DNA of 64,000 nucleotides from Diadema antillarum (Eukaryota). Where the stretch lies: positions 124,001 through 188,000 of the forward strand of contig NW_027271225.1 of assembly GCF_040938485.1 (NCBI RefSeq), in the 5' to 3' direction. The notes beneath the pieces are model-generated. The model saw only the letters and a program-made list of their open reading frames with translations, searched no databases and was not told the DNA's origin. Positions 1-64,000 of the stretch are shown piece after piece. Every line of letters starts with the position of its first letter. Position 1 is the first letter of the stretch. The position numbers and the translations under genes were made by a program.

Positions 1-136
1 ACGTTCTGTTCGCTGACCCATTGAGCCAGCGCTATTCTCATTCGGGGTCACTACATTTGATGCAGAATGGGGGAGGCAGCGTGTTGCGTTCGTCTCCGTG
101 CCGCACAAACCACTCACCACGACTGAGTGTCTTTAA

Positions 137-221
137 CCCGTTGAGGACAGGCTGATTTTGCCACAACACGCATTTCCCATAGAGCCCTGCACGAGTATAC
201 TCTGGACTCATCCTCATTGGG
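137..221. mobile_element. Short piggyBac-like MITE (TTAA target; CCC...GGG ends)
   Basis: ttaa|CCCGTTGAGGAC...TCCTCATTGGG|taaa. Related copies at 9329-9936 (interrupted) and ~24614-24704. Confidence 0.65.
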
Positions 222-1754
222 TAAAGGAGTAGCTCAGATGAATGCCCATCTGACAGGTGCATAGAAACCCACCATCTCATCCTCCAAGTCTTCACAAAGA
301 GTGGTGGGAGATGCCCGAAGGGTGTCCTCCAAGAATATATCATCTCACCTTTACTCCTCGTGGCCTTCCATACAAATTCCATGACTCTTCTGACAAACAT
401 GTTTAGAAATCAGTGAACTTTTCAATACTCGTGGTGCACATTATGTGGGGGCTTCAAAACCAAAGTGCAGTTTTGGTCAAAAATGTTCATTCAAAACATT
501 GGGCTAGAATGTATTAAAAATTTCAATTCCCTCAATAGCTCATGAACTTCATCTAGACCAATTCAACTACACAGCACAGTCAACAGGGATGCCTCTGCAT
601 TTTACATGTATTTACTCAGAATATCTTTTTTTAAATGATATGTGTAACTCCCTGACCTTTAACCTTGTGGATAGGACTTCAAGCCCCTTTTAGTTTAATA
701 CTGAGGCTGTCAGTATTGGGAACATTTCCCACAAACTGAAGTACCAGTATCAAGTTGTATGAAATCTCAAGCACTGTAAACATAGTACATTATACATTAC
801 TGTAATTTTGATCACAGCATTTTAATATTCCCATTATTTCTGCAACTGTTTTTACTTTTCTGAGCTTGTTTCTTGCAAAGGCCAGTATTTCATGGAGTGT
901 CCAAACATTACCTGCCTATTTTGTGCAAGGCTTGCTCAGATGCAGACACATGCTGTAAACTTGCTGGCTCCCAATGTAAATAATGCATTCATCCTAAACT
1001 CTGTATGTCTGAGTGTGTCTATCGGTCTCTGCCTCTCTTCTCTCTTCATCTCTTTCTCTTTCACTTTTCTTCCCTTTCTCTCTTCCTATCTCTTTCCTTG
1101 TCTCCCCCTTTCTGTGTTTATTTCATCCTTGCCATCTGCATCTCTTTCTCAGACCTGCCATCTTCAACTCCCCGTGGTATAAAACCCATGGTGTCCTGTC
1201 TCAATTCATTCTACTGTATCTGTAAAACACACAAACAAAACGACATCCCTATCATTTTCCCAATCAATCAATCTGTTCATCTGATCCTGGATTCTTTCCT
1301 ACCCTCCCTGCCAGCCCTAATCCTGGAATCAAGCTGGTTACAGCCCCCCTTTGCACAAATGGTTCCCCACTGATCAATAAATGGGGGTTATAATTGCTTG
1401 CATGTCATCTTTCACTCTCAGAGAAGATTTCTAAAATTTACTCCCAAGCTCCAATGTCTCTCAGTCCCTATCATGTCTCATGTACTGCTGACTGTATAAG
1501 CTGTTACTTTCGCAAGGATTTAATTCTCAAAAATTTCACAAATCACTGTTGAACCACACATTCAACAACACACACACAAAAAAAATACCATTATGCGCTA
1601 TGGCAATAGTGCACTTACGATAGCTTCGGTGTCAATTTGCGAAAACAGCATCTTATGACGATGGCTGTGACTGACCATCCCTTTGCCATGTGACAACAGT
1701 GACATAAGTAAGAGTGCAATCACTAGGCATTGCTCCTGATAAACGATACTGATT

Positions 1755-1788
1755 TGTGTGTGTGTGTGTGTGTGCGTGTGTGTGTGTG
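1755..1788. repeat. (GT)n microsatellite
   Basis: Direct reading. Confidence 0.95.
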
Positions 1789-2582
1789 TTTCTATCCATT
1801 GACAATTTTATTATAAACATGCCATCTTGCTTCCCTTCAAATCTTGTGCTTATCATCCTCCTCATCATTGCTTTCTTTGCCTCATTATCACCGATTCATT
1901 ACCAGTACTTACATAAAAGGGCATTCACATTAGAATTACCATGGTATTTAACCCACTGTAATTCATTGTCACCATTCTCATTGGCTAAATACCTAAGTGA
2001 TAGATACCAAGGTGTTTCAGTTAGTACTGTTGTAATTCATGAAATACTGCAGTATTTCTGGACAGAAAGTACACCTCTCCAAGTTAAATACTGCGTATGT
2101 GCATATATTTTCTTCAAAGAGAATACAGGAAGTGTGTTGAGCCACTTGAGACATACATTGCTGTCTGAAGAGTGGTCTTTTTTGTGACAGATTCACACTC
2201 AAAAGTCACACGAATAATTTGCACAAAGTTTGAATCATCGTCCTAAATACATTGTACAACAGTATTTTGCGAGGTATTTCACTGTAAGTGTGAACGGGCC
2301 CTATGTTAAGCAATCTACTGAAGCAATGCACATTGTGGATGTTCTAAACTCAACATGCTGTATGCTCCCTTCTGGACAACATACATATATTGTTTCCATT
2401 CTTTTTTTTAAGATGTCTACAGCTGTCACAGTTTACATCAATTACATGTGAAAACTTTTACACTGCTTGCTCTGTGGAAACACCTATGTATTGTAAATCA
2501 CATTATGAGGAATCAGTACTGGAAAGAAACCAAAATAAAAAAAGAAAACTGCTGAATGGACAGATGACTCACAAATACATAT

Positions 2583-2829
2583 GAAGAGTTTGTTCGCAAA
2601 TACCGATAAGTCCATATTTGCCAAATGGAGATATTTGCGATTAAAGGTCAAGAAAAATAAGAGAATAATAAGAAAATTTTTGCTTCTTTTAACCATAACT
2701 TCAAAAATGTACCTTTACATGTAGTGACCAATATATCATTTAAAAGGTAATATTTTGTACTTTATGACAGAGACCATACTTCAAAATCTTCAAAAATGGA
2801 CTTAGCGGGTTTTTGCGAACAAACTCTTC
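2583..2829. mobile_element. Sola-like MITE, copy 1 (TIR GAAGAGTTTGTTCGCAAA; TSD ATAT)
   Basis: TIRs plus a perfect 4-bp TSD; same family as 2926-3266 and 51752-51998. Confidence 0.75.
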
Positions 2830-2925
2830 ATATATATGGAACGTATTTAAAAATATAACAAATACATAGTCATATGTTTGTTGGAGTGGTGTTGTGAGTA
2901 GGGCCAAGGGACTCCAGTTTGATGT

Positions 2926-3266
2926 GAAGAGTTTGATCGCAAAAACCGATAAGTCCATTTTTAAAGATTTTGAAGTACGGTCTCTGTCATAAGGTACAAA
3001 ATAATACCTTTTAAATGATATATCGGTCATTACATAATTCGTCGGTTGAGAATGATAAGGGCGTTAAGTTGCCACAAAACCCATAGTGTTCAAGACAACT
3101 TAACGCCCTTCTCATTCTCAACAGACAATATAAAGGTACATTTTTGAAGTTATGGTCAAAAGAAGCAAACATTTTCTTATTATTCTCTTTATTTTTCTTG
3201 ACCTTTAATCACAAATATCTCCATTTGGCAAATATGGACTTATCGCTTTTTGCGAACAAACTCTTC
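2926..3266. mobile_element. Sola-like MITE, copy 2 (inverted; TSD ATGT), with nested ~93-bp palindromic insertion at 3037-3129
   Basis: Inverted copy of 2583-2829 with extra sequence whose arms GTTGAGAATGA..AAGGGCGTTAAGTTG and CAACTTAACGCCCTT..TCATTCTCAAC are inverted repeats. Confidence 0.75.
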
Positions 3267-3271
3267 ATGTC

Positions 3272-3362
3272 TAACCCCTTGTGTGCTTTGAGTGATGATT
3301 AACACAGAAAACCCCATAGCTTTGTACACTCTGTCTAAAGTCCCTGGCACAGAAAGGGTTAA
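3272..3362. mobile_element. Short piggyBac-like MITE
   Basis: taacCCCTTGTGTGC...GCACAGAAAGGGttaa; related copy at ~18882-18971. Confidence 0.55.
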
Positions 3363-4399
3363 GAGTGACATCTCACCACATCAGGACATGCATGCAACAC
3401 TAGAAATCCAACCAAGCACAAACATATCTGGGACAACCATATGACATTTCTGCCACGAACGAGCAGAGATGTCTCCTTTTAATAACAGTGAAAACAACAC
3501 ATCACAAACCCCATAATGTTAATACCACCCCACCTAGAGAGATCTTATGAAGACAGATGTAGAGAGTGCAGCACTTCATTGAAAAAGCCAAAACGTCTTG
3601 ATGAAATCAGACAAACAATAAATGTCTTTTTAAAGGTCATAGCATCCAAGATCCTTACTACAGGCTGTATACATGTATAAAGCAATATTTTTTTTTTCAT
3701 CTGTAGCAGCAGCAAACATGTAACTGTGAATTGTTTATAGCTACAACCATGCTGATTCTCGAAGAAACAATTTGTATGACGGTGGAAGATATGTCTTGCA
3801 GCAAAAGATGGCCAAACCAGACATTGAGTGAGAGCTTATTGTAAGCATGGTGTGCCCCAGGGTGATTTGGGGAGGAAATTGCCAGGACAGATCATAATCC
3901 ACCCACTACTGGAGGATTGAAATGCAAATTGATGTGTTCATATCTATGGAAGAGGAATTATTATTGCCAGCCTAGACTGCAACATCCAGATTTAATGTGC
4001 TTTGGGTGGTTCGTTGAAATACATATTCACACATTCTGTAGGTTCAGACGAGGAAAAATCTCCTGGAAAAAACAAACTTGCCAATTTAACACTGTTTATT
4101 TCACTAACTTCATCTTGAGACCACACATTAGATTTTCATTCCTTTCAATTCATTCATTTCATTTGGTTCAGGTTATTCTGTAAAAACTGAGCCAATACTG
4201 ATGATATATACGCATTTTGTAAGATGACTTCTGTTCTACGGCATAATTTGGAAAAGACAGAAAAAAAAATTGTGGCATCTCTAAAAACATAAGGAAAATA
4301 TAATTCAAATTTCCTCACTTACATTGATAGAAAAATACTCCAACAACAAAAAAGCTACTCACTTATAAATGCACAAAGAGGTCAATTTGGTTATAAAAA

Positions 4400-4405
<6 letters not shown>

Positions 4406-4469
<64 letters not shown>
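4406..4469. repeat. (TA)n microsatellite
   Basis: Direct reading. Confidence 0.95.
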
Positions 4470-4471
<2 letters not shown>

Positions 4472-4760
4472 TTCCCATAATACTACACATAATATAATTC
4501 ATTACTTAGGAATTTGTAAGATGATTTTGCTAGAGGTTGAGTTCATCATCAAGAATCAAAATGGTAGAAAGAGAAAGACACAATGTCACTTTTCAAGAGT
4601 TAATACACAATGCATTTATGTCACAGGGGGTAATATGTTTGTGATTAGATAATTTTGCCAATATTCCGCTTGAAAAACTCATGAAAGTAAGAAAAACATT
4701 GGAAAATGTACGACATATAAACAAATGCACAGACATGCAGAGAACCTTGGGAGAATTAAA

Positions 4761-4824
4761 TATAAGAGAAAAACACTGGAAAAAGGGAATTAGATATAAG
4801 AGAAAAACACTGGAAAAAGGGAAT
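4761..4824. repeat. Tandem duplication, 34-bp period
   Basis: TATAAGAGAAAAACACTGGAAAAAGGGAAT occurs twice in tandem. Confidence 0.9.
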
Positions 4825-6671
4825 ACTAGTCCTCAAGGCTAATCCTGCAAGATTTGATATCAGATTTAGCAAGCAATTCTAAGTAGATTGGGAATTCTCG
4901 TTGCTAGATTTGGCCACTGCCAGTGATGGCTCTGTTATGATGAATGACATTAGATGCAATGGGTTCAACATCACGATGTTAATTAATATACGACTCATTA
5001 AGCTTTATGAATATGATTGTTGATTAATGAGATTAAAAGGGAGTACATAGCCATGTACTGCCTGTCTCATAGCTTCCACTGTTGTTTGAGTAATTTGCCA
5101 AACAATATGATAATGACTATACATACTATGACATTATGACACAAACTATAAATAACATAAAATCATACATCCAGTGTATATCATTATTTTCAAGGCTGCA
5201 TGATGCTTGTATTTCAAAACAGTTTGTAAAATTTTGTAAATCAGGCTTACTGATATTCCCATACAATGTATTACAATATTCAACATAATTATTCCTACAT
5301 AAAAAGCACTGGCACTGTAACTAAATAACATATATCTTATCACTGAAATAATATCTAGCCCACACAGTTATTTCCTTCAAAATATTTCTGAATATCATGT
5401 GAAAAGAATTTGCTCTGAAAGAAGCTTCTCCGCACAATCTGTAGTGTCTTGGCAACTATCAATATCTCCTACCATGTAATGAAATGATATAAAGTTTCCA
5501 ATACACTCCATGATTTATTTGCCATTTATACAGTTCTCTGCTGACCTAGCTCAGGAGAAAAAAAAAATATATATATATCTGAAAATTGCTTGCTACTATC
5601 ACAGTTCAAAACATCCATGGCATGGTCCCTTTCAGCTTTTAGTGAGGACAGACAGATGAAGGTTATTTCCTTCCATATCAATAGAAAGATCCTTGCCTAC
5701 CCATGGTGTGCATTTGAAGTGAATATCAAATAAAGCATCATGTAGAAACATATGACTCGGTTTGTATTCATGTGCAATACAATGGAGAAGCCTTCATTCT
5801 TTGTTAGCATGTGAAAGTATCAAACAGAGTCACTATTTTCCATTACTGGGCACAAACACCATCAGTATAACACACACCAATCACAGCATCTTGAATGTAC
5901 ACTATTTGATCTATGCTTGTGTAAAGTAAACACAGCTGTAGTTTTTCCTCATCCTCCATGGGATACATGTGTGACTCACATTAATGATTGAAGACATTTT
6001 GTACGAGAAGGTACATACTGTACCCCCTTGTGTTGAAAAAGTTTATCCAAGGTGCTTTAGAGGATTAGAATAATAATATGGTATATCTGTATCTATTGTT
6101 TGAATTACATGCATCTTTTTGTATTTTTGCATTATTTTGGATTAAATATTAATTTTCCAATAAACTGTGCACTTATAAACATCCGTATTAAGCGCCTAAT
6201 AAATGTATTGTATTTAGCTTAGAACAGCCAGATATTTGACATCATCTTCCACATATGATATGCCATTCACAATCATACTGGATTTTGTTTGTTTGTTTGT
6301 TTGTTTGTTTGTTGTTTTTTGTTGTTGTTTGTTTTGGAAAGCCTCAGGATATAGTTTGGAAAGTATATTGTGGTAAAATCTTTATTCCCAAATACATCAT
6401 AGTCAACCCTTTTAGACTGGCAGAGAACTCATGAATAAAAATGTTTACAGGGCCAGCGGAATTACTTGAAATAAACAGAATGAAACTTTTGAGAGCGGTA
6501 AGGTCTTTGTTTTCGCGCAGGAGACCTTTTTTTTTTTTTCGCTGCTTGTCAGCTGAAGAAACCTGGAAGTGGCACCCAATGTTGCACTGATGGCTTTTTT
6601 GTTTTGTTTTTCTTTTCTTTTCCTAGCTTGTTAGCTCATGAAACATAAAACATCAAACATAACATTAAACA

Positions 6672-6744
6672 TAACCCTAACCCTGATCCTAATCCTCACA
6701 TCAAACTAAAGCTAAAACTTTATATCACAACCCTAACCCTAACC
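6672..6744. repeat. Degenerate (CCCTAA)n telomere-like motifs
   Basis: taaccctaaccc...aaccctaaccctaacc. Confidence 0.55.
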
Positions 6745-6903
6745 AAGTCATAGGAGAAAATAAGACTGGAGTAATTCTTGCAGGAGCAAATGTTGTGTCA
6801 CTGTATATGATAACATGTTGAGAAATGTGTTTCAGAAATGTGATCACTATCGAGTTGTCTTGTTTGTGTGAATCCCCTCCTTGGTGATCTTCCATGACGT
6901 TAA

Positions 6904-7471
6904 AGGACAAGTTCACCTTCATAAACATAAGGATTGAGAGAATGTAGCAATATTAGCAGAACACATCAGTGAAAGTTTGAGGAAAATCGGACAATCCGTT
7001 CAAAAGTTACGAATTTTTGAAGTCTTTGTGCAGTAACCGCTGGATGAGAAGACTACTGCAGTGTGTGAAAAACTTAGATGTCACATGCGTACAACAATAT
7101 AAGGAAAATGTAAAGAGAATTTCACAAAATTTCATCTTATGAAAAAAGTACACATTCCCCCGACTCGTTACCGACAAATGTTATGGGTAATATTATTCCC
7201 CCTGCCTTTAGAAAGAGGCAAGTCAAGTGCTCTTTTATTATGCGAAAAAAGTGAAAATATGTTGAATTTTCTTTATATTTTCTTTATACTGTTGTACGCA
7301 TATGACTCACAAGCTGTAGTAGTCTCCTCATCCAGCGGTTCCAAAACAGAAATTTTAAAAATTCATAACTTTTGCATCGATTGTTCAATTTTCCTCAAAC
7401 TTTCACTGATGTGTTCTACTAATATTGTTGCATTCTCTCAATCCTTATGTTTATGAAGGTGAACTTGTCCT
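6904..7471. mobile_element. Kolobok-like non-autonomous DNA transposon (TTAA TSD, TIR AGGACAAGTTCACCTTCATA)
   Basis: Long TIRs flanked by TTAA on both sides, with RR...YY termini. Second copy at 11515-12076. Confidence 0.75.
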
Positions 7472-9033
7472 TTAATGGAGCTCAAAGAGACTCTCTCAAT
7501 GGCGGCATACAGGAAAAAGGGGAACAACTTTGACAACCGATTCAATACCTCCAACTCTTGTCATATGTTTGATCTTCTTGTATTAATTCATTCTAGATAT
7601 GCCGAAGATCATGAGAGTATTGATGCACCTTGCACCTAATGACACCAACATCAAAGTACTCATTACAAGTAGGGTCATTAGGCACACATTATGGAGCACA
7701 GAAAATTAGATTCCGCGGCACTGAAAAGAAAAACACCTTTCACAGAGCAACATCTCCATATGCTGGTAATAACGCATGACAGCCATCATAAACACCATGT
7801 TAAAAAAAACTTGATCTCAAGGTCGTTCTTAATGGCGGATTATTGTTAGTTGTATGAATATGTTTTGATATAAACAGTGTAAATCCTACTTGAAATATAA
7901 CTTAATTCTGTGCAAAACAGAAAAACACTCATAAAAGAGAAATCTTTGTGGACCAGACAAGCATGAACAGAAAAGTTTGTGTCAGAAAACTTGCCTCAAA
8001 ATTGTACACATGGAAATGAGTAATTTATGGTAATGGACTGTAATGAACAAGACAATTATTTGGGCTGGATAAAATCCAATGATTTTGGTGGTGATCACAT
8101 TTCAGTCTCTGTCCTACTTGTAATGCAATCAATATCTCACTTTATCCGTGACACACAATTTTTTTTGTCACATGACTGTGAAGGAAACACTCAAAATGGC
8201 AAAATTTTTTGGTGGTTTGACAAAATCTGTGCCACATCCTTGACATCACAATTTCCATGACCAGCATTGTTACTTATTTGCCTTAGTTACTCTCTGGCCT
8301 TCAAACAATAAACCTGCATTCTGCCTGGTTTCTTGTGTGGGTGGGTATGTCGGTTTACTTCCCTAACTCTAAATATGTTGGTTTAATCATTTGTCTGTTC
8401 TGATGTCATGACACTTTTCAGTGAGCTTCATTCACTCCCACAAACATGCCCCCTCCTCATTTTTTTTTTGCACAATACATAGGAATACAGTGGGTGTAAC
8501 CACGTGCCCCCCCCCCCCCCCCCGAAAGTGGCACCACAAAGACATAGAATGTGGTTGAACTCTTGCCAGTTGCACATCTTCTTTTTTTTCTTTTATTTTT
8601 TTTTTCTATGCTTGTCAGGTGAAGAAACCCAGAAGTGGAATCAGACAGAAAGTTGCACTGAAAAACTTTTTTTTTTTTGCTTCTTAGCTGATGAAACCCG
8701 GAAGTGGCATCAGAAATATAAAGTGGGTCCCCCACTTTTGAAAACGTGGCGCCGGCCATGCTCCTAACCCTATTAATGCCATCAGTAACTCATTTGCATA
8801 CTGGCAGGGTTAAAGAAGACACACCAGCCATTGAAGGTTTAGTGTTCCCTTGCATTAACCCCATCAAAGCCAAATGCCAGACTATCACACATACAAAACC
8901 AGTGGCATTCTAGACATTTAGTCCTAAGGTTTCCACCGATACCAACATTACATCTACATTGGCAGACTGGAAATGAAACAAGTACGCCTATCTTACTCCA
9001 TATCTTATTTGTTTTATACCACACAAAGGCATG

Positions 9034-9258
9034 CTGTATATGCCATATATTTAGCGAGTCTACATTTTTGCGAATCAGGACTTCATGACGATTTTGCAAG
9101 TGGTGAAATTCGCGATAGTGGAGTACTGTACTGAACGGAGAAATGTATACGCGTGTTCGTCACATCCATATCGGGATCAGAGTCATTATTTTCTCATGTC
9201 TTTAATTTTGCAAATAACACCTGACTCGAGAAATTCGCGAAATATTTGGCGTACACAG
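9034..9258. mobile_element. Tc1/mariner-type MITE (CTGTA...TACAG ends, TA target)
   Basis: CTGTATATGCCATATATT...AATATTTGGCGTACACAG|ta with internal TTCGCGAA motifs. Confidence 0.6.
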
Positions 9259-9328
9259 TATCATGTTTTCTTTCATGAATGACACTCCAACTATAACACC
9301 ACCCCAAAGGTAAAAGTTAACCTTTTAA

Positions 9329-9936
9329 CCTGTTGAAGACGGACTGATTTTCCTATGACACGCATTTCCCGTTTACCCCAGCCAGAGAATACTGTATACG
9401 CTATAATTTTCGCGTACATAAATTTTCGCGAATTGCCGCTGTCACACATTTTAGCGAGTGGTTAAATTCGCGATTGGGGGACCAGAGAATATATGAAGTG
9501 GCAAAGAAAGTGTGAATTTTCAACTTACTAGCAAATAAGAATGATACTAGTTATACACTGCATGAAAAAAACTTACCAAACTCTGCGAACTAGTAAGTTA
9601 GAATTCAACATTTTTGAAGTGGTTAAGTCCATCGCGCTAGATTTCTGACGAGTGGTCCCCTTGCGATAATGGCCATGGCTCTCTAACGTTACAGTATTCG
9701 TAAGTAGATGTGGACGTGCGTAAACAAGCTTAGCCAGTATGGTCTGTTCGGTAAGCCGTGACATGGTATACTAGTACTGAAATGTTCGTATCATCAAGGC
9801 AAGGGATTCATTTTGGAAGGTAATATTTTCGCGTGTTGTTAATTTCGCGAATAGCTCCCGACTCGCGAAATTCGCGAAAATAAAACCCCCGTGAAATATA
9901 TAGCGTATACAGTACTCAGGACTAGTCTTCAATGGG
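9329..9936. mobile_element. piggyBac-like MITE interrupted by a Tc1/mariner-type MITE (9392-9912)
   Basis: Removing ta|CTGTATACGC...GCGTATACAG|ta restores the 137-221 family sequence. Confidence 0.7.
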
Positions 9937-11514
9937 TTGTCAATGGAGAGTGGAAGAACTCTTGAAAATGAATGCTACCAATTTATGGTTAGTACAGTAG
10001 AGTCAAGTTCAAGTTACTTAGACTTTATAGTGTAGAAAAGTTGTTCCTAAAAATGACTGAGATCTGTGGATGATAACACATGGCTGTCACATTCATGGCA
10101 GACTTCATCTTTGACCTGTCCAGTTGGTCAAGCACTTTGGATCACACCATGACCAGACATTGGTATTAATACCATGACTAAAAGAAATATGAGACAATTA
10201 GCTGTCTTTATAGCTACCCTCAGAATCCCCACGGTTCCTCCACGAGGAATTGGGTTGCATGATATTGGGTAATTTGATATATCTTAATGACATAACAGCA
10301 CGAACATACATTTCCCTCTATGAGTTTGCATTTGTTTATTCTTGTCTGCCTTGGTTTTAATTCTTTTTAATTGTCACAGCATAATGGTAACCCTCATTTT
10401 TAAATAAACACAGGGAGACTCAGACAGAAAGAGCTCCATTGTAATTAATATTGCATGAAAGTTCATTCAGTCTGACATTTTCACTGCTTCCACCTATCAT
10501 TGTTGAAATGTGTAAAAACCATCTGAAGAACAAATACCATTGATCTGCCCTCCTATAGACAAACAAAATTTGACCAAAAGAAATAACAATTATCAAGAAA
10601 ACATGTGAATTCCAGCTCAAAATACTAGCCAGACATTCAAAAAGTTTATCTTTTGAAACACCTGTATTTCCATAAAAGGCTTGGAAGTGAAACAAGACTA
10701 AATTGAGATTTTGCTGACAGAGCGTCATAATAGCAACAGATCAGTCAAATTTATCCCTTTCAGCAAAAATACATCAACAGGTATGAATGTCAATATCTGA
10801 ATTCATTGCAGCAGGTCATATTAACATGGCAGTCAAGTAGACCATGGTGTACTGAAAGCACATACCGTAATCTAATTCATCTGACATGGGTTACATGATA
10901 GGCCTATTGATGCATGAAATACAGGGCCAACCCTTCGGACTGTTCATACAACCTCTCATCAGTCGGCACCCAATATCTAATGCTTCCTTGCAAACAATAG
11001 TTAATATCCCACTGGAGTCATAGCTGATAAAATGACTACTATCATATCTGACAGTAAGAAGGAGTGTCACACTTCTTGTCATGCTAATGATAAACATTTA
11101 TGCTCCTGTATGTCATAACGTTCTGATCACACAGGATCCTCTAGCAAGATTTGAGAATCACAGCGAGAACATTTTTTCTTTAAACTTCATTCAGCATTCG
11201 TGTTCAAAGTACCAAGGAATTCAATTCTCTGGAGGAAAGAAAAAATAGAAATCCTGCTCAGAATGAAAATGCACAATGCCTGAAAATTTATGTGTTAACA
11301 AAGTATGTCCCACCTGACATTTCTGTGATAACAGGAAAAAGTCCAGTGAAATTGTGGTCATGAAGATTGATTTCCTCTGGACAATTTTGACAAATTGTTT
11401 CATGAAATCAACTAGTCTAGATTTCATTTTATAGTACATTGTATGTCTGCCAGGCCAGTGCACATGCCCCTTATACATCATTATGAATCTGTGTTGGTTC
11501 AAAACAACTATTAA

Positions 11515-12076
11515 AGGACAAGTTCACCTTCATAGACATGTGGGTTGAGTGAATGCAGCAATATTAGTAGAACACATCAGTGAAAGTTTGAGCAAAATCG
11601 GACAATCCGTTCAAAAGTTATGAATTTTTTAAGTTTCTGCTCAGTCACTGCTGGATGAAAAGACTACTATATAGCTTGTGATTTCACATGAGTACAACGA
11701 TATAAAGAAAGAATACGGAAAATTCAACATATTTCCATTTTTCTCGCATAACAAAATAACGCTTGACTTCTCTCTTTCAGAAGGTAGGGGGAATAATACT
11801 ACCCTTAACATACGTCAGTAGCAAGTCGAAGAAATGTACACTTTATTCAAAAAGTAAAGTTTTGTGAAATTCTCTTTATTATTTTCCTTATATAGTTGTA
11901 CGCATGTGACATCATACACTGTAGTAGTCTTCTCTTCCAGCAGCGACTGCGCAGATACTTAAAATATTCATAACTTTTGAATGGATTGTCCAATTTCCCT
12001 CACACTTTCACTGATATGTTCTGCTAATATTGCTGCATTCTCTCAATCCTTATGTATATGAAGGTGGACTTGTCCT
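11515..12076. mobile_element. Kolobok-like element, second copy in opposite orientation
   Basis: Same TIRs and TTAA TSD; the central segment is the reverse complement of that in 6904-7471. Confidence 0.75.
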
Positions 12077-13997
12077 TTAACCTGTCTGGTAAATGAGATT
12101 TACAGCGGAATGAATTATTGATTTGAACTAAAAAGTAGGCCTACTTTGCAGGTAAGGATAGAAACATCTCACAGTGGGGATTGGCTATTTGAAACACAGC
12201 ATTTTGTCACTGCCCTTTGGTTTTTCACTTGTTTGTGCAGTTGGCAGCCATATTGGATTTTGTTTGGTTGGTTTCTATGTTTCTATTAATCTGAGTGACC
12301 CATATTTGCATACACCAACTGAGCATTTCACAACCTCCAGAAAGCATGCTGAGTGTGGAAATCTATGGGGGGAGAATAAATACACAATGCACCACCAGGG
12401 TCAAATCATCAACTTTATGAAATTATGTCAGATCTTTTAAGATGAAAATAAAATCACAACTGATGAAGTACTCTGTGTTAAGTCAACACTTCGCCCATAT
12501 CATGTAGATCTACCATTTACTTTGCAATTCTCAAGCTAACAATATGAGACCAATGTCCAATGAAAGACATACTTGTCTAAGCCTGGCTCTTGCTTAGGCT
12601 CCACCCCATACTCTAACTTGATCAGTTTGATCTGCAGTTAGATTTGGTAAAAAAAAAATAAATGAATAAAAAAAACACACATTGAGGTATACCATGTATA
12701 TCATAAACACCTATTTATCAATATTGTACAATTATTTGCACTTTTAATGAATGTTATAAACTCACAAAAAGACAAAGAGGATAATAAGTTGATCTATTGG
12801 TAGAGAGTATTGTATCCTCCTCCACTGCCATGTAGCATGACTGGAACATCCTTGATAGGTTTTGTCAGTCATATAATTACATTTTAAATCTCCACAAATG
12901 AAAAAATAGTATCAGTGCATGACATATATTTAAAGGACCGCTTTGAGTTGACTTTTAATCTCAAATTAAACTCTGCACGACATGCAAATAAACCAAGTGG
13001 TAGGTTTGCCCTTCCTGCTGTTTTTGATTTTTGGGTCTCACTGTCATTTTTTCCATCTAATTCACCTTATGGAATTGACTACCAAACTCTCCAAATCATA
13101 TATTTGTGATGATTTCCCACAGCTTCGTCTGGCCTTTAAGGTAAAGATATCCACCTCTCAAGCTGAGGATCTTTAACACCACCCAAATCTACCCATCTTC
13201 TTTGACATTGCTAGCATACCCTCATGGCTGGACCCAGTCTGAACCTTGCCTATCACTCCCCTTGCCCTAATAGATAAGGATTAATTGGACATATCTGGTA
13301 TCTCTCTCCCTCTCTTTCCCTCTCTCTTTCATATTTCTCATACCTATTTAACTCTGTCAATCTCTCCCTCTCCCCACCATTCTTCATTTCAGTATCTCTC
13401 ATACCTATAATCTATCTTTCTAACTTTTTGTTCATCTCCCTCACATCTCTTCCCTCCCCCATCTCTCTCTCTCTCTCCCTTCCGTCCCCCCCCCCCCCCC
13501 ACATCTCTCTGTTTCTGGTAATCTATAGGTTTGTCTGTGTACAGATTCATCCATGTGACCATTTGTCATTGATTACATCTATCAGTTCATGTTCTTCTCG
13601 GTCCATTCTTCCGTCTTATCTTCCTCTCAAATCTAGTCATCAGTTTACTATTCTATCATATCTAGCACTCTGTTTTTGATACATTCTGATGCAATTGTGC
13701 ATGTCTCTTGTTTGGATTTCCCATAAACATTGATTTAGATTTATTGATCCCTCCACCCCCCTTTCCCTGGAACCGAAGGCCTTTTTTTTTCTTTTCTTTT
13801 TTGCAGCATGAAATTTTCATGAATTGCCACTGGCATTCATTGCATAATATTATAGTGTAGATACCGGTAGAAACTTTCACGTGCATTTTAATTTCGTAAA
13901 ATCTTGGCTGTTGCGAAATCAAAATGCACACAAACATTTCTGGTTTTACAGAAGGTAACTTCTACTATCTCCTCCTTTTAGACTCTGTGATTTCACA

Positions 13998-14000
<3 letters not shown>

Positions 14001-14056
<56 letters not shown>
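14001..14056. repeat. (CA)n microsatellite
   Basis: Direct reading. Confidence 0.95.
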
Positions 14057-14057
<1 letters not shown>

Positions 14058-14080
14058 TATTACACATAATGTAAAACCAG

Positions 14081-14226
14081 GGGCCCGTTTCATAAAACTT
14101 GTCATCAGTGACAAGTTGTCATAGATGTGACAAGCTACTGAAATCCTCGCATCTGATTGGCTGGGTGAAAATTTGTCATAGAAATGTGGCAGTTGTCACT
14201 GATAACAAGTTTTATGAAACGGGCCC
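14081..14226. mobile_element. PIF/Harbinger-like MITE (TSD CAG, TIR GGGCCCGTTTCATAAAACTTGT)
   Basis: cag|GGGCCCGTTTCATAAAACTTGT...ACAAGTTTTATGAAACGGGCCC|cag; diverged relative at ~19564-19720. Confidence 0.75.
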
Positions 14227-14447
14227 CAGAAATGATGTTCATGTGCATTTTAGTTCTGTGAATTTTGTGAGAGCCAAGATTTGCAAAAATAAACTGCACG
14301 CGAACATTCTGATATGCATTGAATACAAGTGCCAATTTGCGAAAATTTCATGCCATGAAAAAGGACTTTGGCCACAATTCACGAAAGGTTCATGCTGCGA
14401 AAATATCTTGCTTTAAAGTACTGTGCGTCTCCTATTCTCTCTTGCTG

Positions 14448-14493
14448 CCCCACACCACCCCACCCCACCCCACCCCACCCCACACCACCCCCT
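14448..14493. repeat. (CCCCA)n repeat, G-quadruplex-capable on the minus strand
   Basis: Repeated CCCCA units, giving (TGGGG)n on the minus strand. Confidence 0.8.
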
Positions 14494-14964
14494 CCTCATT
14501 CCTCCTCATGTACCCCATGATGAATCGTGAAAGCTGTTTATTTTGTTAGCATCTGGCTGGAAGCGTATGACTGGGACATTAGCCTGCTATCATCTGGGAC
14601 TATAGCCTGCTATCACCCCGAGAGTTATCTGACAATCAATGGATCAAACAAAATACAGAGAGCAAAATGACTGATGAGCAACACTACATCTAAGCAATGA
14701 AATAAACAAATGGAGGAGTAAAATTTGAGATCGTACACTCAGAGATGACGGAATCAAATCATGAAATTTCACTATCTCTTCATGGAGACACTTTCTCACT
14801 GTCCACTTACAGGACTCAGCAAACTTTTTACTGCAGTAAACATTTCATCATTCCATTAAAAACAAAAAATCGTTGTTCCTAAGTCCTAACAATGTTGGAG
14901 TTGACATAATCACAATTTTAGTCCTCATTGCAATTGTATACATAACTGACAAATGTTCAGAATG

Positions 14965-15171
14965 CTGTAAAACATGATATATTCACGGCATGAATTTTTC
15001 GCGAATTGGAGCCGACGGCCATTTTTGCGGCATGAAACTTTCGCGAACTGCCACTGGCATTCAATGCATAGAGTGTAGACAAGAACTTTCGCGTGCATTT
15101 TAATTTCGCGAATCTTGGCGCTCACGAAATTCGCGAAATTAAAATGCACGCGAAAATTCCTCGTTTTCCAG
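14965..15171. mobile_element. Tc1/mariner-type MITE (CTGTAAAAC family)
   Basis: CTGTAAAACATGA...TCGTTTTCCAG|ta. Relatives at 42396-42580, ~13790-13950, ~14230-14420, ~21900-22020 and ~37735-37885. Confidence 0.6.
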
Positions 15172-16299
15172 TATACAAAAAGCACAAATTCAAGTTTAAT
15201 AATCTTCATAGTATTTGTCACAGAATTCTCTAAATCCTTCCACAATCTTTATATGTGAGCCTTCTCTGCAGGAGTACTTGCTTCTCCATCAAACTTCTAT
15301 TTATTTGCACCATCAATCTGGGAATCTTTCTCATCGACAGATTCTAGGCAACAACAAAAAAATGCTAATTTCTTGGGACACAAAAGGATGCTTTCTGCAA
15401 TTATTACACAGAAGGAAGAAATTTGAGTTGTCTATCCCTGTCCAACCTCACACTGGAGATGATTAATTCAGCACATGTTTGAGGCTCTTTTTGAGAATAA
15501 ATACAGTTCATAATGCACAAGACAAAATAATAATGAAAAAAGCTGTCTCTCACTCTTCATCATATCAACAACAAGCAAACTTTTTTTTGCAGTCTAATGT
15601 ACCTTACGTTACATCGGAGGCCTTCAACACTGGATCTGAATACAAAACGATGCATGTATTTTAAAGTTTGGGGTGCCTGTGACATCTGCTTGGGGGACTT
15701 TGCTGCCACTGACAGTCAAAGATGAAAGATAGCCCCCATTTTACATTAATGCTTCCTTAGGAATGTGCATTTCATAAAAGATGGTCAATCAATCAACTGC
15801 AAGTTGACAGTATCATGTGAACTATGGTTGTTGTTGTTTTCGTTCTTTTTTTGAGGGGGGGGGGGGGTCTTTTAGGCCTGGAAGTTGTTCCTTGCAGCCT
15901 CCTTTCAAGCCCCTATTAGTCAGAGCTGATTTATGAAGAAAATTCTCACTTTTTTCAGTAAAATAATTCATCATTTCCTCTCCCACTCAAACTCTATCTT
16001 ATTGTGAAAGCAAAACTGAAAGTGCATGATGACTTCATGTTCGTGGTGATTTTGACAAATGGACTAAAATCAAATGAACAAAATAGTAAAAGTTTCAATA
16101 AAATCAGTCATGAAGTTAAAAAAGACTATTGTATTTGTAATGATCATAAATTTTCATGGACCTGTAGCATTTGTCCTCACCATATATAATGAAAAGCACA
16201 TAAAGAGATGATATCTCTGACTCCATGTCTCCCATCAGTCCACACACAAATGCAAGTAAATTTGGGGACTTTTCCTACTACACCGTATGTGTTTGAATA

Positions 16300-16539
16300 C
16301 TGTATACGCCAAATATTTCGTGAGGTTTTTATTTTTGCAAATTTCGCGAGTCAGCTGCTATTTGCGACATTAAAAACTTGCGAAAATATTGACTCTAAAT
16401 GCCGATATGAATGTGACGTACGCATACATTTCTCCGTTCAGTACAGGACTCCACAATCGCGAATCTAACCACTCACAAAAATTGTCGGGAAGTCCCGATT
16501 CGCAAAAATTTAGACTCGCGAAATATATGCCGTATACAG
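16300..16539. mobile_element. Tc1/mariner-type MITE
   Basis: ta|CTGTATACGCCAAATATTTCG...CGAAATATATGCCGTATACAG|ta. Confidence 0.7.
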
Positions 16540-16703
16540 TATAAGAGACCTTGCCTCACAATACAGATGTATACTAGCCACAAATTTCAATATACAATCT
16601 TAAAAAGTGAGATATTCTACTCTCGAATCAAGTATACCACATACAAGAATTCTATGATCCTAACTAACTGAAATATTGAAAGTGAAAGTAGTCAAACCAC
16701 TCA

Positions 16704-17108
16704 GGGTGCATTTATCAACTCTTTTTCTCGGCAGAAACAGGTTTTCCAAACGGCTTTCAGGGAATTTTTACGAGATGATAAATGCAAAGCTGTTTTGATT
16801 ATGGGGTTTGGAAAGCCTTTTTGAAAACCGCAAATTTGTGCTTTCCGAAACAGCTTTCCAGAAACCTGTTTCTAGAAGCCCTTTGAAGTGAGTAAAATGC
16901 ACAGCTGTTTTGAAATGGCTTGTACTGCAGTTATGAACCATGCCTTCTCCTCGGGTCAAAATGCACAATGCAACTGCGCAGTGACAAGGCCAGTTTTCGT
17001 GTTCGCGATGAGCTGATAAACGCAACTATTTTGGAAGCCATTTCTAAAGGGCTTTGGAAATGGCTTTTGAAAGCCATTTCAAACAGGGGAAAGGTGATAA
17101 ACGCAGCC
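16704..17108. mobile_element. PIF/Harbinger-like MITE
   Basis: GGGTGCATTTATCA...TGATAAACGCAGCC ends; flanks tca and tta (3-bp TSD, one mismatch); internal GAAAC/GTTTC repeats. Confidence 0.55.
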
Positions 17109-19205
17109 TTAGATGGTTACTTTAGAGAAAAATGTTAATTGTGGGGCAGCTTTTATCACTCGATAGGTCCCAACAGATTTCTAACTGGTCTCATAAGTTA
17201 GCTCAGCCCTGCATAAAGTAAACCTTTGATACAATTACGAGATACTGTACGTGCAGCAGTTGTACTGAAGAGCTTTTCTCAGCTATCCCTATCACAAAGT
17301 GAGAAAATATCCCAACTCACTCGTCTTCTTTGAGTTATGAGTCATTGTACAAACTTTGATGTACACAAAGTCATGTGCAGATTCTCTTTGTGAGAGAGCA
17401 TTGTCTTCTTTTTTCTCAGTATTTGATCATGTTGATTCTATATGTGATTTGTCTACAGGGTGGATTTTCTTTTTCCACCTGACCTTCAGTGTTGACAGCA
17501 GAGCTTTGAATATAGTGATCAATACAATGCCATCATTTATGTCTTTTCTTTACACCACCACTGCTGGAAATCCCTCCCCTCCCATTTCACCTTTGAGAAC
17601 TGCCAAGGGGCTTCTTTAAGGAACGTGTTCCAACATTAATTGCCAACCACCCTAAAACGTTGGGCTATATCTGGCTATATCAGGGAGTATTTAGCCTGTT
17701 GTCAAAGCATGTACGGTAACTGTATCACAACATAAAAAGACAATCTTTTCAAAAACAAAATCAGGCAAAAACCTTATCAAATCACTGTCAGCTAATATAA
17801 AAATGTGAACAAAAGAGCTTTTTTAAGCACAAGTGTATCAGAAAATCTACTCATGCAATATAAGCATTTGTCCTTGATGTAATGTGAGTAGAGTTATGAT
17901 AAACCTCTATACACTTTCCACAAAATGAAACTAGTCACACCTTGTGGCACTCTCCCTGTACTCATCTTGGCTGTTATGAATTCAGTACAAACAAACCAAC
18001 AAATTAATGGAAGTTTCATTGAAATTGGACATGAAACAAGGAAGGAAGTTAAAGGACATTTCAGAATTTCAAATGTTTCAACAAAAAAGGGATATCAGTT
18101 TCAAAAACATTATCTATATGCAAATGAGATTAGATGATGATGTCATTTCAAGGATCCCATTAACCTGCACTCAAATCTTCACTTTATTTCCTTTTATTGA
18201 TAAGAAATCAAGAAGGGAGACTGGTATAATGTGCATCAAGGCATTGTTGTGTCATTATAACTATCAATGATGACTATTTCACTATGGAGAAAGAGGTAGT
18301 TAAATGAACATCTACCAATAACATGATTTTGATGACATCATTGTATATAAACCAATAGGAGGATAGTAAGGTGATGATGTCATCACTTACTGGATGATAT
18401 CATTATGCACAGCTAATGTGCAGGATGAGACAAGAACACTGTGTACATGCAGAGATATATTGAGGATACACACTTTGGTAAGGATCTTAATGACTATTTT
18501 CTTTTGTAATATATATAAATTGTCTCAATTACTACATGTAGCCAATGCAATTACATGTAGTCATCCCCTGTTGGTTGTCCTTGCCAAACCATTTTTTGTT
18601 TTTGTTTTAGTAGCTGTCCAAATCATAATATGTCAATTTCCTGGTCTACAGAGTCAGAAAGGTATGAGAATAAGTGCAACCAATCACTTTCAAGAAAAAA
18701 AAAACTTATCTTGGTTTACAAATACTTATATCTGATCACCAAAACTATGACAATGCTACAATAATAGAAAGAAGGTCAATGCTGATAACTGTACAGTTAG
18801 TTGTGTTGTTTGGATTTTTACAAGATATTAACCGTACAACAAGATATCTTTGCAGTTAATTCTCTCTGTACTCTGGATGGGTAACCCTTCGTGTACTTTG
18901 AGTTCCAATTGACACAGAAAACCTCATAGTGTTGTACACACTGTTCAAAGTCCCTAGCACACAAAGGATTAAGCAAGATTCCCAAGCTTTCTTTCACTCA
19001 CACACCTCGACTCCACCTCATAAATTCTTCACTGGTGTCATGAATATGCTACTATCCCACACACCACACACATTCTCTTTGAGGTGTGAGGGGATACACC
19101 AAATAACATCTCACTAGGGACTCACCAAACTCTATGCTAAAACTATCATGCATATAGATGGGCTTTAGCAGCCTGGTGAGTTACACCAGATCAGGTTTAG
19201 CTCAC

Positions 19206-19368
19206 CTTTCACCTGTACTTTGAGGAATTGCAGAATTGTATACAAGTGCTAAGAGCGTAGATGCATAGTAGTTGACAACCTAACCGCTTGAAGAATTTTG
19301 AAGTTTCTCTTTCATTTTATGATGGTTAGAGAGAAGACATCAAACCTACCACTACCAAAAGCTAGAGT
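19206..19368 (-). other. Candidate non-coding exon (163 nt)
   Basis: ttctgttttctcaag acceptor and AAG|GTGAGC donor, with stops in all three frames. Confidence 0.25.
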
Positions 19369-22300
19369 CTTGAGAAAACAGAATGAGAGAGGCCCAAATT
19401 CCAGAAGTGAAATAACTTACATTTTGTAGTATCATTGTATGTTTATACAAAATGCCCAGACCTGTGACACATTACCCTATATACCACACATTTTTAGTCA
19501 CCAAGAAAAAGGTGAACCGGTATAAGATCTAAGGTAAGTAAGTGAAGCTCTGCAGCATTTCTGGGGGCATTTCATGAAGCATTTTGTCTGGCAAATTTGT
19601 TTGATAGATATGTTCTCAACCAATCAGATGCAGGATTTCAATAGCTCATTGACAGTTTGTCACAAAAAAAAAAACAGAAAAAACAAACAAATCTGACAAA
19701 ACACCTCACAAAATGCCCCAAGAACAATATGACCAAGGAGGTGGAAAGAGACTTGCCACCACCCTAGTATGACCCGACTACCATTTACGTCGCATTCAGT
19801 CATCAACAATATAGTTTAGACAACTTCTCGTGAACTGCAACTTCTTTGCCTAAATCTATATGCATTCATACTAAACAGCAAGACTTGTAATCACATAAAA
19901 ACATAATACTTGTACCAGTACTTTTTACCCATGCAGTTACAATTTGAATATGCTAGTAGGCCTATACAATGAACCACATACATGTGCTAGTTACCGATAC
20001 CAACCCGGTACTGAAAGCTTTTTCCTGATACCAACTTTCCAAACATGATACACCTCATAAATTATATACAAATTGCAATTCCATGTAAACAGAAATATAG
20101 TAATGCCTTGTCATGAGGCTTCCATATGTGTACTTTAATGGGACACAATACATATGTTGTGTTATACAAATTGTAGCCTATGCATCATAGTGCATATGTA
20201 TAAATTTTATATCAAGTAGACACAGTCCTGTATCAAGACTATATAGCCAGTATAGTTGAGTAGAGAGAGAACAATAGAATAACTCTGTTTGTTTAAGGAA
20301 AAATCTACAATGTTGGGACTCCACCAGCTTGAACTAATTAAAACAAGCTGCACACAGTTCTTTCCTTACTCGGGAGAGCATAATTCTTGCTGAGGCAAAC
20401 TGTCGGTCAGGATAAAGAACCAAGTTTAATGGTAATCCACAATTGTACAATGGAATTATATACTGCTGGAGACAAAGAGATGAAATATCAAGATCTGATA
20501 TTCTGAAACCAGGGTTGATTATCACAAAGGTTTGCAATCAAAAGCAGGTTTGTTCAAAACATGGCAGGCCATTCAGATGGAATTAGTATCACTCTTGATA
20601 AAATCAATCATAACTCTTACCAGAGTACAGAGTCAAGATCAGATAATGATCTGCTTTGAAGTGATCCTAAGTGTTGACTTTAGAAGCATAATGGCGTGAG
20701 TTCATTTGATGTTTTCTGGCTTTCAATTCCATCAGACCTTAATGATTAGGTCCCTTTCACAATTTCTCTTCCATACATAATTTTTCTTTAAAATATTGCA
20801 TTAGCTATAAGGCAATAAAATATTTCATGCAAAATTCTGCAGCAACATGAAGTCATTCCCCTCATTTTTTTTTCCCTGCGTGAGACTGATGAAAGCAATT
20901 CAGAAGAGATTCAAAGAGGGGTATTAATATCTCCATGGGTCTTGGCTAACAAACTATGAAGAGAATAATGAGCCAAAAATAACTGGGGTCAGAAAGGTAC
21001 CTGGAAATTGTTGAGCATGAAAAGAGCATCATATCATATTAAAGGGGGTTATTCATCAGAAATTATAATTCTTCAGTTGAATTGATCTTGGTTCGCTGCC
21101 CAATGCCATATATTTGAAAACCATGATTATCACAGGCCTGCAAATCAGTGCAATAATAGAATTGCTAATGATGTGCGAACAAACTTCACACTAGATTTGG
21201 GCAGATGGAAACTGACGGTAAATTATTTATTGTTCCTGGCAAGCTTTGTACAGATACAAACTCCTGTGTCCTACTACAAGTGCGAATAAGCCTGCAAACA
21301 AATATGGCCGCGCATATATATAACATTCATGCCTATCGGCAGCGATCTTTAACATTAACCCCCCTTGATCAAAGAAAGAGAGTTTGAGTTCAAAAAATGA
21401 TACCTGTTTGGTACCGAAACAATACTATGTGAATATGAGAACACTATGTTTGAATTTCCTTTTAATGTGTCTTGTTTCTTCCCCTTAACCTCCTTATTGG
21501 CAAATGATACCTATCAGATTTCATATAGCTCCAAGTTCCTTGTTTGTACAAGAATACATCAAGTTGCTGTACTTCTGTCCGAGAGCCTCTCAATCATGGC
21601 AACACCTGACACCTTTAGCAGATGGTTACCGAGCAATGTCAAAGCATCCTCAAAAGATTAAGGTGTGTCCCATTACAGATCAAGTCACATGACTAGTAAA
21701 CTGAGCTGGTAGCAAAAGAGTATCAGCACCAAGTCAGGAGAATTGAAATTCACGGGCGTGTCCAAAACATCATTGGCAAGACTAGAGTCCCGCTGTTTTA
21801 TTTCCTTTGAAGCTCCTTGCATAATATCAGACCAGTTTGATAATCCTTTGTGTGAAGTAATTACATCATACTGTAAAACCAGAATCATTCCCAGCATGAA
21901 ACTTTTGTGAATTGGAGCAGACAGCCATGCTTTAAGTGGACAGTTAAACTTTCAGGTGTTTTTTTACTTCTGTAAATCTTGGCTCCTCAGGAAATTCATG
22001 AAAGTTTCATGCACATGAAAGGTCCTCCTGAGGTCCTCCTAGAAGGGGGGACTCTGAATAGCATATTGATATTAAAGTGATGTTGCCCTAGACTGGATCA
22101 GCAGCTTGGACACAGACCTATGACCTCCTCTCCATAACGCATTATACCACAGAAGAAGATTTTGTCACATGGCTGGTGGACTCTATACAGTCAGTACAGA
22201 CACCCACACAATTCAATGATATGACAGCTTTTACAACAACAAAAAAATACAACAGCATCCTCCGCAATGATAACTTTAAAAATAGTGAGTCAATCCAAAC

Positions 22301-23344
22301 ACAATTTCAGGGTGTGAAAGTATAACTCATTGCTCACATCTAACTGAAAACCCCATTCATTTTGCTTCAGTGGTCAAAGAGAAATGAGGAATTCTGTAGA
22401 GCGTGTCAGGAATCTCTTCCCTCCAAGTTCTGTCTATTGTGTTCACACATTATAATGTGTAGTTCCAAGAGCATCCAAGTGCTAAACTTAGAAGAATCAG
22501 ACTCATGACATGCTTTACAACAATCCACATTTCTCTGTGACTGCTTAACCAAATTGTATGAGATTTTCTGCAAAATACCGTAGAGCGAAGATGTTATATT
22601 TTCAAGACCCTGAAGAAGCATTTAGACAGTTCTACATTGTATTAAAGCAAAAATCCGATTGTAATTCTATGGAGGGATATATACTATATAAAGGAAATTT
22701 ACTTGACCAGCTCTTATAAAAAACTCAGGAGATTTAATGAAACAAAAAGACATCTCTCAAGCTAGAGCTCAAGTAGTTCATATCTTCCAGGTCTATGCAT
22801 GGAGCTACGTACATAGCTCCATGGTCTAAGCAAGCTTCTTGTCACAAAGCTTTGTGACTCCTTTGGAACTCTTCGACCTTTCACTTTGTTAACGTGAGCT
22901 GCACTAATAGCTCCTGGACAAGGTGGCTGTAATTGGATGAACAGGGAAGATTACAGGAGCCCCCTGTGATATCATGGGAGATTAATGACTTCCTTCAAGA
23001 GAGGTTAAGGTACTATTTTTGTTTCAGTACACCCCATCCCCAAGACGGGGTGTACTGGGATGCATTTATTTGCTATGGAAATCAAAGCCACATTCACACA
23101 CACCTGGAAGTTCAGTTTTTAAACATCAATTTTTGCAATGCAGTGCAACAACTGTTAATAGTGTGTGGGTGGATACACAAAAAAGTCAAGTCAACTCTCA
23201 CGATCCGCATCATGACATAAAAATCAGTCCCGCTTGATTTCTTCTGTTCCTCGTGCCACTTCCTACATTCATTGGCTGACAAGCAAAAAAAAAAGCTCCA
23301 GTGCAATTTTCTGCTGCCACTACAATCGGCTGACAAAGATGGTT

Positions 23345-23458
23345 TCTTCAGAAATTAAAGGGGGGCACCCGCGCCCCTTTTCATTTTTCCTTTTTATTTC
23401 TTTTGTTTGAAAAAAATAGGGGGACGTGCACCCGGGACGCCCCCCTCTGGATCCGCTT
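23345..23458. mobile_element. Truncated copy of the GCGGATCC short MITE family
   Basis: Ends in CTGGATCCGC and shares the TTTTATTTCTTTTGTTT...AAAAAATAGGGG core with the 61899-62043 copy. Confidence 0.55.
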
Positions 23459-23519
23459 ATGAAGCTGTCTAATTGAGAAAGGGCTCAAAGCAGAGCTGTG
23501 AGTAACCTCAGTATCTTAC

Positions 23520-23608
23520 CTTTCTGCCTTGAGTACAAAGAGATGTAAAAGTCTTGGGCCAAGGCCAGCTAGAGTGGATATGTCTGACGAGATTCTCGGC
23601 AGTCCCAA
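23520..23608 (-). other. Candidate internal exon (89 nt) of an unidentified leftward transcript
   Basis: tttattgtctttcag acceptor and AAG|GTAAGA donor; GC-richer than flanks. Two open frames (LGLPRISSDISTLAGLGPRLLHLFVLKAE or GTAENLVRHIHSSWPWPKTFTSLCTQGRK), neither recognised. Confidence 0.4.
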
Positions 23609-24856
23609 CTGAAAGACAATAAAGACGATATCAAATCTTTATGAATCAAAGAGTATAATGACAGGGTAGTCCACGAGGGGTTTCAGCATGTCGCTGCAAC
23701 CTGTTAAAATTCTTGTGCAACATCCTCAACTCTTGTGCAACATCCTCAAAAGCCAGCAACATGTTGTGCAACATCCTCAAGAATTTGCAACAAGCTCAAA
23801 ATAAAATGTATTCACACATGTGAAAAACTTGTGCAAAACATACGAAACATCAAACTACCTGGTACGTACTAGTAAATACTTGTGTGCAAAACATGAGAGA
23901 GAACAGTGAATGTAAGCAGCATAAAGGGAGATAAGCTGCGAAATGTTGCGTACCGTGTGCTTGTGATGTGTGCGGAAGCGCACATACAATTTCTACAATA
24001 TTCTCAGATTCTGAGCTTGCAACATGCTCATATTTCAAGTTGTGGACCACCCTGTATAGAGACCATCACATTTATGGGGCTTTAAACAGCAATGACCTTG
24101 TTTTCATTTCTAGAGTAATGATGCCTAATGGCACATCAAAAACATGTGATTCTGTGTCAAATCAAAGTTAAGATGTTACCCAGTTTATCTTGGATGAAGA
24201 AACTTACATAAACACATTATAATAAGTTTTCAAGAGAGGGGGATCCACTTTGGCATGTCACAAGATCTATAAATATAGCCATGTATATAAAACACTTTAA
24301 AAAGGTCACTGCCAGGAATTTAAATTAACCCTTTCATCCCTGATCCATTCAATACTTACCCTGTTGAAAACTGCTCATGACTACATTTATGCACATGGGG
24401 AGTAGTGTGTGACAATTTGTGTGTTACTTGCCCAGTTCATGTCATTCTTGCTTTACTCAACTCTGCTAAATCATACATAATTGACACATTAATGCCAATA
24501 TATAGATACATTAATATCAATTTGTCTATAAAAATCCAGGATGAAATTCATACTTCCTGCAATGTGAGTAGGGGCTGATATTACAAGGAACCTTTCGCCC
24601 TCCGAGTGTTTAACTCTCTGCATACTGAGGATGGACAGATTTTGCTACAACACGCATTTCCCATAGACACCTGCCGAGTATACTCGGGACTCGTCCTTAA
24701 CAGGTTATCGTGTGATTGTTGTGCACATTTGACTCGTTGGCATAGAAGGGGTTAAAAGGTTAACTAAAAAATGCCACCTAATATGGGTAGAAAAAATCCT
24801 ATGACATTTTTGACATTTTGAAGACAAATATATTTACTGCAAGTTCCAGTTTATTA

Positions 24857-25422
24857 AGGGCTTTTTACACTTGTAAATTTTTGCTTAGCCCCGGACCAAC
24901 GGTGGGGCTAAGGGGGGGCCTTAGCCCCACCGTTGGTACGGGACTATCCTTAGCCCACTTTCTGTTTACACTCGTTTTTGCCAAAGTGGGCTAGCCCCAC
25001 CGATAGTACGGTACTATCTGGCCCTGCAAAATAGCAGGGGTTAGCACCGCAATTGCGGTGCTAGCACCGCAATTGCGGTGCCAAGCAAGTGAGTGTAAAC
25101 AGAACGAAAAAATAATCCTGGGCTAAGCGACGGAGACGAAGTGCGACCCTCACTGACCAATCAGAAACGAGGTAATCAAGTGCTGCCGGTGCGTGCGTGT
25201 ACGTGTACAGTACACAGCGTAATTAGGAATATTCATGTGGTTTGGAAAGTCCGGGGCTAAGAAATACGAGTGTAAAAAGGTCAGTTTTCTCCTTAGCCCC
25301 GGACAAGAGATAGTATGGGACTAATTGGCGAGTGTAAAAAGCTTAAAAAATTGGTACGGGACTAACGATAGTCCTGGGTCAGAGAAAGTCCGGGGTTAAG
25401 AAACACAAGTGTAAAAAGCCCT
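24857..25422. mobile_element. PIF/Harbinger-like MITE (TSD TTA, TIR AGGGCTTTTTACACTTG)
   Basis: tta|AGGGCTTTTTACACTTG...CAAGTGTAAAAAGCCCT|tta; internal TTAGCCCC/GGGCTAA repeats; CpG-rich. Confidence 0.8.
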
Positions 25423-26161
25423 TTAGATGTTTAAAGTGAAATTCAAACGTGATTTTTTTAGGCCATTGTGCTGTTTTCAGATAAACATTGGTAGTTCTTT
25501 AGAGGGTTCCCTCAGATAGTTACAGCCCATAGGAATGATTACTAATTGATTTCAGATCAGAACATCAGAATATTTACTATAATTCCTTTTTCAAAGCCAT
25601 TTTCTTAAACTCTTCAAAGGAGACCTTTAGAATACAATTCATTCACATGATCCTATCACAAGAAGTCCCAGTTTATGCACTAAGTGTGTCTTTGCAGAGA
25701 ATGCATCAGATCTGGCACAAACTTTATTCTTATTTAGCCTTTTCTGTCTAGGCTCATTTATATATGCTCCAAAGCATATGCATGTACACACTGTACCAGG
25801 ACGTACTGTCCTGTAACAATGTCTTTGCACAGTTATAGCAGACAACAAACACATGGTGTATACTTCAAACTAGGTGCATATTTTGAAATATTCAACAAAT
25901 TTGCAAACACTTTGGAGTGGTACCAAAGAACAAAAAGTAACTTTAAAGTTAGAGAAAAGCAATGAAAATTTATAAAGTAATAAAATTCAGGGAGACAAAG
26001 AGGCAATATGCCATGTCATCATGTGATCGGAGAGAGGTACCCTGCTTCCGATGTCATAAACAGGCAATTGATAAATCACAAGCCACTTTCCCCCAACCTA
26101 GTTCTCTGAGAGCAGCATACATAATAATTATGGCATGTAGAACCAAGCCACCTAAACAAAT

Positions 26162-26412
26162 GAAGAGTTGGAGCACAAAATGAGCCAACTCAATCCTTGT
26201 CAAGTTGAGATATTTGCAATTAAATGTGCCAAAAAGGTGAAAATGATAAGAAAATATGGGATATTCTTAATCATAACTTCAAGAATACATCTTGTTATAT
26301 GTCACAAGTGAGGTATCACTGGAAAGTATTATTTTGTTCTGTCTGATGATGGACTTTGGTAGTTTAAAATGTTTGAAAATGGTATTTACCCAATTTTGAG
26401 ACCCAACTCTTC
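26162..26412. mobile_element. Sola-like MITE, diverged subfamily (TSD AAAT)
   Basis: aaat|GAAGAGTTGG...CCAACTCTTC|aaat; internal similarity to 2583-2829. Confidence 0.6.
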
Positions 26413-28406
26413 AAATGTAAAAAGAGACCATGAACTAGAAGTCCTAAACCATTATTGCAGCACTGGGAGGTGCCATCAAATTCATTTTTACGTAATTAAA
26501 GGAATCATTCTTACTATTGTGATAGAATAAGGGGGCACTGAGTAATACCATAGGCCATGAGAGATCCATGAAACTTTGAAGATAATTGGGATGGCTTGCA
26601 AAAACGTGAAAATGTATTAGACTGCCTGTTCACCAAATCTGACTTTCAGCACATTACATATAGTACTCACTGGCTATATCAAAAATTTGACATGAATACA
26701 AATACAATACAGGCAGAGTGTTACTAATCCCTTTCTTGGTATAAGACAAACACCAACTGAAGTAGACACTTTATTTCTAATATCAGCTTCTTGGTCATTC
26801 AAATATGTTGAATAACAGGGTAAGGCCAAGTCAAGAAACGTAGCCAAGACTGGAATCATGATGATTTTCTGTTTCGCACAGCATGGTGCTGTGTATGCAG
26901 CATGTTTCACCATGTTTGTATTCACAATTGCCTCCTTGCTGTATGTAAGCTTCCAATGTCAAAAATCACTAAGTTTTCTTCTGAAAAATATACAACATTT
27001 AGTTCAGGCTCTTCAATCATTTGCAAAGGAAACATTACAAAGTAAAATCTGTTTGACATAGAATCCAAATTGACAATAAAAAATGCAGTTTCGTGCACAG
27101 CCTGCATGGAAAAGAAAAAAACAAACAAAAGCAATGACAAAGATTATGTGCTGGTGGAATTTGAAACAGAAGGACATGTTTTTCATTTGCCGTGACCCTG
27201 AGCAGATTAAGGCTCCAGGAACATATCAGCTACATTAAAATGTGATTATTAAGCACATAGAAATGGAACAGTTGACAGTGAGACAAAGAGAGACAGTAAA
27301 AGAAATGTGAGGCCGAATTGGGGGGGGGGAGGTAATCACACTAGACATTATGGAGCTGGGCTGTGGGATGAGTCATCAGTCATGTTCATACTCAATTTGG
27401 GCCCTGTTCACATTCTAACTCTCATTTATAAGGGCAGAGCTGGAGTAACATATTGGAAACACATTTTACTCACACAGACCTTCATCCAGCCACACCTAGT
27501 TACCTAGTCTTTCTTCCAATCTCATCATCATTTCAGTCTAGACATCATCATGGTCAAATGAGATCTGTCACCAGCCTCACTAGATGCCCATATACAAGAC
27601 ATCCTTTGATTAAATTTCTCTCAAATATATAATAAAATGAGCGGACGGCATATTTCTCACTGCTGCACTTCATGATAACATGGTTTCTTTGTCACAAAAC
27701 GAACTTCTTATGTTTAGGGGGAAAAAATCCACATAGATAATCCACTTCCTAATATACATAGAGAAGCCCACTGACATACTACCTCTTATCAAAGACTATA
27801 GGCCCTTGTGGACCAGTTTAAATATTTTATGTGAAATGGGAGAGCGAACTCCAGAGTGAGAAGCAAGCACGCTTCAGTGGTCCAGACATCTCCAGCTGTT
27901 TTCTTTATTCATTGAATGTCTGAAACCACAAGCTATGCAATTTTTAACAAGGTGGCAACCCTGGGAGTCAGAAATGCCAATTTAAATTCAATGTGTAACA
28001 GAAGGTGACTTTATATTTTCATGACCTATTTCTCACACCATTTTAACCACTTTCAATGTTGGGCTTTGAGCAGTTAACACACCCTGTGACTGAAGCAAAA
28101 CAAATTTTGCCCTTTGCCAAACCGGTGGGGGAGAACAACAGTCATCCATGCATTTGTGAAGCACTTCCCAAGACAGGGGAGAAAAACATATATGAAAATA
28201 TTTCTTAAATGTATTTATTTGTAAAATTGTATTCAAATGGCTTATTTTCCTCACAGGTGATAAGTATTCTTATCAATTTCATTTCCATGATGAGGAAAGT
28301 ACTCTTGTGTGCAATGAATATATTGTCATTGTCCCATGCTGTAAGAACCATAAGGTATTTAAATTTAGGAAAATAATATTGTAATAATTTTCATGTTATT
28401 TCTTTT

Positions 28407-28614
28407 NNNNNNNNNNNNNNNNNNNNNNNNNNNNNNNNNNNNNNNNNNNNNNNNNNNNNNNNNNNNNNNNNNNNNNNNNNNNNNNNNNNNNNNNNNNNNN
28501 NNNNNNNNNNNNNNNNNNNNNNNNNNNNNNNNNNNNNNNNNNNNNNNNNNNNNNNNNNNNNNNNNNNNNNNNNNNNNNNNNNNNNNNNNNNNNNNNNNNN
28601 NNNNNNNNNNNNNN
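28407..28614. other. Assembly gap (N run)
   Basis: Ns in sequence. Confidence 1.
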
Positions 28615-30022
28615 ACCATCATTGATGAAGACATCCTATATCAAGCATTATGCTGATAAAAACCTTTCACCTTTCTACCCTGTAAAGATCTGAATTAAAG
28701 TCTATAGGGCACAAGCTGGATCATCTCAATGAGACCATGGACCTACTGTAGGTCCATGGTGAGACGTAGGCCATACATGGCATCAGATGGGTGTTGTCTC
28801 TCTGATGTGAAACAGATTCTTAGCTCTGTATCATAATCTCCTACTCTTTCACTAGCTGAAAAATAGCCACGGAAACAGATCCAAACTCCACACCAGAGCA
28901 TGTTATCACAACGCCTTTCCTTACAGAGCAAACAACATCTCCCTCCTTGTTTCACGTCCCTTCTCATATTGGTAAAATATGACTGTGATTTACAAGAGGG
29001 ATGGCAAGTCTTCGCCCGCTCTCCCCAATTCTCAGGAGTTTCATCCACCCTTAGTCTAAATTCAGTTATCAATTTATCACTTACAATCGGCATGACTGCA
29101 TGTGGCAGTATCATGGTTGAAAAAAAAAAAAAACTGAATAAAAGCACTTACCCTCTCAAAGGAAGACACTGGGGAAAAAAGTCTTAAATAACAAGTATTT
29201 CTCAACCTTTAAATCATTGTCACAAAATCCATAAACTCTATACTTGTATTACACAGAGTCACAGCCATTTCATGACGAAATAAGCCTTGCATAAAGGCTA
29301 CTGGTAAGACAGGGACGCAGCTTCTTCTTTTTGCATTCTTGTTCTGTATTTTGTTTCATATTTTGGTCAGTATCAAGAGTCTGAACAAATACTTTCCTAC
29401 CAGTCTACAGATACGACAGGATTTTATAAGAATCCCTGTTCATGTTCCTACATATTATTTGACTTTTTGCACAAAGCAAGTCATTTATTCTTTGTTCAAA
29501 ATTTAAAAACTTGAACATAGATAGCATGTAGTTACTCCAGTGATCAATGGCTTTTAATTCTCTCATAGAATCAGTACCTCAGGTACATGAGAGTATGACA
29601 TCAATGATTTGTTGTTACGCTCATAAGTTAGTAAAGAAGGCAACAGTTTTGAAGAAAAATGTACTCATCCCATAACTGAAAAAAAAAAAATTCTACCTAG
29701 TGTTTTACTACATTGCGATACTGTACTTGAGTGTATGACTCACACATCTGAGTGATTCTAAAATCTTTCACGCTAACCTATCATTTGGCTTGCTGAGGAA
29801 GAAATGAAAGCATGTATACGGATCTGAAATTCCTTCATGACTAGATAGAGTTTTATTTTGATTAGGCACAAACTGCAACCAAAACAAGCAGTGTTGCCAT
29901 CCATAAGATTATATTGCTTGGCGTAGGTATCCACTTTCCTACTCAAAGATTTTTTCAAAAAAGAGCACTTGCCAGGCAGACAATCTGTATGTTTGGACTT
30001 ATTACGAACAAACAATGGTGCA

Positions 30023-30059
30023 CAGTGGCGGATCCATGCGGGGGCACACCGGGCACCCC

Positions 30060-30095
<36 letters not shown>

Positions 30096-30210
30096 GGGGG
30101 GGGGGGGTTAAAACAAAAGAAATAAAAAGAGAAAATGGGGGAGCATGCACCCCCCCCCCCCCCTTTAATTTTGTAAAGCCCCCTTTACAGAATTCCTGGA
30201 TCCACCCCTG
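30023..30210. mobile_element. GCGGATCC short MITE (hAT-like CAG ends, 5-bp TSD gtgca/gtaca)
   Basis: CAGTGGCGGATCC...GGATCCACCCCTG with poly-C/T/G core. Confidence 0.7.
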
Positions 30211-31377
30211 GTACATACATGGAGAATACAGAGTAGTGCCATCACGTATGGCATGAATGATCTGAAGCTAAATGTACATACAGTCAAACTCGGATACCTC
30301 GACGTCGGATAAGCCGAATATCACTTACCTCGGGGGCAAAATGAAAGTCCCGATTGTTCCTATGGAGCTTCCGTGTATTAAAAGTCGCGTAGCTCAAAAA
30401 AGATAACTCGAAGTTCGGTTACCTCGAAGGGAAATCTACTGTCCCGATCTTAATTAACTTATTGTTTTTCCCCAGCATGTTGCTCGAATCGAAATTGCAA
30501 ACATCACTCAGCATCTCCGATTAAGCGCGCGTGGACAGCGAAGACATGTCACAAATGTTTTTACCCTCGATTGTAAATATTCTGAGACCAGAACAATCGC
30601 GCGACCAATTAAGAAATACCCGATACACAGCTGACAAGAAAAATCCCCAACACCTACCAACACACGTACATGGTATGCACATAGCACCCGTGCCAATGGA
30701 GTGCTTACGATAGCACTACGCGCTGCCCCATCATCTGCTTTTCTCTAACCACTGTGTTCTGATTTTTGATCGAGATATACCCATACCGTGCGCGTAGATT
30801 TCTCAACCGTCGTGGCGCACCTGCTTACGTTGACAGTTATATCTTTGCCATTAATCACGCTCCACTGTCAAAACATCAATCTCCGGCATAGTGCCTTTTT
30901 TTAAAACTTGTTTTTTTTTGCCTTTCACGAAGTTTGTTTCATTTATTCTTCCCCGAGAACGCAAGCGCTGAAACTTTTTTTTTTCAGCAATGCGATTATC
31001 AAAATCTGGAAGTATACGCCGATCACAATGAAGAATAGAATACACAGGGCTCCGCACTAACTTTTATCGGGCCACCAATATCATTGATTTTTATTTTCTG
31101 GTGGTCGAAAGTAAAATCTGGTGACACAAAAAAAAAAAAAATCAGGAAAAACATTAGAAAAACTAAATCGGTCCTACTAAACATAGAAAAATCATTGAAG
31201 TGATACAGATGCCCATGTCTAAAACAAATGAATAGAAAATTCAATCATCTCACTCTGTGTTTTAAGATTTGACAAATAGGCGTAGAGATTATTATAAAAG
31301 TTGATGCCTATATATTTAGGAGGTCAAAACATACGTTTGAAATGAGAAAATGGGAGCATTTGCTGACATTTGTTAGC

Positions 31378-32805
31378 ATCCGACATTTGTTTTAGCATTG
31401 TAAAAAGCCGAAAGTTACCGTTATTCATTTTTAAATGTAAAAGCAAACAACCGACATTCATTTTAGAGTCTTACGGAGCTGAATGCTGTCCTAATCCATT
31501 TCCAAACGTGAAAGCAAATATCCGCTATTTGTTTTAGCATCTAACTGAGCGGATTAATACCATTAATCATTTCCAAATGCTAAAGCAACAATCTGTTATT
31601 TATTTTTGCATCGTACGGAGCAGAATATTACCGTTATTCATTTCAAACATCCGACATTTATTTCATTATCGAACGGAGCCGAATGTTACTACTGTCCACT
31701 TCCGAAAGTGAAATGAATCATCTGACAATTATTTTATCATCGCACGGCGCCGAATGTTACTGTTTTTCATTTTTGAACGTCAAGGCAGACATCAGACATT
31801 TTGGACCATCAAACGTATAGCTGAATGTTACTGATATTTATTTCGAAATGTACCATAGCAAATATCCAATATTTATATCATCGTATGGGGCAGAATGTTA
31901 CTGCTATTCACTTCCAAACATGCCAAACGTAAAAGCGATCATTCGACATGTATTTTAGCGTCTTCCGGAGCTGAATTTTATTGACATTTACTTTCGAAAG
32001 TAAAAGCACACATCCGGCATTTATTTTATCAGCGTACGGAGTTGAATATTATTGTTATTCATTTCAGAACATCAAAGCAAACATTCAACATTTATTTTAG
32101 CATCTTCCGGAGCTAAATGTTATTGCAATTTACTTTCGAACGTAAAAGCAAACATCCAGCATTTATTTTATCATCGTAAGGAGTTGAATATTATTGTTAC
32201 TCTTTTCCGAACGTCAGAGCAAACATCAAACATTAATTTTACCATTAAACGCAGCTGAATGTTACTGTTATTCATTTCGAAATTTAAAAGCAAACATCAG
32301 ACAGTTATTTTAGCATCGCCGTATGGACACGATGGAGCAGAATATTACTGCTATTCACTTCCGAACATAAAAACGATCGTCTGACATCTATTTTAGCATC
32401 TTCCGGAGCCGAATGCTATTGCTATTTCCTTTCAAAAGTATAAGGAAACATCCGACATCTATTTAACCATCGTACGGAGTTTAATGTTACTGTTTTTCAT
32501 TTCCGAACGTCATAGCAAAAATTCGACATTTACTTCAGCGTCTTCCGGAGCCGAATGTTAGCCTTATTCATTTCGCAAAATCAAATATATGACATTAGTT
32601 TTAGCACCATACGGAGCTGAGTCTTATCGTTATTTATTTCCAAAAGTATGAGCAAACATCTGACATTTATTTTAGTATCATACCGAGTCGAATATTACCG
32701 TAATTCATTTCCACAATTAAACGCAAACCTCTGACATTTATTTTAGCATCTTACGGAGCCGATTGTTACCGCTGTTCATTTTCAAAAGTAAAGGCAAACA
32801 TCGAA
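31378..32805. repeat. Degenerate tandem array, ~71-bp unit, about 20 copies
   Basis: Consensus approx. TCCGACATTTATTTTAGCATCGTACGGAGCCGAATGTTACTGTTATTCATTTCCGAACGTAAAAGCAAACA; starts recur at 31451, 31522 and 31593. Confidence 0.85.
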
Positions 32806-32807
32806 CT

Positions 32808-32830
32808 TTGTGTGTGTGTGTGTGTGTGTG
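32808..32830. repeat. (GT)n microsatellite directly after the 71-bp array
   Basis: Direct reading. Confidence 0.9.
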
Positions 32831-34550
32831 GCGCGATCGGGCCACCAAAATCTTTATTTCTGAAATTTTGATTTCATTTCCGATTTTCACTCAATTCATT
32901 GATATAAAAGTTGATTCAATTCCAATTGACAAGCATGCAAACAATCAGTAGGCACTATAACAGACACCATGTTGAACATCGATAAACGTCGAACATCGAT
33001 AAACATCGGATAAGTCGAAGAAAATTCGACGTACGCGTACCTCGAAATTCGCGTACGTCGAACCATTTTCTTCAGTCCCGACGAATTCGAGGTATCCGAG
33101 GTTGACTGTACTGTTAACTCAGACTAGGATAAGGCAGGCATCTGTAGGCCGAGGCTGAGCCCATGAATGAATTGTCATGAAGTGTTTGGACAAAACAATA
33201 TTTCATGTTTGCATTCCCTTTTATCGAGTTAAATCTCAGGAACAGAACACATTACAAACATCACATTTAAACAGAAACAAGAAAGAGCCCTAAGAAGTAT
33301 TATTGTTTCAGAATATGTTTTCACAAAATGGTACATGTGATATCATTAACAATCAAATTAATATATGCACTTTAAAGTGTTGATGATATCAGCTCTTTCC
33401 CATCAGAACTGAAAAAAAAAAGATATTTAACTTCAAAAGATTTTTTGGTTGTAATTTACAGCAACTGGCATAGTACACATCATCACAGCTAAATCATTAC
33501 TATTCCATAAAATCTCAAGGTAAAGGATTTTCTCAGGGAATATGTAGAAGCTTATTTGCACATGTAAATTCTTAACACTTGTGAAATTAATTTCTACAGA
33601 GCTTCTGTGCATGGACTTGGCCCACAATGATCTACTTCACATTGTTGTAAACATGCACTAATACACTGTCTGCAGTTCAGAAAGATATCAAACAGCCTGC
33701 TTTGCATGGAATAAAGCATATATAGCCAGGGAATTGCAATCAATAGAACAAGTTTGTGCAGACAGCTCTATCAAATATTGACATTTAATTATGGGTTCCA
33801 AAGTGCTTGTACATACCACTCAGACAAATTACAACTTACAAATAGTATGAAAGGTTGCATTAGTAATATCAAGTCCTGCTTGTGGCACCATCAGTTTAAA
33901 ATCCGCCTTTATAATTGATCTCTTTCTTTTATAGTTCTCTCTCAACCCACAGATGTTAGACAAAGCATGTTACTATGCACTATCCCATACACATGACACA
34001 TGAATTGCACTTTCCAAGTTCTATGTGCACATCACACACTAACAAACATCTATTTCCTTCATAGCCACCATCTCTGTCTCTATTACATAGAAATATTTTT
34101 TAAAGTTCCATAATCATGGTGTTTTTTTTATTCAGATTTGATTTTTATTTTCTGTCGGCAATCTGCAATGTAGTTTTGTTCATTCAGTAATTGGTTACTG
34201 TTTTATGAGGAGACTGCAATTGCAAGCCCTTGCTTTTCAGCAGCCCCCTCCATTTCTAACAATAAAATTTCAATTTCTGTTCACACATTTTCCTCTATTA
34301 CAATGTTGTATTGAACTTGTGCATAAATGTAAATGTCTTACTGTATTTGCGTACTGTCAGTGAAAATGAATGTCACGAAATGGGCAAATGTCTTACCTTA
34401 CAGAGATATCTGCGAGGGGAATGACATATTCATAATACAGGTGATGTATTTATCACCCTCTTTATACAGACATAGGAAATGGCAGTAGGTAAAGAAAGTA
34501 CTACTACTACTTAAAGTAAATGAAAAGCATTACCATGGACAAAGACCAAA

Positions 34551-34665
34551 TCAATTTTCAACAATGAAGATCCATTTTTAAATCTTAAATGACGGTGGTT
34601 TAAAGATCAAATCAATTTTGAACAATGAAGATCCATTTTTAAATCTTAATGACAGCAGTTTAAAC
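34551..34665. repeat. Tandem duplication, ~62-bp period
   Basis: AAGA(C/T)CAAATCAATTTT(C/G)AACAATGAAGATCCATTTTTAAATCTTAA occurs twice. Confidence 0.85.
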
Positions 34666-36427
34666 CACAGAATAATAACAAAAAGATACTGGCAATAACA
34701 TAATTCAGAAAAATTCTTGAATTGCAAAATAATGCAATATTTTTCCCTTCTTTGTGTTTTTAAGATATAGTGCCAATGATGATGATGATGATGATCCACA
34801 GCATTTGTATAGCATCATAATCTGTTATAGAAACATTCAAAGGTGCAGACTCCTCGAAGAGAGTTAGCAATTGAATGCCTGGTGAAAAATGTGTCTTGAG
34901 TGAGCCCCTGAAGTGATTCAATTTGTCAATTTCACATTTCAAATGCTTGTAGATAAGTATTCAACACTCATTCAAAAGCCTGGTTTGCCAGACTAGCAGA
35001 CTGCTATCCTACTTATGCAGCCACAATGTGCTAATGTGCTCAAAACTAGGCCAATGGATTAACAACTAGGTCAAGACAGGCTTGGGGAGGGTTTCCGGTC
35101 CCTTAGCATTGAATGTGAGTCCCTAAACAGGCCCAGAGAGCACACATTGGTGTTTGGCTTAAAAGGGCTAGCAGTCATGCCTCCCCTGGCTCTATGGTAT
35201 TGGCAAGTCTGCAGATGATGAAGTCAATCCATACATCTCTGTCTGATGCTAAATATAAGGACTGTAACAAATAAGGAGGGTCATTCACACTATCAGTGAG
35301 AAATCACGGCCTAAGAAACAATGCACCATTTTGGTGTCAGTTGCTAGGCAACTGGGATAAAAGCTACCAGAAACAACACCACAAAAATTGCAGATCAGAG
35401 TGTAATTTTTCTGACTAAATGTGAAGTTTGCTGTGACATTATGCAATGAGAAAGCCCTCAACAGAGAAACTGCAATATATCTATCTATCAAGTGATTTCT
35501 CCTTCGTGTATAGCTAACTCCCCCACTCCTCACAAAATGTATAGCTATGAACGTTTGCTGCACTGACATTGCTGTATGTAGCAAAATGCCAAGTGTTTCA
35601 AGTTCCCTAAAACTGACAATGTTCCAAACTTTATCTTCTTCTTTTCTTGCAGTATGAACAGGACACTCATATATTTTAGATATACATGTATATTGCAGTA
35701 TTTCCTTTTGAGAATGGGAATGTAACTGATATTATTCATATGATATTCCAACATCTGAATCTGAACTGTGTAGGAGATTAAACAACACTTTATTGCCATG
35801 CAAGCCCCCTATCAGACTAGATAGGATATAAGACATATGGATATATGTTTTTATGTATCTGAAAGAGGATATATGAAATATGGATATATATACATCTGTA
35901 GGCTGTTTTTATGCAACTGAATACTCATATATTGATACATCTTACAGATTATGTCTATAAAATGATGGTTTGAGCATGGTTGCAATATACAACATTTATT
36001 CGTAAGTACCCATCCATAAGACATTTGATCCTGACAATATGGTCTAATATCCGCATGTCGTATGAGTATATGGCTGGGGCTAGTGGGGCTTATTCACAGC
36101 ACTCGCTAGGATTAGCGCAAACTACCAGATGAATGCACTGCCAAGTATGAACATAATTCGCAAAGCCCACTCAGTGCACTTACAGTGCAAGGGATAGACT
36201 CATACGATTAATGTATACTGGGACTTTACAACTGAATGGTCTCATACCAATGCGTTGTATATCCATGTCATATGAAATATAATAATTTGGAGTGAATAAC
36301 CTCATATCAATAATATTGAATAGCCACGATACAATATTATGGATATAATACGATAACTTGGCACGTCTTAAAGCTGACACAAGATGAATATCATGCTCAA
36401 ATAGCTGGTGCAGCTCCATGTTTTAGG

Positions 36428-36592
36428 CAGGGCTCCACACTAACTTTTATTTTTGGTGGCCAAAAGGCAAACATCCGACCTTTTTTGGTGGCCCTATCAG
36501 GCTACCAACTTCTTAATTCCTGAAATTTTGGTGGCCCTACGTGCGTTTTTGGTGGCCCCAGGCCACCGGGCCACCGTTAGTGTCGAGCCATG
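36428..36592. mobile_element. hAT-like MITE (TIR CAGGGCTCCACACTAAC) with GGTGGCC/GGCCACC subterminal motifs
   Basis: CAGGGCTCCACACTAAC...GTTAGTGTCGAGCCATG with ttttagg duplicated on both sides; a left end also occurs at 31045. Confidence 0.6.
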
Positions 36593-37890
36593 TTTTAGGG
36601 CAGCTCTGCCAATTCCTCTTGCACATGAACTGAAACAGGGGCAGCAGAACATTTTTGTAAGATGAGGGCTGCAGGTCAATGGCATCAAACGGTAAAGTTT
36701 GACTGTAGGTTTGCTCGGAAAGGGTGATTTGCAGAAAAATTTTCTACACAGGCCTGTCAAGGTTGGTGAGCTTCACAAAAAGTGCCCTGTAAATCATTAC
36801 ATTTACAGGGCAACATAGAAGTGAGATCAATTCTCTAGCAAGGATTTTGTATTTCTCAAGCCATGCTATTTCACAGGATACCACTATATGCCTATATCCA
36901 CCTGCATATCAGTGTTGCATAATGATGTTCAAAAGCTGCAAGATCTTTACAACACAGTTTTATTCACTTTAACCTGGAGAAAGCCTTGATATCATGTACA
37001 AAATTTCCTATAACAGCTTCCATATGACAGCTATTATACCCTCAAGGGTTTAGGGACAACACGCCCTCACTTTAGTAGCAAAGTGCACTTACCTGAAGAT
37101 CAGACAAAGGGTTACACATCAGCACAGACGGCAGAGATTGAAAGGAAAAATAGATTTGACAGTGTACAGGGAAAAGAGTAGAGCAAGGAGTGGATCAGGA
37201 TAATTCTGATGTAATGGGCAACAAATACCAACTGGCAACAGAAAAATCGCCCTCCCTGCTCCACAATTCGATAGCATGGTTGCTATTTACTCAACTTAAT
37301 TTGTCATTTCAGACTTGGAAGAGACACAGGTGGGGAGGAAAAAATATGAAACAAGGAAAAGAATAGAATAGATACATGTACAAATACAGAGGGCACTGTC
37401 CATCAGCATAAGGAATTATTTCTTTGTGCTTTCAGAAACAGAACTGATGTCAATCGAGGTGGTTCTATTCACTTGAGAGTAAACTAGAATCACATTTACT
37501 GTAATAATGTTTTTCATGGCTTGCACGGGTTAAAGCCTATCATTGACCAGAGGTGTTTCCCAATCAAAGATTTGTTCACTCCTGTGGCCTTTCTCATCTC
37601 AGCAGTTTGATGTCTACAACGTATTTAGTGAGGTGGAGCATGATTTGGCCTTCACTCATTTCTTCCAACAGGCCCTGTCTTCTTTGGATATATTGTGTGT
37701 GACGTGTGCATGTACATGTAAATGATAAACTCTAAAACCAGAAACTTTCGTGGCATGAAACTTTTGCAAATAATCACTGGCATTCAATTCATTGTGTTGA
37801 CAAAACCTTTCGCATGCATTCTACTTTTGCGAACCTTGGTTCCTTGCGAAATTTATGAAAGTTTCATGCTGACAAAAATTTCTGGTTCTA

Positions 37891-38180
37891 CTCTCTAAAA
37901 AAAATCGAGTGAAAATTTTCACTCTAAAAGGAGTGAATACAAAAAAGAGTGAATTTCGAGCGAAAATAGAGTGAATTTTGAGTGAAAATGCTCATTTTCA
38001 CTCATTTTGGAGTGACGTCAGGGATCACTCGAAGATTTTGGAGTGATCCCTGACGTCACTCCAAAATGAGTGAAAATGGACATTTTCACTCAAAATTCAC
38101 TCCAATTTCACTCGAAATTCACTCTTTTTTGTATTCACTCTTTTAAGAGTGAATATTTTCACTCGATTTTTTTTAGAGAG
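37891..38180. mobile_element. Foldback element: near-perfect 290-bp palindrome flanked by TA
   Basis: ta|CTCTCTAAAAAAAATCGAGTG...GGGATCACTC-gaagatttt(g)-GAGTGATCCC...CACTCGATTTTTTTTAGAGAG|ta; built of GAGTGA motifs. Confidence 0.85.
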
Positions 38181-41100
38181 TATAGTACTCTTGCATGAAT
38201 ATGTACTATAAAGAGCTAGGTGTTTGATTGATAGTTTGCAACCCAGTCTATGCTATATGGTCTATTGATTGAAGTTTGCACTTTGTTTTGGGATTGTAAC
38301 AACCTTGATACCTTCAAATCTTAAATAAAGACCTATTTTTTCCAGCAACTGTGCCAATTATAATTTTGTGACAAATTGTGGGAGCAAGGCACCTTTGAAT
38401 GTTCCACAGAGAAATGGTGCTATAAATGTTGTTTATCATCATCAACTTCACCATCATCATCTAAGTTTGTAATTGACAAAGAGTTACTTTAGCATCTGGC
38501 TTGCCCAGCATTCTAAACATGGCTAGAAACACAACTATATGACTACAAACCAGATAGCAATTTTGAAAACAAAAACAAATGAATAAGACATGTATAAAAG
38601 AAGAACAAAGAGAGAGACAAAGAAAAATGAAGCAAGAATGAGATAGGAAAATAAAAAGAAGACATGATGGACCAGGGGCTGACAGAGATAAAGAGAAAAA
38701 GAATAGAAAATTGAAAGAAAGAGAGAGACAGATTCTAAAAGAACATGATGCCCTATAAACCAAGAGAGAGAGAGAGAGAGAGGAAAAACTCCAGGGCAGT
38801 ATGACATGATTGAAGAGTGGATCAAAACAATTGAATTTGATATGAGCGGCTGACTCATGGAGTATAGAGCAATACGAAGAAGTATTAGGAACTCACTTTT
38901 ACATAAGACACAACAAAAAGCTGACAAGCCTTAGGATTGTGTTTGTCACTAAAAAGTAACTTGGTGTGAAGGTTCAATGTAAATCTTTTTACTGAGAGAA
39001 AAGAATGGAATGTGCTTCATTTCATGAATGAACTTTGTCTCACATACCAAGAGGTCTGTCAAGTTTATGGTGATGATGTTTGGCTCCAGACCTGCCCCAA
39101 TCTCAGTAGCATGCTAAAGCGCCATGAATCATCCGTGAGTCATGGACTGCCGTCCACCAGGCACTCATCTGGCTGAATTAATTGGCCAGCCCTTCCCTCC
39201 AGCGCCCACGCATCTATTGAGAGCCTCCCAAGAAAGGTGTGGCATACGATTAATATGCTTACAATGCACTTCTACAGCAGGCGTTCTTTTAAGCCGTATT
39301 TTGGTTTGGTCTTCACTTATTTATTCTCAGAAGACTGAGGAGTCAAGAGGTGCATACTTCTGAATTTCAATGACATAATTTCTTTATTTCCCTCATCCTG
39401 TGATTTATGACACACATACTGTCAAAATGGTTCTTAATCTTCCCTTTTGTTATTTCTAAGCTCTATGGTACTTAAGCTTGGGCTTCAGATTTCAATTCAA
39501 AATTCAACAAAATAGTCCTGCAGGGCTAAAATACATAATGTTGTTGTAATGTGAATCATGATTGCATAAATGTGTTAAAGGCAAAATAAAATCATGACAT
39601 GTAAAGTGGTTGGTTGTGGTAGAATGGCAATAAATCAATATGCAGAACACAATTTGTGCTTTTGAGGAAAGTACACTCACACATGTATACAACCTTGTGA
39701 GGTTCATGCCATGTAAAGAATTGATACAAAAGGTAAACGTAAATATATGCCCAATTAAAATGTCCCCTTCTTGGGCATCACATTACATTGGACAGATCAT
39801 CAATTTCTTTACTTCTGGTTTGGGCTTTCAGAGCGGCAGCCATCTTTTTTTCGTTTGAATTAAACAAAGAAAATAACAAAGATCGGCATAGATGCCACAA
39901 TCCTGGTGATATATATTGTCTCTAATGAATGAAGAGTTGAATACCACATGAAACAGACAATTTGACTTTTTAAAGATTAAGCAACAAATAAGGTGGCAAA
40001 ATGGACATACTGATTATTTCAAGCCAAACAAAGTGCATGACATTTGTTTTGATTGACTGAGGCATACACTGGATCAGTACAAACAGAAAAAAAAAACCTT
40101 GTGTACAGTGAGTGAGCAGCAATTTGCAACTGCATTGCTTGAAAGGTCAAAACCTCAAACACTCTTGTATTATAAACAGCTTATATTATCTTAAAAATGG
40201 AAAGTTGCTTTACCACAGAAGGGAAATTCAGTCTTTTAAAGTGCTGCATCTGCAGTTCACCATAAAAACTGTCCAAATAAAAAATAAAATTTGTCAACAA
40301 CCTTTTTATTTGAAACAGACGAAGTGATGATTTAAATTTTAAGAAAGAAATGAATTGTGGGAAAGCATAAAGCTGACAGAATATGATCTGTTCAGAAAAG
40401 AACAGTATTGTGGCATATCACTTCTTTCTTTCTTTTTTTCCAGGCACCCTTTTTCGATGAAAGTACATTTAGTCTTGAGTTATTAGATGACCACAACATT
40501 TTTCTGTACAAAATCCAAGTCACAATTGACATGAGATGTGGTAGTTTTCCTCAGTTGAACACAAATTATCAATTAATAGCCATTGTATTTATAATTCTAT
40601 GTTAATTGCATATAATTCAAAGGTTGATAGTGCCTTTCAAAATTCATATTTACACAAGCATATCTTCAAAAAACTTTTAGTTTTGCAATTTGTTACAATA
40701 TGATTTTCTCATGTCAAGTTGCTACATCAGATTTGGTTAAACCATGGCTGGAAGGAAAATAGGGCAGAGTATTACTGCATTGTGTATAAGGTGGTGAAGG
40801 ATGAATACAAATGAAAACAGGCTTAGCAACCATCTTCAATTGTTCAATATGTCTATATTCATGCAAATCATTGATGCGGCTTAGCAAATTGTTGGAACAG
40901 TCTAGTCATGTATAGGGCACATTATTATGATATTGATAATGACTTTTTCAACTTTTACTTCAATTACAAGATTGCATAAGTCTGTTTGATTGCTCAAGTG
41001 AATGAATATGAATACATGTGTACAAAGTATACCTTGGAAACTGTTAAGATATCTAGTGATAGAGATTCAGATAGGCCTATAAGATAAGGCAGTCTTGTGG

Positions 41101-42395
41101 GGAAAATGTCTGATATCATATGAGAAAGATAGACCCTATACATGTAGCATATGGTTATATTGTTCTACATCCAATTATACAAAAATGTCCCCTCCCCCCA
41201 AAGAAAAAAAAAATGAATGTAATATCATCAATGTTTAAAATGATTCCTAAAGCTACATACATGTACATCTAGACACATAAGTATTACAATCTGCTGAATG
41301 TCTGACAAATACAACTATACTGTTCATCAGTAGACCACAAGTCTGTGCTCAATATCGTAAATGATATACAGTTTGCAATACTAGTGTGCTATGCCAGGCA
41401 TTTAAATCCACTGTAGATGGGAAGCCCTGATGTAATTGAACATACATATATTGCATCAACCACAAATGTAATGTACTTTTCTGCGCTCCACACCCCATGA
41501 GCTGCACATGTACTGTGCAGTCTGAGGCTGCTTCCATGTGTCACAGGAATACAAGTGATATTCAACACACACATTCCACAGCAAATGAAAGCTCCACATA
41601 TTGAGGAGAGCTGTGGTGTGTGTGTCGCATTCATCCACCAGTCTGTGGAGGAGATGACAGCATACACAACTCATAACATACATCATGAAGGCCTTAGCGG
41701 TGGCAGAACGAACTTTTCATCCTGAACACGGGGTCATATGGATGAGGATCATCACTTGCTACCATGGGGTTAGTGCATCAAGGAGATGGTATGGCAACTA
41801 GAGTATGCTTGGAGGATGAAAGTATCGCTATGGAACTAGGATGAAGAGAAGTGAGGAGATTGAAATGGACAGATGGTTTACAAAGACAGCAATGGATAAT
41901 ACTGACAAAAATGAAGCAAGGAGGACATTTATCAAAAGCATAGGTTATGCATTTATATAGGAAAGGTGAAAACATGATATACAAAAGAAATAAGAAATGC
42001 ACGAAAGTAACAACCTAATTTGCATGTCAATAGAAAATATGAAGAAAAATAGGAGATGCAATTATGTAGAGCTTGCAAAATGAATTAAATTTATCTGCAG
42101 ACTGAGAAAAGATCATTCCAGCTAAAGATTTTATGAGCTTGGATTGCAGCTCATTCATATGATTTGCCCTAATTCATCACAAGGAATAAAAAGAATTAAG
42201 AGTATATCAATTTGAAGCTCAGAATCTAACAAATTCATATCTGAAAAAAAAAAATGTATATATATACAAAGGCCTATTTCTTTGACATTATAAGGCTTTC
42301 TTGATGACGCATCACACACACACACATATTTGGAGAACATCTTCACGAAGTATATAATTTTAATTATTTCTTCACTTTGCTCCATTTGAATATTA

Positions 42396-42580
42396 CTGTA
42401 AAACATGATATTTTCGTGGCATGAAATTTTCACGAATTGGAGCTGACGACCTGTTTTGCAGCATGAAATTGTCACGAGTGCCTCAAACAATAAATGCATA
42501 TAGTGCATACAGGAACTTTAATTTCACGATTTTTGGCTCTCGCGAAATGAAAATGCATGTGAACATTCCTCGTTTTACAG
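42396..42580. mobile_element. Tc1/mariner-type MITE (CTGTAAAAC family)
   Basis: ta|CTGTAAAACATG...CGTTTTACAG|ta; homologous to 14965-15171. Confidence 0.7.
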
Positions 42581-45500
42581 TATGCCGTTGAAGGAAGCAT
42601 GCTGCATAGAGTGCCATGAGGCAAGGCCATGGTGTATATCATTGCTGGAAAGCATCGCCTGGCTCCAATTAGGGAAGCCCACTTGTATGACCAGCTGTCA
42701 GCCTTCACAGCAGTCATCTTCCACTGAAGCTTTCCAGATGAAATTCCTTCTTCAGAACTTTACATAAATTATCCCAGTCTTCCATTCACTTATGTGGGGT
42801 GTGTGCGCTTTGTGAGCGCCCCACTCCCTCCCCTCTCTCTCCTTCTCTCCCTTGCAAGGGCCATTCACACTTTAGTGAAATACCATCAAGGTACTTTGTA
42901 ATGTGAATGCAAATACCTCACGAAACACCTCCCAAAAAAAGGAATAAAAGAATTGGTATTTAAGGTGGTAATTCAATGTATAAAAAATTGCACAAGATAA
43001 GTTGATCGGCATCACACTCCAATTCACAAGAAATCTTGTGATTATTTTGGAATTATCACAAAAATGTAATAGCATTACGATAATTTGCACCATAGCACGG
43101 TGTGCCAAATGGTATCTAGAGAGTAACTGATCTACACTCAGTATTTTCCATCCAATCATTCAAAACACACACAGATACACACACAAACACAAGGGCAAGG
43201 GTCATAATTTCACACGCATGCCAAGTTGGTTGACAATATATCCCAATCTGCAATTAGTGAGGTATTTCTTGTTTGAACGGCTGCAAAAAGCTCTTGGTAT
43301 TTGGATCATGATCAAAATCTTTAGCTATTTTGTCTGTGTGCACCTGTCTATTCTTCAGCAGGGAGGTGAGTCACCTCCCTGTCTTCAGTCATGTTTTTGG
43401 TGTTGTTTTTTGTTGCTAAAATACCTCTAGGCTATTCCTTTCCTATTTCATCTCCTCTTTTGTTAACATGTTTTTTTCTCAAAGCTCAATGAACAATCAA
43501 ATCAAGCTTTGTTCTTATTTGCCCATGTACTATATAGGCCTACACATTCAACTAGCAAAAACAAATAACATAAAAACCACCTAGAAGTCTATTTTTTTGT
43601 CATTCTCGTTTCCTCTTTCATAGACATTCTTTCAGTCCAGCTTACTTTGATTTCTAGCCATTATGTACTCTATCTAATTCATCTTTTGCTCCTCCTTACA
43701 TCTGCCTGTTTTTCTCTTATACTTGTACTACCAACCACAAAAGACAAACCATATTTCACTGATTGATTATGCTGGGATAAGATAAATGGTCAGACACAGG
43801 GGCTGGGGGATGCTAGATTTATGTCTCTCCGTACCCCTTATTTACACCAAGCTTTACGCTATTAAACTCACTGCCAGCTGCAAGCATTCCTAGAGTTTCT
43901 TGTATCGTATAGAAGAAGCATAAATACAAAATATGAATAAAATACAGCTTCTTAGCACTTCCTACATTGATCGCCCCAAACTTTCTGTGCCTTACTTCTC
44001 ATGAGACAGTCCCAGTCATTTCTTTTTGTGTTAGTGCTTTGCATCTTGCCATCTTGTCAGGGATGGCAATTTTGCAGTCTCATCTTTTTCCCCTTGCTAA
44101 TTTGTGTCATTGTGAAAATCTGTTAAATTCTACAAATTGATATTTCTGTGTACAGCATAAAAATCTGAACTATGATGTACAAGTACAACAACAAGATTTA
44201 AAAAGAGAGTCTTTACTTTGAAAGAAATAGTATAAAACCTGGAAATTTTAGAGCACCATTAACGTAATGACAACAAACAATATTCAGTTTAGGTAAATGC
44301 AGACACTTTGACAAGTGTGACAAAAACACTGTCAGAGAATTTTGTTTCATCAGTTATACTTTTAGATCACTATCTATTTATTCACCTGCATCAGATTCAT
44401 CATCCTTTTGTTTTTATCTTATATTGTTTTTATCAGCAATGATGAACAGAGGCAAAACTGTAGATAGACAGAACTTTACAAGATTTAAAAACTTCACCCC
44501 ACTAAATGCTCGGATATTTTTTATCTGACTTCAAGAAAAAATGCAGTGAGTACTTTCTGGAAAGGAGGCAATCAGTTGACCCAAATTTGTCATCATAAAA
44601 TGTACAAATAATGCCAGTCCAAGGTCAATTTTTCACTGTAGAGCCACATTTTGGTGTAAACAGGATCTTAGTTTTTGTTCAAGCTGTACAGATATTTCTC
44701 TGGGTATTTACTTGTTGATTTTGATTTTTTTTTTACGGGACAATACGGTATGTGCTATCATTCAAATTGAATACTGTTTCCCTTATTTACCACTTTTATT
44801 CCCTACAATGAGAAAGAGGACAGGAATTTACCTTTTCTGAACTGATTAGGTTAAAAGTATATTGTACACTTGATTTTCAGATCAAATTTTGGAGACAAAT
44901 ATATTGAACTTGTGCTTTGTCTGGTAACCTTTATCACATGAGAAATGTGGGCATTTGAAGATCAAATATGCCACCCAGCATTTAAAGAAAATGACATCAT
45001 ATAATTATATCTACATGTGGATTTTTTTTATATATATATCATGTCTCACTGGAAAGATATGACATAAAGATGAGATTAAGGAATACAAGGATAAAGTTGG
45101 TTAGGAAGCTGGGAAAAAAAATAAAACCAGCCAAGTAAATGAGTATAGTTACCAAACAGTTGAAATGACAATAAAGTTAGATTTTTATCCTTGTTGTAGG
45201 TCTATTACTCAAAAGTAGAAGAGATTTCTTATCAACATTACATGGTATCGCTTTCATGGAACAATTTGAAATACTACAGTATGCAGTATGAAAACAACAC
45301 AAAGCTTCTCTTTCAACGCCACAACTTGTATTGCTACAAAGTAATGTATTATCAACTTTAGGATAACTAATATTTCCTACATACTATCACTACTATCTTT
45401 ATCATACCAGTCACAGAAATTATTAGCCATAGAGACTGTTTATTTGGATCCTAATATCATGCCACATCCCTTAGCCATATCTACAGCAATCGAAATGCGC

Positions 45501-47267
45501 ATCCACAGACAGCATAAAAATTTCCTTATGCAAGTTAATTAACAAAAGTCTGGAGTATGAAGACTACGTGGGGAGTATATTTAGGGGCTCCTCTTGACCC
45601 TCATAAGAATAGCTCTTGGTGCTGGAATATTAAACGATCTATATTACATCCCTTTCACAGGGCTGCTAACAATATTCATCGCATCAGCAGCTGGGAGATT
45701 CCAGCATTTACTATAACACATCATGTACATGCTTGTGCATTATGCACATCAAATTGGCCATATATGAATCTTTTTTTTTTAAAATAACAGATATCAAATG
45801 AAGTTTTCATGAAGCTTCTAGCAGAGTCTGGTATACTTGGCAGCTCTGCATTTATACTTGTATCTTCTTTTTGGACAATACACAGAATTAGTACTGTATG
45901 TCTGTATACTGCTCTGTGACACAAACACATGTATACACACTAAAATACACAGTGCTTTGCTTTCATTTTCATTCATTTCACTGCAGAAAAATGTCATTTC
46001 ATTCAAACAAAAAAAAAGAATGTTACATTATTCATGGATTCAGTGTTTGTCATCTTGAACAACATTTACTTCTCTTCCTATATGAAGCCCAGAAAATGCT
46101 TTGAAATGAAGAAACTTAGTTTTCACAGTGCATTATCTGAAATCTATAATGTTTTATATTAACCTATCACAATCATGCTGTATGCCCTGTGTACTCCCTT
46201 GCATCTGACAAAAAAAAAAAACTCGAACAGTACAAATATCATCTCCAGCCTTCTGGCTACTGCTGTTCGACTGAATATTTTTCAAAATCTAATCGATTCA
46301 TATCACCTGAGGGAATATACGAGCGTATAATACATATACATTTATATAATTATATACACATAATATACAAAATATCATAAAAAGTGAGTATAAAATAATA
46401 TTAACTGTGGAGAATTGTCAAAAATTTTAAGGAAAATGATAATGGGAAAAAATGGCAGTTCTCTAAAGGCTTCATATCATCCCACCATATGATTTGTATG
46501 AGCTAAGTACAACTGATGTAGTGCACTTCTAATTCTTGAGATAGTACACACACAATGTACACCAGCATATTATTATCCTGCTTTTTCATACGAGTATGAA
46601 GAGATTAGAATGAATATTGACAGTGACATAAATTTTGTCAATGTTTTCACAAGCACCAATAGGGGCTATAAATATTCGATACGTTCCTATCTCTCACAAG
46701 GTAATCATTTGAACCTATTCTCTCATAATAATCATATTATATTCATAATATATTTCTTCCCAATAAGGTGCATATATGAGCATATGCCATATATGCACAA
46801 CACTATCGAATCACTGTGTCTGGTGCATGGCCATGGTGGTGAATAGTTAATAACAGTATCAAAGGTGTGGAGTGGTAGCATATTGATAAATGATATATCT
46901 ATTATTCCAGGAGCCCTTTAACCTAGAGATGCCATCTCGTCCACAGACAGTATAATAGCATGTACCATGGCTTGGTAGCATCGTATGTAAATTCACTCAT
47001 TTAAATGAAAGATTCCATTACGACGCTGATAGTGGGCGCGGTACGATGCGATGCGATGGGATGCGACTCCGTAGTCTAAAGTCCCTGTCTGCTCTGCTTC
47101 AATACTACGTGCATACACAGCGCTTCGACGGTTTACACACGACAACTCGGCGGGACTACGCCCGTCCCTTATCACTGGCAGAGACGGCAAGAACGTATGA
47201 GTGAACAGCGATGGGGAGGTAGAAATATATATATGTTTTCCATATTTCGAATTCAGGTCTCACTTAC

Positions 47268-47410
47268 CGATTGGTATGAAAGTGATGATGAAGTATAGTC
47301 CTTTTCACTTGCAATCTTCTCTGGGAAAGGGATGGAATTATCATCCAACTTGCCCGTGGCTTGAAGGATTCTTCGCGCCGGGTTTTCAAGATGGACATGG
47401 AAAGATCCCT
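47268..47410 (-). other. Candidate first exon of an unidentified leftward transcript
   Basis: Ends in a strong donor CG|GTAAGTG. Two frames are open (one begins MSILKTRREESF...) but no family is recognised. The upstream acceptor is weak, so the left boundary on the transcript is uncertain. Confidence 0.35.
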
Positions 47411-48311
47411 CTGTATATTTTTCGTGTAAAAGACTATACTGTTACTTACATGTGATGGCGCTATACATATTTACACGAAAGGGTGTTGTAAACCTGTCCA
47501 GCTGCTGACTATAACTGCAGCATCTGCGTTAAAACGTTGCAAATATTTGTGAGAGGTTTTGTCCAAAGATTTTACCTCATCAAAGAAAAACAAAAGTATT
47601 GACAAAAGTCCGAGTTTTGTTTGTATTGCTTTTGCCGAGATTAAAACTAAAGATTTCCTCTTCTAAAGAGCATGTAATCGAGATAGCTGAAATATTATCA
47701 TTACTTGTCCTCGTGTTTACTGACTTTCACACATTATTTTTCTCAACTCGGTCCACGTGTAGTAGAAATGTTTTAGTGAAATCATCTGTTACCCAAGGAG
47801 GTTATTAGCATTAAAAAAATTGTAATAATTATGTTTTCATTGTACAGTGATACCCGGCACAGTTATATAAAACAAAATAGATTAGTGAGGTAGTGCAATT
47901 TTTGTGCAAGTCAGCCACACCAACCGTTAGTTTTATCTCATGAATTTATTTGTTTGTAGACTCTTGTGTGTGGAGACTTGTAAAGAAGCTTAAGATGATT
48001 TTTTTTTCTCAATTTTTGTTTATGGAATACAAACACTTAAGAATAGGGCCTACAGGTAAGGAAACACACGTATAAACTGAAATATGATTGATCAAATCCT
48101 CACTGGACTGAAGAAGGAAAGGTTCTCTTTGAAAGTAAGTATGTATAAGTAAACAGAATAAACAAGGCATACATTTTTTTTAAGTAAGTTATTGCATCTT
48201 TGCACGAAACGGGTAATCAGTCTCAGCAAAAACTGAGATGCAGATATTAAAGAAATACATGTATATTATCGCCATGTATAACTATACACTCTTTCGGTTC
48301 TGGAAAAAATA

Positions 48312-48313
<2 letters not shown>

Positions 48314-48376
<63 letters not shown>
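48314..48376. repeat. (AAC)n microsatellite
   Basis: Direct reading. Confidence 0.95.
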
Positions 48377-48377
<1 letters not shown>

Positions 48378-48691
48378 AAACACATGACTTTCCGGAGATC
48401 CCCGACCCCCGATTCTTTCGGTCGAAGTTGGGATGGGATCGGGCTGGGGTGGAGGACCCTTGGACCAGGTCTCAGCCACCATGCCCCCCCCCCCCCCCCA
48501 CACACACACACTAGACACACATACTCGCACACCAAAAAGCCTTCCGCGGCCCCTGAAGATCACACCAAGTTAATTAAAGGGAATGATGAAGATTAAATTG
48601 ATACGCCGTTCACATATCAAGTAAGTTATTGATCAGGTTAACGGGTGATGAAAGATGACTACAAGGTTGTATTACCCCGACATACCCGTGG

Positions 48692-48855
48692 NNNNNNNNN
48701 NNNNNNNNNNNNNNNNNNNNNNNNNNNNNNNNNNNNNNNNNNNNNNNNNNNNNNNNNNNNNNNNNNNNNNNNNNNNNNNNNNNNNNNNNNNNNNNNNNNN
48801 NNNNNNNNNNNNNNNNNNNNNNNNNNNNNNNNNNNNNNNNNNNNNNNNNNNNNNN
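48692..48855. other. Assembly gap (N run)
   Basis: Ns in sequence. Confidence 1.
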
Positions 48856-48986
48856 TACAGATGTGTTGTGTAATTTATGAAAATGATGAAAATTTTTGAA
48901 AGTATACTACCGGTATTTTGCACTTTGTTAATGAAATTGCAGAAAGTTGATGTATTCAAAAAAAAAAATGGCATACAGAGAATAAA

Positions 48987-49042
48987 TAAATCAAATCAAA
49001 TCAAATCAAATCAAATCAAATCAAACAACAACAACAACAACA
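48987..49042. repeat. (AAATC)n followed by (AAC)n
   Basis: Direct reading. Confidence 0.9.
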
Positions 49043-49542
49043 AATACTGAAGATGATTATGAAATGGAAGTCAGGAAACAGCGTTATCAGTCGCAATGAC
49101 GCTACTATCCACAGTTATGTATAGCTTTACATGATTTTTGTATCCATTTGGTTTGGTCATGAAAAAGATATTTTTTTGTTTTATTTAAAACAACTCCTCC
49201 TTTTAAGTCCTTAATTACAACTCAGACATTATTTCATGTCAATCATTCAATAAGATTTTGTTCTTTGTGATTTCAACTCAAAAGGTACATACATTTAAGA
49301 TATTATGTGAAAATAAGTGGAAGATGTGCGATGCAATTTCGATAAAACCATTTTAGCATGTTTGCTTCCTATAATCTTACGAAGTCAACTATGACCGCAT
49401 TATAATATTAAATCTTTGAGATGCAGTAGAAACTGTGAAAGAGTAGAGATATACTGTATAAAGGCAAATAACAAGGCCACGAAGGGAGAAGGAAAATGAA
49501 ATCAACAAGATGAAAGGCAGAAGTAAGAAAAAAAAAACACAC

Positions 49543-49554
49543 AAAAAAACAAAA
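49543..49554 (-). terminator. Pol III oligo-T terminator of the tRNA-Phe gene
   Basis: Minus strand reads TTTTGTTTTTTT starting 9 nt after the discriminator base. Confidence 0.65.
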
Positions 49555-49562
49555 GAATCGCA

Positions 49563-49669
49563 TGCCGAAACCCGGGACAGTTCAGAACTCATGCGAGTTC
49601 TCCGGTTGACTTCGAACCAGGGACCTTTAGATCTTCAGTCTAACGCTCTCCCAACTGAGCTATTTCGGC
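49563..49669 (-). tRNA. trnF-GAA: tRNA-Phe(GAA) gene with a 34-nt insertion (49578-49611) in the T-loop between positions 58 and 59
   Basis: Minus strand reads GCCGAAATAGCTCAGTTGGGAGAGCGTTAGACTGAAGATCTAAAGGTCCCTGGTTCGA-[AGTCAACCGGAGAACTCGCATGAGTTCTGAACTG]-TCCCGGGTTTCGGCA. Removing the bracket gives the 73-nt metazoan tRNA-Phe sequence as I recall it. Functional status is uncertain (intron-containing gene or pseudogene). Confidence 0.9.
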
Positions 49670-49688
49670 AGCTGCGCAATGTGGTGTC

Positions 49689-49701
49689 TTTATATTATAT
49701 A
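49689..49701 (-). promoter_or_regulatory. TATA-like element upstream of the tRNA-Phe gene
   Basis: TATATAATATAAA lies about 20-32 nt upstream of the tRNA 5' end, the usual TFIIIB-binding zone. Confidence 0.5.
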
Positions 49702-50728
49702 AACCTTAGAGCGTATTCCAATGCTTGTGCCAGTGCGTGCACGCGGTTGATTGTATGGTGGGTTGTATGCGTGGTGTGTGTGCGCATGTCCACACGCATA
49801 CTGCCCGTTGACTATGACATGCATAACACACACGTACAGTTACGCAATAAATGAATGCACGTGTGTATCTTATACCATGGACCTACGTACGTAGGTCCAT
49901 GCTTATAGACACACAGTTTACATAATTCACATCAGCTAGATATGGCTAGCAGGTTGTGGACCAATGACAGGGAGGAACAATAGAAGACCTGTCTTCAAGA
50001 ACTCTTAAATGATCAGTAAACCCGGTTACGTGAGCTTTCACCTGTATGTACTTTCGAATGCTGATCTACCCAAAATGTCGGTCAAGTTTGGTCAAGGGCA
50101 TTATGTGCGATTTTGTTTTAACCAGCGGACATGCGCTTCTAGCTTATGTTCTAACGCTAGAAATAATGCAGTCGCTGGCTGTACAGTCCCACATATTGTT
50201 GTGTGTGTTTGTGTGTGGGTATGTGGTGTGTGCGTTGTTTTGTTTTGCTTGTTTTTTGTAGTACAATGTAGCTAGTGGTGTCTTGTTGAATGTTCTGTAT
50301 GTTACACTCACACTGTCCGTGTATTTGCCTATCCAGGGAGGTGGGAAGCCACCTCCCTGGTGTAACTGCTTCGTGCTGTCTCAAGTGTTCATCTGAATCC
50401 GTGAATGCATGGTCACGGACCATGGCATGCATGCATCCTGCATTGTCAAAATTAAAAAGATAATAATAATAACTTGCAACCTAGATAGCAAGAGCAACAA
50501 ATCTATCTAAAGAAAAAATAAAAAATAAAATGAAATAAACCTAGATCTACATGTATTAGCCTAGTCTCGTCGGGTTCTAGGTCTACCACTAGAGTCTAGA
50601 GTAATCTCAAACTAAAAGGCAATCTCAAAATGAGGGCATCCTTCAAACGTTAAATTGATAAGAATTATGTAGAAGAAGAATACAACATTTAAAAACTGGA
50701 AACAAAGTACATGTATGTAGAAGTCTAT

Positions 50729-51139
50729 GGGTGCGTTTGAGCGCTCTCCTAAAGCGAACTGTACCGTACCGTACCCGCGCCAGAGGAGAGCTCGAACGCT
50801 CCTAAAGTGTACCGTACCGTACTGTACCGAGCCAAAAGTGGACCACTTCCCGATGTGCTCCAAAAGCGTACCAAAAGTTCGCTGTAAAGCATGCGCGTAT
50901 CATGTGCATACGTCACAATGCAAAGACATCATTCTCTTTGTTCGGAACAGGCACGTTCAAGTAGTTCAAGCGCCAGGTGGATTATATTCTTGCTACAAAA
51001 TGCGTGACCTTTTCTAAAAATAGCTCGTGAGGTACGCTTTCTCAACAGAGCGCTTGAACGCTTCAAATCTGGCACAGTTCGGTATGATACGCTTTGGTCC
51101 AGTTCGCTTTGGTTCGCTTTCGAGCGCTCGAACGCATCC
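50729..51139. mobile_element. PIF/Harbinger-like MITE (TSD TAT)
   Basis: tat|GGGTGCGTTTGAGCGCTC...GAGCGCTCGAACGCATCC|tat; internal GTACC repeats. Confidence 0.75.
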
Positions 51140-51751
51140 TATGACTCATAGTATGAGCTTTTTTTTGGTAATTTATTTATGCTTCTCTAGAGTCTAAATC
51201 CTGATCCTGAATATCCAGATTCATCTAGAACACTAGATTTAGTTCACACCATAATACATTTGTCATTCATGGTTTGTGCCATAACCGTAAATGGAGTGAA
51301 CTAAATCTACAATCTATCTGGGTATTTTGCAGTAACCCCGTTGCGGGGCGCTATGTACGTGTTGGGGTCGCTGTTGCAGTTTAAATAGGTATTCAGGATC
51401 TTTCCTGTCTTGAAATATATTGTTCTACATATTTTTTTTTCTTTTTTTTTACAATGTGATATGGTCAGTGCAGTGTGTGGTAGTAGGCCTACTCATTATA
51501 TGTCTTTGTCATAAAAACGAACATACTACATGTACATATCTGATGCTTTTGCCAGGTAGGATGCATCGATCAGCACTAACGAGTGTGAAGATTGGTTTGG
51601 TTTCTCAATGGAAAATGTGTCGTCTGTTTGGTCTTTGGATTGCTCCCTATTTTGGAGGTCCCTGCCTCTTTGTTTATCTCTAACCCCACCCCCCCCCCCT
51701 TTCTCTTTCATCTTCTCCGCTAGTTGTGTCCCGAGTAACGCATTAGCAACT

Positions 51752-51998
51752 GAAGAGTTTGTTTGCAAAAACCGATAAATCCATATTTGTCAAATGGAGA
51801 TATTTGCGATTAAAGGTCAAGAAAAATAAAGAGAATAATAAGAAAATTTTTGCTTCTTTTGACCATAACTTCAAAAATGTACCTTTATATGAAGTGACCA
51901 ATATATCATTTAAAAGGTATTATTGTGTACTGTATGACAGAGACCGCACTTCAAAATCTTCAGAAGTGGACTTATCGGTTTTTGCAAACAAACTCTTC
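51752..51998. mobile_element. Sola-like MITE, copy 3 (TSD AACT)
   Basis: aact|GAAGAGTTTGTTTGCAAA...TTTGCAAACAAACTCTTC|aact; highly similar to 2583-2829. Confidence 0.75.
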
Positions 51999-54636
51999 AA
52001 CTCTTTATTATGTCACAAAAAGCTTTTACCTGGACTCAAATGACATACAACAGAATACATGCAGTAGGCCCAAGTAGAAGGTAACTATGATGTGTACAGT
52101 TCATCCCATGCAGAAACCCATAAGGCTTTATTTTTTGAAAGTGCTACATAAAGAAGAGTATGAAGTTGCATATAAAATCTAGCATGCAGCTGACACAAAT
52201 AAGACTCATACAACTGTATATGGCCATATCAAGAAAACAAAGTCTTCAAACTGCCCATTTATCTGAATTTGTTCGAAGGCTCTACACTCTTACGTACATC
52301 ACATTTATTTACATGTCAATAAAATCAGATATGATCCAATGAACTACATGTACATTGTAATTCAAATCTTCAGCTAAATCAAATGCCATTACCAATAAAC
52401 AAAGACATAATTTTATGCTGTATAAAACTTGGCACAATGAGAGTGCAAGGCAGCCTTACTGTTCCTATGAAACAGCATGACTTTCATAGACTGAAAGACT
52501 TTGGCATCCATGTTTGGAGTAACTCCATCAGCAATTTCATATTTTTAATTAGTGAGAAAGCGAATTCTACAATTAAAAAAATATATGTATACATGTAATA
52601 ACCTGGTATACATGAAAGTGTTTCAGTGGTGGTCATCTCTTATAGCGAGCCCATTCGCAGATTTTTGTATGTCTCTGACACTGATATATGAGTAACATTT
52701 AATCTACCGAGTACAGGCAGAGTTTGCAGGTAGGCCTTACTGAGGACTTCAACACACATTGTTTGTCCCATTGCGAGCACAGCTACCGTAACCACAGCTA
52801 CACATTAACACAAATTTTGTCATCTCCTAAGAGCATACACACGGACCCACACTGCAACGGCGAATGTTTTGGCAAAAATTGAAAGTGACCATTTCAACTA
52901 TTAAATCTACAAAGCATATATGTAGATTTTGAGTCAAACTGCATTTAAATGTACCATGCTGAGTACTGGGTTATCCATACTGGGTTATGTATGTCCCTCT
53001 TTCTAATCCTGTTTCTAATACAATCACATGATTAAAATTCTTTCCTTCCAACACCTTGCTATAAAATGGAATGACATGAAAACGCTCAAGGCACGTTTTT
53101 TTTTTTTTAAGAAACGTTCATTAACCTCATACCAAAGCACCTTCCATTGCTCTTAATCTATTTTCTGTACATCAACACCCTTTAAACAATTTGATCTTTT
53201 AAAGTACATTGTAATAGCCACGGATGGCACACGGAGCAGCATTCATCCTTTTTTTATTACAATATAAAACCAGGTACTTGAACAATGTTATTAAAGCTTT
53301 TTTTTTTTTACAATTGTAATACAATTGTAAACTGTGGATAATGTCAGTGCAGCACCCATACTTAGTTAGAATCGCATTGACCTTTACATCAGTAGCCTCG
53401 CCATTTTTTCTTTTCTAATCCAGCCACAAAAAAACAAAAAAAAACAACAAAAATACATTAAAAATGTTTCCGTCGAAATAGTTTAAAACTTCTCTTTTTA
53501 TGAATACTGTTCTTTCACCCTATAAATTCAATGTGTTCAAAAACAGTCATACAGTAAGGAATAGGTACAATACTGAGTAGGCCTACTAAGTAACCTGTGG
53601 GTAGTTTATTCAAGATTATAGCATTAGCTGCCATATCAAGTGCTGGATTCTATGATATCTGATATCAGTCCACATAATGACATTTGAGGGATAGTTTCAT
53701 TAACAAAATCACAACAATGCTTGACAGCATCCATACATTCTATACCATCCAGCTATTCCTATAATACACAAATTCAGATTTATAAACAACAAAACCAGTT
53801 AATATTACTGTAATGTGCGAACATGGCTAAAGGACATGTTGGGTTTTCTATCACATGTACGTTTCTGGAGATCATTCCGGTCTAATATTTTACTACTATG
53901 AATAAATTTGTGATGGGGAATAATATTATCGAGGGAAGTGTGATTACAAGCCTTGCTATTACATTGTACATACTATTTCTTACGGAAGTAAAAGGTGAAC
54001 AGAACGTTTGCAAACAGAGCATCCTGTCGCACCATCCTGAGTATTTTGTTGTGATACACGAAATTTTCAAGTTTTCGGTTTTCTAAAGTAAGCAGCTCAT
54101 AAAAGCTGGGATATTTTCTTTCGACGCCCATGACGACAACGGACCAATAAAGACTATTATGTAGGTAGATGAGACATCACTGACCAATTTCGAAAATATT
54201 TGGCAAGAGTCGAGTTGTGTTTGATAAATGCAATTACATGTATCATGCCAATGAAAACCCTTTAATGGAAGATGAGGTATAGACCGTGAATGTTGAAATG
54301 TACGATACAATTACAAACCAGCCTTAGGATGTACTGCAAAAATCACCCGTGTTAATTGTACGTTGTAGTTGGAAGCGGATGCTTTGCTATGACTTTTAAT
54401 ACTTGGGTTATTCACCTCTTTATTTGGAATATTCAATCTCTCAGTTGTGAGAATGTCAGTGGGATTTGGTACATTTGTGAAATTTGGCAATGTGGTCAGA
54501 GTTCAAAGTTACGACAATAATTGTTAGTCAAAATATTTTCCGTACCATGGCTTCTTGACCCGCTGTATTTCGACATCGAAGTTACAAAATACAAATTGTA
54601 TCTCTAAATTACACAGATCAAACCCATTATACTCCA

Positions 54637-54774
54637 CAGGGGCGGATCCAGGGAGGACCGCAACCAGCGCACGCCCCCCCCCCTTATTTTTTGTTGAAAC
54701 AAAAGAAATAAAAAGAAAAAATGGGGGAGGGGTGCGTGCGCCCCCTCTATACGGAACTCCTGGATCCACCCCTG
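54637..54774. mobile_element. GCGGATCC short MITE (perfect 5-bp TSD CTCCA)
   Basis: ctcca|CAGGGGCGGATCC...GGATCCACCCCTG|ctcca. Confidence 0.75.
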
Positions 54775-55069
54775 CTCCATGTTCGTAGATAATGTTGCCA
54801 ATGACACCAAACAAACGAGATGACAGTCAAACCAGATATAGTGTCCACATTTCAAGAATATTACTGGTAAAGATAGGAAAAACACGTAACATTTCGTAAG
54901 AGCGCGTAATACAAGCCTTTGACAGAATAATGTAATACCTTCAAATCCATTTTCATTCATCGTCATCATCATCAATATCGATAATCATGTAAGTGGCAAT
55001 ACAGATCCGTTCCATGCTCACTGATGCTTGCGACAAGTTACAAATGATTTTTTTTTTACTTATTTTCTA

Positions 55070-55091
55070 TTTATTACTACTAGTATTTATT
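55070..55091 (-). terminator. Candidate polyadenylation signals (two AATAAA) for the ENPP-like mRNA
   Basis: tttatt on + at 55070-55075 and 55086-55091, about 0.8 kb past the stop codon. The motif is common in AT-rich DNA. Confidence 0.3.
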
Positions 55092-55857
55092 TTTGTTTGG
55101 CCACATTGCCAATCTATTCAATGATTCCAAAAGCAAGATAGTTATCAACCGTACTATATACGTACCAGGTAATCAGCTTTATTGTATAATGGAATGAAAA
55201 TCACTACAGTAATGTTGGCATGACGTTACAGGAAAAAACAAACAAACGGACAATAAGATAACATATGTACATTAGTTAAAACGAATGCAGTATAGTTTCG
55301 ATTTTTTTTTTCAATGACTCTTGCTGCAACTATGAACCGATGCCAGTGAGAATGTGCCGTTTTGACATCTGGTCGAATTGATATTATAATGACATAAAGT
55401 ATAATAAAAGTGTAAGGAGGTTACCACATGGAATGCCTCAAAGGAAATTATTTGTATGGGCTACCACAATAGTGTTCCGACATCGGTTGATATTGATTTT
55501 ATAGTCGTAAACCAATATATAGCATGCAGTACTTATCTTTTTAAGTAAAATGAAGTAATTACACAAGATGAAATGTAGCTAAACGTACTTTTAGTGATAA
55601 CCACAAATTATCATGACTGAAACATTTTGAGTCTTCTATTTTTTTTCTTTTAGTACTCTCTACAAAGATCTAGAACATGCGGGGTGACATTAAAAGTCGT
55701 ATCCCAGTTGGGATGACTTTGAAAATCACCTCGTCTGTGGCCATTTCAGAATCACGTAGGGCACGAGTTAACCATGTGCCCTTAACCATTATATCCGACT
55801 TGGGACAACGTCACAATGAGTATCTGCCTCCTAATTAGATACAATGTATTTTAATTT

Positions 55858-56022
55858 TTACGTCCATAGCATGGACGCCGTTCCCGCCTTCTGTAAGGCG
55901 ATGTCTTGTCTGTAGTTTGAGTTGTCAGACCTCGACCACGTGGGGAAGAAATAGAGACCGGTGATTCGTTCTACGTCCTGGAGACTGGCTCGATGCGCCA
56001 TCAGATACTCGTCCATACTCAT
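55858..56022 (-). CDS. ENPP: ENPP-like terminal coding exon (stop TAA)
   Basis: ccttccctag acceptor. Translates MSMDEYLMAHRASLQDVERITGLYFFPTWSRSDNSNYRQDIALQKAGTASMLWT*, matching L.LHRARI.DVEHITGLSF. Confidence 0.93.
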   Translation of the reverse strand: MSMDEYLMAHRASLQDVERITGLYFFPTWSRSDNSNYRQDIALQKAGTASMLWT

Positions 56023-56796
56023 CTAGGGAAGGAGAGAATGAATAGAGGCATAATGATAAAATCAGCTAAAGGACTGGAGGATGTAACAACTTCAATACTG
56101 AAAGAGAATACACTGTATATTGTACAGTGACGTTGGTTTACATCGTATTCTCGTGTTGGTATTGCGTTATGTTAACACTGTAGAAAACAATATCAACAGC
56201 TTTCAACACCCCGCTGTGTACAGAATCTGACAGCAACATTTTAACACTTGAATGACACAATGTGCGTTTGGAGCACGGGACGATGGTAAGCTGCACAAAG
56301 AAAACTTTTTTTTTTTTTGAATGTGACGTGGAGAAAAAAAAGACAACTGCCGCATTTTTATGTCTACTCCACATCCAGAACGTGTAACAACAGACTTGAA
56401 TATAAACTTTATCATTCTGATGAACTTTGACCATGGAAAATGAACTCAGGTAGCACTATGAATTGTCAAATAAATAAATTGATAGTAGTAGTAGCAGTAG
56501 TACATGTAGTAGTAGTAGTAGTACAGTAGTAGTATTTATGATAATAATAAATATGGTGTAAAGATGTCTCGAGTGTATCTCTGACTGCTACTTGGCTCGC
56601 ATCTGGAGCACTCGGTACATAATTATTTTCACAAAGGAGTCTTGATGATAACTTGAACTTGACTCAAGGACGGATGGACGCCATTAATTTGCACATGGTC
56701 CTATTTCCACTGGGCAGAACAAATAAGTGTTGCTAATGTTATGTTATTAAAGCGTGACAGTCAAAATATTTATTCGGTATTACGATGATGTCATAC

Positions 56797-56950
56797 CTGG
56801 CAGGGACGACCCAGGTTGTTGTGTGGCAGTATAAACGCCATGATTTCCACATCCGAAGGCAAACACGACCTCACCTCCGTACGATTAGCACACCGTGAGG
56901 CGACGACGAAGTAGTGTGATGGGACCACCGTAGGACCAGCCCAGGTCATT
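56797..56950 (-). CDS. ENPP: ENPP-like penultimate exon
   Basis: gtttgatcag acceptor and GTATGA donor. Translates (A)MTWAGPTVVPSHYFVVASRCANRTEVRSCLPSDVEIMAFILPHNNLGRPCQ, matching IPTHFFIVLTSC.......C...D.LAFILPH......SC. Confidence 0.93.
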
Positions 56951-57444
56951 CTGATCAAACAAATCGAACCAAAATCTGTGACTGTCTGGAAATTTGTATA
57001 ATTCATATGCAGTCGCTGGATGCAGGATGGTGTTAACAACTGCATGTTATGGTTCCTACCAAGCACAGAGCCATCCTATTGGTTGAACAGTGGAACTGAT
57101 TTGGCATCAAAATTTGTGGATGTTGAACTGCAATAATGAATCTATATACAGAAAATTCTTTCCGATTAGTCTTTTACTTTCATGTCTGTCTTTCTATCAT
57201 CACAATTCAATGTCACAATCCCAGTGCTGGATGAAAAGTTTAGATGGATAATTGTTAAGATGCTGCAAGAAGATTGCCCGTGATTTTTCCACATTTGTAT
57301 GAACGACTTAAACTTTCCTCAAGGAACTCATAAACGATGGTGCTCACTTTAAACCAGATGTTTCAACACGTTTGGAATATCGGTACAGTAATGAGTGATT
57401 GTCTATTGAAATGATGGGTTTGTTGTTTTACTTGGTAAACTTAC

Positions 57445-57577
57445 GCTTTGGCCATGGTGGAAGGACTGTCAACCACGCCATTGTGATCGAGGTCGTAGAC
57501 GGGTCCCTGAACGATGTTGATGTTGGCAGAAATGCTCGTCCAGGCAGAATACTTACTCACCAACTGACTCCAAATTT
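57445..57577 (-). CDS. ENPP: ENPP-like exon with Ca2+-binding DxDxxG loop
   Basis: ctttctgcag acceptor and GTAAGT donor. Translates (E)IWSQLVSKYSAWTSISANINIVQGPVYDLDHNGVVDSPSTMAK, matching IW....L.KY.....GVNVVSGPVFDFDYDG..DS. Confidence 0.93.
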
Positions 57578-57902
57578 CTGCAGAAAGACATAACGTTTAT
57601 GATTATCAAACAAAATCTGATTACAGCGTATTGGGATAACTAACTAATGTATATCAAGAATAATCATTTGCACACATTTGTATTTCTCTTCAGTAAACGT
57701 TCATTCATTTGCTAACTGACCTCTGCAACCTGCAATACATGTTACTGCACGCGGAGTGAAAACATAGCAAAAACTCCAAGCGTGAAAATGTTTCTTTTAA
57801 TGAACGTACACGTAATGACCTACAATTATACGTTCATATGAGTATAAAAGCCGCAAACGCGACAGAGATGATTGTGTAGGCGTACACTTCTCTTCAACTC
57901 AC

Positions 57903-57977
57903 CTGATTCAAACATGGAGTACTGAGGTACGATGTTTGATGAGACGATAGATTCGTCGGGTTTTCCAACGGCTGCAG
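57903..57977 (-). CDS. ENPP: ENPP-like exon, nuclease-like domain
   Basis: ccttactcag acceptor (an in-phase alternative AG lies 6 nt downstream) and GTGAGT donor. Translates (T)AAVGKPDESIVSSNIVPQYSMFES, matching EALLTTNIVPMYQSF. Confidence 0.9.
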
Positions 57978-58800
57978 CTGAGTAAGGAATGAAAATTATA
58001 ATCATAATAAACATGAGACTATTCAGCAAACAAATAATTGTAAATGTATCATCCATCTATGTAGAGGTGAGAGTGTTACAGAGCAATATTATCATGGATT
58101 TGCGATATACACGTGTATAAGCGTTGATTGAAAGATCGGATCACCTAAACATGAAGTAGAGATTGAAACTTGCTGAAGTTTAGTTTCACATTAAACTCGC
58201 CGCAGAACAATTTCAAAACGGCACCTGTCACAAGCTAGACTACATAATCCAGGGATGATATGAGCAGCGATATGATGTTAAACTTGATGTTTATTACAGT
58301 TCCAAGGGATACATATTGATGATGATGCGTGCTGAAGACATAAGTCCTGTGGACTATTCACCACTCTGTCGTGACGAGCATGAAATCATCTTCAGTAATA
58401 TGGCTCTATATATACTATTGGGAGCACATCCCATCACGACATAGACAACATAATTTTCAAGGAGACAAAAACAAACAAACAAATTGTCACATGAATTAAG
58501 TTTTAGTCTAATACATGTATGTAATTTGCAAACGCAAATTCTTTTGTAAGTAACTTGGCAACTGGTTGAGGAAAAGATCATGTACCAACAACACATGTAC
58601 GGTGCCGGTATATAAAATCAAGGAGGTGGAAAGAGAGGTTTCCAAACACCTCAGTCATTGAAAGTAACACTGATGGTCACTTGATGTTTTCATTCGGGAG
58701 CTTACTAGGTGTATTGAGTGTGCCGTTACAAGTAATTTCCAAGGGTTTCTTCTTATATAGAGACCCAATACATTTGGGTGCAATAAGGTGGTAATCTTAC

Positions 58801-58936
58801 TCGGCTGGAGGAGGTACGACTGTTTGATGTTAAGCGCCACGTCTCCTGACGTGTACGTCAAACAGCGTGGGTTCTCGTCCATCGCCAACCTCGTGTCGAC
58901 CAACACACAGCCCGACGGATGGAGTCCTGGGAAAAA
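58801..58936 (-). CDS. ENPP: ENPP-like exon, nuclease-like domain
   Basis: cactttcag acceptor (phase 0) and GTAAGA donor. Translates FFPGLHPSGCVLVDTRLAMDENPRCLTYTSGDVALNIKQSYLLQP, matching C...D.R......C..Y.....YGFL.PP. Confidence 0.88.
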
Positions 58937-59633
58937 CTGAAAGTGGAAGAGGAATACAAGTTGACTGAAAATGAAATTACTTCGCCAGGGATGCCAAGTT
59001 CAAAATTTTTTTATGAGTGAGATTTTCATGAATCGGCATCTCGGCGAGTGAATGTGCGCACAAGCGAGGGTGTGGGAGGGGCTTTTCACCCCTGTGGCCT
59101 CCTACGGTAGGGAGCTTTTTCAATTTTTAGCTCTTAATGATGTGATCAGGTGCATACTTAAGTGACTATTTTTTACTTATTTTGAAAGACGAAAGGAAAA
59201 TAAATATTATACCTTCAATTGCAACTATCATTTTAATCTTTTGAGCTATGTTCATTATTAAAGGCCCAAGTTGCAGATCGTGAGATCTAAATGCTTGAGT
59301 CTCGCGCAGAATGCGTGAGACTTGGTAGCTCTGCTTCACTAATATATGGAGTAAAGACACAATCAACTAATATTTCAGAAAATGTAAGTTAAAAAACATT
59401 TCTGTAATAATAATAATGATAATAATAACAATGATGATAAATAACACTTATAAAGCGCATAATATTGACGTTTCTAATTGTTGTAGGCCGATAATAATTA
59501 TATTTCTCAGGACAGTGATTGAGCAGTCGTAGTTGCCTAATGTAGGCCTAAATTCTGATTAGGTGATAATGCCAATTTGCAGTTGATACAGTATCATAAA
59601 AGCTAGTTGAACACATCTTCATTTCAGACTCAC

Positions 59634-59788
59634 ATTAGATGCTAGTGTGACCGAGACGTATTTACTAATGACCAGAGTTCTGTCATAGGCCGTCACGTAA
59701 GACGTGTGATACAGCTTACAAACCGACCCGGAACCTGGGCTGGCTGACTCCAGGATCTCTGGCGGCCCGAAGGGTACGTGCTGCTGGA
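59634..59788 (-). CDS. ENPP: ENPP-like exon, start of nuclease-like domain
   Basis: ctctcttcag acceptor and GTGAGT donor. Translates (V)QQHVPFGPPEILESASPGSGSVCKLYHTSYVTAYDRTLVISKYVSVTLASN, matching HETLPYGRPRVL...CLL...GYS...W.SYTV. Confidence 0.9.
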
Positions 59789-59970
59789 CTGAAGAGAGAG
59801 GACGAAAACAACCAGTAAATGAGAAATAGAAATGACATGCGTCTTGGTTCGGATGTGATTAATTGTGACGTCTTTTTCATAGGAAAACATTTCTTTCTTA
59901 AAGAAATATACAGCGAATGAAATACACTGTACTTTATTAAAAAATTGGAGTCAACTGCATGACACCTTAA

Positions 59971-60361
59971 AGGGATGGTATAGTTTTGGTGAAGATGGAG
60001 ATTCACATGCTAACTTTTTGTGAGATGATTAGAAACCACTGATATTATGTGAAATATTAAGAGCATACAATTTTAAAAGGAATTAAAAGTTTATTTGAAG
60101 AAAGTCTGTTTGAAATGGCTGAGAAGAAAAAAAAAAGGAAAGCAAAACAAAGTTGTCTTATAAAAAGGTGGGTCCCACCTATTACTAGGACTACTTTGTT
60201 TTTGGATATCTCCGCCATTTTAAAACCGATTTTCATCAAATAAACTTTGAATTCCTGCCAGAATTGTATGCTCTTCAATATTTCATATAAGTGGTTTCTA
60301 ATTATCTCACAAGAAAGTTAAAATCTGAATTTCCGATCTCAACAACTACTATACCATCCCT
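59971..60361. mobile_element. Kolobok-like MITE in an ENPP intron
   Basis: ttaa|AGGGATGGTATAGT...ACTATACCATCCC(T) with TTAA at the right end. Confidence 0.65.
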
Positions 60362-60644
60362 TAAAAAAATGAAGTATAATGTCAAATCAATTCCAATCTC
60401 AGGATGATACAGCTGTATTTTATACCAACGTGAAGGGATTAATGATATGCTCTTAGAGTGTAACGCAAAATAAACACTGTACATGTGTACTTCCTATCGA
60501 TCGGAAAAAAGTCAGAGAGAACAAAGCCCAGATTCCTTAACACTGCATGCAACATTAATTTCCCATCTATGTGAGTCATGTGTGTGAAATTTGGGCATAT
60601 TAGACTCAGTGACACAGAATGAGTTAAGGGTAAAGCTGACGCAC

Positions 60645-60881
60645 CTGTGCTTTCCGTAGTAGAAAGGGCAATGTTGATGCGTTCCGTTACAGGAACCGTG
60701 CTCGAGCACGTACATCCCAGTTCGTTCATGTAGTTATCAATGCTCACAGATGCAACGTACGGACACGTGCCCTCCGAGGCGAAGGCCATAGAAGGGACGG
60801 GGAAGGTCCCCGCATTTCTTAGCAGGCTGTTCAGACCACCCTCCGTACCATTGTGGAGCTCTGGTGTTAAACCCAAAATTT
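60645..60881 (-). CDS. ENPP: ENPP-like exon, linker (lasso loop) between catalytic and nuclease-like domains
   Basis: ctgtcaag acceptor and GTGCGT donor. Translates (K)ILGLTPELHNGTEGGLNSLLRN...GTCPY...LGCTCSS...TEST, matching [22 protein letters not shown] and LGCSC. Overlaps ORF-track entry 60439..60876. Confidence 0.93.
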
Positions 60882-61439
60882 CTTGACAGGTGGAATAGGA
60901 AAAAAAAAGACGAAAATATTAATAGATTGAAAAAAAAAACAAGAGTAAATGATAACAATCATTATGACGACATCGATAATAATTACAAAGATAGTAATGT
61001 TTCAACTGCTTACAAATACTAGCGACGGTTGGTAGAATAACAAAAATTCACTAAGCTAAGGTCAACTGGAATAGGAGAACATGTTTGTCCAAGCATATTT
61101 CGTTGACCCTTGGTCAAAAACCAATAGTTTCTGGCGATATATGTAAAAAAATGACATCAAAATCTTTGCTGCTTTACTTGATAATACTTGATGGTCGTGT
61201 AAGATGGCGCTCATGTCACATCAATGTTACCTACTTGTTGAGCTAGAATAGACAGATGAATACAGTCATTTTGAGTAACAACCCAAAAAAGCCTCACATT
61301 GTGATCTACACTCCTCGCCGTTATCTCTCGTTGTTACACTAACATAGTCTTATTTTTTTACAGATGAAAAGCTACACATCATGACTGATATAACTTTGTA
61401 ATATTGACTGCTATTCAATATTCGTATTCGAATACATAC

Positions 61440-61527
61440 TCGTCATCATGTTGTAAATGTCGATGTTGTTGAAGTCTCGTACGCGATGGTTAACTTTGAA
61501 ATTATTTCCGAAACCGACGAAGACCCC
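61440..61527 (-). CDS. ENPP: ENPP-like exon, end of catalytic domain
   Basis: ttcgtttcag acceptor and GTATGT donor. Translates GVFVGFGNNFKVNHRVRDFNNIDIYNMMT, matching ALFVGYGPGFK...FENIEVYNLMC. Confidence 0.93.
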
Positions 61528-61898
61528 CTGAAACGAACAAACAAACATACAGATATACAAGTAGGAAGATGTTGCCAGCTGCTTTGGACCTGGTCGAGGT
61601 AATTTCCACACTGGTCTCCACATCGCCTAAAAGCTGGTGCACACGTTAGTAACGACCTTGTCCTTTCCCTGATTGCAGACCTTTATTCAAAATGTACAGA
61701 TGACATCTGGCACCATTATGTCAAAATGACTTCAAATCGAACTTAGTTTTTTATTTTCACAATTTTTCTCTTCAAACTGATCTGTCATGACATGCAAGGA
61801 CACAACTACTTTTTGCTTCATAATACCTTTATCCGTATCATAATATCATTGTCGTCTTTACTTTCTGTCAGTGTGTCTGTCATATTCAATATATTAAA

Positions 61899-62043
61899 CA
61901 GGGGCGGATCCACGATTCCGTAAAGAGGGGGCGCGTTTACAAAATTCCCCCATTTTTTCTTTTTATTTCTTTTGTTTCAACAAAAAATAAAGAGGGGGGG
62001 GGGGGGCGTGCGCCGGTTGCGGTCCTCCCTGGATCCGCCACTG
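61899..62043. mobile_element. GCGGATCC short MITE in an ENPP intron (TSD ttaaa/ctaaa)
   Basis: CAGGGGCGGATCC...GGATCCGCCACTG; inverted relative of 54637-54774. Confidence 0.75.
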
Positions 62044-62208
62044 CTAAATGTCTTTCTGGTGGGACTATACAGTACACTTTCATGGTATGATGATAAATTT
62101 GGTGTTTATCGTGAATAGTACATAGTAAATGATAAACTAGATAACTCTTGAAGTGAATTGCTAATAAAGCTTAACTGTTTGAGTGTAATATGTTTATCAA
62201 GTTCTTAC

Positions 62209-62284
62209 CTCCATTCCGTAGGCCACCGTATCATAACCGTTGCTGGCGTGTTGGCAAAACAGTTGGCTGTAATCAGTGCTTTCT
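62209..62284 (-). CDS. ENPP: ENPP-like exon containing the GxHGYDN-equivalent motif (here ASNGYDT)
   Basis: attgcag acceptor and GTAAGA donor. Translates (R)ESTDYSQLFCQHASNGYDTVAYGME, aligning to ENPP1 KYCGSGFHGSDNVFSNMQ. Confidence 0.88.
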
Positions 62285-62574
62285 CTGCAATAGGGCATGA
62301 GTGGGAAAAATAACATTTTTCATTTTTTTCTTTGACCATGACAATAATTCAACTTTGCGACGATGTTAAGTTTTTGTCGACGACAAAATGTTAGATCCAC
62401 CGCCATTTAATATAACTATTTTAGTATTACCAAAGTGTCTTTCCCCTTCCCCACCCCCTCTCTTCCTATTTCGTCGTCTGGTCTTCCTAGTCTTTCTACC
62501 TGCACTGTCCAATACAAACTGGTAGGGGCCTACTAATAGTTCAGTATCAAACCTGGGTCATAATGTACACGAAG

Positions 62575-62746
62575 NNNNNNNNNNNNNNNNNNNNNNNNNN
62601 NNNNNNNNNNNNNNNNNNNNNNNNNNNNNNNNNNNNNNNNNNNNNNNNNNNNNNNNNNNNNNNNNNNNNNNNNNNNNNNNNNNNNNNNNNNNNNNNNNNN
62701 NNNNNNNNNNNNNNNNNNNNNNNNNNNNNNNNNNNNNNNNNNNNNN
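62575..62746. other. Assembly gap (N run) within an ENPP intron
   Basis: Ns in sequence. Confidence 1.
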
Positions 62747-63137
62747 AAATATTTCTGTCTTTCATATAAATGCTCTGGATCGAATATATGAAATATGCAG
62801 TAATCGAATCAAAATAGATATTAAACCATAAATTATAAACGTAGTGCGAAATTAGAACCAATCACTATTTTTTTTTCTTATCATGGCTACAACTGAAAGC
62901 ACTGAATAATCGGTGATTATTTTGATAGGCAGATGAAGTTCAAATTCGTCAAATCAGTTGTCATAGGCACATTTTGTTGAAAATGATATATCCCATGCCT
63001 AAGGGGGAATTACTAGTACTACACTGAATATTTATTTTATCTATATTATACCCTACGTTCAAAGCCCCCTCCCGCTCTTCAAAATCACAATAGTCGCCTG
63101 CTAATCATAATGCATTTCGACAGACAGGGAGAAGAAA

Positions 63138-63477
63138 GGGGTGCAAATCAAGAGACCGACACCCACGAGTTATACAGCCCACGAGTCATAGAGCTCACGA
63201 GTCATACAGCCCACGAGTCATAAAGCTCATGAGTCATACAGCCCATGAGTTATACAGCTCACGAGTCGTACAGCAGATGAGTTCGACACTAAGCTAAACA
63301 GGACCACGAGACCGACCCATTAAGGCCCGTGTTGTATCTGTCGAACTCGTGGGCTGTTTTTACCTAGTGTCGAACTCATGGGCTGTATGATTCGTGAGCT
63401 GTGTGACTCATGGACCTCTTTTCAATGTCGAACTCGTGGGCTGTATGACTTGTGTGTGTGTCTTGTTGGATGACCCC
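63138..63477. mobile_element. MITE-like element with 16-bp subterminal tandem repeats in an ENPP intron
   Basis: Seven units of C(C/T)CA(C/T)GAGT(C/T)ATACAG at 63162-63273 and inverted copies at ~63345-63450; imperfect GGGG...CCCC termini. Confidence 0.55.
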
Positions 63478-63534
63478 GAAGAAAGGTGTGGAGTCAGTTC
63501 AACATCGTTTATAAGATCATCAGCTTAATCTTAC

Positions 63535-63659
63535 CGTGCAAAGGAGAAGCCGCTCTTCATGAGTACGTACACATCATCAGGCACATGTTCGTAGGAGTAG
63601 TGGAAACGAGTCGGCAGCTCATGACGCATGAAGACTGAGCCTTTGTCCGAGAACTTACA
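63535..63659 (-). CDS. ENPP: ENPP1/2/3-like phosphodiesterase, first exon visible in window (catalytic domain, C-terminal part); gene continues beyond the right edge
   Basis: ctctcaccag acceptor and GTAAGA donor. Translates CKFSDKGSVFMRHELPTRFHYSYEHVPDDVYVLMKSGFSFA, matching the ENPP segment C..PNQHFKPYLKHFLPKRLHF (recalled family sequence). Ends in phase 2, matching the next exon. Confidence 0.9.
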
Positions 63660-64000
63660 CTGGTGAGAGAGGACAAGATTATCAAGATATTGTAAATATG
63701 GGGTGGCTGAATAGCAATTTAAGAATTACCTAACCTTGCTGAGTGAGCTTTTAGAGATCCAAACTGATGATGGAGTAATCCTGCTCTAGTAATTACGCCC
63801 ATGGTTTCTTTTGTCATGGCTACTACTATAGCAAGGAGACAAATGCAACGCATATATGTTGTTTGTTTTTTACTTATACACCATCTTTTCTGATCGGCGA
63901 AACAGGGACGTGTCATCATGATTGTATCGTCATCTTAAGTACGATTATAAATTTCTCAGATTTTTGTTGCTTTATTAGAACAGCAGCAGTGTCATTGGTT

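Follow-up and report, generated by a model that had tools for sequence, protein, structure and literature searches.

A candidate T-loop intron in tRNA-Phe(GAA) genes of Diadema antillarum and stony corals

The window, a 64-kb stretch of Diadema antillarum DNA, carries a tRNA-Phe(GAA) gene on its minus strand, running from 49669 to 49563. The gene is split in the T-loop by a 34-nt insert, and the element with its insert is 107 nt long (Table 1). The insert lies between positions 58 and 59, not at 37/38, and the anticodon loop, CUGAAGA, is uninterrupted. All invariant tRNA positions are intact in this insert-bearing gene. The junction contexts are GA/A and UG/U, where the slash marks the junction. 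As the first-pass annotation had held, the insert cannot be shifted, and the junction in the window gene is unambiguous. The junctions of the coral genes described below can slide by 2 to 3 nt on an AA repeat, which leaves the product unchanged. The insert was found once in the 64-kb window, where 0 matches are expected by chance.

Table 1. Features of the split tRNA-Phe(GAA) gene and its surroundings (window positions)
Feature	Position	Strand	Description
5' exon	49612..49669	-	tRNA positions 1-58; acceptor 5' strand, D arm (A box), anticodon arm (GAA), variable loop, T-stem 5' strand, and T-loop U54-A58, with G53-U54-U55-C56-G57-A58 before the insert; Rfam tRNA match; belongs to the cloverleaf that ARAGORN calls once the insert is cut out in silico
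Insert (candidate intron)	49578..49611	-	34 nt, between A58 and U59
3' exon	49563..49577	-	U59, C60, T-stem 3' strand, acceptor 3' strand, discriminator A73
CCGG element	49602..49605	-	5' part of the insert; can pair with C50-G53 as a surrogate T-arm
Hairpin	49584..49601	-	perfect 7 bp, AGAACUC / GCAU / GAGUUCU
GAAC	49580..49583	-	can pair with exon G53-U54-U55-C56; central 4-bp helix of the BHB-like model
UG	49578..49579	-	last two nucleotides of the insert; 3' junction bulge, followed by U59
B-box-like GGTTCGAAGTC	49608..49618	-	exon G52-A58 plus the first four insert nucleotides
TATA-like A/T run	49688..49703	-	about 20-35 nt upstream of position 1; by sequence reading
T4 (49554-49551) and T7 (49549-49543)	49543..49554	-	9-20 nt past A73; probable terminators for RNA polymerase III

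When 49578-49611 is excised in silico, ARAGORN calls the remaining 73-nt sequence a regular tRNA-Phe(GAA) cloverleaf. This result agrees with the earlier statement that the two halves match a canonical tRNA-Phe. ARAGORN reported no tRNA in the whole window, and the uncut element likewise gave none. The Rfam tRNA model matches only 49662-49601, with 30.4 bits against a gathering score of 29, and in this match CCGGA from the insert stands in for a T-stem strand. A second tRNA with the insert as its acceptor strand was considered and rejected, because the pairing fails. A miRNA-like hairpin was also rejected, because a stem of 7 bp is too short.

The A box of the window gene is intact. The B-box-like sequence, GGTTCGAAGTC, spans the 5' junction and agrees with the usual B-box consensus, GGTTCGANTCC, at 9 of 11 positions. 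In the coral copies, the start of the insert completes a consensus-like B box, GGTTCAAATCC. The first-pass annotation had described the B box as partly retained, which holds for the window at 9 of 11 positions and is joined by the consensus-like match in corals. Judging from these matches, a split B box rebuilt by the insert would let TFIIIC bind. The TATA-like box upstream and the oligo-T terminator downstream, both noted earlier, are also found on reading the sequence. A run of at least four T lies within about 15 nt downstream in nearly all coral copies with intact exons.

An exact 24-mer of the insert core led us to three metagenome contigs (L001-L003). All three matches fall inside a 30-nt insert that splits the T-loop of a tRNA-Phe(GAA) gene at the same site. 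One of these contigs comes from analysis project Ga0126343, a Cyphastrea sp. coral metagenome (bioRxiv 10.1101/391565). It carries an animal homeobox exon 2.5 kb upstream of the tRNA-Phe, a second complete insert-bearing tRNA-Phe whose insert has diverged, and the start of a third at the contig end. Homologs of the homeobox exon led to two long contigs from other assemblies, L006 (95 % protein identity) and L007 (88 %), the second of which is extended by L013. Downstream of the homeobox gene, there are 8 clear tRNA-Phe copies and 2 remnants on L006 and about 15 copies on L007/L013. Across the L006 and L007/L013 arrays, the insert is present in all but two copies. Insert-bearing genes were found on the coral contigs L001-L003, L006, L007, and L013.

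The arrays (L006 13003-19659, and L007 12534-19848 with L013 8247-8350) have a unit spacing of about 300 to 1900 bp. Two homeobox genes stand in tandem on L006 and on L007, and the array lies 2 to 3 kb downstream of the second one. The arrays show birth and death of copies, as intact copies stand beside others in which U33, the T-stem, or the D-stem is mutated or internal parts are deleted. In the downstream DNA available beside the more distant homeobox homologs (L008, L009, L010-L012, and L014-L021, of which L018-L021 are Tara coral metagenome scaffolds), we found no tRNA-Phe arrays. Since several of these homologs (L008, L009, and L018-L021) lack tRNA-Phe in that DNA, the array is not syntenic in all corals sampled. 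Either the array is syntenic in the closest corals only, or the distant contigs are too short, as far as their sequence can tell.

We then looked for the window sequence in a k-mer index of sequencing runs. Two DNA runs of the window organism, from separate studies, one of which may be the sample behind the window assembly, contain 0.72 and 0.71 of the words sampled from 49300-49900. For six other organism labels (B, C, D, E, F, and H), the runs contain 0.14 of the same stretch, or 8 of 58 sampled words. The 107-nt element fully encloses 77 words, which amount to 13.5 % of this stretch, whereas the canonical 5' exon alone would give about 5 %. In 49545-49625, where nearly every 31-mer overlaps the insert, runs under five labels (B, C, D, E, and H) hold 3 of 5 sampled words, and the two absent words are about what is expected for words that reach into the trailer. 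From the word shares of both stretches, the exact insert-bearing element seems to recur in other organisms without its flanks. Many of the runs with insert words are labelled RNA by a guess of the tool, and an RNA run can hold DNA.

The exons of the window gene differ from the coral consensus at 5 of 73 positions, and four of these differences form two compensatory pairs. From the window to the corals, pair 6-67 changes from A-U to G-C and pair 28-42 from U-A to C-G; the fifth difference is purine 57. In the insert, the window and the coral copy L001/L002 agree in all 26 nt of the core, which starts with CCGG, includes the hairpin, and ends with GAAC. These two inserts differ by a 4-nt indel in the 5' linker and in the two letters of the 3' bulge. 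No similarity was found by blastn between the flanks of the window gene and those of the coral loci.

We counted differences from the consensus in the 20 insert-bearing coral copies. In these counts, which are not phylogenetically independent and in which gene conversion may inflate the similarity within an array, the exons show 1.6 % differences per site and the whole insert shows 7.2 % (Fisher p about 1e-9 versus exons). The insert evolves 4 to 5 times faster than the exons. Within the insert, the values are 5.4 % for the hairpin stems, 18 % for the hairpin loop (p 0.0014 versus stems), 3.7 % for GAAY, and 5 % for CCGG. The end branches of the coral flanks have a median of 0.3 changes per site. 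The order of exons, paired insert parts, loop, and flanks, from slowest to fastest, fits what would be predicted for a functional gene with a structured intron. One array copy, L007 17049-17151, has a double change in the D-stem, from GCUC/GAGC to GCGC/GCGC, that keeps the pairing; it also has a C50-A64 mismatch and a weak terminator. Judged by the exon, insert, and flank rates, the compensatory pairs, and the D-stem double change, the cloverleaf is evidently under purifying selection.

Several parts of the insert have kept their sequence or their spacing. The CCGG element has an invariant final GG and a C or U at each of its first two positions in all 19 aligned copies, and such an element can pair with C50-G53 in 96 % of cells of the alignment. 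The hairpin at 49601-49584 has the perfect 7 bp ascribed to it earlier; it is identical in the window and in coral copy L001, and is paired in 93 % of cells. Every copy has GAAC or GAAU, which can pair with the exon GUUC in 97 to 100 % of cells across the 19 aligned copies. The change from GAAC to GAAU retains the pair with G53 as a wobble. The letters of the 3' bulge vary (UG, AA, UA, AG, and CA), and its length is 2 in all copies. From the hairpin through GAAY and the two bulge nucleotides to U59, every copy is free of indels. The linker on the 5' side, by contrast, is 6, 7, 10, or 11 nt long.

Three helices in the precursor can be stacked: the T-stem (49-52/62-65, with 95 % of cells paired), the G53-C56/GAAY helix, and the insert hairpin. 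Outer helices are present on both sides of the central helix, and the stack leaves two bulges on opposite strands. The junctions are R57-A58/N and N-N/U59, and at each of them two nucleotides separate the junction from the 3' end of a strand of the 4-bp helix. That G53-C56 can pair with GAAC, flanked by GA/A and UG/U, had been noted from the window sequence, and our reading concurs. The exon side of the central helix is invariant, and the helix shows wobble changes only. This GUUC/GAAC geometry is kept in every coral copy despite the differing bulge letters. A bulge-helix-bulge (BHB) is a 4-bp helix flanked by 3-nt bulges (PMC10485636, PMC3728597), and the junction offset found here agrees with it. 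However, with the T-stem in its normal register, the bulge on the 3' side measures 5 nt, and that on the 5' side measures 8 to 12 nt, so this is not a strict hBHBh' motif. The BHB cleavage geometry claimed earlier holds for the second-nucleotide junctions and fails for the bulge sizes. As modelled, the motif would be at best relaxed, or BHL-like.

The BHB-like conformer is not the minimum-energy fold; it is 1.3 to 3.6 kcal/mol less stable than a fold made of the T-stem and the hairpin. At minimum energy, C50-G53 is often paired with CYGG instead, which makes a surrogate T-arm. Both candidate folds are about 95 % paired across copies. The first-pass annotation had suggested looking for covariation that preserves GUUC/GAAC and the hairpin. 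In the alignment, no double-sided covariation was found in the insert helices for either candidate fold, and shuffles did as well as the real alignment. In the coral copies with intact exons, 5 stem changes keep a pair and 4 break one. Therefore, the predicted insert structure rests on conservation and geometry.

The insert also resembles parts of the tRNA itself. Its 5' half in corals (AUCCGG-AGAA-CUCG-CA) is similar to the 3' exon (AUCCCGG-GU-CUCGG-CA), and the same holds for 49595-49611 and 49563-49577 in the window. The 3' strand of the hairpin plus GAAY resembles the T-arm, GGUUCAAAU. Going by these likenesses, the insert may have arisen when the T-arm and 3' end were partly duplicated or folded back.

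One copy on L006, at 15475-15547, has no insert. It is a 73-nt tRNA-Phe equal to the insert-bearing consensus minus 30 nt, it has a good T run, and ARAGORN calls it tRNA-Phe. Its downstream flank is near-identical to that of the insert-bearing copy L006_17903, and its upstream flank matches L007_14662. In a tree of the flanks, it is nested among insert-bearing units (SH-aLRT 88). Because the insert is common to the window lineage, precise loss of the insert from this copy is the more parsimonious direction. The loss could have come about through a copy of spliced RNA, or by conversion from an intron-less gene. As a gene sequence, this copy would show what the mature tRNA is expected to be, and is not proof of splicing. 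Since an intron-less paralog exists, the insert-bearing genes are not proven to be needed.

On the coral contigs, ARAGORN reports only this intron-less copy and one mis-modelled copy. We rejected the second call, a 74-nt tRNA-Phe at L006 17360-17433, because it is built from a surrogate T-arm and a piece of the insert taken as the acceptor strand. It illustrates how annotation pipelines could mis-report insert-bearing loci. Because both ARAGORN and Rfam miss or mis-model the insert-bearing genes, tRNA-Phe gene counts in such genomes are probably too low.

We suggest that the window tRNA-Phe(GAA) gene is real and selectively maintained, and that its 30- to 34-nt structured insert behaves like an intron at a non-canonical position; on the sequence evidence, we hold this somewhat more probable than its contrary. 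The insert would then be a conserved non-canonical T-loop tRNA intron of animals that is spliced by the tRNA splicing endonuclease, and we give this reading a probability of about 0.55. Excision by another route would add a small share on top of it. It is about an even bet that at least two animal lineages, the stony corals and that of the window, make tRNA-Phe from genes with an old, conserved T-loop intron. The intron reading is favored because the GUUC/GAAC geometry is fixed in all coral copies and because a paralog lacks precisely the insert. A spliced intron had been one of the possibilities raised at first. Conservation, geometry, and the insert-free paralog support it, but the motif is not a strict BHB and there is no compensatory change in the intron helices. 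The recent single-copy pseudogene that had also been raised is contradicted, because the element is conserved in stony corals, is multi-copy, has its exons best kept, and has exact words in the runs of other organisms. As far as it could be checked, the first description of the locus was right in every detail.

We propose the following mechanism. RNA polymerase III would transcribe the whole unit from the A box and the insert-completed B box and stop at the T runs. The precursor would stack its T-stem (49-52/62-65), the 4-bp helix of G53-C56 with GAAY, and the 7-bp hairpin. This fold would present two bulges on opposite strands, with each junction two nucleotides beyond the 3' end of a 4-bp helix strand, a cleavage geometry of the BHB type. 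Both junctions would then be cut by the tRNA splicing endonuclease or by an enzyme that follows a like rule. Finally, an RtcB-type ligase would join A58 to U59, giving the 73-nt tRNA-Phe and a free or circular intron of 30 to 34 nt. The second-nucleotide offset is also seen at canonical introns, as derived from the anticodon-intron pair rule.

In one alternative, the insert-bearing copies are a dead tRNA-Phe family, spread by tandem duplication and gene conversion, and the real tRNA-Phe comes from intron-less genes. The many clearly decayed array members (with changes in U33, the T-stem, or the D-stem, or internal deletions), the intron-less gene within the L006 array, and the lack of covariation in the insert would be in line with this. 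However, the exons of insert-bearing copies have changed far less than the insert and the flanks. A 26-nt core is identical across lineages that show two compensatory exon pair changes and have unalignable flanks. By the word index, the 107 nt of the window gene seem to recur exactly and free of flanks in runs of six other organism labels. If intron-less genes had been the donors, conversion would have removed the insert instead of preserving it, and the species of L007/L013 has about 15 copies in a 21-kb stretch, none of them intron-less. We therefore regard a dead family as unlikely.

Alternatively, as the first-pass annotation had also allowed, the insert could be retained in a stable tRNA-like RNA of 103 to 107 nt, with an extra hairpin protruding from the T-loop, that serves translation or another role. 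Positions 59-60 bulge out of the T-loop motif in known tRNA structures, so the topology would allow an insertion after A58. The CYGG element could form a surrogate T-arm, with a perfect 7-nt loop in corals, and an abundant RNA would more easily explain why insert words occur in many presumed RNA runs. Against this, the insert changes 4 to 5 times faster than the exons, and a paralog without the insert has the exact junction. Contacts with the D-loop, RNase P, the CCA-adding enzyme, and the ribosome all depend on the tRNA elbow. We found no natural tRNA with a T-loop insertion in the literature searched. Retention of the insert is a shade more doubtful still than a dead family. If the insert were retained, the tRNA shape would be unprecedented.

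It is also rather improbable that the insert is removed without the tRNA splicing endonuclease (TSEN), either by another endonuclease and a ligase or by stepwise trimming guided by the surrogate T-arm. The oversized bulges and the unfavorable energy of the BHB-like conformer would speak for such a route, and so would the conserved CYGG-AG, a loop segment in the BHB model. Animal TSEN is also reportedly restricted to 37/38 (PMC10485636). On the other hand, both junctions lie two nucleotides past the 4-bp helix, and this symmetric offset is just what the endonuclease rule prescribes. We know of no alternative pathway that joins tRNA exons in animals. Lastly, an assembly or sequencing artefact in the window is extremely improbable, and the insert can be taken as real, because about 0.7 of the words in the 601-nt stretch are present in each of two DNA runs that separate studies made of the organism, and independent coral assemblies and metagenomes have the same architecture.

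The proposed T-loop intron differs from what is described for animals. According to a review, the four-subunit animal endonuclease removes introns only at 37/38, because it measures from the folded tRNA body (PMC10485636). In the literature searched, we found no description of an animal T-loop tRNA intron or of this insert. To our knowledge, animal tRNA-Phe normally has no intron. Like the metazoan introns at 37/38 that give rise to tricRNAs (PMC6614914), the insert would presumably be handled by TSEN and RtcB, could form an exon-intron helix beside the 3' junction, comparable to the anticodon-intron pair, and, as a short structured intron, could be circularized. Unlike those introns, it sits in the T-loop, where it destroys the elbow that is thought to be the ruler of the animal enzyme.

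The closest precedent for the T-loop insert is Cyanidioschyzon merolae. This red alga has ectopic nuclear tRNA introns outside the anticodon loop, including one in the T-loop of Ile(UAU) at 53/54 (PMC3728597). Its inserts are 11 to 69 nt long with strict or relaxed BHB-type junction motifs, the genes are missed by standard finders, and splicing of the ectopic introns was shown by RT-PCR (PMC3728597). As in C. merolae, a nuclear tRNA gene is here split outside the anticodon loop by a short insert and overlooked by tRNA finders. Unlike in the alga, the host is an animal, presumably with a four-subunit endonuclease, and only tRNA-Phe is seen to be affected, by a single insert with its junction at 58/59. 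The bulges are longer than 3 nt, the B box, which is dispensable in the alga, is rebuilt by the insert, and excision is deduced from the genes.

The first-pass annotation had also called the insert archaeal-type. In looks this is apt: like archaeal hBHBh' or relaxed BHB introns (PMC4090602, PMC10485636), it has a predicted central 4-bp helix, junctions after the second nucleotide, and flanking helices. However, the gene here is a eukaryotic nuclear one and lacks strict 3-nt bulges. As an origin, the term does not hold. The exact insert core had no match in 185,579 bacterial and archaeal species genomes, and there is no sign of archaeal origin, since the only two matches to a degenerate insert pattern in these genomes (L004 and L005) have no tRNA context and were set aside as chance. 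T-loop positions are among the known sites of archaeal tRNA introns. The insert had no match in viral contigs, and a gapped pattern with the window's own 3' exon had none in metagenome contigs.

The insert-bearing genes share some traits with tRNA pseudogenes and tRNA-derived repeats, as they are missed by standard finders and lie in arrays that include decayed copies. Unlike these, they have intact exons, compensatory changes across lineages, a conserved insert core, and terminators. In addition, neither a poly(A) tail nor a target-site duplication, as might mark a tRNA-derived repeat, was found at the window copy. A mobile element with a target-site duplication was rejected for the latter reason.

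If the T-loop intron is real, animal machinery would remove an intron far from 37/38 by way of a relaxed bulge-helix-bulge fold. Because the T-loop forms the elbow that the ruler of the endonuclease needs, this would force a second recognition mode for animals, and the gene would be a natural substrate on which to test it. A small circular RNA might be released. The class of disrupted tRNA genes would then extend from archaea and algae to Metazoa.

Some minor features lie elsewhere in the window. Matches to the mir-297 and mir-466 Rfam models at 49763-49800 were taken as chance, because they score 14 to 16 bits against gathering scores of 85 to 90 and fall in TG/CA-rich low-complexity sequence. 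Runs of N (544 in all) at about 48680-48880 and 62600-62770 are assembly gaps or masked sequence, and one of them is about 0.7 kb from the tRNA gene. Similar open reading frames (GGGG..APP..LF.SFV..K-rich) occur in at least three places, at 29773-30216, 54524-54975, and 61937-62118, and probably belong to a dispersed repeat.
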